Assembly (NCBI GenBank): GCA_048885865.1
Contig: JBHLLF010000001.1
Span: 32,001 to 96,000, forward strand
Direction: 5' to 3'
Origin: Candidatus Hermodarchaeota archaeon
Lineage (GTDB): Archaea; Asgardarchaeota; Thorarchaeia; Thorarchaeales; Thorarchaeaceae
Length of the DNA stretch: 64,000 nt
This document shows, in pieces, positions 1 through 64,000 of the stretch. The notes under the pieces are model-generated. The model made no database searches, had not been told where the DNA came from, and worked only from the letters and a program-made list of their open reading frames with translations. Position numbers and translations under genes: made by a program. How positions within the stretch are numbered: position 1 is the stretch's first letter; every line of letters starts with the position of its first letter.

Positions 1-864
1 TTCAAGTGCCACACATTCCGAGAGCGGACTAAGGTCTATAGACTCAAGCTGGTTGCCGGCGATATCAAGGGCTCTGAGGTCCACACAACTTGACAGAGGT
101 CTCAAGTCCAATTCATTAATTGCATTCATTGCAAGCTCCAGTCTTCTCAGATTCGTGCAGCGAGAGAGTGGCTCAAGATCTATTGCAGTGATCTCGTTTC
201 CTCCAAGGCGAAGTATTCTGAAATCAGTAGCTTTTGAGAGAGGAAGCAAATCCACGGAACCGATTGCATTCTGGTGCAAGTATAGGAATCTCAGTTTAGT
301 GCAGGCTGAGAGTGGACTTAGATCTATTTCAGTTAGTGAATTATACATGAGATTCAACTGAGTTAGGCTTACACATTTTTCAAGAGGCGTCAAATCCACA
401 GATTTCAGTCCATTTGTTTCAAGCTCTAAGCTGGTAAGATTCACACAACTTGAGAGGGGGGCAAGATCAATATCTGTGATCTTGTTGTTGAAAAGCCTCA
501 ATCTCTCCAATCTGATGCATTTTGATAGAGGATTCAGGTCCAGCGTGGATAATTCGTTTGTTCCTAGATTGAGCTCCGTAAGGTTAATGGCGCCTACCAG
601 AGGCGATAAGTCAACAATCGGAATCTGATTTTTGAAGAGATTGATGACTCTCAATTCCTTCAATTCGCCAAGAGGAGAGAGATCGATTTCCGTCAGTTTA
701 TTGGCACCTAGTAGCAGCTCTTCAATATTCGGGGAGTTCTTTAGCACTTCAAGATCGATGCTGAGAATTCCTTTCTTGCTCAAGTCCAAAACACTGTTCT
801 CAAGATCGAACTCGATTCGTTTCGTGCCATCCTTGTCGGTATATTCAATGTCAATCTCGTACAA
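1..864 (-). CDS. Leucine-rich repeat protein (24-aa repeats), runs off the window end
   Basis: Not in the ORF track because it is open-ended. My translation from TTG at 864 (GGGAGTGA upstream) gives MYEIDIEYTDKDG... followed by about 10 repeats of LxxLxLxxNxI/LxxIDLxPLxxC. Confidence 0.9.
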   Translation of the reverse strand, partial: MYEIDIEYTDKDGTKRIEFDLENSVLDLSKKGILSIDLEVLKNSPNIEELLLGANKLTEIDLSPLGELKELRVINLFKNQIPIVDLSPLVGAINLTELNLGTNELSTLDLNPLSKCIRLERLRLFNNKITDIDLAPLSSCVNLTSLELETNGLKSVDLTPLEKCVSLTQLNLMYNSLTEIDLSPLSACTKLRFLYLHQNAIGSVDLLPLSKATDFRILRLGGNEITAIDLEPLSRCTNLRRLELAMNAINELDLRPLSSCVDLRALDIAGNQLESIDLSPLSECVALE

Positions 865-980
865 CGAATCACTCCCTTAGTCCAGCTATGATTGAGTCGA
901 GGTTACAATTGGTCTTTTCAATGTTGGCCTTATTTCCACTGATTATTCGCTATGATTGAAATCAAAACACTGCTTCAGAG

Positions 981-1063
981 TTGATGTATTAGATGGAACA
1001 TGCTCCGGCCAGAGAACGCTTCGGGAGCTGAGAAGCTTTGAGAAGAATACTCTTGGGTATCTA
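981..1063 (+). pseudogene. Degenerate copy of the dsrE promoter, 5' UTR and first codons
   Basis: 981-1030 aligns ungapped to 3114-3163 at 41/50 nt. It continues as ttgagaagaatactcttgggtat versus the dsrE start ttggagaaaaaaactctcggaat. Confidence 0.75.
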
Positions 1064-1182
1064 GGAACTGCAAAAGAATTCTCTTCTATTTGATAGCGAC
1101 AGGTGTCTTCTATCTGATATAGATGGGTGAATGACAGGTATGTTTCACTCATTGAAGTCCAATCGGGGCTGTTTGTAAAAAT

Positions 1183-1220
1183 CAAAAATCAGGAGGGGTA
1201 GGCCTTCCATCAACCCCTCC
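1183..1220 (-). terminator. Hairpin plus T-run terminator of the 1259-1765 gene
   Basis: ggaggggt...acccctcc inverted repeat followed by TTTTT on the minus strand. Confidence 0.55.
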
Positions 1221-1258
1221 GTGATTTACTCTAGACACTAGTGTTTACTGTTATCGAA

Positions 1259-1765
1259 TTAGTTTATCTGGGTGTATCCAGTGATGGTACCTGTGGACCA
1301 ATCAATGCTACTAAATGTCTTTATCTTTCGTCCTAGAAGGAATGACCAATCATAGGCTCCATCTGGTGTATCAACTATTGTGATACGCCCGTTTATTATG
1401 GGTGTGTCTGTAGCAACAGAGTACGATCCTTTGTGGGTCCCTTCCATATACCCTCCGTCATCCCAAATGATCCACCACTTCCCTGAGAACTGTTGGACTT
1501 TGTAGTCAGGGTAGGGCAAGGGACTCTGTCCTTCGGGTCCCAAAAAGCGGTACGCATCGTCATCATTATCCCAATACACCATCCCATGCTGACCATCTTC
1601 GGCATATACGTTTCCTGTCCATTCAGGGCTACCAGTATACCAAAGATCAGAATACCATCTGTAGACTGAGAATCCTTTATTTGCCGCCACAGGGGTTGCA
1701 GATACCAGAGCCACTAGGAAGATAATACTTAGTAGGCCTACACCCACTCTTTTTGACACGCTCAT
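1259..1765 (-). CDS. Secreted beta-rich hypothetical protein, paralog A
   Basis: Start placed at MSVSK (1765), with GAGGTGA RBS and the same start as paralog B. Signal peptide MSVSKRVGVGLLSIIFLVALVSA; ends QIN. Confidence 0.85.
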   Translation of the reverse strand: MSVSKRVGVGLLSIIFLVALVSATPVAANKGFSVYRWYSDLWYTGSPEWTGNVYAEDGQHGMVYWDNDDDAYRFLGPEGQSPLPYPDYKVQQFSGKWWIIWDDGGYMEGTHKGSYSVATDTPIINGRITIVDTPDGAYDWSFLLGRKIKTFSSIDWSTGTITGYTQIN

Positions 1766-1806
1766 TACGTATTCACCTCTTTCCCTTTGTGCAAATCGCA
1801 CAACAT

Positions 1807-1961
1807 CTCTCCTCTCCTAACTCAGACTCCCCCGAGTTTCTCAGAAATAGGGCATATGCAAGTCTTGCGTTCTCCATTGAGTCAAGGCACAGATGACTTG
1901 ATTGTAATTCAATTGGGTAAGTTTTGGAACTCATTAATGAGGCATAACCAAGCCTGATTAA
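1807..1961 (-). ncRNA. Conserved leader / candidate structured RNA, copy 1
   Basis: About 140/155 nt identical to 2691-2845. No conserved start codon. Several differences keep base pairing. Confidence 0.5.
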
Positions 1962-2101
1962 AAGAGTTAACAAGAAAGAATTAATACCTTTATAATAAGT
2001 TGTTCGGTCGTTCATTACCTATTCTCAAGGGAAACATTGAATGAATCAGCCCCATCAGTTCTCTTAGAACAAGGTTTCCGAGACTCGAAATAGACCGAGT
2101 C

Positions 2102-2132
2102 ATGACCAACTGCGTTTACGTTTTAAATGGCA
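2102..2132 (+). repeat. Second copy of the dsrE promoter segment, at the cassette junction
   Basis: atgaccaactgcgtttacgttttaaatggca versus gtgaccaattgcgttaacgttttaaatagca at 3101-3131. Confidence 0.8.
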
Positions 2133-2198
2133 AAAAATAGGAAAAAGGGTCAGTCAGTGGCCGACCCCTCCATATTCACAATGCTAGTTGGATCTCCT

Positions 2199-2651
2199 TC
2201 AGTTTATCTGAATCGTTGCCTCAGTGAAAAATGGGAACGGGGTTATAATCCCCATTACATGCACATTTCTTCCATTCAAATGTGACCAATCTGGAGAGGT
2301 GAATGTCACCTTTCCATTTAGGACGTATTTTCCACCATCCAAGATATTGCTGTTTGTTTCATAGACGAAAAACCCGTGAGCTGTTCCCTTAATATATCCT
2401 CCATCAATGAAATCGATCCACCATTCTGAAACCATTTTCTGTCCGTTGGATAAGAATACGATCTCCGAACTGAAGATACCAGCGGTTGCATCTTCTCCGA
2501 TGATTTCTCCAAGCCATGTAGCATTACCAACGAACATTGCCGAAATATCCCATCTAATTGGTGTTTTGGCTTCTACAGGCATTGCAGAAACCAGAGCCAC
2601 TAGGAAGATAATACTTAGTAAACCTACACCCACTCTCTTTGACACGCTCAT
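2199..2651 (-). CDS. Secreted beta-rich hypothetical protein, paralog B
   Basis: Identical 23-aa signal peptide to paralog A. Shares WWIxxxDGGYxxGT, NGxxT, DWSxLxGR and the terminal QIN. Confidence 0.85.
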   Translation of the reverse strand: MSVSKRVGVGLLSIIFLVALVSAMPVEAKTPIRWDISAMFVGNATWLGEIIGEDATAGIFSSEIVFLSNGQKMVSEWWIDFIDGGYIKGTAHGFFVYETNSNILDGGKYVLNGKVTFTSPDWSHLNGRNVHVMGIITPFPFFTEATIQIN

Positions 2652-2690
2652 TACGTTTTCACCTCCCTCACTTTGTAAGAATTTCTCATT

Positions 2691-2845
2691 CTCTCCTCTC
2701 CTAACTCAAACTCCCCCGAGTTTCTCAGAAATAGGGCATATGCAGGTCTTGCGTTCTCCCCTGAATCAAGGCATCGATGACTTGATTGTAATTCAAATGG
2801 GTAAGTTATGGAACCTATTAATGAGGCCTAACTACGCCTAATTAA
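2691..2845 (-). ncRNA. Conserved leader / candidate structured RNA, copy 2
   Basis: Near-identical to 1807-1961 and in the same position upstream of the paralog. Confidence 0.5.
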
Positions 2846-3170
2846 TGAAGTTAACCTCCACAATGTTAACAGCAGTGTAATAAGTTGCTTGGTCATTTGG
2901 TCATAATAATAGAGATGGAGAGATTGAATGAATCAGACCTATCAGATCTCTTAGAATGAGGGATACACAAATCTTGTGCTCTATATCGAGTCAAGGAATC
3001 AATGACTTGAATACATTTCAGAGCAGTAATTCCTGAGTTGTTTGCTTGAGGTTTGTATTATGTGTTTTAAGGAATCAAAAAGCCTGAATTAGAGTGATTA
3101 GTGACCAATTGCGTTAACGTTTTAAATAGCACATTCTCCGGCCAGAGAAAGCTTTGGGAGCTGTACAGGC

Positions 3171-3536
3171 TTGGAGAAAAAAACTCTCGGAATTCTACTC
3201 CTGACCTCACCATACACGTATCAGAACAGTCACACATTCTATGACCTTGCTAAAGCCGCCCTTGAGAAGGGCTATGCCGTCAAGGTATTCTTGTTTGTGG
3301 ATGGTGTGAACAATGCGAAACTGGGTCAAGATCCTGACCCTGACATTCCAATGAATGACAAATTTCAAGAACTGGCTGACGCGGGAGCTGAGTTCCAGGC
3401 CTGTGGTCTCTGTACCTCTGCTCGTGGATTTGACCAGAGAGGAACTGATTTCATTGAAGGTGTAGAGGTTTCAGGGCTCACCGAGTTTGCTGAATACATT
3501 GGCGAGGCCGACCGTTTCATCACATTTGGTATGTAG
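3171..3536 (+). CDS. dsrE: DsrE/TusD family sulfurtransferase
   Basis: LTSPY...VFLFVDGV...ACGLCTSARG: DsrE motifs with the active Cys region. First gene of a three-gene operon. Confidence 0.9.
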   Translation: MEKKTLGILLLTSPYTYQNSHTFYDLAKAALEKGYAVKVFLFVDGVNNAKLGQDPDPDIPMNDKFQELADAGAEFQACGLCTSARGFDQRGTDFIEGVEVSGLTEFAEYIGEADRFITFGM

Positions 3537-3547
3537 GAGGAATAGCG

Positions 3548-3898
3548 ATGGAGTTTACAGAACGCAAAGTACTCATACTCGTGAAGAGCCGCCCCTACGG
3601 TGAGATTATCAACTTTGAGGGTTGGAGAGCAGCAGTGGGGATGTTCGGGATGGACCATGAGCCGTTGCTCTTGTTTATGGGTGATGGAGTCTTCTCCCTT
3701 TTGAAGTCCGCTGATGTGATGCCTTTCCGGATGTTCAAAGCAACCTACCTTGATTTCGACGGGAGAATCCTTGCCAGTAGAAAGTCGCTTGAAGAGCGAA
3801 ACATCAGTGCAGAGGAGATCTTTGAAGAGGTCGAGCTGGCCGATGAGTCAATGATTGCAGAAGCATTGACAGAAAACGAGGTCATCATTACATTCTGA
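3548..3898 (+). CDS. dsrF: DsrF/TusC family protein
   Basis: SRPYG...EG...LLFMGDGVFSL...SLEERNI...VIITF; follows dsrE. Confidence 0.85.
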   Translation: MEFTERKVLILVKSRPYGEIINFEGWRAAVGMFGMDHEPLLLFMGDGVFSLLKSADVMPFRMFKATYLDFDGRILASRKSLEERNISAEEIFEEVELADESMIAEALTENEVIITF

Positions 3899-3909
3899 GG
3901 TGGCTATGG

Positions 3910-4209
3910 TTGAAGTTTCTAATCTGGATTACAAGTGATTGTCCTGACATTAGTGAGGTAGTAGATGCTCTGAAAGCTGGTGGACATGAGATTGGAATTC
4001 TAGTAGCTCAGGATGGGGTTTATAGCATAGATAAAGGCTGTGCCACTTCTGGCGATATCAAGGGACTAGGAGTCCAAGTGTTTGCAATCAGGCATCATGT
4101 TGAAGAGCGAGGTCTGAATGAGCGTCTAGCAATTGATGCTAAGATGGTCGAATATGATGGTGCAGTCGACCTCATTATGGAGCAGTATGATAAAGTAATC
4201 TCACTGTGA
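3910..4209 (+). CDS. dsrH: DsrH/TusB family protein
   Basis: LVAQDGVY...VEERGL...EYDGAVDLI...DKVISL; third gene of the operon. Confidence 0.85.
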   Translation: MKFLIWITSDCPDISEVVDALKAGGHEIGILVAQDGVYSIDKGCATSGDIKGLGVQVFAIRHHVEERGLNERLAIDAKMVEYDGAVDLIMEQYDKVISL

Positions 4210-4329
4210 GCTAGTCATGCTAGCTCCCCTCTTTCTTTCTAGTTAATATTATCATAATTGGTCATTTTCAAGCCCTTCGCAAACGTTGAATAAGGAATGA
4301 GACAATAGCAAAAACCTAGGTGCTCACTT

Positions 4330-4629
4330 ATGGCGTGGGAAAAACATTCAAAGAAGATTACAGAACTCAAAGAATCCAATACTCAGATTGATATGAAGGT
4401 CAGAGAACGCCTTGAAGAGATGATTGGCAAAGTCGCTGACCAAGACGTAGCTGTGAGTTTAGGATTCTTGAAAGACTATCTACATCTTCGAAAAGAAGAT
4501 GATGATGCGATTGATGAGCTCAAGTTTCACGTGAATCTAATGGACGAAATCCGTTACAGTGTAATTGCGGATGATAATGATCAGTCCATATACATCTACT
4601 TCACAAAAGAAAAGGAAGACAAGGACTGA
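4330..4629 (+). CDS. Acidic hypothetical protein
   Basis: 99-aa ORF with AGGTG RBS, flanked by terminator-like hairpins. Confidence 0.7.
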   Translation: MAWEKHSKKITELKESNTQIDMKVRERLEEMIGKVADQDVAVSLGFLKDYLHLRKEDDDAIDELKFHVNLMDEIRYSVIADDNDQSIYIYFTKEKEDKD

Positions 4630-4703
4630 TATACCCTCAATCCAAGAAGAAAGTGCATTGGAGAGAACTTGAGCTAATCCTGAGTTCTCTCCGCATGTTG
4701 GTT

Positions 4704-5075
4704 TTAAAAGGTCATTACTCTAGAGTGCTTCAGTGTATCATCAATCATGGTCGCTGCACCAGCGATCTCAATTCTCGGATCCCTGAGCTGGTCTTGAGTG
4801 ATACCTCTGAACTCGACAGAGTTTGAGCACACCTGTATTTTGCCACCTGATTCAAGAAACGCATCAATCAAGTCTGGAAGTGGTGGGAAACCAGGTGCCT
4901 TTACTTTCTCCGCTGCGCCTTTCTTCATCAGATATACTGCATCCATCATCAGAAAGATATTGGTTTCAATATCCTGAGCTTGAGCAGTGGTGCCTGTCAC
5001 AAATGGGCCATAGCATCTCTCTGCTGCCTCTGGGCCCCATTGACCGATAATGTATAGTTTTTCTGCTTCTGCCAA
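4704..5075 (-). CDS. Second DsrE-family (peroxiredoxin-like/DsrE2-type) protein
   Basis: ERCYGPF...IFLMMDAVYL...IQVCSNS...GAATMI...VMTF. Confidence 0.85.
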   Translation of the reverse strand: MAEAEKLYIIGQWGPEAAERCYGPFVTGTTAQAQDIETNIFLMMDAVYLMKKGAAEKVKAPGFPPLPDLIDAFLESGGKIQVCSNSVEFRGITQDQLRDPRIEIAGAATMIDDTLKHSRVMTF

Positions 5076-5090
5076 TTTCCTTCATCTCCA

Positions 5091-5486
5091 TTATAGAACT
5101 ATTAGTTCAGCGTAGTACAAGACCATTGCAAGCGCTAGGAAAGTACTCACTATCAGGTTGGTGATGTGTGAGCTGTGAATTGGTCCGCCTTGCATCGTCT
5201 TCATCAGCACAGGCACTGCCTGAATGAACTCCAGCAGGAATGCTAGAGCAAAGAAGACGAGGTCAATCCCTAGTAGTAGTTGCACCAGATCCATGAATCC
5301 CAATGAGAACGTTGGCGCCACAATCCCCACAATCAAAGTGATGAGGCTGACCAGCATTCCCAACATGAGCATCATGACCTGGGGCATCAAGACAAATCCC
5401 ATTCTCCTAGCCGCCATGAATCCACTGAACATCGTGGCGAAACCCATTGCGAACAGGACGAATAGTAGTAGTTGGAAAACTGCCAT
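5091..5486 (-). CDS. Four-TM membrane protein, co-oriented with the DsrE-like gene
   Basis: Four hydrophobic segments; GGTGA RBS; 15-bp gap to the next gene. Confidence 0.75.
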   Translation of the reverse strand: MAVFQLLLFVLFAMGFATMFSGFMAARRMGFVLMPQVMMLMLGMLVSLITLIVGIVAPTFSLGFMDLVQLLLGIDLVFFALAFLLEFIQAVPVLMKTMQGGPIHSSHITNLIVSTFLALAMVLYYAELIVL

Positions 5487-5561
5487 TTTGGTTCACCCAA
5501 GTGATTGAGGCGCAAAAATAATCCATTGATAAGGGTGTCGGAAATGGAACAAAAAATTGGC

Positions 5562-5671
5562 ATCGGGTGTGCGAAAACACACAATCGATAGTTAATAATC
5601 GTTAATCGAGTGTGCGAAAATACACAATCATCAATTAAGAATCGTTAATCGGGTGTGTAAAATCGCACATC
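5562..5671. promoter_or_regulatory. 43-bp tandem repeat (about 2.5 copies) carrying GTGTG-N6-CACAC palindromes
   Basis: Units start at 5562, 5605 and 5648. Cores are gtgtgcgaaaacacac, gtgtgcgaaaatacac and gtgtgtaaaatcgcac, with TTAA-N6-TTAA between them. Confidence 0.75.
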
Positions 5672-5722
5672 TGTGTATCGCAATCCTTTAAACTGCAACG
5701 CAACAGAGCCGGGCAGTAGGTT

Positions 5723-5965
5723 TTGACTATGACCCACGACGTAGCCCGAACATTCGATGCCTCAGGTATGAGGTGCCCAATGCCAATCCTCAAGACGAAG
5801 AAAGAGATCGGCCAAGTTGAAATCGGTCAGATTCTCCAAGTAATCGCGACTGACATCGGAACTAAGAAGGACTTCCCTGCATTTGCCGAGAGAACCGGTC
5901 ATGAGATAGTTGAACTTGTTGAAGAAAGCGACAGACTCGTTTGGTACATTAGGCGTAACAAGTGA
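5723..5965 (+). CDS. tusA: TusA/SirA sulfur carrier
   Basis: FDASGMRCPMPILKTKK (CPxP motif) and IATD. Confidence 0.92.
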   Translation: MTMTHDVARTFDASGMRCPMPILKTKKEIGQVEIGQILQVIATDIGTKKDFPAFAERTGHEIVELVEESDRLVWYIRRNK

Positions 5966-5982
5966 TGTTTTTTCTAGGAAGG

Positions 5983-6390
5983 CTATGCCTTCTTTCCTGG
6001 GACGACTAGGACTTGTCCCAGCATATCTCCTTTCATGACAGAGGCCTTCAGTTTGGATTGAAACATTGCCATGTTTGCGACTCTTTCTTCATCATACGGT
6101 TTGTATTCGAGAGCCCCAATACAAGATATGTGGCCCATTCCATTCGCACCATAAAATGATTGAAGGACCATTCCATATGCTGGAATGTCAATTGGTCTTA
6201 TTGGGACTATCCGTGTTTCACCTTCTGCAAATGGGACTTTCTCATTTGCCACGACTGGTGTCAGCCTCGCTTTATCCCATTGGAGCGCGATTTCAATTTC
6301 ATTAAGTCCATCCACTGCAGACCTGACCCTATCCATCCCCATCTCTGCTAAGTCTTGTCTACAACTTATGACATAGATCTTCTCTGACAA
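5983..6390 (-). CDS. DUF22-like archaeal protein
   Basis: IVPIRPIDIP...GH...VMKGDMLGQV resembles DUF22. Confidence 0.6.
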   Translation of the reverse strand: MSEKIYVISCRQDLAEMGMDRVRSAVDGLNEIEIALQWDKARLTPVVANEKVPFAEGETRIVPIRPIDIPAYGMVLQSFYGANGMGHISCIGALEYKPYDEERVANMAMFQSKLKASVMKGDMLGQVLVVPGKKA

Positions 6391-6511
6391 TGCCGAGTTC
6401 TCCTTGATGAAGCTGTGGATTAGTTGTCTTAAGTAATTATCGAATCATGATTCATTATATTATGAATCCGTCTAGAATCCTATTTATGTTAGTCCTCAGT
6501 TGATAAAATGA

Positions 6512-7351
6512 GTGAAATCAATGGATACAGCCGAAATAATGGAGATTGCCCTTGAGATGGCTGAGCTGGACGAGATTCCAGGTGACTCGGCTATCCATGT
6601 GCCTGGGACAGACATTGAGCGAATTCTGATAGGAATTGACATGTGGACGTCGGAGCTTCTACTTGCTAGAGAGCTGAACTACGACTTGGTCATAGCACAT
6701 CATCCTCCCGGTGGTGTTGCTAGAATCAATTTTGACCAAGTTGTGCTAAGGCAGATTCAGCAGATGATTGATGCAGGCATTCCTCCACACCTTGCCGAGA
6801 AGGCTCTAAAACCACGTCTAGATGTCACAAGAGCCAATATTCACACGAGCAACTACGATAGGTTTGTTTCTGCAGCACGTCTGATGGAGATGCCCTTTAT
6901 GAACATCCATCTCCCTCTTGACATAATCTGTCGAAGGAGATTCATTGAGGCAGTGGAAGAAGGGACTAAGCATATCACCGAGCCACTAGTACAAGATGCA
7001 ATACAAGCGATGAATGAGATTCCCGAGATGAAAATGGGAATGACTGAGCCTATGGTTCATGTTGGCTCAGTCCAGAATCGACTAGGCAAGTGGATTGTAG
7101 CAATGGCAGGAGGGACAAATGGAGGAGCAGGAGTCGCCAAAGCTTACTTTGATGCTGGTTATTCAACTGTGATCTACATGCACCTTGGCGACGCAGATAA
7201 GAAGGAACTCCTTAATTATGAAAATGCTGGAAACCTGGTGGCGACAGGACATATTGCATCGGACTCGGTTGGCATTGCTCCCTTTGTCAAGGAGCTGCAG
7301 TCTAGAGGACTGGAAGTCACACCCATGAGTGGAGTCTTCGTTCCTGAATAG
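6512..7351 (+). CDS. NIF3-like dinuclear metal-centre protein
   Basis: GID, AHHP, NIHLPLD, GHIASDSVG motifs. Confidence 0.8.
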   Translation: MKSMDTAEIMEIALEMAELDEIPGDSAIHVPGTDIERILIGIDMWTSELLLARELNYDLVIAHHPPGGVARINFDQVVLRQIQQMIDAGIPPHLAEKALKPRLDVTRANIHTSNYDRFVSAARLMEMPFMNIHLPLDIICRRRFIEAVEEGTKHITEPLVQDAIQAMNEIPEMKMGMTEPMVHVGSVQNRLGKWIVAMAGGTNGGAGVAKAYFDAGYSTVIYMHLGDADKKELLNYENAGNLVATGHIASDSVGIAPFVKELQSRGLEVTPMSGVFVPE

Positions 7352-7366
7352 TCGAAAGACATGCGG

Positions 7367-8269
7367 TCAGAGACCCCGCAGATGGCTAGGGCGCAGAGAT
7401 TTCTTGTCACCTGTGTCCAGTACTGACTCGATAATCTGTAGAATCTGATTTCTATCTTTATTCAGAGTACCTCCGATTGGCAAGTAGTTTGATGCGTGAT
7501 TGGTGCGAAATACACATTCACTAAGCTCGAGATGTTTGACTAGTGTCCTCATCTCATCAAGAATCTCAAATGGAGACATTGGCTCGAATTCCTTTCGTTC
7601 TGTCATCTCATAGAGTGGTGTCCCTGGCGGAATCATCAAAGTCAAAGCGCCTACATATTCGGGATCTATCTTGTTCAATGCTTCCGCTGTAAGTCTTGCA
7701 TGTTTCTCAGAATGCTCTAGGCCTCCCAATCCCAAAATGATTGTTAGTGACAGTGGAATTTTAGCGTTTCTTATTTTCAGGCAAGCCTCGACATTCTCTT
7801 TTGTCGTCACACCCTTTCGACTCCACCGGAGCAATTCATCGTCTCCGGTTTCCAAACCTAGATACACAATTCCTAGACCAGATGTCCTCAGCGTACGTAG
7901 ATCATCTTCTGACTTATCTCGGACATCCTTAGCATAGGCATAAGTTCCGACTCTCTCTAGTTGCGGTAACTCTGAATACAGGACTTCTAGGACCTCTTTC
8001 AAGTCATCAGTGTCCATAGCTAGGGCGTTCCCGTCCGCAAGAAAGACTCTCCTCACCCGGTTCTTGATAGTCGGATCCAATGAATTCAAGTCACTTGATA
8101 TTCCCTGGACACCTCTCACCTTGTACTTCTTCATCTTGTAAGACACGCAGAATATACATGCATTGTGGGAGCAACCTACCGTTGCCTGTAGAATCAGACT
8201 TCGCGCCTCACTAGGCGGTCTCCAGATCGAGCCTTCATAATCTAACACTGGTAGCCACAACGCAATCAA
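7367..8269 (-). CDS. Radical SAM protein
   Basis: GCSHNACIFC (CxxxCxxC), FLADGNAL, YLGLETGDD, NHASNY. Confidence 0.9.
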   Translation of the reverse strand: MIALWLPVLDYEGSIWRPPSEARSLILQATVGCSHNACIFCVSYKMKKYKVRGVQGISSDLNSLDPTIKNRVRRVFLADGNALAMDTDDLKEVLEVLYSELPQLERVGTYAYAKDVRDKSEDDLRTLRTSGLGIVYLGLETGDDELLRWSRKGVTTKENVEACLKIRNAKIPLSLTIILGLGGLEHSEKHARLTAEALNKIDPEYVGALTLMIPPGTPLYEMTERKEFEPMSPFEILDEMRTLVKHLELSECVFRTNHASNYLPIGGTLNKDRNQILQIIESVLDTGDKKSLRPSHLRGL

Positions 8270-8562
8270 ACAGTGATAGCGCGCTTATCTAGCATTTTCG
8301 AATAAATCTTGTTCATTAGCCAGAGGCAGGTCAAAGAGCCAGATGCCCAGAGATAAGGTGCCATCTGAGATCCAACATCAATATGGAATGAAGGAGCAGC
8401 GCCACTGACACAGCAATAGAAGAAAATTGTCACCATCCAAGAGAGAGATAGAACCGATGTGAGAACATTGGTCCAGAAACCAACTTCTTCAATGGTTTTT
8501 TCTTCTCTTTCTTCAAAGGATTTCCAACGATGATGCTCCATCTCTTGCACTATTCTCCACAC
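8266..8562 (-). CDS. Small two-TM hypothetical protein
   Basis: Hydrophobic segments; overlaps the radical SAM start by 4 bp. Confidence 0.55.
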   Translation of the reverse strand: MWRIVQEMEHHRWKSFEEREEKTIEEVGFWTNVLTSVLSLSWMVTIFFYCCVSGAAPSFHIDVGSQMAPYLWASGSLTCLWLMNKIYSKMLDKRAITV

Positions 8563-8682
8563 CTATGATGTACCATCTCTTTTCTAGCGTTTTTTCTTAA
8601 TAGGCTGTTATTTCAGCGCAAATAGATTGGAGGAATCAAGGAAGCCAAATCACAGCAGCTCAATCAATCCCCTTATCCTTAC

Positions 8683-8916
8683 TCATTTGACTTTCTTCCA
8701 AATCCAAAAGATGGTGACTAAAACAGAAAACAGGAGACTTGGAAATACCATGGCTAGAACATCAAGATCGAATGCCATTGCTGCACCAGAGATTTGGATT
8801 GCAGATATGATCGTGATGAACCAGGCAACCACCAATATACATGCCCAGACATCCATGGTCCCTTCTTCTTTGGGAGACCTTCCAGTTTCCCTGGGATGAT
8901 AGGATGGTTCAGTCAC
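8683..8916 (-). CDS. Small two-TM hypothetical protein
   Basis: Two TM helices; AGGAGG RBS. Confidence 0.6.
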   Translation of the reverse strand: MTEPSYHPRETGRSPKEEGTMDVWACILVVAWFITIISAIQISGAAMAFDLDVLAMVFPSLLFSVLVTIFWIWKKVK

Positions 8917-9069
8917 AATCCATTCCTCCTTCTGCTTGTAACTTTCTTGATAAAGGGCTCTAAAAGGATGTTCCTTCTGAGCAACACTTCCACAACATGA
9001 TATTCGAAATACTCATCTTCATAGCGTGCTGTAGGATATTTCGAGCAGCATCAAGAAGAGGAAATCAAG

Positions 9070-9612
9070 TTGTCTGTGCCAGCTTATAAAGTGCTTCTAG
9101 TAGGAGATGCAAATGTGGGCAAATCCTCTTTGATTAGAAGGATGCTGCTTGGTGAGTTTGACCCTGACTATACTACAACCATAGGCGTGGACCTTAGCGC
9201 TATTGCCATCAACGTCGATCCCATCACGCCTGTGATTTTAACGGCAATTGACTTGGGTGGCCAAGAGGACTTCAGCAAGTTAAGAACCCAATACTACAAG
9301 GGAGCTCACTATGCGATAATGGTATATGATATAGGAAATCGAAACTCGTTTGATCATATCCCTGCTTGGATACACGGTCTGATGACAAATGTGGAGCTGA
9401 GGGATAAGCAGACCTTTCCATGCATGCTTGTTGGCAACAAATCTGATATGGACTCTGAGCGTGAAATCACAGTGGTGGAAGGACGACTAGTTGCCAACTC
9501 AAGGGGTTGGCCATTCTATGAGGCAAGCGCAAAGTCTGGAGATAATGTTAATGAGATATTCCTAAGAATTGCAAAATACCTTTTCGCGAAGTATCCCCCA
9601 GTCAGAAAGTAG
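9070..9612 (+). CDS. Rab-like small GTPase (eukaryotic signature protein)
   Basis: G1 GDANVGKS, G2 TTIGVD, G3 DLGGQE, G4 NKSD, G5 SAK. No C-terminal prenylation Cys. Confidence 0.93.
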   Translation: MSVPAYKVLLVGDANVGKSSLIRRMLLGEFDPDYTTTIGVDLSAIAINVDPITPVILTAIDLGGQEDFSKLRTQYYKGAHYAIMVYDIGNRNSFDHIPAWIHGLMTNVELRDKQTFPCMLVGNKSDMDSEREITVVEGRLVANSRGWPFYEASAKSGDNVNEIFLRIAKYLFAKYPPVRK

Positions 9613-9699
9613 GATTTTTTAGGGAGTTTCAATGGCGGCCTACTTCGCTCGTCATAATTGGCGACTAAAACTGGAGCGATTCCAGAGAAGGAATGTCGA

Positions 9700-11157
9700 A
9701 TGGCTGATTTGCCCATACTTAAGAATTACATCAATGGAGAATGGGTTGAGTCCATCTCCTCCGACATCAGAGATGTCCGGAACCCTGCAACTGGCGAAGT
9801 CATTGCTAAGGTCCCTATGAGTACAATCGAGGAAACCGAGGCAGCGATTGAAGCAGCACACAAGGCCTTTCCCAGATGGAGGCGGACTATTCCAATCACC
9901 AGAGCTAGATACTTCTTTGAGATGAAGAATCTCATGGAAGAACGATTCGAGGAACTAGCTGAACAGGTTGTGATTGAGAATGGAAAGATAATGGATGAGG
10001 CTCGAGGTGAGATTCGGCGTGGGATTGAGAATGTGGAAGTCGCGACAGGTATTCCTTCATTGATGATGGGTTATAATGCAGAGGATGTCGCACCTGATAT
10101 TGATGAGATTGTCTTACGTCAGCCAATGGGTGTCTTCTTTTGCTTATCGCCTTTCAATTTTCCAAGCATGGTCCCGCTATGGTTTTTACCAACAGCGGTG
10201 GCAACAGGAAACACCTACATCCTGAAACCCTCTCCCATTGCTCCGATTAGTGCCATGAAGCTCTTTGAGATAATAGACGAAATCGGTTTCCCTCCAGGCG
10301 TTATCAACCTGGTTAATGGCGACATCGATTCCGCCAACACTCTTTTGGATAGTCCCCTAACGAAGGGTGTTTCTTTTGTTGGTTCAACTCCAGTTGGAAA
10401 AATAGTCTATGAGAGAGCTGCAGCCAATGGCAAACGAGCACAGGTTCAAGCAGGTGCCAAGAACTTCCTGCTTGTTATGCCGGACGCGGATCTCGAACGT
10501 ACAGCATCGGCTCTTATGACTTCATGTTATGGATGCGCCGGAGAACGCTGCCTCGCAGGGGCGGTCATTCTGGCAATGGAGGAGATTCATGAAGAATTGG
10601 TCGAAATTCTTGTCGAGAAAGCCAAGATGATTCGAGTCGGTAATGGTCTTGAAGCAGGCGTCCAAATGGGGCCTGTGATCACCGCAAAAGCGAGAGATAG
10701 AACATTCGACTTCATTGAGAGCGGTGTAAAGGAAGGTGCCAATTTGCTCCTAGATGGTAGAAATGTCAAGGTCGAAGGACACGAATCTGGTTTCTTTGTG
10801 GGTCCAACGATATTCGACGAGGTCACGCCTGACATGCGGATTGCCAAGGAGGAGATATTCGGTCCGGTGATGTCAGTAGTGAAAGTGAAGAGCTATGAGG
10901 AAGCTCTGGACATTATTCATGCTAGTCCATTTGGCAATGCATCTTCTATCTTTACCTCCAGTGGAGGATGGGCAAGGAGATTCTCATATGAGGTACCAAC
11001 CGGGAATGTTGGCGTAAACATAGGTATCGCAGCTCCAGTGGCTCATTTTCCATTCTCTGGGATGAAGGACTCATTCTTTGGAGATCTGCACGGTCAGGGA
11101 AGAGATGCAATTCGATTCTTCACCGAGGACAAAGTAGTTATCACACGTTGGTTCTAG
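9700..11157 (+). CDS. mmsA: CoA-acylating methylmalonate-semialdehyde dehydrogenase
   Basis: PFNFPSMVPLW, SFVGST, GAKN, GERC, EEIFGPV, FSGMKDSFFGDLH. Start placed at MADLP. Confidence 0.9.
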   Translation: MADLPILKNYINGEWVESISSDIRDVRNPATGEVIAKVPMSTIEETEAAIEAAHKAFPRWRRTIPITRARYFFEMKNLMEERFEELAEQVVIENGKIMDEARGEIRRGIENVEVATGIPSLMMGYNAEDVAPDIDEIVLRQPMGVFFCLSPFNFPSMVPLWFLPTAVATGNTYILKPSPIAPISAMKLFEIIDEIGFPPGVINLVNGDIDSANTLLDSPLTKGVSFVGSTPVGKIVYERAAANGKRAQVQAGAKNFLLVMPDADLERTASALMTSCYGCAGERCLAGAVILAMEEIHEELVEILVEKAKMIRVGNGLEAGVQMGPVITAKARDRTFDFIESGVKEGANLLLDGRNVKVEGHESGFFVGPTIFDEVTPDMRIAKEEIFGPVMSVVKVKSYEEALDIIHASPFGNASSIFTSSGGWARRFSYEVPTGNVGVNIGIAAPVAHFPFSGMKDSFFGDLHGQGRDAIRFFTEDKVVITRWF

Positions 11158-11182
11158 ATGGAATAAGGAGCTAGACTGAGCC

Positions 11183-11617
11183 ATGGACCTTGGTACAACA
11201 GGGGCAATCCTTACTTTTGCCCTTGAGCTTGAGAAGGACATTGGGGCTTTCTATAGAAGGACTCTTCCTGGGGTGAGCAATGCCCATCTTAAGCAGGTTT
11301 TTGGAGAAATCCATCGGACCCAGAAAAAGCGAGAACGCCTCCTAAGTAGGCTGAGAAGAGAGAACGTCACAGAGATGATTCTTGAACCTATTCATGGGTT
11401 CGAAAGCGATGCTTTTGAAATGGCTATATCATCTGAAGTGCCTCATGATGACTCTTTCCTCAAATCAACTGCTATCAAGGTTGAAGAAACCTTACAATCA
11501 TTCTTTGCAGCAGCATCTGAGAAAACCACATTCCTTCCCGAAGTTAGTGATGAGTTCAAGAGGATATCAGAGGAGGCCGGCAAATATGCTGCTCTTCTGT
11601 TGTCAATTGAACCATAG
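11183..11617 (+). CDS. Ferritin-like/rubrerythrin-family protein
   Basis: FALELE...FY and IKVEE...FF helical repeats. His ligands appear degenerate. Confidence 0.65.
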   Translation: MDLGTTGAILTFALELEKDIGAFYRRTLPGVSNAHLKQVFGEIHRTQKKRERLLSRLRRENVTEMILEPIHGFESDAFEMAISSEVPHDDSFLKSTAIKVEETLQSFFAAASEKTTFLPEVSDEFKRISEEAGKYAALLLSIEP

Positions 11618-11659
11618 CCTATGAACACACACTTCTTCAAGCATCAGTCCTTGCATCGA

Positions 11660-12523
11660 TTAGAAATCAAAGATACTGCTGGAAAACTCGTCTTGAATTA
11701 TGTCCCTTCGCAGCTTCAATGGTATCTCTATGCTCTTGTCTAGACGCCAGGGAATGTCGAGTGTTACTTTTAGAATGTATAGGTGCTCGATGAGTTCCGA
11801 CTTGAAAGCTTCTGGCCATTCCTCCCCAGTCTTCACTGTCACATCCACCCAACTCTCTCTCAAGATTTTGTCTTCTTCCCAATACTGTTGATCCATCTCA
11901 TTATCGTTGTTTGTATCTCTCCCCTGAGGTGAAACTTTCTCTCTTAGAATGAGTTCCGCTCTAACTCCTCGGATATTTGTGTCACTGCCTACAAGATACC
12001 TGAAACGGATGTAATCTCCGCGTCGAATAGTGTTACTGTCCAATTCAACTCGCAAGAGATGTCTGCCTTCATTTGAGATTTCTTTCTGAATCATAGTCTG
12101 CTCCAATTCCACTGATTCTTTGGGTGGCGCAGTAACTACAATTCTCCGCTCAGTCTTGGGATCAAGAGCCCATTTGACCTCTATTTTGCCTTTGATTTCA
12201 TATCTAATCCAGCTATATGTGCCCTCAAAGCTAGATACTGATTCTTTCGGTAGTTCAAATGCAAACTCAAATCGAGTTTCTCCCTCCATTACGGTGGATT
12301 GATTAAAAATCTCAAGATAATAGGCGAAATATTCGAATTTCTCAAGAAACACTCGACGATGTTTGCCGCTACCTACAACCACTCTTGACTGTTCAGTACA
12401 GCTAAAGACTAGATTCACTGACTCACAGTCGAAGTCGTCATCGCAAACAACAATCGCATGTCCTTCAACGCGCTCTCCAGGTGAATATTCCTCTTTTGGC
12501 AGATGAATGGATATCTCTCTCAA
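11660..12523 (-). CDS. Arrestin-fold (SpoOM/alpha-arrestin-like) protein
   Basis: YSPGERVEG...FEFAFELP...SFEG...IRYEIK, plus a second similar domain (HLYILKVTLDIPWRLD). Confidence 0.75.
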   Translation of the reverse strand: MREISIHLPKEEYSPGERVEGHAIVVCDDDFDCESVNLVFSCTEQSRVVVGSGKHRRVFLEKFEYFAYYLEIFNQSTVMEGETRFEFAFELPKESVSSFEGTYSWIRYEIKGKIEVKWALDPKTERRIVVTAPPKESVELEQTMIQKEISNEGRHLLRVELDSNTIRRGDYIRFRYLVGSDTNIRGVRAELILREKVSPQGRDTNNDNEMDQQYWEEDKILRESWVDVTVKTGEEWPEAFKSELIEHLYILKVTLDIPWRLDKSIEIPLKLRRDIIQDEFSSSIFDF

Positions 12524-12646
12524 ACCTACTACCCCTTTCCCATCAGGAAGTCTTTCATTGCTTTGAGCCTATTTGGAAATAAATGCAGAAAAACACTTGC
12601 CAGAATATTGAAATTGGACACTTTGGGAGCCATCTCGAGTCGGGTA

Positions 12647-14167
12647 CTAGAACCCAAACATATGAGCATACCTGTGTTCAAGGAAATCGAGGAACGGGTT
12701 TGCATCAAGTTCGCTTCCAGTAACATGCTTGACCAAATCTGCAGGATCATATATTGCAGCTTTGCTCATGATGTTCTCTGCAAGCCAGCTAAGAATTGGA
12801 TTAAGCTCTCCTCTAGAGATATAGCTACTCCACTCTGGCAAGTCTTTATTCATCTGCTGAATCCATTGACCATCATACACATTTCCAAGTGCATAGCTTG
12901 GGAAGTAGCCGTAGGAGCCACCACCCCAGTGCGTGTCCTGGAGAACTCCTTCAGCATCATCTTTCACGTCCACACCGAGGTACTCTGAATATTTCTCGTT
13001 CCAAACCTGTGGTAGCTCGGGAACGGATATTTTGTCAGCAAACAATGCCTTCTCTATCTCGAACCGAATGATGATGTGAAGTGAGTATGTCACCTCATCG
13101 GCATCGATGCGTATCAAGGATGGCTTAACTAGGTTCATGCCTCTAACGAAGTCGATCAGGTCGATGTCTGAAAATGCATTATCTGTGAAATTGTTGAGTC
13201 TTGGAAGATAGTACTCCCAGAACTGGGGAGTTCTGCCAATGATATTCTCAATGAACCTCGACATCGACTCATGAATACCGTAACTCGCAGCAACACCTAC
13301 GGGCTGATACATATAGTCCCTGTTTAAGCCTTGTTCATAAAGCGCATGGCCTCCCTCATGAAGCATTGCGAAGACAAGTGATGGAAGATTGTCTTCGTAA
13401 TAATGAACTGTTACCCTGACATCATCATAGTAGCCAATTGTGAAGGGATGTTCAGTTTCATCTATGCGGCCTCCAGCTCTATCCGAAGTGGTATCGTACC
13501 CAATGAGATTTGCGAGGTCAGTAGCAATCTTGCGTTGGATGTCGATTGGTATCTTTCTTGATAGAAAACTCGCATCCACATCTTCCGAAGCATTTGCACA
13601 TTTCTGAACCAAAGGAACAAGGCGATCTTTGAGCTGCGAAAAAACCTTGTCAATCATACCGGCGGTCATATTCCTTTCATATTGATCCAGCATCGAATCA
13701 TAGATTGTTGAGCTACCCTTGACTTTCATTGCAATCTCTTCTTTCTCACGAGAGATATCGACAAGTTTCTGAAGCTCTGGCTCAAACATCTTCCAGTCCT
13801 TTGCAGCCTTCGCCTTCTTCCACACGTCAGTGGCTATTGCCTGCTGCTTGGTGAGTCGACCTATCAACTCAGAAGGAATCTTTGTGTTTATGTCATATTC
13901 TCTTCTTGAAAGGAACAAATTGCGCTTCTGTACCTCGTTCAAGTCTTGCTCATTCTCAGCTGCTTCCAGAAGCTTTCCTATTTCATGAGAGGTTGATTTC
14001 TCGTGTGCAATTTTACTTAGCACGGATATCTGTTCACTCCTCAATTGAATACCCGCAGGAGGCATGTAGGTCTCAAGATCCCAATAGATTGCTCCCAGGG
14101 AGGTCTCAACAAGGGCAACCTCTTTTCTCTTCTCCATCAATTCATCATATGCATTCATATCGTACAC
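12647..14167 (-). CDS. Carboxypeptidase M32
   Basis: HPF, HEGGHALYEQG, HESMS, IRIDADE, GYFPSYALG. Confidence 0.95.
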   Translation of the reverse strand: MYDMNAYDELMEKRKEVALVETSLGAIYWDLETYMPPAGIQLRSEQISVLSKIAHEKSTSHEIGKLLEAAENEQDLNEVQKRNLFLSRREYDINTKIPSELIGRLTKQQAIATDVWKKAKAAKDWKMFEPELQKLVDISREKEEIAMKVKGSSTIYDSMLDQYERNMTAGMIDKVFSQLKDRLVPLVQKCANASEDVDASFLSRKIPIDIQRKIATDLANLIGYDTTSDRAGGRIDETEHPFTIGYYDDVRVTVHYYEDNLPSLVFAMLHEGGHALYEQGLNRDYMYQPVGVAASYGIHESMSRFIENIIGRTPQFWEYYLPRLNNFTDNAFSDIDLIDFVRGMNLVKPSLIRIDADEVTYSLHIIIRFEIEKALFADKISVPELPQVWNEKYSEYLGVDVKDDAEGVLQDTHWGGGSYGYFPSYALGNVYDGQWIQQMNKDLPEWSSYISRGELNPILSWLAENIMSKAAIYDPADLVKHVTGSELDANPFLDFLEHRYAHMFGF

Positions 14168-14216
14168 CAGAATCTATCGGTAGTCCAAGTACTGATTCAG
14201 CTGGTCCTAGGCCTAG

Positions 14217-15143
14217 TTATTTTTCTTCCGAAATAGTGGTTGCATTATCATCCCCGACCGGGTAATTGATTATGAGAATGCCGCCAATTACAAGAGCTAA
14301 TCCAAGGGCAAAAGTCCAGTAGATGATTTCGCCAAGAATCAAAAAGGAAAGTGATGTGCCAAAGACAGGCACCAAGTTGATGAATCCACCAGTTTTAGTT
14401 GCGCCAATTTGTCTTATTGATTCGAAATAGAAGAGGAATCCAACGAAGGTGACAAAACCTCCCAAATAGACTACATTGATCCAAAACAATGGGTCTGCCA
14501 TGGCAGGGAGAATCCAGAACTGTTCTGTAGTTGCGCTGAATCCAAACAACATACAGCCCACAAAAACTCCAGCAGCAGTCACTTCCACTGGAGACATTGT
14601 CTTCATTGCTTCCTTGCCAATAGAAGAGTAAAGACCCCAGGTCATCATTGCGCAAAGAATAATGAGATTACCGATTAGATAGTCCAATCTGAACTCGATG
14701 AGAGCTTGAACCCCTACGACAAAGATGATGCCTGTGAACGCCAATGCGAAACCTGCATATTGCCATCTCTTACTTAGACGCTCGTTGTGGATCAAGTGGG
14801 CGAATAAGCTTACAGTTGCTGGGTTGAAGCCTGCAATTATTGCCCCCTGTGCCGCGGTAGTGAATTGCATACCAGTAAGAAAGAAGACGCCGTATCCATA
14901 GATGCCTGTCAACCCCACTAGAAACAGGATCTTAGCGCGTTGTCTAGTGAAAAGCCTGAATGGTGATTGCCCTTGGATGGCCAAGAGGATGATGAATAGA
15001 ACACTGGCGATAAGGAACCGAAAGAAACCAATGGTGAGTGGTGGGGCAATTGCTACCAATATCTTAGCTGAAACCCATGAACCTCCCCAGAAGAACATAG
15101 CAAGGACGAGGGCTATGTAATATTTGAGAGGCCGGTTTGCCAT
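14217..15143 (-). CDS. DMT/EamA family transporter
   Basis: Ten TM segments; FWGGSW, RFLIA, NLVPVFG. Start placed at MANRP. Confidence 0.9.
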   Translation of the reverse strand: MANRPLKYYIALVLAMFFWGGSWVSAKILVAIAPPLTIGFFRFLIASVLFIILLAIQGQSPFRLFTRQRAKILFLVGLTGIYGYGVFFLTGMQFTTAAQGAIIAGFNPATVSLFAHLIHNERLSKRWQYAGFALAFTGIIFVVGVQALIEFRLDYLIGNLIILCAMMTWGLYSSIGKEAMKTMSPVEVTAAGVFVGCMLFGFSATTEQFWILPAMADPLFWINVVYLGGFVTFVGFLFYFESIRQIGATKTGGFINLVPVFGTSLSFLILGEIIYWTFALGLALVIGGILIINYPVGDDNATTISEEK

Positions 15144-15256
15144 GTTTGGAGGTCTCCTAAGAGCTAAAAGTCGACGAGGTGCCTTAGATTTAAAGCAACC
15201 TGAATGCGCTGAATTCATTGTCAAACCGAAGAATTCATATTCTAATGTATGGAACT

Positions 15257-15282
15257 CGACTGTGCAGAACTTTGCACAGTCG
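15257..15282. promoter_or_regulatory. Perfect 10-bp inverted repeat upstream of thioredoxin
   Basis: cgactgtgca-N6-tgcacagtcg, 12 nt before the ATG. Confidence 0.5.
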
Positions 15283-15294
15283 CAGGGACTCGAG

Positions 15295-15717
15295 ATGCTA
15301 AACGACGACGAGCTTGAGGCAATTCGAAGGCGAAAGATGGAGCTCTTGATGGAAAGGGCGGCACAGCCTAAAGTAGAAGAGCCTCTTTCACAAGGCCAAG
15401 TTCAACTTCTTACTGATGCAACATTCTGGAATACTGTTTCCCAGACTAAAACAGCTTTAATCGATTTTTTTGGCGAATGGTGTGCTCCGTGTAGACAACT
15501 TGTGCCGATATTCAATCTTCTTGCCCAGGACTACAAAGGAAAGGTCTACTTTGGCAAGATTGACATCGACAAAAACCCAAGAACAACTGTTCAATTTGGT
15601 GTGCAATCAGTACCTATGGTCATAGGCTTCAAGCATGGCAAACCAGTGGGCAAGCTGCCTGGATTAAGACCATACGATGACTACGATACGGTTGTCGAGA
15701 AGCTCCTTGCTGCCTAA
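15295..15717 (+). CDS. trxA: Thioredoxin with N-terminal helical extension
   Basis: WCAPC, GVQSVP, and N-terminal DDELEAIRRRKM. Confidence 0.9.
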   Translation: MLNDDELEAIRRRKMELLMERAAQPKVEEPLSQGQVQLLTDATFWNTVSQTKTALIDFFGEWCAPCRQLVPIFNLLAQDYKGKVYFGKIDIDKNPRTTVQFGVQSVPMVIGFKHGKPVGKLPGLRPYDDYDTVVEKLLAA

Positions 15718-15728
15718 GGAAGATCTAG

Positions 15729-16586
15729 TTATTTTGCGAATGATTTGGTATTATCCAGATTTTCAGCAACAACCGTCGTGGGCATTGCCTTGGCATTCGT
15801 CGCCTTCGACCAGTTTCCATTCCTATCTGCCATTACGAGTCCAGCTTCACTTCCAGTCTTCGTTTCAAAGAGATTCATCGCTTTATTCGCCGCTGATTGG
15901 ATATCCAAATCTTGCTCAACATAGAGCACAGCCATCCTTGTGAGAGTGACCCTCATGATGTGTTCGCCCCATCCAGTGGCAGTGGCACCGCATATCTCAT
16001 TTGCATAAGCTCCAGCACCCATCACTGGAGAATCACCAACTCTTCCGGGAATCTTCTTTGATATGCCGCCTGTGGATGAAGTCGCTGCAATGTTGCCATG
16101 GGAATCGACAGCAACACATCCAACCGTATCTGCTCCATCTGCTTCAAAGAGCGGCAAAACGACACCAGGTTCCTTCTCATCACGATAGCCTTCTGATATC
16201 ATCTGGTTGTAAACGCGATTGGCGTTCCCCCCAGCGAAGAAGGCATAGTCAGTCTTCTCCATGATGTATCTCGCCAGTGAAACTGGATTCTGGATGTCGC
16301 ATATTGCTGCAACTGATCCAAATGTAAGAGTGCTTCCATCGATTATCATGGCGTCCAGCTCTCTCACTCCGTCGAGGTTCGCTCGTGCCCCTAGTCCTGC
16401 ATTGAGCTGCCCACAGCTCTCCATGAATACCGTGCACGCCTCAGCGGCATCAAGAGCTGTTCCTCCCTTTTCAAATGCCACAAAGCCCAATTTGGCAGCT
16501 TTCTCGACATGTTCTATGCCTATAGGAATCCTCTCATCTTTCCAATCGCCAGCCCCACCGTGGACTATTATCATTGGCAGCTTCAT
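15729..16586 (-). CDS. Isoaspartyl peptidase/L-asparaginase (Ntn hydrolase)
   Basis: VHGGAG, ELDAMIIDG, DTVGCV, STGG, GRVGDSP. Confidence 0.92.
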   Translation of the reverse strand: MKLPMIIVHGGAGDWKDERIPIGIEHVEKAAKLGFVAFEKGGTALDAAEACTVFMESCGQLNAGLGARANLDGVRELDAMIIDGSTLTFGSVAAICDIQNPVSLARYIMEKTDYAFFAGGNANRVYNQMISEGYRDEKEPGVVLPLFEADGADTVGCVAVDSHGNIAATSSTGGISKKIPGRVGDSPVMGAGAYANEICGATATGWGEHIMRVTLTRMAVLYVEQDLDIQSAANKAMNLFETKTGSEAGLVMADRNGNWSKATNAKAMPTTVVAENLDNTKSFAK

Positions 16587-16709
16587 CGTACTCAAGTAGA
16601 TGTTCCCGCTTAACCTATTACTAAGGATTTTCATGCCAAATGCACTGATGCATGATGAGTCCTATGACACCTGACCTGGCAACGAGAATTATCTTCCCAC
16701 TTTCTTTGA

Positions 16710-16937
16710 TTGCCTTTGGAGGTATTCACATTGACCAAGGATTATAAAGATTCTAAAGCCGAGTCGGAAGATCGTCTGAAGTTCTGGTCTAATTTTCTTA
16801 ATACTGAGGAGGGCCGCCTGATTGTGGGGGATCTGGGTGAAGATGAGGTGAAGCATTTTCACGCTGATGGCTTTCTGTTTGAACTAAGAAGAGGAAAAGA
16901 AGGTCGGATACTAGTAAAGCTTGCAGACACGGATTAG
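16710..16937 (+). CDS. Small hypothetical protein
   Basis: 75-aa ORF with protein-like composition. Real start may be the later TTG after GGAGGT. Confidence 0.5.
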   Translation: MPLEVFTLTKDYKDSKAESEDRLKFWSNFLNTEEGRLIVGDLGEDEVKHFHADGFLFELRRGKEGRILVKLADTD

Positions 16938-16946
16938 ACTTAACGT

Positions 16947-17366
16947 TCACTCGATGATAGCAGGGAGAGTTACTGTGAAAACAGTTCCTTGAGTGTAATC
17001 TCCCTCAACCCGATCGCTGACAACTATGGTTCCGCCAAAAGCATCTGTCAATGCATAGACCATTGAGAGTCCCAGGCCAGTCCCTTCTGCCCCTTCCATG
17101 AATCGCTGGAAAAGTGTCGCTTTCTTCTCAGGTTCAATTACTTTTCCAAAGTCGATAACTCTGGTTGCCCAAAATGAATCGGGTCCCATTCTAATTTGCT
17201 CAATCTCTACAATGATTCTCCTATGCTCTCGGGAGTAGGCGATTGCATTCCTAAACAGGTTATAGAAGAGATCACTTAGAAGTCCATTGGCAGTGACGAA
17301 GCACTTCGAAGAGCTGCCTATTGGCGAATTAAAGGCTATTCTGATTACAATCTCTTTATATCTCAC
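16947..17366 (-). pseudogene. Truncated histidine-kinase ATPase (HATPase_c) fragment
   Basis: NLFRNA, DFGKV (degenerate G1) and GTGLGL are present. No HisKA or sensor domain, and the 5' end abuts the GRE promoter. Confidence 0.65.
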
Positions 17367-17398
17367 AGTGAGCCTTTACAGTTCTGGAGGCCATACTG

Positions 17399-19738
17399 AT
17401 GAATAGCAGGTTGCAGGCCCTGCGGGACAAAATGGTGGGTACAGTCCCCAGTATTTCAACAGTCAGGACCAAGCTATTTACCGAATCTATGAAGCAGACT
17501 GAGGGTGAACCCGCAGTAGTGCGACAGGCAAAAGCACTTGCCAATGTATTGCAAAACATGCCGATTGAGATTCTTTCCCACGAGCTGGTAGTTGGCAAAA
17601 TAGTCGAGAATGTTCCAGGAGCAACGATCTATCCTGAGGCCCATGGAACGAGAGTGTTTCCAGAGCTAGAGGATTTGCGGACACGCGAACCAAAAGCCTA
17701 CTCGATTTCTGATGATTCCATCAACATGCTAATGAAAGAGGTTCAACCCTATTGGGCTGAGAGGTCTCTTCTCGCACATGTAGAGAAGTCTACTCCTTCA
17801 CATGTCATTGACACTCTTTACTCAGGCGCAGCTTTTGTACTAACTGAGTTGGCTGGTTATGGTCATGTAAGCATTAACTACCCTCTGCTCTTTTCGAAGG
17901 GTTTCGACGAGATAGCGAATGAGTCTCGGGAGCGGCTGAAAGACGAGTCAAGCGACAAGGGCCATTTCTACAAAGCTACCTCCATCGTGGCTGATGCTAT
18001 CGTGGAATACGCGAATAGATATGCGTCACTTGCCCAGCAGCTTTCTACAGAAGAAGCCAACCCTGAGAGAAGATTGGAGCTTGAGAGCATAGCTGAAGCA
18101 TGCAAGCGGGTTCCTGCAAAACCTCCGCGCACCTTGCACGAAGCCATTCAATTCATTAGGTTCACCCACTTAGCACTCAGCTTGGAAACCTATGACGGAC
18201 AGGCACTATCTCTCGGAAGAATAGATCAGTATCTCTATCCTTTCTATAGGACGGATTTAGACTCTGGAGAGTTGGATACTGAAGGTGCACGAGAGCTAAT
18301 TGAGAGCCTGTGGATTAAGCTCAATGAGCAGGTGCCACTGTTCGATGAATTAGTCGCCTTGTATTTTGAAGGTCTTCTCACTACAAAAGCCGCCACTATT
18401 GGAGGGAGGCAACCGAATGGCTCCGATGCCACAAATGAGCTAACCTACCTCGTCTTGGAAGCTACAAAGGGAGTCGCCCTGCCTGTTCCGAATGTACATG
18501 TTCGAATTCATAGTGAGACTCCCGATGCCTTACTTTCAGCTATTGTTTCAACAATTGAGTCGGGAGTCAACAACATTGCTCTGTTCAATGATGATGTCAT
18601 AATCAAGTCAATGGAGAGGAAAGGTGTTTCAAAGGAAGATGCCAGGAATTACGCGACAATTGGCTGTGTAGAGCTTGCACCATTTGGCAATAGCTTCACT
18701 TCATCAGATGCAGCTCTCTTCAACATCGCTTTATGTCTTGAACTTGCGTTGAACAATGGTGAAGCTGTTCATCTAGGTCAGCATCTTGGGACAGAGACCG
18801 GTGATGCAACCCAGTATATTTCAATGGATGAGGTAATTCAAGCATTTAGGAAACAGGTTTCATTTCTTGTTGCACAAATGGCTGAGGGATCGAACTCGTT
18901 CGAAAAAGGGAATATCGACTATAAGCCGACTCCACTGCTTTCGTTGTGTGTAGAGGGATGCTTTGAGAAAGGAGCAGACATCACAACTGGATCTGCGAAG
19001 TACAATTTCACTGGTGTTCAGGGTGTAGGCATGGCCACAGTCGCTGATTCACTTGCAGCTATTGACCAATTGGTATTCATAGAAAAGCGGATGTCAATGG
19101 GCGAACTTGTAAATGGTCTTCGGAAGGGGCTGGAGAAGAATGAGCCTCTCAAGCAGCTACTCCAAAACCGAGGTCCCAAATACGGTAACGATGACGAGTT
19201 GGCAGACGAATATGCAAAGCTTGTTTCTAGAATCTACAGTGAAGAAGTTGAAAGCCACTCCAATGTGAGGGGCGGCTCTTTCATACCAGGAATGTATTCA
19301 GTTTCAACACATGTGCCCTTCGGTTATATGACGGGCGCGCTCCCCAGTGGCAGAGTGGAGGGGGCTCCTCTCAGCAATGGTGCCTCTCCAGCTGTTGGTT
19401 CTACAAGAAAAGGTCCGACTGCTGCCATGACTTCAACTTCGAAAGTTGACTATACGCTGTATCCTAATGGTATCGCATTTACATTGTCTATAGACCCAGC
19501 CATGGTATCGGGAGAGGGCGCTGAGATTCTCACATCGCTGATACGGTCGTACGTGGAATTGGGAGGCATGCAGATCCAATTCAATATGACCGATGTGAAC
19601 ACTCTTCTGAGCGCTCAGAAGAATCCGGATGCTCACCGTGACCTGTTGGTGAGAGTTGCGGGGTATAGCGCGTATTTCACTGACTTGGGCCCAGACTTGC
19701 AGGAAGAAGTGATAGGAAGATTTCAGAGGTCAAGCTAA
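17399..19738 (+). CDS. Glycyl radical enzyme (PFL2/dehydratase-like)
   Basis: GRIDQYLYPFY, IGCVE (single Cys), KYGNDD, QFN, LLVRVAGYS. Confidence 0.93.
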   Translation: MNSRLQALRDKMVGTVPSISTVRTKLFTESMKQTEGEPAVVRQAKALANVLQNMPIEILSHELVVGKIVENVPGATIYPEAHGTRVFPELEDLRTREPKAYSISDDSINMLMKEVQPYWAERSLLAHVEKSTPSHVIDTLYSGAAFVLTELAGYGHVSINYPLLFSKGFDEIANESRERLKDESSDKGHFYKATSIVADAIVEYANRYASLAQQLSTEEANPERRLELESIAEACKRVPAKPPRTLHEAIQFIRFTHLALSLETYDGQALSLGRIDQYLYPFYRTDLDSGELDTEGARELIESLWIKLNEQVPLFDELVALYFEGLLTTKAATIGGRQPNGSDATNELTYLVLEATKGVALPVPNVHVRIHSETPDALLSAIVSTIESGVNNIALFNDDVIIKSMERKGVSKEDARNYATIGCVELAPFGNSFTSSDAALFNIALCLELALNNGEAVHLGQHLGTETGDATQYISMDEVIQAFRKQVSFLVAQMAEGSNSFEKGNIDYKPTPLLSLCVEGCFEKGADITTGSAKYNFTGVQGVGMATVADSLAAIDQLVFIEKRMSMGELVNGLRKGLEKNEPLKQLLQNRGPKYGNDDELADEYAKLVSRIYSEEVESHSNVRGGSFIPGMYSVSTHVPFGYMTGALPSGRVEGAPLSNGASPAVGSTRKGPTAAMTSTSKVDYTLYPNGIAFTLSIDPAMVSGEGAEILTSLIRSYVELGGMQIQFNMTDVNTLLSAQKNPDAHRDLLVRVAGYSAYFTDLGPDLQEEVIGRFQRSS

Positions 19739-20772
19739 AACCGCTTCCTCCGCATGGGATATGCGCTAAACGGTGCTCTGAGTGACTGACTCACCCAATC
19801 CTTTGCGTCATCAATCCGAGATAGGGAGCGAAGAATGTCAAATGTGATCCATCGAGTTGCCTCAGGGCGAGGCTGATACTCCCAGAGGCCATAGAGTCCC
19901 TGTTGCTGCTCAATCCATTTTATGAGATCCTTCACTCGTTCATCATTCTTATCTGCTCCAATCCTCCAGGATAAATCCAGAATTAGTGCAGGATCGAATC
20001 TTGCGTGGTATGTGAAATGTCCACGATGTTGTTCGAATCCGACTAGACGAGCTACATTTAGGCCTACCGTCTTTCTATCTCTAGTTTCTCTACCTAGGAG
20101 AAGGTCCAATGCGCGCTTTGCTTCGGGACTTGACCTTCTGGAGGGGTGATGAGCAAGAGCGGTAAGGGCGAGGGTTGTATTTGTGCGGCAAGCCCAGTCA
20201 GAGTGAGGCATCCTCCGATAGCCTGCCCTATAGCCCAGGACTTCTCCTACCTTTCCTGTTGGCCACGCCCCATCCTCAAGTCGTTGGTCAATGAGCCACT
20301 CGTAGGCTGGCTCTGCTCTATTATCCGTGGCATAGCCTGCAACTGCGATGCCTATCAATGGAATGGAAGTCTGCAGGGGCACCATGGTATAGACCCCTCC
20401 ATCTAGGCTGCTTCCGTCATATGTCTGAGGAATTGCCCAAGATCCATCTGTCCTCTGCATTGAGAAGATGTATTCAACACCTCGTGTCATAGCGGGATGG
20501 TCACGAGCAAGCCCAATGTAGCCAAGTCTTTGGAGCGCAAATGATGTCGACCGGACTTTTTCCTTGGTTTCAGTGCCTCCAAGGTCAGTGTTTTTCCAAG
20601 AGCCATCACTACCTTGCTTCTTCAGGAGATTCGCTACTGGCGGATCCTGTGCAATTAGCTCATCTAGCTCCATGACTTCAGGGTCGTCATTAGGACGATT
20701 GAGGAGTTCTTTGAGCACAAGTCTTCGTAGACTTGGCGACCTGTCAGCTAGAAGCAGCGGAATCCAAGTCAT
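19735..20772 (-). CDS. Prenyltransferase/squalene-cyclase repeat (alpha/alpha toroid) protein
   Basis: QxxDGSW-type repeats (QGSDGSW, QRTDGSW, QRLEDGAW, QQGLYGLW). No DxDD motif. Confidence 0.75.
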   Translation of the reverse strand: MTWIPLLLADRSPSLRRLVLKELLNRPNDDPEVMELDELIAQDPPVANLLKKQGSDGSWKNTDLGGTETKEKVRSTSFALQRLGYIGLARDHPAMTRGVEYIFSMQRTDGSWAIPQTYDGSSLDGGVYTMVPLQTSIPLIGIAVAGYATDNRAEPAYEWLIDQRLEDGAWPTGKVGEVLGYRAGYRRMPHSDWACRTNTTLALTALAHHPSRRSSPEAKRALDLLLGRETRDRKTVGLNVARLVGFEQHRGHFTYHARFDPALILDLSWRIGADKNDERVKDLIKWIEQQQGLYGLWEYQPRPEATRWITFDILRSLSRIDDAKDWVSQSLRAPFSAYPMRRKRF

Positions 20773-23700
20773 GATGCTCCCTCCAAAACCGCTCTCAAGT
20801 AGGGTGCAGTAGGTGTATCCATAGCTGCAACCTCCCTAGGAGTCCCATTGGCTATCACCCTGCCACCTTTCGGTCCTCCAACAGGACCTAGTTCCAATAG
20901 CCAATCACAAGCCGCTAGGACGTTTGGATGATGTTCTATAACAATAACCGTGTTGCCTTCCGAAACAAGCCGCTGCAATACGCCAACGAGACGGTCAACA
21001 TCTTCCAAGTGCTGGCCAACGGTAGGCTCATCTATGATAAAGAGGGTTGAAGACGAGTTCTTTTTGGAGAGTTCCTGTGCTATCTTGAGCCTCTGTATTT
21101 CCCCGCCTGAAAGTGTCACACTTGGTTGTCTGAGAACCAAGTAATCCAGCCCAACCTCTAGTGCGGTTTCCAATTTCCTTGATACCCTGTCATCATCTTT
21201 GAACAACTTGTAGAGCTGACCTAGAGTCATGTCGTTGAGTTCAGGCAATGAGATTCCCTTGACTCTAACATCCCATGCCTCTGGAGACCTCCCGGTCCCT
21301 TTACAAGTTTCACAGGGTGCAAATACATCTGGAAGGAATCCCATCTCAGTCCTAATTCGCCCTTGACCTTCGCATACTGTACACGGCGTGCTGAGGCTCT
21401 TGTAATCTAACCCCAATGCTTCTGCATCCTCGCTCTCGGCATATATCTGAACAAGGGGCTTGAATAGGTCAAGAGCATATCCAGGACTCCGAATGCCCTT
21501 CCGCCCTTGGTCTAGCATCACAACTCTCTCTGGACTCCCTGTAATCGATTCGTGTTCTCCTGGCTCAAGTGGTACATATGATACGCTGGTTGTGAATTTC
21601 GTCGGTGCAAGAGCCCTTCCTATGGTGTCTATCATCAATGTGCTCTTTCCAGAGCCAGAAGTTCCGCATATTCCAATAAGCAAGCCTATGGGGAACTCTA
21701 TTGTGAGGTTCTTGAGATTGTTTGCTTTAGCTCCCTTGATTTTCATCCAAGCAATTGGTTTTCGAGTCTCATCGGTAATAGAAGGCGTCCTGTCACCTCG
21801 GAGCCATCTCGCTGTAATTGTATCCGCCTTCATCAATTCAGGGAGTGTTCCACTAGCGACTATTTTTCCGCCTGATTCACCTGATTTAGGTCCCATGTCA
21901 ACCAAGATGTCTGCAGCTTTTATGACACCTAGGTCATGTTCTACGACGATTACCGAGTGCCCCTCATCCCGGAGTTCTTGCAGAGCATCAACAAGTGCAT
22001 CTACCTCAGATGGATGCATTCCTCGCGTTGGTTCGTCGAGTAGGACAGTCAGGGATGTGAGGCCGCTGCCCAGCAATGATGAGAGAATCACTCTTTGAGA
22101 CTCACCAGCGGAGAGTGTGTTTGCCTCTCGATTAAGGTGAAGATATCCAAGACCTACCTTCTCCAGAAAGCCAAGCCTCTTGATTATCTTCTCAAGGCTA
22201 CTTCTGGCAATCTCACCCTTCTTCGTTAACTTGATGGCTCCAAGAATCCGTTTCAGTTCGGAAATGGGAAGTCCATTCAGTTCGTTAATGCTATGGCCTC
22301 TCAACTTGATCTTGCGGTACTTCTGACGTAGGCCGCTCCCATCACACGCTTCACAGTGTTCTCTTCTTGTATATGTACCACCAACATCCCAGTCGCTAAC
22401 CCAACGATAGAAACCACTCCAATGCCCCTTCGAATTAACCTCCAGACGTTTTCCTCTGCGGGTTCCCATGTACGTGATGTCAAGGGGCTCTGGATTGGGA
22501 TCCCCATACAGGAAGACATTTTGCACATGTTCCGGGATCTTATTCCAAGGTGTCTTTTTGGGGTCAAATCCGTATCGTTCCCCAAGAGCATCGAGCGCGC
22601 CTCCAGCCCAGCTTGTTGGTGTGCAGAAGTAGCCTCTTGGGAAGTAGCCTGGAGAGTACATTGCTCCAGCACAGATGGGCTTGTCAGGATGGATTATTAG
22701 CTTCTCAGGAATTGGCACTTGGCGATGCCCAACGCCGCTGCAAGTCACGCAAGCGGATGTGTATGTTCTCGAGGAGAAATCTCTTGGCCTCAACAAAGGG
22801 ACTTGCGTTCCACAGGCAGGACATTCCAATGTTTCTCCTCGTTTCATTATCCTGCCGCAATTCTCACAAGGAACTTTCCCAATTGTGGCAAACAATGCTG
22901 CAAGATGATTGGATACCTCAGTCACAATTCCGATGGTTGTTCTAACTGCGTACACTGACCACCATCCCGCACCTCTTCGTCGACGAGATGTGATAGAGAT
23001 AGTGACGCCAAGTCCGCTGACTGATTCAACGGGCGCCTCAGGGCCCTCCTTTAGTCCTTGCCTCTCATATAGCGACAAGGATTCGTAATACCTCCGCTCT
23101 GCCTCCGCCTGCAGAACATCTCTGACCAATGAGCTCTTTCCGGAACCTGAAGGACCAGTCACAACAGCGAATTTTCCCTTGGGAATGTCCAAACTGACAT
23201 CCTTCAGGTTGTTTGCAGAGGCCTTCTTCACTCTGATGTAGTCCGACACGCGACTGCTCTTTTCAGGAGTTGATCTTGGTGTTAGCCTACGCTCATCTCC
23301 TAGTGCTTTTGCGGTCAATGATGTCTTGACCTTGCCGAGTTCCTCTGGTGCACCTTCAAACAGCAACTCTCCACCATCTGGACCTGCACCAATTCCAAGA
23401 TCAATGACCCAGTCGGCGAAACGGACAATATCCAGATTGTGTTCAACGACAACAATCGTGGCACCAGCATCAACGAGAGTACCGAGAACACTTAGAAGAC
23501 CATGAAGGTCTGCAGCTGAGAGACCGGTCGAAGGCTCATCAAGGATTAACAGGTTCTCTGAGAGTCCTCTCTTTCCCAGGAACTTCGCTAACTTCACTCT
23601 TTGTGATTCGCCGCCTGAGAGTTGGGGAGATGGTTGTCCAAGCTTTAGGTATCCAAGTCCAATTGTGACAAGCGCTCCAAGAATCCTCTTTGCTGAACGT

Positions 23701-25661
23701 TTCTTGTTTTGTGGGAGTCGTTCGTCTTGAGCCAGGAGCTGTTGTACTTCCCGGATCGAGAGCTGATAGAAGTCAGCTATTGTCAGAACCTTGCTACCAA
23801 AATTCACTTTGGTTTCAAGGACTTCAGGATTGAAACGTTTGCCTTCGCACGCCGAGCAAGTGATCCAAATGGAAGGAAGATAACGCATCTTGACTTCTAC
23901 AGCGCCCATCCCCTTGCATGCTGGACACATACCTTCAGGTCTGTTGAATGAGAAGTGTGATGCCGATAGCTCGGATTCAGATGCATAGAGGTCTCTCACG
24001 ATGTCTGACAATTTTGTGTACGTCGCTGGGTTTGACCTAGGATTTCGTCCTACGGGCTTCTGATCCACAAGAACGGGTTTTAGCTTCTCACCAACAATCT
24101 CAGCGCATCCAACAGGCTCTTTCTGTTCTAGAGATGGAACAAGTACATGTTCCACAAGGGTGCTCTTCCCTGAGCCAGACACACCCGAAATGACGGTCAA
24201 GCGTTCTAGTGGGATGCGGACATCAATACCCTTGAGATTATGCTTGGTTGCGTTCCTAATAGTGAGGAACCTACTCGGGGGAGTCCGCTCGCGCCTAATT
24301 GGAACACTCTCATGCAGACTGAAGTACCTCCCCGTTGTAGTGTTCGCCTCCCACAATTCTGCAGGCGTGCCTTTGAATATTATCTCGCCGCCGTTCTCGC
24401 CCGCTGCTGGACCTATGTCTATTGCTCGATCCGCCTCAGCGGCCGCTAATCGGTCATGTTCAACATAAATGACAGGACCAGGAAGTTCTCTGAATGCTGG
24501 AAGAAGTCTCTTGATATCAGCAGCGCTCTGCCCTATAGTTGGCTCATCTAAAAGGTGCACTACATCTTCCAATCTGTTGGTCAGCGATATAGCCAAACGA
24601 ACTCTTTGACTCTCACCTCGAGAAAGACTAGGAGCCGGTCGATTTAGCTGTATGTAGCCGAGTCCCACTCTAAGGAGAGCATCGAGTCTTTTCACAATCT
24701 CAAGCTTTAGTCTATTGGCAGTCGATGGCAAAACAGCATTCCTGAAAACCTTCCTAGCCTCATCGACCGTGAGCGCCATCAGTTCGCCGAAACCGTGACC
24801 CTCCCATTTGACCATGGCAGCCTCAGAGTGCATTCCAGTGTAATGGCACACTTCACATCCTTCACCGCCACATTCAGTACACTTCATTCGGAAGTGCTTT
24901 GGCTCTAGTTCTTCAATCCACTTGCCACATTCACTGCACTCACCAGTTCTAGAGAGTCCAATTTCCCCAGCTTTTGACCGAATAGCAACTGAATTTGCGC
25001 CAAGAGCTGAGGCAATCTCTACGCTCTCACGAATCTGTTTTCTCGTTGCTTTTCCAGTGTATCTCCCTATAATGACCGATACATCATGCTCCAGTGAAGG
25101 ATCCAACGCTTGCCTTTTCCATGGTTTGCCGTCAACTAGCAATGATTCTGCGCCAAACTCCTTTTCAAGGAGACTCAACAGAGTGGAGTGTCCGCCTACA
25201 ACTCGTCTCATCAAGGGCGCGGTGAGAATAATCCCTTCTTTCTTTGCTAGTTTCTGAATTCTCTCAACCATCTCGTCTTCTGTCATCCTCGATAGTGATG
25301 CTCCACACTGAGCACAGAATCTGGTTCCGAATCTCGTGTACAGCAGCCTTAGGAATGGATGAATTCCTGAAGCAGATGCCAACGTGGAAAGCGGATTTCG
25401 ATTCAACAGATTCTGCCCAACTGCCACAGTCGGACCAATGCCAGTGATTGAATCAACATTTGCTGGTGCAAGTCGCACTGTGGAGCGACCGGCATTAAAC
25501 ACCTCAAGAAATCTCCGACGAGCCTCGTGATACATTGTGTCGAAAACAAGAGATGTTTTCCCTGATCCACTGATCCCGGTAACTACCGTCAAGCCGTCGC
25601 CTATATCAACACTCACATCTTTGAGGTTGTTCTCTCGGGCTCGCCGGATTCTAATGTCCAT
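20769..25661 (-). CDS. uvrA: Tandem-duplicated UvrA-family ABC ATPase (four ATPase domains)
   Basis: Four Walker A motifs (GISGSGKT, GVSGSGKS, GPSGSGKS, GTSGSGKS), four LSxGE/DEP signatures, multiple CxxC fingers, FSFN. Confidence 0.9.
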   Translation of the reverse strand: MDIRIRRARENNLKDVSVDIGDGLTVVTGISGSGKTSLVFDTMYHEARRRFLEVFNAGRSTVRLAPANVDSITGIGPTVAVGQNLLNRNPLSTLASASGIHPFLRLLYTRFGTRFCAQCGASLSRMTEDEMVERIQKLAKKEGIILTAPLMRRVVGGHSTLLSLLEKEFGAESLLVDGKPWKRQALDPSLEHDVSVIIGRYTGKATRKQIRESVEIASALGANSVAIRSKAGEIGLSRTGECSECGKWIEELEPKHFRMKCTECGGEGCEVCHYTGMHSEAAMVKWEGHGFGELMALTVDEARKVFRNAVLPSTANRLKLEIVKRLDALLRVGLGYIQLNRPAPSLSRGESQRVRLAISLTNRLEDVVHLLDEPTIGQSAADIKRLLPAFRELPGPVIYVEHDRLAAAEADRAIDIGPAAGENGGEIIFKGTPAELWEANTTTGRYFSLHESVPIRRERTPPSRFLTIRNATKHNLKGIDVRIPLERLTVISGVSGSGKSTLVEHVLVPSLEQKEPVGCAEIVGEKLKPVLVDQKPVGRNPRSNPATYTKLSDIVRDLYASESELSASHFSFNRPEGMCPACKGMGAVEVKMRYLPSIWITCSACEGKRFNPEVLETKVNFGSKVLTIADFYQLSIREVQQLLAQDERLPQNKKRSAKRILGALVTIGLGYLKLGQPSPQLSGGESQRVKLAKFLGKRGLSENLLILDEPSTGLSAADLHGLLSVLGTLVDAGATIVVVEHNLDIVRFADWVIDLGIGAGPDGGELLFEGAPEELGKVKTSLTAKALGDERRLTPRSTPEKSSRVSDYIRVKKASANNLKDVSLDIPKGKFAVVTGPSGSGKSSLVRDVLQAEAERRYYESLSLYERQGLKEGPEAPVESVSGLGVTISITSRRRRGAGWWSVYAVRTTIGIVTEVSNHLAALFATIGKVPCENCGRIMKRGETLECPACGTQVPLLRPRDFSSRTYTSACVTCSGVGHRQVPIPEKLIIHPDKPICAGAMYSPGYFPRGYFCTPTSWAGGALDALGERYGFDPKKTPWNKIPEHVQNVFLYGDPNPEPLDITYMGTRRGKRLEVNSKGHWSGFYRWVSDWDVGGTYTRREHCEACDGSGLRQKYRKIKLRGHSINELNGLPISELKRILGAIKLTKKGEIARSSLEKIIKRLGFLEKVGLGYLHLNREANTLSAGESQRVILSSLLGSGLTSLTVLLDEPTRGMHPSEVDALVDALQELRDEGHSVIVVEHDLGVIKAADILVDMGPKSGESGGKIVASGTLPELMKADTITARWLRGDRTPSITDETRKPIAWMKIKGAKANNLKNLTIEFPIGLLIGICGTSGSGKSTLMIDTIGRALAPTKFTTSVSYVPLEPGEHESITGSPERVVMLDQGRKGIRSPGYALDLFKPLVQIYAESEDAEALGLDYKSLSTPCTVCEGQGRIRTEMGFLPDVFAPCETCKGTGRSPEAWDVRVKGISLPELNDMTLGQLYKLFKDDDRVSRKLETALEVGLDYLVLRQPSVTLSGGEIQRLKIAQELSKKNSSSTLFIIDEPTVGQHLEDVDRLVGVLQRLVSEGNTVIVIEHHPNVLAACDWLLELGPVGGPKGGRVIANGTPREVAAMDTPTAPYLRAVLEGAS

Positions 25662-25781
25662 AACTTGACACCATTGTCTAGTTCATTGCGGGATGACTGG
25701 CTTATATCCTATGATTTGTTTTACTCTCTCAGTTTCTCCGAGTTCAGCAATGCCATGTGAGGGAATTTGGTTCAGCAATCT

Positions 25782-26996
25782 CTACACCCTCTCTGCGAGT
25801 GCATTCATCGTTCTGGTTTCTTTTTCGCTGATTTGCTTTAGAAGATCGCAGACTGGCTTGATGAACTCGGAATACTCTGATATCTCATTCTTTGCAGCTT
25901 CGTCCATCAGACTTGGCACCTTATCGGCCTTCTCTCGGACTTTGTCCAACATCTTCAATCCTTTTTTCTCAAGTATCTCATTGTTCGACCACTGAATCTC
26001 CCTCAATTCAGCTAGAGCAGGATATTCATCAGGCAGAAGCCCATTCGCTACCTCTCTCCACATCTTCACTATTTCCCTGAACTCCTGTGCTGCTCTTAAC
26101 ATTGGATCACTATTCATGAGTTCACCAGCCTCCTGCAGGAAGTCAGAGTATATCTGGCGGAAAATCGCCCCACCGGACCCTCCAGTTTCAATGTAGACAA
26201 AGTGCATTACAAGTGCATGGACAAGGTCTCTTGGATTTGGAAACATCTTTGGATATTTGACTAGTTCCTTACTCCATCTCACAATTCCCTTCACTCCGAC
26301 GTTGGAGATTGGAGGATTGAGCAGTGCATCTGCATTCTCTCGGATTGCATCGGGGATTATGTTCTCAAGAGGAGTAAGAGTTTCTGGAAAGGAAAAGCGC
26401 ACCATTTGGTTCATTGCTGGAAAGGGAGGAAATTCCGATGCTCGTGCTTTCTGCAATTGAGTTAGAGCCATCTTGGCTGCTCCATGAAACCTGTCTGAAA
26501 TGTAAGCTTCATCTTTCGATTCATCAATCCCATAAACAAGGAAATTGTGCTCACCAAAATGGTCGTCTTCGCCAGTCAATAGATGGTCAAGATAAGCCAT
26601 ATCAACACAGACCAAGCCCGGTTGATTCTCCTTGAGGGTTTCTTTGAGAAAGATATGCGCCTTCTTCACGCTCTTGGTCAAGATTGACTCAAAGTCCCCT
26701 CCCAATCGCCTTGCAGCCTTTCCAAGAATGCCTGGAAACTTCCTGCAGTCCGACCTGTTCATTCCTCCGACAATGGGATATGGCATCATCTTCATGAACC
26801 AATAGATGAATCCCATTCCCGCTGAAATTCCAACAAGCATTGGTTCACTGATTCCGTGTCCAAGATGACTCATCAATCGGACCATGGAACTCGTCTGGCA
26901 GTTCTTGCCATCCCCAAAGTGCTTGAAATCAAGGACTATTCGTTCATCTCCAATGCCAGCCGGTTTGAACTCCTTCTTCTTGCTCATACCACTCAC
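25782..26996 (-). CDS. BtrH-like papain-fold peptidase with DUF4872-like C-terminus
   Basis: NCQTSS, SEPMLVG, VDMAYL, HFGEHNFLVYG, ETGGSGGAIFRQIY. Confidence 0.8.
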   Translation of the reverse strand: MSGMSKKKEFKPAGIGDERIVLDFKHFGDGKNCQTSSMVRLMSHLGHGISEPMLVGISAGMGFIYWFMKMMPYPIVGGMNRSDCRKFPGILGKAARRLGGDFESILTKSVKKAHIFLKETLKENQPGLVCVDMAYLDHLLTGEDDHFGEHNFLVYGIDESKDEAYISDRFHGAAKMALTQLQKARASEFPPFPAMNQMVRFSFPETLTPLENIIPDAIRENADALLNPPISNVGVKGIVRWSKELVKYPKMFPNPRDLVHALVMHFVYIETGGSGGAIFRQIYSDFLQEAGELMNSDPMLRAAQEFREIVKMWREVANGLLPDEYPALAELREIQWSNNEILEKKGLKMLDKVREKADKVPSLMDEAAKNEISEYSEFIKPVCDLLKQISEKETRTMNALAERV

Positions 26997-27667
26997 CTAC
27001 CATCTTTTTGAAATAGAAATCCTGCTTCACCTTTCTCTATTTTAGGCAACAGATCTTCAAGCCACTTCTTCTCACATTTCAGTCTAACATAGGGTCTCTC
27101 GAACAAAGCCAGAACTACTCCCAAATGAGCATCGGTCGGTATCTCAGAAGCTTTCACGCCTCCCACGATGCGCTCAGGATCAACTTCACGTATCTTGTCA
27201 ATGTTCTTGAGGGAGTCAGTATGGCTTCCGAGGAACCGAATCTGCTCATCAAGATTATTCAATCTCTTCTTGAGCGAATCCACGGCCTCATCTCTTGTCA
27301 ATTGAGAGATGGCTGACATTCCCAAGTCAAAGAGACTGTTTGCTTTTGGTGGATTAACAATGCATTGCACAATCTGTTTTCGAAGCATCCTTGAGCCTCT
27401 TCTTGTAAGTAAGTAGGTCTTCTTGGATGGCTGCTTTTTTTCATCAGATTTCTGCCCTCGTATCAATTCCATCCCTTCCAACTCCTTCAAAGCTTTGTAG
27501 ATTGATGAGAACTTGATGTCCACCCAATTTCTATATCCACGTTCTTCGAGGATTTGGTTTATCTCATACCCGTATTTTGCTCCAGCTCCAATGAGGGACA
27601 GGACTGCAAGATATGTAGAGGGTAAAAGCTCAATTTGCTTCTTATTCTGGAGTTTCAATTTGGCCAT
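26993..27667 (-). CDS. PadR family transcriptional regulator
   Basis: YGYEI...SIYKALKELE...KKTYLLT..G; GTGA overlap with the next gene. Confidence 0.9.
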   Translation of the reverse strand: MAKLKLQNKKQIELLPSTYLAVLSLIGAGAKYGYEINQILEERGYRNWVDIKFSSIYKALKELEGMELIRGQKSDEKKQPSKKTYLLTRRGSRMLRKQIVQCIVNPPKANSLFDLGMSAISQLTRDEAVDSLKKRLNNLDEQIRFLGSHTDSLKNIDKIREVDPERIVGGVKASEIPTDAHLGVVLALFERPYVRLKCEKKWLEDLLPKIEKGEAGFLFQKDGR

Positions 27668-27668
27668 T

Positions 27669-27719
27669 CTATCAGCTCTTGATAGTATTCTACCAGTATA
27701 ATAACATATATTCTACTGG
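27669..27719. promoter_or_regulatory. Candidate PadR operator region
   Basis: Inverted repeats ctatca-N5-tgatag and ccagta...tactgg, plus a tattctac direct repeat, in the divergent intergenic region. Confidence 0.4.
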
Positions 27720-27792
27720 CATAATAATATTTAAGCTTTCTTCCCGGCGCTGATATGAAGCTTGATATGCATCCTTATTCGAAGGGAGTTTT

Positions 27793-29628
27793 ATGATAGC
27801 CTTCGATCTGATAGAATCAGAGAAGTATGGGGGGACTATCAAGCGTCTAAGACGTAGACTGCAACGAATGGTTGAAGGTGGTCCGACGCCCGGTGCCACC
27901 ATGGCTATTGCAAAGTCTGATGGCTCAATCTGGTCTGAGGGATTTGGATACAGGGATTTGGCAAAGTCAGGTCTAGTGGATAACAAGACGATATTTCAGA
28001 TTGGTTCGACAACCAAAGTCTTCACCGGATTGGCATTCATGCTTGCAGTCCAAAATGGATTGGTCACACTTGATGACCGTCTGATTGATCACTGGCCTGA
28101 GTTCAGTATTAACAGCGTTCGAGGTGAAGACGAATATCAGAAGATCACATTCAGGCATCTCCTATCTCATAGAGCTGGAATGCCGAGAGACCCTCGAAGA
28201 GGAGGGATTTTTGGTTGTGATGTTCTGTATACCTTCGAAGAAATGGTAGAGAGCATCAAGGAGTGTTGGATGGTAGCACCCGTCAATAACAGATACTACT
28301 ACTCCAACATAGGGATGGACATTGTTGCATACGCGCTTCAGCGGATTACAGGTATGAAATATCCTCTTTGGGTGAAGGAGAAACTTGGTAAGCCTCTAGG
28401 AATCGATACGCTGAGATATGGAAGTGGCGAGGCTCTGAAGGAGTCCAACGTTGCGATTGGCACAGAGAATGGAATATGGAACTGTGAGTTTGCAGCGTCA
28501 GAAGACTATGGATGTGGTGATGTTTGGATTGGCGGTCTGGACCTTGCGAAGCTCCTAATACTGCTAATGAATAGAGGGAATTATGATGGATATGCAGTAC
28601 TCGAGGGAGATTTATACGATGAAATTACTCGACCCCATTTTGCGAAGGACAATGGTCACAACTATGGTCTAGGGGTGGACATTTATGGTGGCTTCACTCC
28701 GCGAATTCTTGGTCATGGTGGGGGGTCTCTAGGATATGGAAGCACCTTCTACTGGGTTCCAGACCATGGCTTTGGTGTAAGTGTGCAGACTAATATGGAG
28801 TTCTATAGCAGCTCAAAGAAGAGTCCTCATAACCTCGGTCTTGAGGCACGAGAGTATCTGCTCAAGCTCGATGGAGCAATTCTTCTACGTCCAATTCCTG
28901 AGGAATACCTACGAGAGAAGATCGTTGCTCCGAAGATTGATGACATATCACAACTAGCTGGCTTCTACGTTGGTCTTTGGAACAATAGTGTGATTATAAG
29001 CTACAAAGATGAGAAGCTCCTATGGCATGATAGATTCGAAATGACCCCCAAGGGTAATGGATTCCTACTCCCTTCTGGCAATGCAGTGAGGTTCAACTTC
29101 AGACGGAAGAACTCAAAGCAGCCATATGGGGTAACCTATGTCAATCCCAGATATCCCGTAGCAGAGCTAAATCTATTTCGTGTGAAGGTTCAGGGAATTG
29201 ATTCATCTCCAGCTCACGTCGAACCTTCATTATCAAAAGCAATCGAGGGTATATACAAGGCAACATACTACGGTCATGAAGTAACCTTCATTTTAGCGAA
29301 AGCTGACGATAGTCAGCTCCTGGTCAACACGATTTATGGCATGAGACCAGTATTCCCTCATGAGTCCATTGAAGGATTATTCTTTGGACAGAATGGAGAG
29401 GCAGTTACTTACTCACCCGATGAGCTATGGGTTGAGAATGTTCGTGGAGTGAAGTGGGATGATCCTGTCACTGAACTGAAGGAGCTTGTACAAAATAAAC
29501 CGAATCATCGACTGCTTAGCAAGATTGCACTTAGCCAATTGGCAACTCACCTCAAGACTCTTGGAAGAAGCAAAGAGGCGAAGGAGATCCGTTCCATAAG
29601 TAAGAAACTCCACTCAAAAAGGAGCTGA
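27793..29628 (+). CDS. Beta-lactamase-family serine hydrolase with C-terminal extension
   Basis: SxxK (GSTTK), LLSHRAG, YSN, GHGG. Confidence 0.9.
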   Translation: MIAFDLIESEKYGGTIKRLRRRLQRMVEGGPTPGATMAIAKSDGSIWSEGFGYRDLAKSGLVDNKTIFQIGSTTKVFTGLAFMLAVQNGLVTLDDRLIDHWPEFSINSVRGEDEYQKITFRHLLSHRAGMPRDPRRGGIFGCDVLYTFEEMVESIKECWMVAPVNNRYYYSNIGMDIVAYALQRITGMKYPLWVKEKLGKPLGIDTLRYGSGEALKESNVAIGTENGIWNCEFAASEDYGCGDVWIGGLDLAKLLILLMNRGNYDGYAVLEGDLYDEITRPHFAKDNGHNYGLGVDIYGGFTPRILGHGGGSLGYGSTFYWVPDHGFGVSVQTNMEFYSSSKKSPHNLGLEAREYLLKLDGAILLRPIPEEYLREKIVAPKIDDISQLAGFYVGLWNNSVIISYKDEKLLWHDRFEMTPKGNGFLLPSGNAVRFNFRRKNSKQPYGVTYVNPRYPVAELNLFRVKVQGIDSSPAHVEPSLSKAIEGIYKATYYGHEVTFILAKADDSQLLVNTIYGMRPVFPHESIEGLFFGQNGEAVTYSPDELWVENVRGVKWDDPVTELKELVQNKPNHRLLSKIALSQLATHLKTLGRSKEAKEIRSISKKLHSKRS

Positions 29629-29712
29629 GAGGGACGCACTCTTTCGTTATTCAAAGCCGAACTGTTTTCTATTCCGCAATTGCTACCTTGAACATGGAAT
29701 TTTGTAATTGAA

Positions 29713-30528
29713 GTGGTGTTTCAAGTAGAATGCGCAGCACATAAAGCCTCGATTGGGAGAAACGAGTTTGCCTTGACTTCAGATCCAAGATTGCTTTATC
29801 CTGTATCATGGATTTGCGAAAGCCAGTCTGTGAAGGAATATCTCAGTAGGCAGATTACAGGAGGGAATGTTGAAGAGTTTCTTGTTGCTGATTTCGCTTC
29901 AGGGGAGAATGACAAGATACCATATTTCATTCAAAGAGTGCTACCTGATTTCTATCCAGACTTAGACTTCTCATCTCGTAGGATCATAACCTATAGCACT
30001 GATCTGCATGGACTACGTATAGATAGTCTCTATAGTTTGCTCCAAGAGCAGCATTTAGAGGACAGTGCTAGAGCTGTTCATGCTCGCTTGGAGAGCATGG
30101 TGACAGAGGCATCTTATCGGCAAGAGCAAGTTGAATACCTAAATGCTCATGAAACTGAGCAGACCATTTTGGATAGAAGAATCATTAAGGATAGGCGAAT
30201 CGGAGAGTGTGCTTTCGATCTTGGATTCTTGAACAATGATGTCGTTGGCTATTTATTTGAATACTACAAGGCATATACTGATGCATTAGCAAGTCTAGAG
30301 GCAGTTCATACCACAATGAAACCCGGAAGTCTTCTAATAGTGACTCAACCCTGTTCACTCTATCCAGTGGACAACCTTGATGTTCTTTGTCGTGTAGGGT
30401 TTACATTCGTAGAGGGGATTGATGTCGAACTGGATTCTCGAGAAATCAGATCGATTAGTGAAGATGTTGAATTGGACTCATTGAGTCGAATGGGACACTA
30501 CACATCTTTGGTACTGAAAAAGGCATGA
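29713..30528 (+). CDS. Hypothetical protein, possible class I SAM methyltransferase fold
   Basis: VADFASG, FDLGFL and TMKPGSLLIV resemble methyltransferase motifs I, IV and VI. Confidence 0.5.
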   Translation: MVFQVECAAHKASIGRNEFALTSDPRLLYPVSWICESQSVKEYLSRQITGGNVEEFLVADFASGENDKIPYFIQRVLPDFYPDLDFSSRRIITYSTDLHGLRIDSLYSLLQEQHLEDSARAVHARLESMVTEASYRQEQVEYLNAHETEQTILDRRIIKDRRIGECAFDLGFLNNDVVGYLFEYYKAYTDALASLEAVHTTMKPGSLLIVTQPCSLYPVDNLDVLCRVGFTFVEGIDVELDSREIRSISEDVELDSLSRMGHYTSLVLKKA

Positions 30529-30659
30529 ATGTTGTCAGACCTATATGGGCACTAACTATTACCCCAGAACTTGAAGGGATGAAAAGAGGGATTGGATGCG
30601 AATGTTTGGTAGGCTGGCGAACCCTCTACTCTGACAGTAGAGACTACCAACTTCAGACA

Positions 30660-31142
30660 CTATTCTCGAGTTCTTTTCCATGTTCCGAGGAGGTATTTCA
30701 ATTGACCATAGTGTTCCGTTTCATGTGAGAAATTGAGGAGATACTTATCGACAGCCACTGCACGGTCCACCTCTTGAACTGAATCACGTCCTGCAATCAT
30801 ATCATCGAGAAATCCCATCGACACTTCTTGAGTTTGCCTCAGGAGTTCAATCGCTTCTGATATTCCCACCAACTCATCTCTTGTGAATTCATATGCCTCG
30901 ACTCCAGGCTTGTATATTGCAACTTTCTCTGGAGTAATGAACTGAGGGAATTTGAATCCGGGTATCCTATCTGTGACCATTAATTTCTCAAAAGCAGAGA
31001 TGTGCGGCACAATCCATGCAGCTGCGTTCGATTTGGATGTTGGCTGATAGAAGTAACTCCCATCATCGAATTTGTCCAGATATGCGATCAAGCTCTCTCG
31101 AAGTTTCGTATACATTGATTTGACTAATTCCAAATCGTCCAT
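30660..31142 (-). CDS. DinB-like family protein
   Basis: NAAAWIVPHI...HETEHYGQL. Confidence 0.75.
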   Translation of the reverse strand: MDDLELVKSMYTKLRESLIAYLDKFDDGSYFYQPTSKSNAAAWIVPHISAFEKLMVTDRIPGFKFPQFITPEKVAIYKPGVEAYEFTRDELVGISEAIELLRQTQEVSMGFLDDMIAGRDSVQEVDRAVAVDKYLLNFSHETEHYGQLKYLLGTWKRTRE

Positions 31143-31223
31143 AGTTGCTGCACAATCAATATCCCAGATATATCTGTAGGATTTCTGGAAACACACTTAG
31201 GGGGCTCTGCAAACCTAGAATCC

Positions 31224-33080
31224 ATGACCTCACTGCAATCCCATTTCCGGAAGTTTTTGGCTGTTGAGGCAGCTGGAGGTGCAAGTTGGCATCCAGATGG
31301 CTCTAGTATTGCGTTTATTTATGATGCCCCTGGCGTGTTCCAGATTTACACTGTACCTATTGAGAAGAACAGAACCATTTGGCCAACAAGAATTTCCTTT
31401 GAGAACGACCGGTGCACAAATCCAAAGTACTTGAGTGATGGCACATTGCTCTTCACAATGGACAAAGGCGGTGATGAGAATTTCCAGATTGCCAAGATTG
31501 GCTCAGATATGACTCTTGAATGGATTACGTCTGATTCAGCTGCTAAACACATCATTAACCGTGTGTCAAATAGTAGCTACTTCTTCATCGCCAATATCGA
31601 GGATAAAGCTCGATTCGACATCTATCGTCATAGGCTTCCTACGGATAGAACTCAACCTGAAATCGTATTCAAGCCAGAAGAGGGATTATGCCAAGTAGGC
31701 ACTGTTTCTACTAATGAGAAGCACGCAATTATAGAGCAATACTTCGGCAACAACAATGTGAATCTTCTCTATCTTGACATTGCCAGTCGCGAAGCCCAAA
31801 ACCTGACGAAATCCTTGGGAGAGTCCCGAACGAATCGGTGGGAGGCTATTCGATGGATAGACAAGGACCATATTCTTGTTGCTACTGACTATGAGCATGA
31901 TATGATGCGCCTGAGTATTCTATCCCTCTCAGGTGATTTTCTTCCCTTGAATGAAATTGAAGCCTCAGTGAAACATGAGTTCGACTATGCAGCCTATTCT
32001 CCGGAATCAACTCATACCTATTTCATTCTGAATGAGGGAGGATTCTCTAGCCTCTGGCGAGGCACATTTGCGGCTGATGGCGTTCGAGGGCTGGATAGGA
32101 TTGAATTGCCAACAGGAGCAGTTATTGTGCGTGGTGACTCACGATCCTTTCAGGACTCCTTGAGTCTTTCACCGAATCATGAGCTTATGGCTATGACAAT
32201 GAGCACTGCGACTTCGCCTACCAATATCTGGGTTCTTGATCTTGATGACCATTCATCGTGGAAGGCTACAGACGTGGGAACTGCAGGTCTCAACCCCTCT
32301 TCATTTGTTAATGCCTCCCTTCATAACTTTCTTAGCTTTGATAGTTTGCCCATCCCCTATTTCCGATATATTCCAAAAGGCGACATGCCTGAGAAAGGGT
32401 GGCCTGCCATTCTTATGATACATGGAGGTCCTGAGGCTCAGATTCTCCCCAGCTTTCAAGAGATAATTCAGTTCTTTCTATCCGCAGGGTTTGCAATATT
32501 TGCACCCAATATTCGTGGAAGCGCGGGCTATGGACGAGCGTATATGGACATGGATAATGTGGAGAAGCGCCTGGATTCTATAATGGACATCAAGCATCTT
32601 GCATTACATATCAAGGCGAATGAGAAGAGCATTGATGGGGACCGCCTAGTCATTTATGGTGGAAGCTATGGTGGTTTTGCTGTTTTGTCTGCAATGACAG
32701 AACATCCAGATCTGTGGAAGGCTGGAGTTGATATCGTTGGGATTTCCAACTTCGTTACATTTCTGGAAAATACAGCACCGTGGCGTAGAGCGCTTAGAGA
32801 GTCTGAATATGGCAGCCTAGAGAATGACCTTGAAGTCCTAAAGATGATTAGTCCTATTCACAAGATCGATAACATTGCAGCTCCACTCTTCATCATTCAA
32901 GGTGACAATGATGAGCGAGTTCCTCTTTCTGAATCAGTTCAGATGTATGAGAAGATCAAGGAAAAGGGTCTTGAAGTTGAGCTAATGCGCTTTGCTGATG
33001 AAGGACATGGCCTGGCAAAACTTGAGAATAGAATCAAGGCTTTCTCGCGTGTAGTCGAATGGCTCAAAGATATCGTGTAG
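31224..33080 (+). CDS. S9 family (acylaminoacyl/dipeptidyl) peptidase
   Basis: HGGPE, GGSYGG, DERVP, DEGHG. Confidence 0.93.
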   Translation: MTSLQSHFRKFLAVEAAGGASWHPDGSSIAFIYDAPGVFQIYTVPIEKNRTIWPTRISFENDRCTNPKYLSDGTLLFTMDKGGDENFQIAKIGSDMTLEWITSDSAAKHIINRVSNSSYFFIANIEDKARFDIYRHRLPTDRTQPEIVFKPEEGLCQVGTVSTNEKHAIIEQYFGNNNVNLLYLDIASREAQNLTKSLGESRTNRWEAIRWIDKDHILVATDYEHDMMRLSILSLSGDFLPLNEIEASVKHEFDYAAYSPESTHTYFILNEGGFSSLWRGTFAADGVRGLDRIELPTGAVIVRGDSRSFQDSLSLSPNHELMAMTMSTATSPTNIWVLDLDDHSSWKATDVGTAGLNPSSFVNASLHNFLSFDSLPIPYFRYIPKGDMPEKGWPAILMIHGGPEAQILPSFQEIIQFFLSAGFAIFAPNIRGSAGYGRAYMDMDNVEKRLDSIMDIKHLALHIKANEKSIDGDRLVIYGGSYGGFAVLSAMTEHPDLWKAGVDIVGISNFVTFLENTAPWRRALRESEYGSLENDLEVLKMISPIHKIDNIAAPLFIIQGDNDERVPLSESVQMYEKIKEKGLEVELMRFADEGHGLAKLENRIKAFSRVVEWLKDIV

Positions 33081-33174
33081 CAACACCAACTGTAATCAGA
33101 GTCGGAGAAAAAATAGGAATCGCTGTAATCGAAATCTTTACCTTCATAGTGCACGTTGCTGGATTGATGCCATC

Positions 33175-33276
33175 ATGGTAACCGTCAGAAGGCTGATACT
33201 AAAGGCCGCACTCCTAGTCATTGCGATTGTCCTTTTCATACTATTTCTATATTTCCAGATGTTTCCTATGTCGTAG
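33175..33276 (+). CDS. Candidate 33-aa single-TM micropeptide
   Basis: My translation: MVTVRRLILKAALLVIAIVLFILFLYFQMFPMS*. Below the ORF-track cutoff. Confidence 0.5.
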   Translation: MVTVRRLILKAALLVIAIVLFILFLYFQMFPMS

Positions 33277-33320
33277 AACTATTAAGCAAATCTCACTCCG
33301 CCGTTTATAGTTGATATACA

Positions 33321-35102
33321 ATGACTACCGAGGAGATGGTTTGGGACCTATCGCAGTTGGTCGAATTTGATGACCCCGCGTATATCTCTGAACGACTGAC
33401 TGCGATGGTGAGATGGGCGGAAGGATACCGCGACAAACATCGAGGCAAGATTGAGGACTATAACGCACAGCAGGTCTTTGACATGATTGCACAGTATGAT
33501 GAGGAATTCATCGAGTTCGATGGGCCCAATCAGTACGCGTGGCTTCGCTATCAAGCTGACGTGACAGATGAGGTGGCACAGAAGCTGTTTGAGAAAGTGA
33601 GGCAATCATTAATGCTTGTGAATCAAGCATTTGCTTTCTTTGAATTGGAGCTCGGGAAATTGCTTTCAAAAAAGCCAGAGATAATTGAGGCTCCTGAATT
33701 ATCTGAATACAGGCATCAGCTGGAGAAGATAAAGCGTAGGAACCCACACCTATTACCTGAAGAGCAGGAGCAGCTAATCATTGTGAAAGACGAAAACGGG
33801 ATAAGAGCGTGGGAGAAGCTCTTTGGTGACTGGCTAGCCACACGTACCTTCGAGATTGAGATTGATGGTGAAAAGAAGACTATGCCCTATGGCGAGATTA
33901 TTGGGCTTTACCAAAATCCCGATAGAGACCTGCGCAAGCAAGCGAATCAGGTGGTGTATGAAACTCTCAGCAAGGACGCGACCTTATGGTCTTCTGCATT
34001 TTTGTCAGTTTTCAAGGATCATCATCAAATGACCAAGCTTCGAAAATGGGACACCCCAATGACACAGAGCTTGATTGCCAACGACGTGGATGAAGAAACC
34101 ATTGAGGCATTATTGACAACTATGGAGAAGAATGTGGATGTTCTTCAGAGGTACCTGCGACTTAAAGCGAAAGTTATGGGTCTTGACAAGCTTGGCAATT
34201 GGGATATCACTGCTCCATTACCCAATTCTCCTGACAAGAAATACATGTGGTCAGAATCACGCAAGCTCATAGTGGACGCCTACAAGGACTTTGATGAAGA
34301 GAGCGGCAAATGGATGGATGAGATGTATGAACGCCGTCATATCGATGCTGCGGTAAGAAAGGGCAAGACTTCTGGAGCTTTTTGTGCAACATGGCATGCT
34401 GGAAAGAGCGCATACATCCTTCAGAGCTTCAATGGAATCATGAGTGATGTCTATACATCAGCTCATGAATTGGGCCATGCACTTCATGCCTACCTTGGAA
34501 CACGCGCTCAGAAATTGTCGAACTATGAGATAGGAAGCTGCGTAGCTGAAACCGGTTCCATATTTGGAGAGCTCTTACTGACAGAGAAGATGCTTGCTGA
34601 TGCAAAGACCAAGGAGGAGAGGCAGGCTATTCTGTCCATCATTCTTGATGAGTTCGGAGAATCCGGTTTCCAGGTGTCTGCAAGAGTGTTCTTCGAAACC
34701 AGCATCTATGATGCTCTTGAGGACGGGAAGTTCTTGGATGCAGAGAAAATCTCGGACCTTTGGGTTGCTGCCCGCGACAAGATCTATGGCCATGCCGTGG
34801 AGTGGCTACCAATCATGCGGTATTGGTGGACGATGAAGATGCACTTCTATATGCCCAACTATCGATATTACAATTACCCATATGTCTATGCTCAGCTCTT
34901 CGTCTATGCCATGTACAGGCTCTATAAGGAGCAAGGCAAAGACTTCGTGCCCAAACTTAAGGCACTGCTATCTGCCGGGTCAAGCAGGTCTCCTCGAAAC
35001 CTAGCAGCTGAAATCGGCTTTGACATAACCAAGGAGGAGTTCTGGCAAAAGGGCATTGACCAATACTCAGAATTCATCAAGATGTTTGAGGACACTCTAT
35101 GA
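33321..35102 (+). CDS. pepF: Oligoendopeptidase F (M3B)
   Basis: WDLSQL, GKTSGAFC, HELGH, VAETGSIFGE, YYNYPY. Confidence 0.93.
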   Translation: MTTEEMVWDLSQLVEFDDPAYISERLTAMVRWAEGYRDKHRGKIEDYNAQQVFDMIAQYDEEFIEFDGPNQYAWLRYQADVTDEVAQKLFEKVRQSLMLVNQAFAFFELELGKLLSKKPEIIEAPELSEYRHQLEKIKRRNPHLLPEEQEQLIIVKDENGIRAWEKLFGDWLATRTFEIEIDGEKKTMPYGEIIGLYQNPDRDLRKQANQVVYETLSKDATLWSSAFLSVFKDHHQMTKLRKWDTPMTQSLIANDVDEETIEALLTTMEKNVDVLQRYLRLKAKVMGLDKLGNWDITAPLPNSPDKKYMWSESRKLIVDAYKDFDEESGKWMDEMYERRHIDAAVRKGKTSGAFCATWHAGKSAYILQSFNGIMSDVYTSAHELGHALHAYLGTRAQKLSNYEIGSCVAETGSIFGELLLTEKMLADAKTKEERQAILSIILDEFGESGFQVSARVFFETSIYDALEDGKFLDAEKISDLWVAARDKIYGHAVEWLPIMRYWWTMKMHFYMPNYRYYNYPYVYAQLFVYAMYRLYKEQGKDFVPKLKALLSAGSSRSPRNLAAEIGFDITKEEFWQKGIDQYSEFIKMFEDTL

Positions 35103-35158
35103 GATGTGGAGAGAGGGATATTCCCTTCTCTCTATCAAGAAATCAATGGTGCGATAGT

Positions 35159-35896
35159 TTGATTGTGGAACACATAGACGTCGGTCATGGTTTGACAAAT
35201 TCCTATCTTGTCATTTGTGAATCGACTTTGGAAGCAATGATAGTTGACCCCTATTTCTTGGAAAAAGAAGGGAAAACGGTACTTGAGAGCATTCATTCAC
35301 GTTCATTAAAGCTTCGCTATATTTTCAATACTCATGGCCATCCGGATCACATGAGCGGAAATGGCTGGTTAAAGAGAGCAACTGGTGCAGAGATTTTGAT
35401 TCATGAGAATGAAGCTGACGATATTCTTACTCCTTGGAGGGTCTGGCGTGTTATATCAGGTGTTCCGCGTGAATGCCCCTTGTGCAAGAGAATGACTGAG
35501 CGAATCTTGGACATTAATGAGGATGAGCGCAAAGCATCATTGAATTGCCAGTTCTGCGGTCCCATTATAACAGCAGAAGCATCTCCTCCAGCTGACATCC
35601 TGCTAATCGATGGTGACACAATCAATGTTGGAAATACAACCTTCAAAGTGATCCACACTCCCGGACACACTAATGGCGGAGTTTCACTCTATTCGGAAAC
35701 TGAGAGTCTTGTCTTCACAGGAGACACATTGCTTGCGGGGGCTATTGGGGGCACTTCCTCTCCTTCATCATCTGATGAAGAGTTCAGACTATCCCTGAAG
35801 AGATTAATGGAATTGCCAGACACTACTATAGTAAAGCCAGGACATGGATCGCCAACTACTATCGGAAAAGAACGGAAAGATAATCCTCACATATAG
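35159..35896 (+). CDS. MBL-fold hydrolase with inserted Zn ribbon
   Basis: THGHPDH, HTPGHT, FTGD, PGHG, and an insert CPLC-x20-CQFC. Start placed at the TTG after the pepF terminator hairpin. Confidence 0.85.
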   Translation: MIVEHIDVGHGLTNSYLVICESTLEAMIVDPYFLEKEGKTVLESIHSRSLKLRYIFNTHGHPDHMSGNGWLKRATGAEILIHENEADDILTPWRVWRVISGVPRECPLCKRMTERILDINEDERKASLNCQFCGPIITAEASPPADILLIDGDTINVGNTTFKVIHTPGHTNGGVSLYSETESLVFTGDTLLAGAIGGTSSPSSSDEEFRLSLKRLMELPDTTIVKPGHGSPTTIGKERKDNPHI

Positions 35897-36087
35897 ACTC
35901 TGAATTATGCTGCAGAATTTCTTTGAGCGTATTTTCGCTAAATGTAGTAATCTGGTGGCTTGTCGTCCAGACTCCGAAGAAGCGCCGCTGCGAGCGCAGG
36001 CAACATCTCTCGGTTTCCTGATCATCCCCACTCCTCCTTTCTTAGGAATACAGCAAATGGATGATGGCGCATATTAAGCTTAACCAT

Positions 36088-37116
36088 TTATTCCATCAGG
36101 ATTCTCTGGGTATTCCTTGGAACGGGCAGGTCCTTCATCGTGTGTAGCCCTGGGGCTGCTTTGACTACAATGGGAATCATATTTACAGCCATTGCTGCTG
36201 TGCCGTAGTCGCCCATTACTCCACCTTCAATCCTAGAGGTGAGATTGGGAAAGCCCTCGATTTTGACTTCGTCATATTCATGAGCCGCACCTGCATAGGC
36301 GATGAAATCCAATGTGATAATGGTCTGATTTTTCTTGGTTCCAACTCCCCTACTCCTGAGCCCAAGTACCTTCCCGGCCTCAACTTTTGCAAATGAGGTT
36401 TCTATCTCCTCCTCTGCAATGACTGCTTCCGGTGGTAACTCCTCAAAGTGATCGAGATTCAAACCTAAGGCGTCATCAATCAGCCGCATAGACTCCACCA
36501 ATCCAACATGGCCCGTGATTCTACCGCTCTCAATTGCCTCAGTGAACTCATTGACAGACATCGATGTTCCAACCTTCTTTTGGAATGAAGCCCTTCTTCT
36601 GGCAGAATCGATGACTCTAGTAACGTGAATTCTGACAACTGACTGGCAAGGTGCTGTCAAGACTATCGGCAGTAGGTCCATTAGATATCCAGGGTTGATT
36701 CCTGTTCCCAAAACTGACTTCCCTACTTCTCGTGCCGCTTTGTCAATCTCTTTTGATAGTGATGGATATCTAGCATAAGGATACGAGAGTTCCTCGCAGA
36801 TAGAAATCACATGCATTCCCGCTTCTAGACAGCGGATGATTGTTGGCTTCACCTTTTCTAACGACGAGGAAGTTAGAACCAAGGCGATATCAATAGGTTC
36901 TTGTATTTCCTCAAAAGCTGCATCAATTGTCGGGTAGACTTTGGCAGTCGTGCCTGTCGGTTGAGTGAGAAGATCTGCAACTGGCTTTCTGCTCAATTCA
37001 GGGTCGACATCAACCACCGCAACAAGTTTCAGATTCCCGCGAGCAATGACAGTTTCAGCAATTGGTCTTCCTATAGTGCCAAATCCAACTTGAAGCACGC
37101 TGAATGGTTTTGTCAT
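36088..37116 (-). CDS. 2,4-diaminopentanoate dehydrogenase (Ord)/DapB-like NAD(P) oxidoreductase
   Basis: GFGTIG, ISICEELSYP, GTGINPG, FQKKVG, GHVGL. Confidence 0.8.
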   Translation of the reverse strand: MTKPFSVLQVGFGTIGRPIAETVIARGNLKLVAVVDVDPELSRKPVADLLTQPTGTTAKVYPTIDAAFEEIQEPIDIALVLTSSSLEKVKPTIIRCLEAGMHVISICEELSYPYARYPSLSKEIDKAAREVGKSVLGTGINPGYLMDLLPIVLTAPCQSVVRIHVTRVIDSARRRASFQKKVGTSMSVNEFTEAIESGRITGHVGLVESMRLIDDALGLNLDHFEELPPEAVIAEEEIETSFAKVEAGKVLGLRSRGVGTKKNQTIITLDFIAYAGAAHEYDEVKIEGFPNLTSRIEGGVMGDYGTAAMAVNMIPIVVKAAPGLHTMKDLPVPRNTQRILME

Positions 37117-37193
37117 GACGCCGTTTCAAAATCAACTGCAGTATAACCTTTTGGGGAGATAATTTGATGTCGATGGAAAGAGCCTTTTGAGGG

Positions 37194-38405
37194 ATGCACT
37201 TGGCTAAGTTCATGTTTCAGGTTCGAGAAGCAACCGAGGATGATAGGGAAGGTGCCCTTCGTGTCCTCTGGAAAGCGTTTGAGGGATTTCGCGATTTTGA
37301 TGAAATGAAGAAGGATGACTGGACCCAATACTGGAATCGGCCTGAGGATGAGGATTGGGCTTATGTGGCAGTGGAGGATGGTCAGGTTCGTGCATGTCTT
37401 TCTTTCTTTGCGAGTAAAAACGATGTCATCAGGGGCGCTCCTGTACGATTTGGAGGAGTATGGGGTGTAGGAACCGAGCCGCACTATCGAAAGCAAGGAA
37501 TGATTGCAGCATTAGTCCGCGAGTCATTCAACCGGATGGCGAATGAGGGGATTGTGCTTTCAATTCTCGATCCCTTCTTCCCGCCATTTTACGAGAAATT
37601 TGGGTATGCACAGGCTGAGTCTCGAGTTGTACACAAATTCAAACACGATAATCTTCGAGAGGTGAAGGGTTCCGAGCAGATAACAACACGAGTCCTTGAA
37701 GATACAGCTGAAGCTCCAAAAGCACTGAAGCTTCAAGAGTCGATGGCGAGATTTGGATCGCGAGTCTTCTTCCTTCAGAAGTCACTGGAGAATCTGATTA
37801 AGAAGAATCATTATCACATATTGGAGCGGGATGGGAATCCTGTCGGGGCGATTAAGTTTTGGTTCAAGAAAGTAAGCGATTGGGAATTCAATCTCGATAT
37901 ATCAGCTACATCCTTCATCTCTATGGATGTTCTACCCTCAATTGTAGAGCTTGTTTCTAAGTATTCAGTTAATGCAAAAGAGGTCAACTGGTACTGCGAT
38001 CCTGAGATTCCCATTACATACTTCATGAAAGACCCCGAGGACGCACCTGTAGCCTCTTCTGGAAGAATGATGATGCGAGTCATTGATTTTGAGGGCTATT
38101 GTTCAAGCATTAAGGTTCCATCGCACGCCACAGAATCGATTGTGGTCGAGCTAGTAGACCGAGATTGTGATTGGAATACTGGGGTCTATCTTCTAAGCCC
38201 CAATAATGGAAAGCTCGATGTCGAGAGAGTTGATTCAACCCCAGATGTTTTCCTCAATGATATTCAACTCTCACGAGTCATCTCTGGGCGTACTCGGGCA
38301 ACAGTATTGAGAGGTCTGGGTGGAATTGAATGTTCAAAGGAATCTGCAATGAAGCTAGATTTGATTTTCCCTGAGGAATCATTCGTATCGTACCAGAGGT
38401 TCTAG
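37194..38405 (+). CDS. Eis-like GNAT acetyltransferase with SCP2 domain
   Basis: VGTEPHYRKQG, FYEKFGY, MMRVID, DRDCDWNTG. Confidence 0.88.
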   Translation: MHLAKFMFQVREATEDDREGALRVLWKAFEGFRDFDEMKKDDWTQYWNRPEDEDWAYVAVEDGQVRACLSFFASKNDVIRGAPVRFGGVWGVGTEPHYRKQGMIAALVRESFNRMANEGIVLSILDPFFPPFYEKFGYAQAESRVVHKFKHDNLREVKGSEQITTRVLEDTAEAPKALKLQESMARFGSRVFFLQKSLENLIKKNHYHILERDGNPVGAIKFWFKKVSDWEFNLDISATSFISMDVLPSIVELVSKYSVNAKEVNWYCDPEIPITYFMKDPEDAPVASSGRMMMRVIDFEGYCSSIKVPSHATESIVVELVDRDCDWNTGVYLLSPNNGKLDVERVDSTPDVFLNDIQLSRVISGRTRATVLRGLGGIECSKESAMKLDLIFPEESFVSYQRF

Positions 38406-38411
38406 GATGTG

Positions 38412-38636
38412 CTATTCCCTAAATGATATACACCCATTAGGACACTCCTCAATGCAATCTCCACACTCTTTGCAGTACATGACATGGGCTACCTGTGGCT
38501 TCTCATCAAGTTTCTCGTAGACACCATATCGGCAAACTTTGACGCAGGTCCCACAACCATCACAGCATTTTTCGTCAATAACCGTAGGAATTGCATTCCA
38601 CCTGCAGAGTTTTGCTGAATCATTCTGCGAGTCCAT
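38412..38636 (-). CDS. 2x[4Fe-4S] ferredoxin
   Basis: CDGCGTCVKVC and CKECGDCIEECP. Confidence 0.88.
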   Translation of the reverse strand: MDSQNDSAKLCRWNAIPTVIDEKCCDGCGTCVKVCRYGVYEKLDEKPQVAHVMYCKECGDCIEECPNGCISFRE

Positions 38637-38765
38637 ATGAATGCTGGTTTAGTGACATATTGCCACGAACTTGTAGAATATCTTGGACTAGGTAGAACTA
38701 TTAGCCACATAAGCAAGTGACTCTAGGCCCTTGGCCCTAGCTATATCGGATGGAGAAGTGTCCCT

Positions 38766-40517
38766 ATGGCAGTCGAGAAAGAGGAAGCTACGTGGCAGAG
38801 CAAGATAATGGAGATTGTCAATGATGGCATAGTGGTCCTGATTGAAGAGGATGTTATGCTATCAAATGCTGCCTTCGCCGCTATGCTAAATTATGAAGCG
38901 GAGGAGTTAGTTGATGCATCTTTTGAAGCCCTCTTGCATCCATCCTCGAAACGTTTTGATCGCAATATGATAGATGCTTTGTATTCGGGCGATGAACTCA
39001 CTGCGTTCAACACAAGACTGCGGTCAAAGGAGGGGGACACAGTTCATGTTGAGATTCATCCAGTCAATGTTGTATACGAAGGCGAGGCTGCCGTCCTGGC
39101 CTGCATCCGAGACGTATCAAGAAGGATTGCACTTGAAACAGAAGTTATTGAACTTGAGCAGAGATTTGCATCATTGTATGATATGTCCCCTATTGCATAT
39201 TTCATGCTGAATCGCCAAGGCATTATTGAACAGATTAACCAAGCTGCTGAAGAGTTGCTTGGATGTGATGGTAGCGACATCCTAGGAAGAGCGCTTTCCG
39301 ATTTCCTGCCAGAAACTGAGTCAGATTATGACCCTGGACAAGAGCTGATTCGAGAAGTCCTAAGGGGCAAGAATGTAAGTGGCATTGAGATACAGATGGA
39401 GCGTCCTGATGAACGAGTTATTTGGGCTAACGTGTCATCGAGGTCTCTTACAGTGGGCGCAGAAAAGCCTGTAGAGATTGGACTCATGGCTTTCGATGTA
39501 ACACAGAGAAGAGCATCAGAATTGAGAATACTTGAGGAGAAGCAAAGAGCTGACCTCTATTTAGGAATCATGGCGAGCGATCTTAACAACATAAACACGA
39601 GTGCGCTTTATTCCCTGGAGTTTCTTAGTACGACCCTTGACCTCAGCGAGCATCATCAACAGGTCCTGAATGAAGTAGTATGGAATATTCGACGGGCGTC
39701 ACGAATGATTGCTAACATGAGAGCTATTGTTATGCTGAAGGAGTCTCCTCCCACAATAACAAAGACTGACCTATTCCCTCACTTCACCAGAGGTCTACGC
39801 GAAGCGGACAGGGACTTCGAGTCAAAGACACTGAAGGTCAACACCAATATCGAGGACGACGGTTTTTGGGTATCTGGACACGCTTGGCTTTGGAGCGTGT
39901 TCTTCGTCATTCTCCATAATGCCCTAATGTACAACGAGGGCAAAGAAGTCGAGCTTGAAGTCAATGCTGAACTCATCGAGATGGGTCAAAAAGTCCGGAT
40001 TGAATTTGCAGATAGAGGCCCGGGAATTTCTGATGATCTAAAGGAGAGTGTCTTTCGAAGAACTGGCAGCACTGAGGGCCATGCTCTCAGTAGCGGTCTT
40101 GGATTGACTGTCGTTAACCAGATGGTGACAGACTTGAAGGGCCAGGTATGGGTGGAGGACAGAGTGCCCGGCGATATGTCGCAAGGCAGCAAGTTCATCG
40201 TCATTCTTCCTGCCTGGAAGGAGGAATTGGTACTACCCTGCGGACGCGAATCATGCATCAGCTTCTACAAGAGTGATCATTGCGTCTTCTGTGGTCCCGC
40301 TTATGACAACATGATGAGAGTGCTTGATGAGCTTGGTGTCAACCGCTCAATGGTTCAAGTCTTGAATGTTGATGATCCAGAGTCAGGAGTGACGGAAGCA
40401 GATCTCATTGCTCTACCTACGATTCGTATATGCGAATCGGAACGAGAGGGATACGTGGAAGAGGATGATATCAGGACGCTCGTCTTGGAGATGATAATGA
40501 GGGGCTGCTTCTCCTGA
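38766..40517 (+). CDS. PAS-PAS histidine-kinase-like protein lacking the phospho-His, with a C-terminal thioredoxin-like domain
   Basis: Two PAS domains; H-box reads MASDLNN; N, G1 and G2 boxes present; C-terminal CVFC...IALPTI. Confidence 0.85.
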   Translation: MAVEKEEATWQSKIMEIVNDGIVVLIEEDVMLSNAAFAAMLNYEAEELVDASFEALLHPSSKRFDRNMIDALYSGDELTAFNTRLRSKEGDTVHVEIHPVNVVYEGEAAVLACIRDVSRRIALETEVIELEQRFASLYDMSPIAYFMLNRQGIIEQINQAAEELLGCDGSDILGRALSDFLPETESDYDPGQELIREVLRGKNVSGIEIQMERPDERVIWANVSSRSLTVGAEKPVEIGLMAFDVTQRRASELRILEEKQRADLYLGIMASDLNNINTSALYSLEFLSTTLDLSEHHQQVLNEVVWNIRRASRMIANMRAIVMLKESPPTITKTDLFPHFTRGLREADRDFESKTLKVNTNIEDDGFWVSGHAWLWSVFFVILHNALMYNEGKEVELEVNAELIEMGQKVRIEFADRGPGISDDLKESVFRRTGSTEGHALSSGLGLTVVNQMVTDLKGQVWVEDRVPGDMSQGSKFIVILPAWKEELVLPCGRESCISFYKSDHCVFCGPAYDNMMRVLDELGVNRSMVQVLNVDDPESGVTEADLIALPTIRICESEREGYVEEDDIRTLVLEMIMRGCFS

Positions 40518-40526
40518 GTTGTCAGA

Positions 40527-41789
40527 CTAGTCTGATATCAAAATCTCTGGTGTGGCATCCTTTATTGTCTTGCAGCCAGTCATGATCATCGCTCTCCTCA
40601 AGTCTCCCTTTACGTAGTTGTAGTACATATTGACTGCATCAGCTCCGCCGGCCAGAGACATCCTCAATAGTGGTCTACCAACGTGTGCTGTATCAGCGCC
40701 TAAGGCAATAACCTTCAGAACATCAAACCCTGTCCTTATTGCACCGTCAACCATGATTGTGAGCTTTCCCTTAAGTTCAGCAGCGACAGCTGGCAGAATC
40801 TCAAGAACACCTTGTCCATTATCAAGCACACGTCCACCATGATTCGATAGGTAAACACCAGCAGCTCCGGAGTCCGCCACTGCGAGTGCATCTTCAAGGG
40901 TCATTATTCCCTTGAAGAACACAGGTTTGCCGGTATAATCAACAAGCTCTTTCAGCTCATTGGGGCTCTTGCTATAGACGGGCTTACCTTTAGCAGCCCA
41001 TATTGCGGACCCACAACCATCAAGGTCCACCCCTATTGCAATTGCATCATACTCCTCCGCGAGGCTGAATAGCTCAAGGAGTCTTGATTGAGACTGAGGC
41101 TTGAATACAGCTATTCCCCAACCGTCATTCTCCTTAACCACGTCAATTCCTAAGTGATCTGGCACTGCAGCTGTGTTTCCAACAAGCCCTATGGTGCCAA
41201 ACTGTTGTGCGCCACGCAAGAGACCACGATAGAAGTCTGCTTCTGGTATCGCGTCGTTCATACTTGCCTTAACACCAGACATGCTGCATCCCAGAACAGG
41301 AGCGGTAATTTCCTTTCCAAAGACCTTACTCTTCATCTCGGGTTCATAGTGTTCCTTCACGACCCTCTGTTTCAACTTGTATTTATGGAGGGCCAGGTAA
41401 TTTGCGTGAAACGTGTTTCCTTGTCCTGCGCCGCCAACCCCCAATGGCTTGCCATACTTCTGTCCTGCACATACTCTATCTCTTGCTCCATCGCAGACTG
41501 GATGAACTCCACATAATCCAGTGAGCATCTCTCTAGCAATCGCACGATAGTAGGCAAGATCCTTCTTATCTGACTCTGGACCATCTTTTCTCTTGTGTCG
41601 TTGCTTCTTCTCTAGGAACACTTCTTCAGCTATTTCCTGCAGGTATTCTTTCGGCTGCTTGCATATTGGGCATCGCCAATCATCATGAATGTCAGCTAGA
41701 GTGGTTCCTGGTGCCAGACCTGATTCCGGATCCCCAGCCTGTTCGTCGTAGACATAGGCATTGCAGTAAGTGCATATGAAATACAACAT
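40527..41789 (-). CDS. Rubredoxin fused to an FMN-dependent alpha-hydroxy-acid dehydrogenase
   Basis: CTYC...WRCPIC rubredoxin; KGIM, SNHGGR, DGAIRTG, GRP. Confidence 0.88.
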   Translation of the reverse strand: MLYFICTYCNAYVYDEQAGDPESGLAPGTTLADIHDDWRCPICKQPKEYLQEIAEEVFLEKKQRHKRKDGPESDKKDLAYYRAIAREMLTGLCGVHPVCDGARDRVCAGQKYGKPLGVGGAGQGNTFHANYLALHKYKLKQRVVKEHYEPEMKSKVFGKEITAPVLGCSMSGVKASMNDAIPEADFYRGLLRGAQQFGTIGLVGNTAAVPDHLGIDVVKENDGWGIAVFKPQSQSRLLELFSLAEEYDAIAIGVDLDGCGSAIWAAKGKPVYSKSPNELKELVDYTGKPVFFKGIMTLEDALAVADSGAAGVYLSNHGGRVLDNGQGVLEILPAVAAELKGKLTIMVDGAIRTGFDVLKVIALGADTAHVGRPLLRMSLAGGADAVNMYYNYVKGDLRRAMIMTGCKTIKDATPEILISD

Positions 41790-41880
41790 TCTACCTCCAC
41801 ATGGTCCAATAGGTTGGAAAAGTGAGATTATGCCTGTGTTACTAAGTGTTCCTAATGAGGTTGAAATCACTGGCTATGGT

Positions 41881-42195
41881 TCATGTCCAACTTCCAAACT
41901 CAAATGGGATTCCCTTTAATTTCATCAGTTCCATAAACTCAGAGACAATCCTGGAATTTCCGCTATACAGTTTCTCAATCAAGGCAAGAAGCACTCTGTC
42001 CTTTTGGTCTTCAGGGACGACCACCCAATACTCATAGTCAGAGTCGCCAAAATGCTCCATTGGCAGTTCTCCGATGTCCTGACCGGATATGACGAATCTG
42101 CCCTCTCCATCGATTTCAGCATCTATGAATACAGATGTGTTGCCTCGATATTCGACAAGTTTGACTTTCAGGGATTCATCTTTCAATTGAAGCAC
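41881..42195 (-). CDS. Hypothetical protein
   Basis: 104-aa ORF with protein-like composition (GDSDYEYW). Confidence 0.65.
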   Translation of the reverse strand: MLQLKDESLKVKLVEYRGNTSVFIDAEIDGEGRFVISGQDIGELPMEHFGDSDYEYWVVVPEDQKDRVLLALIEKLYSGNSRIVSEFMELMKLKGIPFEFGSWT

Positions 42196-42249
42196 CTATC
42201 CTATGCATTCCCTTGAATAGGATGAGAGGGGCGGACCCCTCTCATAAAT

Positions 42250-43587
42250 TCACATTCCTGGTCTCATATCATCTTCGAGATGAACCTTTACTTCGCCCAT
42301 CACAGGTTGCCTTACCTTTACCAGGATTAGGAGTGCTATGACAAAAACTCCTAGGATGCTGAGCATTGCTACTCTATGTGCCATTGCCTCTCCAAGATTT
42401 GCAGCAAGAGCCAAGACTGTTGCATAAACAAACGGGCCAACAATTGCTGCAAACTTCCCGCTTAGTGCGTAGATGCCGAACATTTCCGTCTTCTTCTCTT
42501 CAGGGATGAACTGACCATACATGCTCCTTGCAGTACTCTGTGAGGAGCCCATCCCGATGCCAGCTATCATTCCTACCGTCCACCAGATAATCTGAGCCTC
42601 GCCAAAGAATGCGATAAGCAAAGCAACTATCCAGATTCCAAGAGTAATCATCAATGTCTTCTTGGTGCCAATTGAGTCTGCAATATAACCAAAGATGAAA
42701 GCCCCTGGAATTGCAGCCAGCTGTGTCACTGCGAAGAATATCAGTATGAGTTCAGTGCTAAAGCCATATACAGCTGCACCAAATATCGCGGCATAGTAGA
42801 TTACGGTACTAATCGCATCAGAGAATAAGAAGTAAGAGGCCAAGAATCTTGGCAATCCTTCATAGTCACTGATCTTGCTAAATGTATTCCTTACACGTCT
42901 GAAACCGATTACTGCGATGTTAACTCCTTCTTCGTCGGGGAACTGGCTTGGAGGTCGTTCCTTCAGCCCGATAATACTTGGAATGGCAAACACAAGAAAG
43001 AATATCGCTGCGAATAGGAATGGCAAGGTCGGATAGTCAGGTAGCATGACGTAGCTCACAAGTGCTATAATGATAGTCAGCATTGCGCCCACATAGCCTG
43101 CAGCATATCCTATGCCGCTGATTCTTCCAACATTCTCCTCAGTACTGATTTCAGGAAGCCAAGCGTTGTAGAATGGCAAAGCTCCCTCAAATCCTATGTT
43201 CGCGATAACGAAGAGGATGAATGCCCACATCCACATTTCTACACCGAGAAATGTAGGCATATCATCTCGTAGGAAGAACATCAGCGAAGTGAAGACGATT
43301 GACAAAGCGGTATAGAATGTCAGGAACTTCTTCTTTGCACCAGTATAGTCAGCCATGGCCCCAAGGACCGGGGATGTAATTGCAATTATTAGCATCGTGA
43401 TGCTCCCTGCATATCCCCAAAGTGTGTCTCCTACTAGAGGATCTCCCACTAGCGTTCTGAAGTATAGTGGGAACAACGCGGTAACGATGAGCACTGTGAA
43501 GCTCGTGTTGGCAAAATCAAACAAGTACCAAGCGACTTTCTCTCTTCTGTCAGTTGGTACTCTTCCGGTCGATTGCTGTTCGCCCAT
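42250..43587 (-). CDS. MFS transporter (UMF1/Atg22-like)
   Basis: WYLFDFANTSF, YNAWLP, GRISG, SSQSTARS. Confidence 0.9.
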   Translation of the reverse strand: MGEQQSTGRVPTDRREKVAWYLFDFANTSFTVLIVTALFPLYFRTLVGDPLVGDTLWGYAGSITMLIIAITSPVLGAMADYTGAKKKFLTFYTALSIVFTSLMFFLRDDMPTFLGVEMWMWAFILFVIANIGFEGALPFYNAWLPEISTEENVGRISGIGYAAGYVGAMLTIIIALVSYVMLPDYPTLPFLFAAIFFLVFAIPSIIGLKERPPSQFPDEEGVNIAVIGFRRVRNTFSKISDYEGLPRFLASYFLFSDAISTVIYYAAIFGAAVYGFSTELILIFFAVTQLAAIPGAFIFGYIADSIGTKKTLMITLGIWIVALLIAFFGEAQIIWWTVGMIAGIGMGSSQSTARSMYGQFIPEEKKTEMFGIYALSGKFAAIVGPFVYATVLALAANLGEAMAHRVAMLSILGVFVIALLILVKVRQPVMGEVKVHLEDDMRPGM

Positions 43588-43720
43588 TACATTACTCTCT
43601 CCATGAATCATTATGATTTGAAACAACTCATGCCTTCATATCAGACATAAGTTTCTGCCGGAGCTGCTCACAGAAACTTGAACCGGAAGAGTAAACCATG
43701 AATTCTGCCTAGGTCAAATC

Positions 43721-44113
43721 ATGCACGAAGCAGAGGCACTGAAATTCTGTGAGAGGTGGCTCGCAGCTTGGACTGGCAATCAGCCTGAGATGCTTGTAGG
43801 GTTCTACGCGAAACATGCATTTTATCGCGATCCTGCAAAACCGCATGGTATCAAGGGTCATGACCAGTTGCTACCTTATTTCCAGAGATTGCTTGAGAGA
43901 AACCCTGATTGGGTATGGACTACTTCGAAGGTGTTCCCAACCAAAGACGGTTTCATTCTGAAATGGAAAGCTGAGATACCAGTTGGCTCAAGTGTGCTGA
44001 TCGAAGAAGGCATGGATATTGTCGAAGTCATGTTTGACAAGATAGTTCACAATGAAGTATTCTTTGACCGATCGAATTGGCTGGAAGCATTGAGAGAAGA
44101 CAAATGGTTCTGA
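43721..44113 (+). CDS. SnoaL/NTF2-like protein
   Basis: WLAAW...FY...YRDP...G...EVFFD. Confidence 0.8.
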   Translation: MHEAEALKFCERWLAAWTGNQPEMLVGFYAKHAFYRDPAKPHGIKGHDQLLPYFQRLLERNPDWVWTTSKVFPTKDGFILKWKAEIPVGSSVLIEEGMDIVEVMFDKIVHNEVFFDRSNWLEALREDKWF

Positions 44114-44854
44114 TTATGCAGATAGAGCCTGAAACCAATTCGCAATGATACCGTTGAATCTCTCCCATTGCTCCAGCATGACACTATGCCCCGCCTTGGG
44201 TACCACATGCATCTCCGACCCTTCAATCCTGTCAGCCATGTATTGAGAGTATTTCACTGGAGTTAATGCGTCACTCTCACCTACAATTATCAAAGTGGGA
44301 AGCCTGATATCATTCACTCTTTCCATTATGTCAAATTCATCACACAATTTGTAGTCCCTGTGCGTTATGGATGCTGGACACTTTCTGACTTCGGCCCTAG
44401 AGGCTTCTCTAAGGTCTTCATCCGCATCGCCGTGGAACATGATCTCGCCAACAGCATTCACATAGCCCTCAAAGTCGTTCAGGAGCATATTTAGAATCAT
44501 TGGATTCACTCTGAGTCGTGAACCAGTACCAACAAGTATGATACCTTTTAGCCTATCGGGATTATTGAGAGCATAGAGCTGAGTCAATGCTCCTCCCATG
44601 GAATGCCCACATAGAATTGGATATTCAAATTGGGAAACTACTGAATCAATGTCATCGAGATAGGGGTCAGAGGGATCGGCTTCCATCCGGTCTGGTGTTT
44701 TTCCATGACCGTTGAGATCAAGGCCAATCATATGGAGTCGATCCGAGAGGTGCTTGATCTGCATGTACCATGTTGCTGAAGAGCCACCTGCTCCATGGAC
44801 CATGATAATCGGGCCTGGATTTCCCTTTCCCCGTTCTTCAATGTGGACACTCAT
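44114..44854 (-). CDS. Alpha/beta hydrolase
   Basis: HGAGG, DLNGHG, GHSMGG, D..TP, AGH. Confidence 0.9.
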   Translation of the reverse strand: MSVHIEERGKGNPGPIIMVHGAGGSSATWYMQIKHLSDRLHMIGLDLNGHGKTPDRMEADPSDPYLDDIDSVVSQFEYPILCGHSMGGALTQLYALNNPDRLKGIILVGTGSRLRVNPMILNMLLNDFEGYVNAVGEIMFHGDADEDLREASRAEVRKCPASITHRDYKLCDEFDIMERVNDIRLPTLIIVGESDALTPVKYSQYMADRIEGSEMHVVPKAGHSVMLEQWERFNGIIANWFQALSA

Positions 44855-45017
44855 AATCGTTTTAATGCCTGCTCGTCCTTTGAACCTTGTGAATTTCTGC
44901 AAGAGTTTAAAAGAAGAAGTTTCGCGGTGTGCCTCGTGAGTTTTGTTATGGACATGCTCGATGACGCCCTTTCATAACTATGCTGCCTTCTAGGCCATAG
45001 TAGGAACTTTGGATTAA

Positions 45018-45212
45018 TTGCCACACAAGAAGGGCCGTCGAGGCCAGAAGAAGACCCGCGTTCGTGAGGCTGGTGGTCTTCGCTATCCCCATAAGATGGA
45101 GCGCTGCACTGTCCGTGCGGCTCCCAACTGCAAGGGATGGGCGAATAGCAACACCATGCCCTCCCCGGGTGTCTGCAAGCGCTGTTGGCAGACAATGAAT
45201 TCCAAGAAATAG
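45018..45212 (+). CDS. Small basic Cys-containing protein (ribosomal-protein-like)
   Basis: K/R-rich N-terminus, C-x7-C...CKRC, and its own terminator hairpin. Confidence 0.65.
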   Translation: MPHKKGRRGQKKTRVREAGGLRYPHKMERCTVRAAPNCKGWANSNTMPSPGVCKRCWQTMNSKK

Positions 45213-45239
45213 GGGGTCTATGCCCCCTTCTCGATTTTT
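45211..45239 (+). terminator. Terminator
   Basis: aggggg-N6-ccccct hairpin followed by a T-run. Confidence 0.6.
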
Positions 45240-45363
45240 CCGTCTAACAACGGTTCGACTGATGCCGATTCGGAGACAAGAGGTTTTTTAATGGGTATGC
45301 GGACAATCAAACTAGTCAAGAGTACTAGTCACTCAAGACTTTCTTGGTGTTATAACACTAGGA

Positions 45364-46434
45364 GTGAAGAGAATGAGCTCAAGTAATAAAGGCATTATAG
45401 CCATTATCGTCATCGTGATTATTGGCGTTGGCGCTGTTGCAACCTACATGTTTCTAAACCCGCCGGTGCTACCTGATAATCCCGACGAGATAGCTATCGT
45501 GTTTGCCACAGGTGGTCTTGGAGACAAGTCATTCAATGATGGCTGTTTCAAGGGAGCCACCGATGCAGCTGATGATTTAGGCATAAGCTTCACTTATGTC
45601 GAACCAACTGCGATAAGCGAATACGAGGGCTTCCATCGTGCGTACGCAGCACATGCAGACTATGCAGATCCTTATGACCTGATTATCGGCATTGGATTTG
45701 ACCAAGCTGATGCAATTCAGGCTGTTGCAGAAGACTACCCTGACCAGAAGTGGGCAATCGTCGATATGTGGGTCAACGACACTACATATCCGAATGTAGC
45801 ATCTCTGCTATTCAATGAACACGAGGGCTCCGCTCTAGTCGGTGCGATGGCAGGTCTAACAACTCAGACTGGCAAGGTGGGCTTTGTTGGTGGAATGGAT
45901 ATTCCGCTAATCAACAAGTTCGCTGCTGGCTACATCTTTGGTGCAAACTACACCTTCTATGATACGAACGGAACAGAGATTGACTTTGATATTGCATATA
46001 CAAATGACTGGGTTGATACAGCTGCGGGCCAGACTCTGGCTGATGGTATGTATTCAACCGGTTCCGACATCATCTTCGCTGCAGCTGGACGTTCTGGATT
46101 GGGTGTGTTTGACAGCGTTGCTGCAAACAATGCTACCTATGGTCCTCTATGGTGCATAGGAGTTGACTCTCCGCAGATGTATCTGGAACCAGGCCTCGTT
46201 TTGACTTCAATGCTGAAGAGAGTTGATGTGGCAGTCTACAACATCATTGATGATGTAGTTGGTGATACATTCACAACCTTCAACCTATTCACCCTCGCAA
46301 ACGGCGGAGTTGGCTATGAAGTCAATGCCACTCTATATGAGGTTGATGCAGCAATTCTTTCAGCGGTGGAAGATCTGAAAGCCGATATCATCGCCGGTAC
46401 TGTTACCGTACCTGATGCTATCTACTGGACCTAG
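45364..46434 (+). CDS. BMP-family ABC substrate-binding protein (nucleoside)
   Basis: GGLGDKSFND, EHEGSAL, AAAG, IGVDS, SMLKRVD. Confidence 0.92.
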   Translation: MKRMSSSNKGIIAIIVIVIIGVGAVATYMFLNPPVLPDNPDEIAIVFATGGLGDKSFNDGCFKGATDAADDLGISFTYVEPTAISEYEGFHRAYAAHADYADPYDLIIGIGFDQADAIQAVAEDYPDQKWAIVDMWVNDTTYPNVASLLFNEHEGSALVGAMAGLTTQTGKVGFVGGMDIPLINKFAAGYIFGANYTFYDTNGTEIDFDIAYTNDWVDTAAGQTLADGMYSTGSDIIFAAAGRSGLGVFDSVAANNATYGPLWCIGVDSPQMYLEPGLVLTSMLKRVDVAVYNIIDDVVGDTFTTFNLFTLANGGVGYEVNATLYEVDAAILSAVEDLKADIIAGTVTVPDAIYWT

Positions 46435-46559
46435 TATATAAGAAACAAAGGAGAGGCGAAAGCCTCTCTTCTCCCATTTTTTCTCATTCTCTCTTCTCAA
46501 GCCACTACTGTTAAGTAGGTCTTATCCCGTCAAATGAGGCAAAGCTGCCCATATTACCA

Positions 46560-48167
46560 ATGCAGGAGGTTATGACCATCTACGCAGTTGAGCTTGAAAA
46601 CATCTTCAAGACTTTCCCTGGCGGAGTTGAAGCAAACAAGGATATCACGCTCCGTATAAAAGAGGGCGAGGTGCATGGTTTGCTGGGTGAGAATGGAGCC
46701 GGGAAGTCGACTCTCATGAATATTCTCTACGGATTACTCAACCCCACATCGGGAACTATCAAGATACGTGGAGAAGAAGTAATCCTAAACTCGCCAACAG
46801 ATGCTATTATTCGAGGCGTTGGAATGGTTCACCAACACTTCAAACTGATTCCTCCATTAACAGTCACAGAAAATGTCATTCTTGGAATGGAGCCCGTTCT
46901 TCGGTCCGTACACGCTGGTGGTGCCCGATTCTCTGCATTACTCCGAAACACTCTTCCAATGAACATTAGCGGGGCAGCAAAGCGAATCAGAGATATTTCT
47001 GTAGAAAATGGCTTGGATATTGATCCTAATGCCAAGATAAGGGATATCTCAGTTGGTCTGCAGCAGCGCGTTGAAATCATCAAAACCCTATATCGGGAGG
47101 CCGAAATTCTAATCCTTGATGAACCTACTTCAGTTTTGACTCCTCATGAAGTAGATGAGCTGTTTGAAACTCTTGAGAAATTCAGGGAACAAGGAAAGAC
47201 GATTATTCTAATCACACACAAATTGAGGGAGCCTATGGCGCTATGCGATCGCATTTCGGTCCTTCGAGATGGTGAACTTGTAGGGACAGTAAACAAGGTT
47301 GATACTTCTCCTGAGGAGCTTGCGCAGATGATGGTTGGTCGACCTGTAGTGTTTAGAGTCGAAAAACCGCCGAACATTCCTGGAGAAGAAGTTCTCCGGG
47401 TTGAAGATTTGCGTGTAAATGACAATCGTGATTTGTTGGCTGTCAAAGGCATATCGTTCTCAGTCAAAGCCGGAGAGATATTTGGCATTGCCGGAGTTGA
47501 AGGGAATGGGCAGACTGAGCTTGTTGAAGCAATAACTGGCCTTCGGAAAGCAATAGGCGGAAAGGTCCTTGTCAGCGGGAACGAAATTACGGGGTCAAGT
47601 CCCCGGAAGGTTAGGGAATCTGGTGTGAGTCATATTCCTGAAGACCGCCACGCTCGGGGTCTCATTCTTCCTTTCACTGTGGTAGAGAATTTGGTATTGG
47701 GAAGTCACTATTTCCCTCCACACTCAACCGGACCCGGAGATTCATTGCTCGATCAAGATGAAAGTGAAATAGCTTCGGACAGACTTGTTAAGGAGTATTC
47801 AATCAAGATTAGAGATTTGAGAAGCAAGGCTAGTACGCTATCAGGCGGGAATCAACAGAAGGTAGTAGTGGCTCGTGAACTTGCTACATCTCCCAAGTTA
47901 GTGGTGGCCGCTCAGCCAACTCGAGGCCTAGACGTAGGTGCCACTGAATATATTCATAGAGTTTTGATACGAATGAGAAATGACGGAGTCGCAGTCTTAT
48001 TGGTATCCGCAGAGCTTGATGAGATCAGAATGTTGGCTGACAGAATCGGGGTGATTTATGAAGGCAAGCTTGTAGCACTGAAAGATCCGGACCAGACAGA
48101 TGCGCGAGAACTTGGCTTGCTTATGGCAGGACATGGCTCGGAAAATGCACAGGAGGCTGCTAACTGA
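46560..48167 (+). CDS. Nucleoside ABC transporter ATPase (two ABC domains)
   Basis: GENGAGKST, DEPT, LSGGNQQK, QPTRGLD. Confidence 0.95.
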   Translation: MQEVMTIYAVELENIFKTFPGGVEANKDITLRIKEGEVHGLLGENGAGKSTLMNILYGLLNPTSGTIKIRGEEVILNSPTDAIIRGVGMVHQHFKLIPPLTVTENVILGMEPVLRSVHAGGARFSALLRNTLPMNISGAAKRIRDISVENGLDIDPNAKIRDISVGLQQRVEIIKTLYREAEILILDEPTSVLTPHEVDELFETLEKFREQGKTIILITHKLREPMALCDRISVLRDGELVGTVNKVDTSPEELAQMMVGRPVVFRVEKPPNIPGEEVLRVEDLRVNDNRDLLAVKGISFSVKAGEIFGIAGVEGNGQTELVEAITGLRKAIGGKVLVSGNEITGSSPRKVRESGVSHIPEDRHARGLILPFTVVENLVLGSHYFPPHSTGPGDSLLDQDESEIASDRLVKEYSIKIRDLRSKASTLSGGNQQKVVVARELATSPKLVVAAQPTRGLDVGATEYIHRVLIRMRNDGVAVLLVSAELDEIRMLADRIGVIYEGKLVALKDPDQTDARELGLLMAGHGSENAQEAAN

Positions 48168-49669
48168 TGGCTACGATGAATGGTGCTCCTCCTGAACAGG
48201 GCGCCGATACGCAGCAAGAGCCTGAATCTCAGGATAAAGTGGTGCTCTTTCTAATTGGAATAAAGGACAAAATGATGAGTAAGGAGTTTCAGAAACAAGC
48301 CTTGTGGACAATTGGATCCATTATCTTGGCGCTTCTAGTAAGCGGTGTCCTAATCGCATTGACTGGAAATGACCCCTTACTTGCATTCAGCTCACTTGCA
48401 CTTGGCGCCATTGGCCAACTTGACTTAGTGATGAGATACGCAACGCCACTGATACTCACAGGGCTCTCAGTAGCTCTAGCTTTCAGGTGTGGCTTGTTCA
48501 ACATCGGTCCTGAGGGGCAACTATACATGGGCGGGATTGTCGCGGCAATATTCGGTTTCATGGTTTCTCTGCCAATCCTGGTCCATCCTATCGTATGCTT
48601 GGCAATGGGTGGTTTGGCAGGAGCCTGTTGGGGCTTTATACCTGGAATCCTAAAGGCCTATCGCGGAGCTCATGAGGTGGTCACCTCGATGATGCTCTCC
48701 TATACTGCAATACTCCTCACACAGTGGCTCGTCACCTATCCTCTAAAGGAGCAGGGCCCCTATGATTGGATATCACAGACCCCTCGACTCTATGATACTG
48801 CTATTCTTCCCCCACTTTTTGGCAGCAACTACATGCACTTTGGGCTCATCGTTGCTATTCTCTGTGTCATTGGGGTTGACATTCTCATAAACAGAACTGT
48901 GCTCGGATATGAGTTGCGTGCAGTCGGGTACAATGAGAAGGCAGCGGAGTATTCAGGGATAAATCCGAAGAAGAATATCACCCTCGCAATGACTTTCGCA
49001 GGCGCTTTGGCTGGGCTAGCTGGTGCTGAAGAGATAATGGGCACCTATGAACGATTTACTGACAATTGGTCTGGAGGGCTTGGATGGGATGGAATAACTG
49101 TAGCAGTTCTTGGGAGGAATAATCCTTGGGGTGTTCTTGCAGGTGCAATCTTCTTTGGGGCGCTTCGTGCGGGCGGTCAGACCATGCAGCTCAGGGCTGA
49201 TGTTCCTGCTGAGATGGTGAGTGTCATTCAGGGCCTCATAGTGCTTTTTGTGGCAGCTCCACGCATAATTGATTGGCTTGCAAAGCACAATGTGGGTTTC
49301 GCCCATTGGATTCAGAAGAAGCCCAAAATGGCAGTTCCCGCATATGCTTTGGTCATTACTAACTTCCTTTCCATTCTCTTTGCGTTTGGGGGATTAATTG
49401 ATGTTCATATGACTCAAGCTCTCATTCTTATGATCGTAGCTTTCGCATCATTAGGAGCATTCATTCTTACTCTGTCACGAAGAGAAAGGGGTCCATTGAC
49501 ATCCCTCGCCACCTACATTCTATGGATAGTAGCTGCAGGCGTTGGATTGGTGATGGCGACCGAGTATTTGCTCGTACCCTTGATCATCGGTGTCATTGGT
49601 CTTGTCATGTCGCTCTACATCTTCTACATGGCGAAGTCAGCAGGTTTTGACCAAGGAGGTGACGCCTGA
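48167..49669 (+). CDS. Nucleoside ABC permease with C-terminal TM extension
   Basis: GLFNIGPEGQ, HEVVTSMML, GWDGITVA. Confidence 0.92.
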   Translation: MATMNGAPPEQGADTQQEPESQDKVVLFLIGIKDKMMSKEFQKQALWTIGSIILALLVSGVLIALTGNDPLLAFSSLALGAIGQLDLVMRYATPLILTGLSVALAFRCGLFNIGPEGQLYMGGIVAAIFGFMVSLPILVHPIVCLAMGGLAGACWGFIPGILKAYRGAHEVVTSMMLSYTAILLTQWLVTYPLKEQGPYDWISQTPRLYDTAILPPLFGSNYMHFGLIVAILCVIGVDILINRTVLGYELRAVGYNEKAAEYSGINPKKNITLAMTFAGALAGLAGAEEIMGTYERFTDNWSGGLGWDGITVAVLGRNNPWGVLAGAIFFGALRAGGQTMQLRADVPAEMVSVIQGLIVLFVAAPRIIDWLAKHNVGFAHWIQKKPKMAVPAYALVITNFLSILFAFGGLIDVHMTQALILMIVAFASLGAFILTLSRRERGPLTSLATYILWIVAAGVGLVMATEYLLVPLIIGVIGLVMSLYIFYMAKSAGFDQGGDA

Positions 49670-50628
49670 TGCAGGGTATGGATGTGACACTCAATTTGAT
49701 TGGGTGGCTGCTAATGGCAACGCTCCAAAGCTCAACTCCTTTGGTCTTAACCGCTCTCGGCGGGATGTTTTCGGAACGTTCGGGAGTAGTGAATATCGGA
49801 CTGGAAGGTATGATGCTAATAGGAGCCTTCAGTGCTGTCGCAGCAACATACTTCACAGATAATCCTTGGATGGGCATTCTTGTGGCAATGATTTCAGGCG
49901 GAATGCTCGCTGGAGCACATGCTATTGTCTGCGTCAAATTCAAGGGCGATCATATCGTGAGTGGCACCGGCGTAATTCTGTTCGGAGGAGGTTTTACCAC
50001 CCTAATGCTTGATGTAGTATGGGGCCGTCGAGGTTATTCTGAACAGGTTACGCAGCTTCCAAAAGTCAATTTGCAGCCATATATTGGCGACATACCCATT
50101 ATTGGAACTGCATTTGGCAATCTCTCACCCATTGTCTATTGGATGTTCATTATAACAGGCATTTCGCTATATGTGCTATACAAGACACCTTTTGGCCTTA
50201 GACTTCGGGCGGCTGGAGAGGATCCAAGCACTCTTGATGCTGCGGGTGTGAATGTGGAGTGGACTCGTGCTATTGGAGTTATCCTTAGCGGATGCCTCGC
50301 AGGTCTTGGAGGTGCATATCTTTCAATAGGATTTGGCTCCGCCTTTGGGAAACTGATGACATCCGGTAGAGGATTTATCGCATTGGCTGCCATGATTTTT
50401 GGCAATTGGACCCCGATAGGTTGTCTCCTGGCTGGCATATTCTTTGGATTCCTGAATGGCCTTCAGTATGCTCTGGTGTTAGCACCAGGATTTGAATGGC
50501 TGCAACCATACAACAATTTCATTCAAATGATACCCTTCATACTAGTAATTGTCGCACTATCTGGAATACGTAAGTCAATACCACCGAAGGGAATTGCGAA
50601 ACCTTATGAAAAAGAAGCAAAAGCATAG
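49669..50628 (+). CDS. Nucleoside ABC permease
   Basis: SERSGVVNIGLEG, GRGFIALAA. Confidence 0.93.
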   Translation: MQGMDVTLNLIGWLLMATLQSSTPLVLTALGGMFSERSGVVNIGLEGMMLIGAFSAVAATYFTDNPWMGILVAMISGGMLAGAHAIVCVKFKGDHIVSGTGVILFGGGFTTLMLDVVWGRRGYSEQVTQLPKVNLQPYIGDIPIIGTAFGNLSPIVYWMFIITGISLYVLYKTPFGLRLRAAGEDPSTLDAAGVNVEWTRAIGVILSGCLAGLGGAYLSIGFGSAFGKLMTSGRGFIALAAMIFGNWTPIGCLLAGIFFGFLNGLQYALVLAPGFEWLQPYNNFIQMIPFILVIVALSGIRKSIPPKGIAKPYEKEAKA

Positions 50629-50720
50629 AGATGCCGCTGCTTTTATGGCGGCGTCATTTTATATCTTCGACTACTGTCAGGATTACCTTTAAAACGAAAC
50701 CATCCGGGCGATGAGTTACC

Positions 50721-51167
50721 TTGAAGAGAATTCACAACAGGAACCCGCTGATGCTCTGTTTCATTGGCGGGTTACTTATGATATCCTCTGGTGCGAGCGG
50801 AGCGATTGGTACCCTTGCCGAACTAGCTCCTCACCTAGGGAATCTTTTCGGGACAGGTTTTGCCCTAACCTTTGATATCATTATGGGGATTCTTGCGGCT
50901 TTGACACTCATCGGTGGTGTTGGTGTCATTGTTGGAGGCCTAGTTCTGACTACACGTTTCTATCTACTTGGAAGAGTTGTTGTTATATTATGCATCGTGA
51001 TGGGCGTCTCAGGCCTCATCATGAGTCTTATCCAATTACTAATGGCTGGAACCCTGATGATGGGTCTATCCATTCAACTTGCTCAATCGGTTGGCTGGAT
51101 CGGTGCGATGTTCTCATTGATTGCTCAGACAATTGCCGAGCAGCCTTCAATGCTTGTTTCACGGTGA
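50721..51167 (+). CDS. Four-TM membrane protein
   Basis: Gly-rich hydrophobic helices. Confidence 0.65.
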   Translation: MKRIHNRNPLMLCFIGGLLMISSGASGAIGTLAELAPHLGNLFGTGFALTFDIIMGILAALTLIGGVGVIVGGLVLTTRFYLLGRVVVILCIVMGVSGLIMSLIQLLMAGTLMMGLSIQLAQSVGWIGAMFSLIAQTIAEQPSMLVSR

Positions 51168-51171
51168 AGCG

Positions 51172-51567
51172 TTACACATCAAGAACTGAAACGGATGTTT
51201 CGAGCAACTTAGCAGCCTGAATGCACTCACGAAGAATCCCTGACTTATCTTGATCCATCGGTGCGAAGCACGATACAAACCAAACTCCCTTGCCTGTGCC
51301 CACAATGAGGGCTATGGCACCTTCTGGATTTATCGCGACAAATCCATTCTCCTCAGTCATAGCGCTCAGGAATGAGATCTGCTTGACTACGAAATTGCTC
51401 GTTCCCCCATTCCAGGCACTGAAGATTGCATGGAGATCATTTACGGAAAGCTGCATATTGTCAGTTGCATACGCGATTCTCCCTTCATAGGAGAATGCAG
51501 CAGAGCCAATGATTCCTTCATAGTTGGACATTGCGATGTCTATAGTCCTCTTGATGCGCATGACCAT
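51172..51567 (-). CDS. Profilin-like protein (Asgard type)
   Basis: Size and pattern IIGSAAFSYEGRIAYATDN...IFSAW...VAINPEG resemble Asgard profilins. Confidence 0.65.
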   Translation of the reverse strand: MVMRIKRTIDIAMSNYEGIIGSAAFSYEGRIAYATDNMQLSVNDLHAIFSAWNGGTSNFVVKQISFLSAMTEENGFVAINPEGAIALIVGTGKGVWFVSCFAPMDQDKSGILRECIQAAKLLETSVSVLDV

Positions 51568-51621
51568 TCTTATGTCCCATTATGAACTCCCTCTAATGAT
51601 AGAAATAGGTATGTGGCGTAT

Positions 51622-52209
51622 CTAGTTGGATGTGAACATCATTGCTTTTGCTAGAAGCAGAGTTCTTGCATGAAGCTCCTCGTTAGATACGTGAGATGTC
51701 AACCGGCTACCCTTGACAGACATACCATGCCTTAGCGCAATGGCCTCAAGGTTATCGCCAAGCAATCTTGATGATGTTAGCCGATAGTTGAACCAATCTC
51801 CGTCTGCTCCCTTTATTAGACAATTGACATCTATATAGCGATCATCGTCAAGCAGTACTCTGAAATTCTTCCCTATAGACTGCTTAATTGTCACATCTGC
51901 ACCAAGGATACCCCTTAGGACTCCCTCGGTGAATATCGTGGCTGGACTCGGGAGGAAAGCCCAGGTCCAGAAGCTATATGCTAGTACCATGAGGCAGAGA
52001 GCCAGGAAGAAGCCTATGGTGTTGTATGATGCTATTACTTCGAACCCCTGTATCCACCCATCCGAGAATATCTCGGGCGGCGTCAAGTCAAAGATCCCTG
52101 GCGAATAGAAGAGATAGAAGGAAATGGTGCCCACTATAAGGATTGCAGAGAATGCAATCTTCTCTCTCTCCTTGTAAAGCGCTCTTGCGTTCGTGAGCAG
52201 CTCGTCCAT
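51622..52209 (-). CDS. Two-TM membrane protein
   Basis: Start MDELL coupled by a TAATG overlap to the upstream stop. Confidence 0.65.
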   Translation of the reverse strand: MDELLTNARALYKEREKIAFSAILIVGTISFYLFYSPGIFDLTPPEIFSDGWIQGFEVIASYNTIGFFLALCLMVLAYSFWTWAFLPSPATIFTEGVLRGILGADVTIKQSIGKNFRVLLDDDRYIDVNCLIKGADGDWFNYRLTSSRLLGDNLEAIALRHGMSVKGSRLTSHVSNEELHARTLLLAKAMMFTSN

Positions 52210-52571
52210 TACTCTTCCTCCAGGGCTTTCAGGTAGATGTTCTTTGCCTCTCTTCCGTAAGCTCGACATATGTCAACAAGCACACCCAAGAGGGGGTGTT
52301 CATTGTTGATTCTGATTGAGTACAGCTTCGGTGTGAGTTGGTCAATCAAGATCATTCTCTCATCTTGAAGGTGTGCAAGCACACCCCTGTAGAGACTTCT
52401 TGATTTCCCACTGTACCCTATCAGGCGACTGAGTTGGACACCACTAACGCTACGAGGGTATATGTGTCCCAGAGCCAAGAGTATCGCTCTCTTGGTGTCG
52501 TTGAGCGACGACATGAGCTGGAGCAGTTCATACACTGTGCGACGTGTGTCTCCCTCTGCCATCGTAATCAT
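52209..52571 (-). CDS. Winged-helix DNA-binding protein
   Basis: LNDTKRAILLAL...SGVQLSRLIGY...LAHL, followed by a beta wing. Confidence 0.65.
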   Translation of the reverse strand: MITMAEGDTRRTVYELLQLMSSLNDTKRAILLALGHIYPRSVSGVQLSRLIGYSGKSRSLYRGVLAHLQDERMILIDQLTPKLYSIRINNEHPLLGVLVDICRAYGREAKNIYLKALEEE

Positions 52572-52769
52572 GTCTTCCTTGGCACATCTAGTTGCTTGTG
52601 TCGGCCTTTACACAACATCTCTTGGACTAAAGGTTAGGTGCAAAGACAATGATGCCTCTCAATATATCTTTCTTTTCTAATTTCGAATGAATGCACCCTA
52701 CAGAAGTTAATAAGAAATCACACGACTAAGGGTCCAGAACCTTGTATTCGTTGGAGGTTTATTCAGATT

Positions 52770-53336
52770 ATGGCTTTCGGAAGCAAATACTTCGGTTGGT
52801 TGTCAGCCATGGCGATTGTTCTCGCCGGAGGCTGGTTCCTCTTGCCAGCCGGGTATAACACCTTGATTGAGTGGATGGCTCCGCAATTGGGCAACTATGT
52901 GCGGCCTTCGCTTGTCATGGTCAATATTCTACTAGTCAACCCACTGACCAATATCATGATGGTCGCGATTTGGGGTGCCGCTGGTTTTGTCGGAGGAGTG
53001 CTAGCCGGTACAAAGAAGGGTGCCTTTGTGGTAGGATTCGTGACTTGGTTGTTTTGCATATTGCTAGCTGGATTCTGTGTTGTTCAGATGTTTATGACTG
53101 GACTTAACTTCGGCTCTATTCCTCCAATCCCACCTGGAAGCTCAATTGTTGACATTCTAGGCATTCCACTAATTCAAGATGTGATTGGTGGGATTCTCCC
53201 CATGATTTCAGGCATGGCTGGTGGAGGTTTAGACATTTTCTCCCTGATCCTTCCACTTGTAATGTGGGTGGTGGTGCCAATCGTTGTGGTGATCGTGGCT
53301 GGAATAGCTGGCGCGATGGTTCGCCCTAAGGAGTGA
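52770..53336 (+). CDS. Membrane protein
   Basis: Several TM helices; GGAGGT RBS. Confidence 0.75.
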   Translation: MAFGSKYFGWLSAMAIVLAGGWFLLPAGYNTLIEWMAPQLGNYVRPSLVMVNILLVNPLTNIMMVAIWGAAGFVGGVLAGTKKGAFVVGFVTWLFCILLAGFCVVQMFMTGLNFGSIPPIPPGSSIVDILGIPLIQDVIGGILPMISGMAGGGLDIFSLILPLVMWVVVPIVVVIVAGIAGAMVRPKE

Positions 53337-53342
53337 TGATAG

Positions 53343-55010
53343 ATGAAGCACGCATACAAGCACGCGTTTATTTTCGCGTTAATGGGATTCCTATTGGTAT
53401 CTCCAGCCGTGGCGGCTACTGTTTTCAATGATAGCTATACCCCGGCACAAGACATCAACATTGATGATCTCTTGTCTAACATTATAGAGAATGGTGCAGA
53501 ACTCGTCTTTGCAAACATTGACGAGGAAGGTGCACCGCAGGTTATCTATGGGCAGCTTGGAATACCGTCCGAGGATCTCGGTCTGACATCTGGTGGTGTT
53601 CTCTCTGAGATGTATACTGGCTGTATAGCCATGGTCCTGGTGGCAACCTATGGTGAGATGCTTCAGTACATCTTTGACCTGATTGGATTCATGGGTACAA
53701 ACGAATCAGATGGAGGGTTCTTCCCACTTCAGGCTGACATGTTCAGCATGGACTCAATAATGGACCTCATCGGAGATGAACTCAATATGCTGATCAATGT
53801 CTTTGTTGATGTTGACGCGGCGACATCTCAATCAAGGATGAACATGATAAAGAGCCACCTGAGTCTCCAGTTTGGATTCGGATTCTCAGAGCTGTTCTCC
53901 TTGCGAGTCGATGAGAGTCTCTTCCCTCCAGATGTAGAGATCCAGCTTCCTTTCCAGTCACTCGATGTCTATATCCATCAGATGACGATTTCTGACGAGG
54001 AGGTCATTGACGCGATATTCAATGTTATGAACACCGGGGGCTTTGCAGATTCCATTGATCAGACGAAATTCAGAAATGCTGATGCGGCTGCGGCAGGTCT
54101 GATTGCAGTCCCTGACATGGATGCATTACTGGATCTGATAAGTGGATTCTCTGGTTCTCCCCCAGCTGCCTTTGTTGTTTCAGACTTCTTTGCCTCACAG
54201 TTCGACATCGGCAATCTCACATTGGAGGGTCCTCTGGCTGTTGCTGCGGTCGGATATCTTGGAGATCAGCTGCTTTCAACTTCGAGTACCGAGTTGGATA
54301 TCTTTGCTGATCTGCTTGGTGCTACAACTGACATCGAACCTTTGAGTCAAGGAATGTCGGTTGTCATTGCCAGATTCCCATTCAACATCAATGTCACAGG
54401 ATATACTCCTGAGAACCAGGCTCAGAATCAGACTTTCTTCGACGAGTCAGCTAATCTAATCTTCTGGAATGCTACTGCACTAGGGACTCAGCCGGATTAC
54501 ACTGTGACTTTCAATGCAACGAACTTGCCACCTCTCATAGCATTGGAGCGCACATTCTCGCCGGAGAGTTGCTCTGTGGGAGAGTATACGGATGTGACTG
54601 TGACCGTCACCAACAATGGCGATGATCCTATAGCCAACTTATCTCTCACTGATACAGAGTTCAGTGACATCTATCCAGATGTTTCAGTCACTGGTTCCAC
54701 AACTGGTAGTTGGCTGAGTTTGGCTTCCGGGGCTTCTCAGAGTATCACATATAGAGTGACATTCACAAATGAAGGTCGATATACTTTTCCAGGTGCAGTG
54801 TTGCACTATTCCTACAACGGAATAAACTTCGAAAAAGATACCAGCAACCAAGGATTCACTGTCAATTCAGACATAGTGGGTCTAATCCAGCAGGGAATCG
54901 CAGATGGCTGGCCATTCACCGGAATGGTTCTTGGGCTGGTTGGTATAACTGGAATCTACTCCGTCCTGGGATTGATTAGAGGCGGCGGTAGCGAGTACTA
55001 TCAGACATAA
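53343..55010 (+). CDS. Secreted/membrane-anchored surface protein with C-terminal Ig-like (DUF11/BatD-like) domain
   Basis: Signal peptide; VTVTVTNNG...NLSLTD...GRYTFPGA; C-terminal TM. Confidence 0.75.
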   Translation: MKHAYKHAFIFALMGFLLVSPAVAATVFNDSYTPAQDINIDDLLSNIIENGAELVFANIDEEGAPQVIYGQLGIPSEDLGLTSGGVLSEMYTGCIAMVLVATYGEMLQYIFDLIGFMGTNESDGGFFPLQADMFSMDSIMDLIGDELNMLINVFVDVDAATSQSRMNMIKSHLSLQFGFGFSELFSLRVDESLFPPDVEIQLPFQSLDVYIHQMTISDEEVIDAIFNVMNTGGFADSIDQTKFRNADAAAAGLIAVPDMDALLDLISGFSGSPPAAFVVSDFFASQFDIGNLTLEGPLAVAAVGYLGDQLLSTSSTELDIFADLLGATTDIEPLSQGMSVVIARFPFNINVTGYTPENQAQNQTFFDESANLIFWNATALGTQPDYTVTFNATNLPPLIALERTFSPESCSVGEYTDVTVTVTNNGDDPIANLSLTDTEFSDIYPDVSVTGSTTGSWLSLASGASQSITYRVTFTNEGRYTFPGAVLHYSYNGINFEKDTSNQGFTVNSDIVGLIQQGIADGWPFTGMVLGLVGITGIYSVLGLIRGGGSEYYQT

Positions 55011-55141
55011 AGCACAAGATTGATGGGTGCTCCATTTCTTCGGAGATGGGCACCCACTCAGGTTTCTTTTGCCGAACTTGGCAATAAAGGACTCAGAGTT
55101 TCTTCCTTTTCTCATTTCTTCTTGAGGATGCGGGCTTTCAT

Positions 55142-55855
55142 TCAAATCTTGCTTTTCTCTTTCTTAGCTTTAAATCTCCATTGATAACATGATGCAACTC
55201 CAGCGCAAATCCACAAAGCTGCCAGAATTTGATGTGGTATTAGCAATACCCGTAGTCTTTGGTCCAATGGAGATGGAAATATCATGATGACCCACATTAT
55301 AATCTGTGTATCTACCTCTAGAGTTTGATCCTGACTTGGATTATAGTAATTTGCAGTCCAGTTAGCCACAGTGAATGGTCCCGAAAGAGGATATGGCAGA
55401 GAAACAGCTAAATTGGTGTCATTAGCATAGGTGCCAGAATAATAGAATACATCTGGTCGATTCTCATCCACAACGTAGAATGTAACATTTCCATTTTCCA
55501 CAAAAATTCGAACTTCAAAGTCTGATCCATGAAGAGATCCTTGGTTTGATAAGGGGCCCAGTGTATTCCGTTCTCCTGGTGAGAGGGAAAAGGTAGCAGC
55601 TCCACCCGGACTGCCATAGTAATACGCATTGATTTCAAACTGATTGAGTATCAATATAGGCGAGATTGCAAGGGTACTTAGAAGCAAAAACATCATACCA
55701 TTCCTTCTCTTTCTTATCCATTGACTTTTCCGAAAAATGATATAGCATACTATAACAATAGGACTGGATAATACAATCACGCCAGGGAGATAGTACAATA
55801 GCACGAGCATACGTAAACCCTCAATTGCACGTAAGTTGAGTTTGTACCTTTCCAC
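55142..55855 (-). CDS. Membrane protein with extracellular beta domain
   Basis: Three TM segments; AT-rich; NVTFYVVDE-type beta domain. Confidence 0.55.
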   Translation of the reverse strand: MERYKLNLRAIEGLRMLVLLYYLPGVIVLSSPIVIVCYIIFRKSQWIRKRRNGMMFLLLSTLAISPILILNQFEINAYYYGSPGGAATFSLSPGERNTLGPLSNQGSLHGSDFEVRIFVENGNVTFYVVDENRPDVFYYSGTYANDTNLAVSLPYPLSGPFTVANWTANYYNPSQDQTLEVDTQIIMWVIMIFPSPLDQRLRVLLIPHQILAALWICAGVASCYQWRFKAKKEKSKI

Positions 55856-55984
55856 ATTAGATTAGTTAGCTATTAGATTTTATTGCTCATTTGAATTGTG
55901 ATTGACAAGTTCGCAAGTACCAAGGACTACTTGTGCATCATGTTTATCTGATGTGAGTCTGAACAAGGCCTCTTGTGAAGTGAC

Positions 55985-56914
55985 ATGCCACTCCGCGATG
56001 AACTCAATGGTTACCTTAGACTTCCTAGAGCGTTCTTCGGCATTAAGGAGCCTGAGACTGGGACTCCTGATGTAGGTGTATTAGGTGTGCCTTATGACCT
56101 GACATCTAGCCATATGCCTGGGTGCCGCTTTGGTCCTGATGCCATCAGAGCAGCTACGGACTCCGAGAGGTCCCACAGCTTTCCTCTCAGTATTGGCAAG
56201 GGCTCTTTGCCTAGTGAGAATCCATTGTCAGAGCTCATCACCTTGGAGGATATTGGCGACCTTGAGATTATGGGTCGACTCCCCGACGCAGCCCAGGTCG
56301 ATATCTCAGAAGCCGCTGCAAAGCTGGCTCCATTGGGCTCTAGCTACTTGTTTCTAGGAGGCGATCACTTCATCACCTATCCTCTCCTAAAGGGAATCAA
56401 ACGCGCTGTGTCTGGGCGATATGGCATTGTGTATTTCGATTCTCATGCTGATTTCTACGAGGATTACGGCGGATACTCTTTATCCCACGCCACGACTCTG
56501 AGGCGGCTTGTTGAGGAGAAAGTGGTAGAGATTGAAGATGTGGTTGCATATGACCTTCGGTCAGCTCTTCCCGAGCAGAGGAACGCCATTCTTGGAGAGG
56601 ATACTTTGATTCCTACCTTTGAGTCGTTTCAGGATTCGCTCAGCGCAGTGTCCGAACGTGTTGATTCGTTGTATGTTTCCATAGACCTTGATGTACTTAG
56701 GCCCAGTATCCAATCAAGCGTCAGTCACCCAGAGTCTGGAGGGCCTGACGTTGAAACATTAGCTGGATTCATCAGAGCATGCTTTGCCACAAAAAAGGTT
56801 CGATATGTGGATATAGTGGAACTCAATCCATTGACTGACAAGTCTGGCCTAGGATCTATTGCCGCACGCGATATTGTGAAGGAAGTTCTCACTGGATTCG
56901 CTTCAATGATGTGA
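55985..56914 (+). CDS. Agmatinase/arginase-family ureohydrolase
   Basis: GVPYD, GPDAIR, GGDH, DSHAD, SIDLDVL, VELNP. Confidence 0.9.
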   Translation: MPLRDELNGYLRLPRAFFGIKEPETGTPDVGVLGVPYDLTSSHMPGCRFGPDAIRAATDSERSHSFPLSIGKGSLPSENPLSELITLEDIGDLEIMGRLPDAAQVDISEAAAKLAPLGSSYLFLGGDHFITYPLLKGIKRAVSGRYGIVYFDSHADFYEDYGGYSLSHATTLRRLVEEKVVEIEDVVAYDLRSALPEQRNAILGEDTLIPTFESFQDSLSAVSERVDSLYVSIDLDVLRPSIQSSVSHPESGGPDVETLAGFIRACFATKKVRYVDIVELNPLTDKSGLGSIAARDIVKEVLTGFASMM

Positions 56915-56987
56915 TCTTGCTCAGAATTGGATTTCCTTACGAACGCACTTAGTGCTGAGTTTCCATTTCGCCGCAATATCATATGAT

Positions 56988-58655
56988 CTAGCAGAGCTTT
57001 GATATCTGAGATAATCGTCGCTTCTTAATCATATAGAATACGCCAATTAATGGAACTCCAACTAGAGCCAATGCAGCAATTAACTGGGCTAATCCTGGAA
57101 GAATGGTGGGTGGAAGTTGGTCGGTTGGATGGAACTTCAGAATAAAGCAATCTTCATCTCCTCCGAAGGTGGCGTTGTAGCAATTTACCGTGGGGAAATT
57201 TTCGGATTCGGTGGTTCCCGCCACGTAGACATTTGCATCTGTATCGATAGCAATGGAACATCCCCAATCTAAACTAGAGCCTCCAATGAAAGTAGAGTAG
57301 AGCAATGCTAAACCATTGGCGGAAAGTTTGAAGACAAAACAGTCACGTTTCCCCCCGTGATTACTGTTGTACGCATTAACTGTAGGAAAGTCAGGTGACA
57401 CAGTACTTCCGGTGACATAGACGTTGCCGGATGCATCCAATGCAATGGAATATGCATAATCAGGATCCTCTCCCCCGATGAAGGTTGAGAAGACCAACGT
57501 TGAGCCATCATTAGAGAGCTTGAAGACAAAACAGTCACCACCCTCGTTATTGCTATCGTATGCATTGACAGTTGGAAAATCGTAGGAACTAGTATATCCC
57601 GTCACGTAGACATTGCAAGATGAATCGACTGCAATGGAACGTCCTGAATCCATTGTTGAACCTCCAACGAAGGTTGAATAGAGCAATGTTGAACCATCGG
57701 CAGAGAGTTTGAAGACAAAACAGTCACCAGGACGGTCGAGTCTCATTGAATGGTGATAGGTGCTGTCGTATGCATCTACTGTGGGGAAGTCCGCTGACTC
57801 AGTATATCCTGTCACATAGATGCTGCAAGATGTATCCAATATCACTGACGTTCCTGCATCATGACCAGATCCCCCGATGAAGGTTGAGAAGACCAACGTT
57901 GAGCCATCATTAGAGAGCTTGAAGACAAAAGAGTCGCTTGTTCCATTGAAAGTGCTGTCGTACGCATTTACTGTTGGAAAACCTGTTGACTCAGTATACC
58001 CTGTGACATAGGCATTGCCGGATGTATCCACTGCTATTGATTCTCCAGAATCTAAGCCAGCGCCCCCAATGAAGGTTGAGTAGAGTAGAGTCGAACCATT
58101 GGCTGAGAGCTTTAAGACAAAACAGTCAGGATTTCCTCCGTGAGTGCTGTTGTATGCATTGACTGAAGGAAAGTCAGTTGAATTAGTTAATCCGGTGACG
58201 TAGGCGTTGCCAAATTCATCCACTACAATTGACTTTGCATATTCATAATCCTGCCCACCAATGAAAGTCGAAAAGAGCAATTCCGAACCATCTGCTGAGA
58301 GCTTTAGTACGAAGCAATCAGTATATCCACCACCGTAGGTACTTTCGAATGCATTCACTGTGGGGAACTCCGGAGAGGAAGTATGTCCAGCTACGTAGAC
58401 ATTACCATAGCTATCCAAGGCCATAGCCTCTACGCGGTCATCTTTGTATCCACCAATGAAGGTTGAGTAATTTAAGGGGTCGCTAATGAGTTCCTCCGAT
58501 TCAATGTAGCTCCTTTTGCTGTTGATACTGGCTTTAGAGATTGACTCAGAGGATTCAGAGGCCTGGTTAGCTGATGAGAAAAATGATGTCGACTGAGTAA
58601 TGCCAACCGAAAAGGCCAGCAAAATCCAGATCAGAATGATACCCCTAACCCTCAT
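56988..58655 (-). CDS. SBBP beta-propeller repeat surface protein
   Basis: About seven 63-aa repeats of STFIGG...IAVD.SGN.YVTG.T.S.DFPTVNAY...DCFVFKL; signal peptide and C-terminal TM. Confidence 0.92.
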   Translation of the reverse strand: MRVRGIILIWILLAFSVGITQSTSFFSSANQASESSESISKASINSKRSYIESEELISDPLNYSTFIGGYKDDRVEAMALDSYGNVYVAGHTSSPEFPTVNAFESTYGGGYTDCFVLKLSADGSELLFSTFIGGQDYEYAKSIVVDEFGNAYVTGLTNSTDFPSVNAYNSTHGGNPDCFVLKLSANGSTLLYSTFIGGAGLDSGESIAVDTSGNAYVTGYTESTGFPTVNAYDSTFNGTSDSFVFKLSNDGSTLVFSTFIGGSGHDAGTSVILDTSCSIYVTGYTESADFPTVDAYDSTYHHSMRLDRPGDCFVFKLSADGSTLLYSTFVGGSTMDSGRSIAVDSSCNVYVTGYTSSYDFPTVNAYDSNNEGGDCFVFKLSNDGSTLVFSTFIGGEDPDYAYSIALDASGNVYVTGSTVSPDFPTVNAYNSNHGGKRDCFVFKLSANGLALLYSTFIGGSSLDWGCSIAIDTDANVYVAGTTESENFPTVNCYNATFGGDEDCFILKFHPTDQLPPTILPGLAQLIAALALVGVPLIGVFYMIKKRRLSQISKLC

Positions 58656-58797
58656 GCTGGAAACCTACTGAATCACTGATATTCCCAGCACTCGCTTATA
58701 GATTCTGTTGCGTAACTCTTTTGTTTAAATACGCATTAAGGTAGCTTTTTTAGAAACACTTAAATTAGTAGCAATTGCACATAATTTTCGGCAGAGA

Positions 58798-59523
58798 ATG
58801 ACAATCGCTGAAGAGAGAATAGAGCAAGTGATCTCACGAGCAGAGGCGACACTCAGGGAGTTTGGATTTGGAGCACATGAGTCATCAGTGATTCTGGCCC
58901 TGAACCAGTCCCAGAGTGTCACTGTAGCCGATCTTTCCACAGCGACAGGCATCCATCATGCGAACCTGTATTCTGTTCTTGATGGCCTTGTGTCCAGAGG
59001 CTTAGTAATTGAACATGAAGGTAGACCTCGGAGATTCGAGTTCACTCCATTATCTAATGTGAGAGACCTCCTATCCACAAAACTGGATCAGCTCATACTG
59101 GACATGGAGAGGATACAACAAGAGCGAGAGACCACACAGCATCTGCCGACGCTGATCTACACAATCCGAGGTAGAAATGTGGTTGAATCAAAGATACAGG
59201 GCATGGTTTCCAAGGCAACAGAACGGATACTCCTAGTAACACCCACCTTGGAGATGTTTGATGAGCCCTTACATGTTGCTTTGAGGAGCGCATCAGAACG
59301 CGGTGTTTCGATACGATTGATAACTGCGGAAGCGGCTGTTGAGCCGGACTATAAGGTGGAGCAGAGAATCAGGGAAGATACTCTCGCAGTCAATCTAGTA
59401 GTCGATGGTGCAGAAGCCCTTATCTCAATGCCTGACCTGTCGGTATGTGGATGGGCTGATAATGCTCTGATATCTCTGCAGCTCGAGGGATTTCTTGAGC
59501 AGACATGGAATATGTCGAGGTAA
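58798..59523 (+). CDS. TrmB family transcriptional regulator
   Basis: LREFGF...LYSVLDGLVSRGLV...GRPRRF, followed by an effector domain (VVDG). Confidence 0.9.
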   Translation: MTIAEERIEQVISRAEATLREFGFGAHESSVILALNQSQSVTVADLSTATGIHHANLYSVLDGLVSRGLVIEHEGRPRRFEFTPLSNVRDLLSTKLDQLILDMERIQQERETTQHLPTLIYTIRGRNVVESKIQGMVSKATERILLVTPTLEMFDEPLHVALRSASERGVSIRLITAEAAVEPDYKVEQRIREDTLAVNLVVDGAEALISMPDLSVCGWADNALISLQLEGFLEQTWNMSR

Positions 59524-59529
59524 CACACT

Positions 59530-60903
59530 ATGGTAGATTATGATGTTATTATTGCTGGTGCCGGAACAGGAGGTGCAATCACAGCTCTCACCCTAGCCCA
59601 GAAAGGTCATTCAGTCCTGGTATTAGACAGAAAGGCCAGGGACACAATTGGCCTAAAGACATGTGGGGACGCCTTAGGTGCCCATCACATCCGAGAGCTA
59701 AAGGAAATGATAGGTCTCCCTGACTTACCGAAGGATATTGTCGAACACCACGTTTCAGGAATGGACCTCTACTCCCCTGATGGAGAGCACAAGCTCACGA
59801 TGGTTGGAGAAACCACAAGGGGTTACTCGTTTAATCGTCACAAGATGGGACAGTGGTTGGTTTCTCTAGTGGAGAAAGCAGGTGCCGAGGTATTGGCCTC
59901 CACTCGAGTCAAGAAGCTTCTGTTTGAAGAAGGAAAGGTCTCTGGAGTCAGAATCTCAAAAGAAGGAGATGATGCTGAGAAAGACCTCGCCGCACGAATT
60001 GTTGTGGATGCGACAGGCGCCACGGGCATGCTGCGTCGTCAGCTACTAGACAGCTCACCGATTGAGAAGACCATCGCTAAGGAAGACCAGATGGTCGCAT
60101 GGAGAGATATCTATGAGACCCCGGAATATGAATTCGAAACTCCGGATATTCTAGAGATCCACTGGAATCAGGAGCAGACACTTGGGGGTTATACCTGGGT
60201 GTTTCCCGCAGGTCCGCATAGAGTCAATGTTGGGCTGGGCGTTATGATGATTCCAGGTTATACCCATCCAAAGACAATCTTCGATAGATTCGTCAGGACC
60301 AACTGGGATTTCATGAAAACCAAACTCGTGACATATGATAGCAGTGGGGGGATTGCTCCCATCCGTCGTCCTATAGACACAATGGTGGATGACAACTTCA
60401 TGCTGGTTGGGGATTCCGCATGCCAGGTGAATCCTATACATGGAGGAGGAATTGGCTCTTCCATGCTTGGAGGAGTGCATGCCGCAAATGTTGCATCAGA
60501 GGCCCTTGAGAGAAACGACACATCCATTGATTCTCTGTGGGACTATAATCCTCGATACATGGAGGCTTATGGAATAAAGCAAGCGTCATTGGATGTCTTC
60601 AGATGGTTCCTACTCAATGTCACAAATGATGAGATTGACTTTGCATTTCAGAAGGGAATTGTGAAGGGTATTGACTTGCTCAGCGTCAGCATAACGGGCA
60701 AGATGGAGATTGGAATGGGCGACAAGTTCAAGCGGCTAGTTTCCGGCATCGGAAACATCCCACTACTGCGAAGAGTCAACAAGGTAGCTGGCTTGATGGA
60801 AGATGTGAAAGAAGTCTACAGACAGTATCCTGACTCACCTAAGGGACTTGACGCTTGGAAAGCTCGACTTACTCCAATCTATGATGCTGCAAAGGCATTG
60901 TAG
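59530..60903 (+). CDS. Geranylgeranyl reductase family (DGGGPL reductase-like)
   Basis: GAGTGG, CGDA, GGYTWVFP, VGDSACQVNPIHGGGI. Confidence 0.9.
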   Translation: MVDYDVIIAGAGTGGAITALTLAQKGHSVLVLDRKARDTIGLKTCGDALGAHHIRELKEMIGLPDLPKDIVEHHVSGMDLYSPDGEHKLTMVGETTRGYSFNRHKMGQWLVSLVEKAGAEVLASTRVKKLLFEEGKVSGVRISKEGDDAEKDLAARIVVDATGATGMLRRQLLDSSPIEKTIAKEDQMVAWRDIYETPEYEFETPDILEIHWNQEQTLGGYTWVFPAGPHRVNVGLGVMMIPGYTHPKTIFDRFVRTNWDFMKTKLVTYDSSGGIAPIRRPIDTMVDDNFMLVGDSACQVNPIHGGGIGSSMLGGVHAANVASEALERNDTSIDSLWDYNPRYMEAYGIKQASLDVFRWFLLNVTNDEIDFAFQKGIVKGIDLLSVSITGKMEIGMGDKFKRLVSGIGNIPLLRRVNKVAGLMEDVKEVYRQYPDSPKGLDAWKARLTPIYDAAKAL

Positions 60904-60927
60904 CGGATCAAGGACCTGTGTGTCTCA

Positions 60928-61872
60928 ATGAGATGTATAGGAGTTGCAGGTGGCATCTCTCTCTACGCTCATGATGATTCCTATCTCTCGTACTTCAATA
61001 GCCCTTTCATTGGTCACCGAAGGTTCAGTTCAATTGATGTGTATCCTGCAGATGGTGCGTGGGACGGTCCGGCGTTTTCACCTATTGATGGGAAAGTCAC
61101 CCAGGTAAGAACTTTGAAGATGGGAAAGAAGAAGGCCTTCCCAACTTCTTCTCGCGACTATGCGATTGCAATCGCACCAGAGGATGTGAAGGACACAGTT
61201 GTTCGGATTCTACATTGCATACCCAGAGTTTCCAAAGGTGATGTTGTTTCCAAAGGGGACTTCATTGGCAGTCTAATCAGGTCCCGTTACTTCTGCTTTT
61301 GGACTGGCCCCCACTATCATATCGAAGCTATGCATCCTAGGGACTTCATAAGACCATCACAATCCTTTCCAATAATAGCTGAAACTGGAAAGATTAGTAC
61401 CGATTTAGGAGATTCGACCAATCAGTTTGAGTGTGAGGTTATGAAATACACTCCAGATATCTTGGTCTGTGGGTCGCGTGAAATCCCTTCTGCTAGCATG
61501 AATGACTATCACGGACATTTGGCCATAATAGGTGACTCATCCAGCATACTTGACGCTGGAGTCCCCCATTATAATCAGGGAGGATTGTTAGGAAATACGA
61601 GTCCAGAAATTGATTCTGCGGTTCAAGCATTTGGCGTGCCGATCGGTAATGTTTCATCGGTATCTGAATCGTTTGTGCAATTCACAATGGGGAAGAATAT
61701 CATTGTTTCTTTGGAGGGAGAGAATCTCGGCGGAATATCGACGCACCTGTATTCCAATAGCCAGATGATTAATGGCCGTCCGCCGGTCCTCTTGATCCCA
61801 AAAGAACGCAACCAGTATGAAGGAAGGCTATCGGAGGGTGACATTGTCGTTCTCAGTTTAAATGTATTATAA
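60928..61872 (+). CDS. Conserved archaeal protein, M23-like barrel
   Basis: H...IDVY...SPIDGKV...LH...WTGPHYHIE. Confidence 0.65.
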   Translation: MRCIGVAGGISLYAHDDSYLSYFNSPFIGHRRFSSIDVYPADGAWDGPAFSPIDGKVTQVRTLKMGKKKAFPTSSRDYAIAIAPEDVKDTVVRILHCIPRVSKGDVVSKGDFIGSLIRSRYFCFWTGPHYHIEAMHPRDFIRPSQSFPIIAETGKISTDLGDSTNQFECEVMKYTPDILVCGSREIPSASMNDYHGHLAIIGDSSSILDAGVPHYNQGGLLGNTSPEIDSAVQAFGVPIGNVSSVSESFVQFTMGKNIIVSLEGENLGGISTHLYSNSQMINGRPPVLLIPKERNQYEGRLSEGDIVVLSLNVL

Positions 61873-61969
61873 TTCTCAGTCACGGATTTGAAGAAAAAAA
61901 GGAGGGAGAGGAGCGATAGAACTCCTCTCTGATGAGAGTTGTTCCTAAAAAGCGGAACACCATAATGCC

Positions 61970-62239
61970 TCAATGGAAATCATATGCGCAGTAATCGCAC
62001 CCGCCAGCTCCATCCACGACGTCATATGATCCGAGACCGTCATCCTCATGAATTTCGATTGGCACTCTGCGATGTATTTCCTTTGGCACTGGAACTCGAT
62101 CAACAGTGATGCCGTCCCTGCTTGAGTCGTCTTGATACGGTGTCGCTGACAATGCGTTCACTGCACTAGCAAACACAGCCGCAGCTGACATAGCAAAAAG
62201 GACGACTACACCTGCTGCCAATAAGGTCCTCTTATTCAA
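61970..62239 (-). CDS. Small secreted protein with C-terminal CxxC
   Basis: Signal peptide; ends GAGGCDYCAYDFH; GAGGAG upstream; hairpin plus T-run terminator at about 61893-61930. Confidence 0.65.
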   Translation of the reverse strand: MNKRTLLAAGVVVLFAMSAAAVFASAVNALSATPYQDDSSRDGITVDRVPVPKEIHRRVPIEIHEDDGLGSYDVVDGAGGCDYCAYDFH

Positions 62240-62392
62240 CTATACCTACTCTCCTCTATGGTACGGTGCATGGTCAAACTCGTGCCGCTGTCAAGAACGC
62301 TGCCAGATGTCTTGAGAGATTCTGAAAACAAATTCCTGCAAGGGGAATGGGCCATTGAGGTCCAAGTTTCTAAAGACATTGAATTTAACCAC

Positions 62393-62800
62393 GTAATAGT
62401 ATTACAAGTTACATTATATATACTTTTCGCTTACAATAATTATATTGCTTATTATCGTTGTATGATTTGAATTACTCTATCAAGTCATTAAAATTCAGGC
62501 GGAATCCCCAAGCACGGCACTTCGAGAACGCAAGGAAGGCAAGAACAATGTCCTTTCGCTTGAAGATTCCGTGTGATAGTATTACGTGTTACATTATATA
62601 ATTCTTTCGGATGTCAGAATTGGTTGTCTATTAGGTGTCTAGCAGTCTTCTTAGGACATTAATATCTGAAGCGTTTTCAAATGGGTGATCCTTCTTTTTG
62701 CTGAGAATGTCTATTGAATTGTGGAGGCAGCCACCGCTAGGGTATAAAATACAGTAATAGTGTTACGTAGAAAGATATATTAGACTATAATACTACAATC
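62393..62800. promoter_or_regulatory. Three GTAATAGTATTAC-type palindromes next to BRE/TATA elements
   Basis: Copies at 62393, 62573 and 62754. Minus-strand cgaaaag-tatatataa and cgaaaga-attatataa; plus-strand agaaag-atatatta. Confidence 0.7.
62500..62571 (-). ncRNA. Candidate small structured RNA
   Basis: 14-bp terminal stem that pairs fully (two G-U) only on the minus strand. It starts about 30 nt downstream of a TATA box. Confidence 0.45.
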
Positions 62801-62819
62801 AGCTGGAAAAGGTGATTAT

Positions 62820-63152
62820 ATGGGCGAAAAGAAAGGCTCATCGAAAGCCGCTGCACAGCTCAGCCTGAGGGAGGAACTTCTTGGTCAGCTCTCAGCAGAA
62901 GAGTTCGGTCTGAAAAAGCGTGAGATATCTGTAATGACCAGGATGAGTTCGGATGTTGTTGAGATTCTTGACGCTCTTGTTGAGCTAGAGATATTCAAGA
63001 GTCGTTCTGAAGCAGTTGCAGCCTTCGTTGAAAAGTCGATTGCATCTCGCGGCGATCTGTTCGATGAGATAAAGGTCCAGGCCAAAGAGATTACTCGTAT
63101 GCGTGAGACCGCAAAGCGGCTCGCTTTCAAAGCAATGCAGGATAAGAGCTAG
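62820..63152 (+). CDS. Ribbon-helix-helix (CopG/NikR-like) regulator
   Basis: SVMTRMSSDVVEILDALVE..IFKSRSEAV. Confidence 0.8.
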   Translation: MGEKKGSSKAAAQLSLREELLGQLSAEEFGLKKREISVMTRMSSDVVEILDALVELEIFKSRSEAVAAFVEKSIASRGDLFDEIKVQAKEITRMRETAKRLAFKAMQDKS

Positions 63153-63293
63153 CGCATGCTGTACGGTCACGCAATCCGCCAATTGCGGTGGCAAGATGGT
63201 GATTCCTAAATAATCGGCAAATCAGATTTCTGTTCCTTGCCGCAACTACATTTTCTATTGACATTAGTGACATATTGATTGGAAGTTAGGTTA

Positions 63294-63962
63294 CTACCAG
63301 ACTTCAGAGGACTGGCTCCACTCAGGTACATCATCATGTATTATTACTGGTCCTTTTCGGAGTTCGTTATAGTATAGCACAACAGATAGTATTCCGATCG
63401 CCAATGCTGCTGCATGGTATATGACATCGGTTACACTTGGCACGGCAATTGCCGCAAGGAAATGGACCATAGGCCACATTACTTCTATCAGTCCATATAT
63501 CGTGAAGACACTTGATTGGGACGACCTGTCACGAAGCCGGAGAAGTATTATTCCAAAGATGATTGAAGATGTCCTTCCCACAATGAAGCTGCTGAGGCTC
63601 AAAGCCATTAGCATTTCAACAGTACCTGTTGTAACGACATACGCAATGTATATCTCATTCAGAATGAGGACTACAGCATCCAAAGCTGCGACAAGAATCA
63701 ACGGAGAAGCTTTGTACTCGATAGAAAGACCAATGACTCCCGTAATTAGAAGAATAACTACGAATCTTCTAATGATGTTTAGAATGCTGATCTGAATTGG
63801 TCCTACAGGCAATATAGCCAGGAAAATAAAGATTGATGCGATACTTCTTGCCAGTCCCAATATTCCACCAAGAAGGCCAGCAAGGATGAAGATTCTCGTA
63901 TGTCTACTCAGACCAACTAGTGGCTGGCCTGTTGACTGGCTGTTGTGGTAGTATTTCGCCAT
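63294..63962 (-). CDS. Six-TM membrane protein
   Basis: Six hydrophobic segments. Confidence 0.65.
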   Translation of the reverse strand: MAKYYHNSQSTGQPLVGLSRHTRIFILAGLLGGILGLARSIASIFIFLAILPVGPIQISILNIIRRFVVILLITGVIGLSIEYKASPLILVAALDAVVLILNEIYIAYVVTTGTVEMLMALSLSSFIVGRTSSIIFGIILLRLRDRSSQSSVFTIYGLIEVMWPMVHFLAAIAVPSVTDVIYHAAALAIGILSVVLYYNELRKGPVIIHDDVPEWSQSSEVW

Positions 63963-64000
63963 CCAAACACACTCGTATGAACCTTGTATGAATGACTACA

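Follow-up and report, generated by a model that had tools for sequence, protein, structure and literature searches.

Long 5' untranslated regions (5' UTRs) have been described in front of several genes for envelope proteins. The mRNAs of E. coli ompA and of the S-layer gene slpA of Lactobacillus and Thermus carry 5' UTRs that stabilise them. Leaders of this type rely on a stable hairpin located at their extreme 5' end; the archaeal decay machinery differs. In Mycoplasma, the variable surface families vsp and vlp combine a conserved 5' UTR and signal peptide with variable mature parts. The closest analogue of the leader described here is archaeal. The slmA1 S-layer genes of Methanosarcina possess a 154-nt 5' UTR with a mapped transcription start; its conservation between species exceeds 91%, and it has no known role (PMC3361143). 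The secondary structures proposed for this UTR are only putative (PMC3361143).

The present leader was found in two near-identical copies in the window, i.e., the whole stretch of 64,000 nt of Thorarchaeia DNA that was analysed. As in slmA1, an archaeal surface gene is preceded by a conserved TATA box and by more than 100 nt of non-coding sequence, highly conserved between species, which runs up to the Shine-Dalgarno sequence (SD) and the start codon. The two systems differ in that the transcription start was mapped by experiment in Methanosarcina and is predicted here, and in that slmA1 is one orthologous gene, whereas the leader stands in multiple, mosaic copies in front of several unrelated surface genes. 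The likeness is one of description. The ompA and slpA leaders resemble the present one in being long and partly single-stranded, in having a hairpin immediately 5' of the SD and in preceding an envelope protein (strongly expressed in ompA and slpA). However, no 5'-end helix is conserved across the Thorarchaeia family. The tandem cassettes of the window also recall vsp/vlp, as leader and signal peptide are 92–93% identical, the mature parts are 51% identical, and signs of recombination are present. In contrast to vsp/vlp, the dispersed copies have only the leader in common and not the signal peptide. The surroundings of the window cassettes showed no device for phase variation, be it a repeat tract, an invertible promoter or a site-specific recombinase.

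An earlier, sequence-only reading of this DNA proposed a novel structured RNA or riboswitch in an archaeal 5' UTR. The position directly before a ribosome-binding site is indeed that of riboswitches and of the cis-regulatory leaders in Rfam. Unlike riboswitches, the leader showed neither an Rfam match nor a conserved multi-helix fold; a thermodynamic signal and a set of ligand-related genes were lacking as well. The part of the proposal that concerns a cis-element in a 5' UTR remains plausible, given a family of homologs that lies strand-specifically between a promoter-like box and an SD, but the structured part is not supported. With a probability of roughly 0.55, a few surface or secreted-protein genes share the leader as a regulatory 5' UTR that is mostly single-stranded and would have been spread and homogenised by recombination. 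It is absent from Rfam and matches in kind the known conserved leaders of surface-protein genes.

Anatomy and distribution of the leader

Both window copies lie on the minus strand, 5' of two paralogous genes for secreted proteins. The reported difference of 15 nt in 155 between 1807–1961 and 2691–2845 proved exact in a pairwise alignment, which contains no gaps. A repeat finder extends the pair to 1806–1971 and 2690–2855 at 89% identity, and in a BLAST search of the whole 3.58-Mb assembly the second copy was recovered with E = 7e-58. Strong identity between the two copies (W1 and W2 hereafter) begins at about 1971, roughly 25 nt after the upstream box.

In the first cassette, a box of the CYTTAAWA type found before tRNA genes is located at 1989–2000 (minus-strand ACTTATTATAAA). 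The TATA-like ttataaa noticed earlier upstream of this copy is thus present, and it matches the tRNA box of the source genome. Leader copy 1 (1806–1971, minus strand) is non-coding and reaches up to the first start codon, with transcription predicted to begin at about 1970; family alignments show that 1806–1930 is the part shared by the whole family. It contains the near-invariant motif GGAGAACGCAAG at 1864–1875, as defined by invariant or nearly invariant alignment columns, and the candidate hairpin P4 (UCUGAG-AAA-CUCGGG) at 1831–1845, and it is closed by the purine-rich SD AGGAGAGGAGAG at 1807–1818, which is conserved in all intact copies. A short upstream open reading frame follows at 1765–1806 (uORF 1, MLCDLHKGKEVNT), whose TAA stop overlaps the main ATG (TAATG) and which recurs in the genome of a close species, G010. 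Gene 1 (1259–1765, minus strand) encodes a secreted protein of 168 aa without a family and has its own GAGGTGA SD at 1773–1779. An in-frame GTG at 1801 was considered as an N-terminal extension of this gene and rejected, as it is not conserved: G010a, the G010 copy, has a stop and W2 lacks the codon.

The second cassette repeats this order on the minus strand, with the box at 2875–2885 (minus-strand ACTTATTACAC), leader copy 2 at 2690–2855 (family core 2690–2814), the motif at 2748–2759, P4 at 2715–2729, the SD at 2691–2702, and uORF 2 (MRNSYKVREVKT) at 2651–2689, which likewise ends in TAATG. Gene 2 (2199–2651) encodes a secreted paralog of 150 aa with a diverged mature part. The first 25 or so residues of the two proteins, the signal peptide, are almost identical and the remainder has diverged. 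Neither protein was assigned to a Pfam or NCBIfam family, and the leads from PDB and Atlas were at chance level only. Further upstream, at about 2930–3039 on the minus strand, lies a decayed third copy (W3) that has neither an SD nor a gene behind it (nhmmer E = 9e-8); it shows 71% identity over its best 66 nt. The same remnant precedes the cassette of G010.

BLAST, nhmmer and covariance-model searches yielded 16 intact and two decayed copies in total, which are confined to nine of 87 Thorarchaeia genomes or to metagenome contigs. Two more, diverged copies are present in the source genome on contigs C14 and C7, and the leader also occurs in six further genomes of the same genus and in two genomes of a second genus. 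The model search across the 87 genomes of the class gave no families beyond these two genera. Metagenomes added three new copies on two contigs (two on L043 and one on L098), together with contigs L076 and L090, which are identical to the G013 locus; these were the only true members among the 77 matches of a metagenome pattern scan, most of which were unrelated DNA. A viral origin was dropped, as the sole pattern match in IMG/VR was due to chance. The family is rare and patchy, with one to four intact copies per carrying genome, and its absences among the 87 genomes are soft because most of those genomes are incomplete. In the source genome, GGAGAACGCAAG was found in leader context only in the four intact copies.

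Every intact copy keeps one order of features from the box to the start codon, and all copies have the same orientation relative to the downstream start codon. The upstream box, of the form GAAA(A/G)N-CTTAA(T/C)A, is found before every intact copy. In the source genome, a like box (CCTTAATACCC, CCTTAAGTCC, CTTTTATA and others) precedes the mature 5' end of the tRNA genes by about 33 nt, which is why the upstream box is read as a putative BRE/TATA element. The conserved core begins about 25–30 nt after it. A variable 5' half comes first, followed by GGAGAACGCAAG, a pyrimidine tract, the short inverted repeat P4 and the SD, which has the form AGGAG(A)GGAGAGA in the family. The spacing from motif to SD is 55–60 nt in all 15 copies measured, and the start codon lies 0–8 nt past the SD (TTG in eight copies, otherwise ATG or GTG). 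Apart from the decayed copies, every leader found adjoins an SD and a start codon. The 3' end of the 16S rRNA (the anti-SD side) was not found in the source assembly. A second TATA-like pyrimidine box (CCTTATTCT or CCCTATTTCT) is situated about 43 nt before the start codon. The proteins behind the leaders begin with a charged and then a hydrophobic stretch, resembling a signal peptide or a membrane anchor, and their mature domains differ: Beta_helix/NosD, Laminin_G_3 (LamG), SBP_bac_5, fn3-like, or no family.

The leader measures about 115 nt across the family; the two window copies have about 165 nt plus a uORF of 39–42 nt. W1, W2 and the G010 ortholog form the window lineage, in which the ancestral box is decayed; a similar one stands 45 nt further upstream, so that the leader there is predicted to be about 165 nt long. 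In this lineage the leader start codon opens the uORF, and the main gene has its own GAGGTGA SD. The uORFs of W1, W2 and G010a comprise 13, 12 and 13 codons, all have their own SD and all end in TAATG. The arrangement predicted for a translationally coupled uORF, with an SD and a stop overlapping the main start, is thus present in the window lineage.

The leader does not appear to encode a protein. None of the six reading frames is free of stops in all copies, and most copies have stops in most frames; the indels among homologs (1, 2, 5 and 8 nt) are not multiples of three. The small ORF of copy 1, an 80-aa frame at 1773–2015 on the minus strand, is absent from copy 2, in line with the earlier observation that its start is not kept. 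A protein-coding small gene was rejected because no frame is kept open across the homologs, as was a tiny uORF after the motif (AUG CCC UAU UUC UGA), the AUG of which is missing in several copies.

RNA structure and the hairpin P4

The earlier remark that no known riboswitch was recognised was borne out by a comparison with Rfam 15 (4227 families). Using cmscan on window positions 1–6000 with E <= 10, no match was obtained in the leader, and the only four matches were to snoRNAs, at chance level and outside it. The helices listed in the sequence-only reading fared less well. Their segments do occur in both window copies; however, most are not kept in the other 14 members, and the AGGC/GCCU and GAGUU/AACUU helices fall in a lineage-specific 5' extension that is aligned with the promoter in the other members. 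In the family alignment, 75.3% of the cells of the listed helices are paired vs. 72.7% in column shuffles, and their covariation score was equalled by 95 of 500 shuffles. The covariation that these helices were expected to show among collected homologs does not, therefore, exceed that of shuffles. The long-range CCCC/GGGG, P1-type and GCA/UGC helices were rejected in the same way, with 69% paired vs. 66% in shuffles of a MAFFT alignment, and RNAalifold does not return them. A K-turn or box C/D reading of GGAGAAC...GGGGGAG, judged by eye, was dropped because the flanking stems do not pair.

Tests independent of any particular helix gave a similar picture. The minimum free energies (MFE) of eight copies were no better than those of dinucleotide shuffles (z from -0.88 to +1.51). 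On the initial alignment, with 11 rows composed of nine close and two decayed copies, RNAalifold predicted seven pairs (-2.35 kcal/mol). It predicted none once the diverged copies from C14 and C7 had replaced the decayed rows, again in 11 rows, and none on 20 rows. No column pair of the family alignment reached a mean pairing probability above 0.3. Pairing above all shuffles was seen in a model-fitted alignment, which favours structure by construction. Apart from P4, a conserved multi-helix fold of the leader is unsupported. The z-scores, RNAalifold, pairing probabilities and helix shuffles all go against the novel structured RNA or riboswitch proposed earlier.

P4, a 6-bp hairpin just 5' of the SD, is the sole helix with compensatory changes. 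In the 16 intact copies, 83 of 96 cells are paired. When the 3' strands were permuted among sequences, 77.8 +/- 2.2% were paired and the observed value was reached in none of 2000 permutations, a control that ignores kinship. It is also the only helix that RNAalifold returns on the 16 true members (-2.47 kcal/mol), and it is free of extra gaps in the model-guided alignment because the conserved flanks anchor it. The inner pairs swap among GC, GU, AU and UA (CUUAGA/UCUAGG in G007, UCUGUG/CAUAGG in G082). P4 is weak, with a local MFE of 0 to -5.1 kcal/mol and a mean z of -0.77, and eight of the 16 copies have at least one mismatch, four of them two. Taken together, P4 is probably a real hairpin. 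It contains many U-G pairs, which would not match in a DNA palindrome or on the antisense strand, so that a role at the RNA level, and hence transcription from the upstream box, is mildly favoured.

Recombination and constraint

It had been noted that the leader is more conserved than the genes it precedes, and this holds for the window pair. Between W1 and W2, the leader core is 93% identical, the signal-peptide codons 92% and the mature part 51%. A comparison with the G010 ortholog revealed a mosaic pattern. The identity of the leader core is 92% for W1-G010a and 89% for W2-G010a. In the uORF, W1 and G010a are 95% identical, W1 and W2 61%, and W2 and G010a 56%. In the mature part (nucleotides), W2 and G010a are 93% identical and W1 and G010a 52%. 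The high identity of the two window leaders looks largely recombinational because of this pattern. The metagenome copy L043a is chimeric as well, with a G014-like 5' half and a W1-like 3' half. Since leaders are mosaic, part of their similarity reflects recombination or transfer and not selection, and for the window pair it is mostly recombination. This indicates that near-identical neighbouring non-coding copies are weak evidence of RNA structure where cassettes recombine.

The sequence-only reading had itself named recent gene conversion as an explanation that would count against it. For the window pair this explanation holds in part, given the mosaic relative to G010 and the near-neutral rate between close species, where the leader of the source genome (G000) and of G010 (W2 vs. 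G010a) is 90% identical vs. 92% at four-fold degenerate sites. Between orthologous loci of G007 and G085, which belong to different genera, identity is 78% in the leader vs. 58% at four-fold sites. Motif, spacing and SD are also retained before unrelated genes, and in the gene-less W3 four of the 12 motif positions are mutated and the SD is lost. As judged from these comparisons, the leader appears to be under long-range constraint between distant orthologs.

A shared leader and its rivals

In the favoured reading of a shared regulatory 5' UTR, a CTTAATA-type TATA box (ACTTAATA) would direct transcription from a start about 25 nt further on, a position derived from the motif only. The RNA would remain mostly single-stranded and would expose GGAGAACGCAAG, the pyrimidine tract, P4 and the long purine-rich SD at a fixed distance. 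It may act after transcription, as a shared handle for a trans-acting factor (protein or small RNA), for mRNA stability or for how efficiently the mRNA is translated, and the outcome would be strong, joint expression of surface-protein genes. In the window cassettes, ribosomes may load at the leader SD and, after translating the short uORF, initiate again at the overlapping TAATG. The module of promoter and leader would have been spread and homogenised via recombination, and this homogenisation would explain why the two window leaders are far more alike than their genes.

To our knowledge, gene regulation in Asgard archaea, most members of which are uncultured, is almost wholly unexplored. A full-text literature search for leaders or transcription starts of Asgard archaea or Thorarchaeota found nothing. 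The leader predicts a promoter consensus, the CTTAATA-type box common to tRNA genes, as well as long 5' UTRs with a strong SD and TTG starts in Asgard archaea, and a small co-regulated set of envelope proteins. A more far-reaching version, which we regard as speculative and rather unlikely, is an Asgard-specific RNA regulon. In this version, a dedicated trans-acting factor, either a protein or a small RNA, would recognise the single-stranded GGAGAACGCAAG and P4 of a portable cassette of promoter and 5' UTR, and recombination would move the cassette among surface-protein genes. If this is true, the cell could swap envelope proteins under one common post-transcriptional control, and the cassette would travel with the signal peptide in the window array.

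The main rival, still unlikely, places the function in the DNA: the conserved blocks would be transcription-factor sites around an internal promoter, and the mRNA leader would be short with an SD. GGAGAACGCAAG would lie some 15–25 bp upstream of the CCTTATTCT-type TATA box, with inverted repeats such as CTATT-N8-AATAG further upstream. If the internal pyrimidine box is the true promoter, most of the "leader" is upstream DNA. The box does resemble the CYTTWWWW boxes of tRNA genes, with TT columns that vary little or not at all. Lying about 43 nt from the start codon, it would suit transcription that begins about 15 nt before the ATG or TTG; near-perfect palindromes occur near the 5' end of several diverged copies, and the fold of the whole leader is no better than random. 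However, the well-formed BRE/TATA box at a fixed upstream distance would be left without a role, and the window lineage has such a box despite the decay of the ancestral one. Moreover, co-linear conservation over about 110 nt with fixed SD spacing exceeds what a few operator sites need, the stretch upstream of the internal box is GC-rich and not A-rich, unlike a BRE, and P4, whose compensatory variation includes G-U pairs and points to RNA, overlaps that box. Two promoter-like boxes about 85–90 bp apart could also mean that the 5' two thirds form a separate small RNA, transcribed from the upstream box to the T-rich tract, with the surface gene served by its own promoter. Oligo-T is an archaeal termination signal, and the tract reaches T5–T7 in three copies (G013, L043b and G016); the decayed copies W3 and G010b retain the 5' 90 nt and not the SD. 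This idea is quite improbable, since the tract has only two or three T in most copies, both window copies included, W3 lacks the invariant motif and thus looks dead rather than retained as a small RNA, and save for decayed copies the leader always adjoins an SD and a start codon.

It is improbable that the leader has no function of its own and is a by-product, left by partial duplication and gene conversion that recently affected the 5' ends of surface genes and by cassette transfer between genomes. The mosaic identities of W1, W2 and G010a, the equality of leader and synonymous divergence between G000 and G010, the chimeric dispersed leader L043a and the patchy taxonomic distribution would all follow from such a history. 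Yet the same motif, spacing and SD stand before genes that are not homologous, lie on different contigs and belong to two genera, the cross-genus orthologs are more alike in the leader (78%) than at four-fold sites (58%), and the one gene-less copy has decayed exactly at otherwise invariant positions. A riboswitch, or another RNA that senses a ligand or temperature and opens or hides the SD, is very improbable. Its position would fit, as the leader ends in an SD, and in place of P4 the purine-rich SD could be paired with the pyrimidine tract and CCCCUCU; pairing above all shuffles would agree with it too, but was obtained on the structure-leaning, model-fitted alignment. Against it stand the lack of an Rfam family, z-scores of -0.88 to +1.51, the lack of consistent pairing probabilities, and RNAalifold, which gave no pairs on sequence alignments and P4 alone on the 16 curated members. 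The helices proposed earlier do not exceed the controls, and the downstream genes encode structural surface proteins, with no metabolic or transport pathway or obvious ligand. The shared 5' UTR thus remains the reading that we favour.

As a minor observation on the window itself, the identities per segment show that its tandem cassettes share a constant leader plus signal peptide.

Borders and neighbours of the cassette array

At window positions 980-1030, 2087-2132 and 3086-3163, where the two secreted-protein cassettes have their borders, parts of the promoter region of dsrE are repeated. Among these parts are the palindrome CGTTAACG adjoining TTTTAAATA and the first transcribed bases. Their recurrence suggests that the array was born from a duplication or recombination at that promoter.

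A further leader fragment is found at 2030-2087, upstream of the promoter of cassette 1. It is a remnant of a decayed leader of the type of W3, the third leader copy of the window, and only the 3' end (TTCTAAGAGAACTGATGGGGCTGATTCATTCAATG) is retained; compared with 2917-3060, the fragment lacks an internal segment. On the other side of cassette 1, the downstream gene (1-864, minus strand) appears to encode a leucine-rich-repeat-like protein, an assignment made by the repeat pattern only; its DNA follows a strict repeat period of 144 nt (repeat families D5 and D8).

An in-frame GTG in copy 1

A GTG at position 1801 on the minus strand, present in copy 1 only, was considered as the start of gene 1. 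It lies 5 nt past the Shine-Dalgarno sequence of the leader, is in the frame of gene 1 and would add 12 residues to the protein. The codon is probably unused, because the matching frame is shut by a stop in the orthologous cassette of the related genome G010, and cassette 2 contains no start codon between the upstream in-frame stop and its ATG.

tRNA promoters and tRNA neighbours

The promoters of the 19 tRNA genes of the window's own genome have in common a purine-rich BRE-like stretch and a CYTTAAWA or CTTTTAWA box, the latter some 33 nt upstream of the mature 5' end. Such a pattern can be used as a promoter consensus for this Thorarchaeon. In the related genome G014 (L018 on contig C24, where the locus has its 3' end), the leader promoter adjoins an apparent divergent tRNA gene, which was called by eye because a T-arm and an acceptor end can be read there in reverse complement. 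The S-layer gene slmA1 of Methanosarcina is likewise reported to have a tRNA gene as its neighbour (PMC3361143).

Leaders in other genomes and contigs

One metagenome contig, L043, carries two back-to-back leaders (689-816, minus strand; 1014-1140, plus strand) with about 200 nt between them, and the pair would drive divergent genes that encode different signal-peptide proteins. Judged on its 5' end, L130 (G004:C1:1269291-1269331) is a probable further member of the leader family in the related genome G004, left out of the comparisons since all sequence beyond that end reads N; the end itself, ACTTAATACAAACC...CTTACCCCTCTGAATTGC, is typical of the family.
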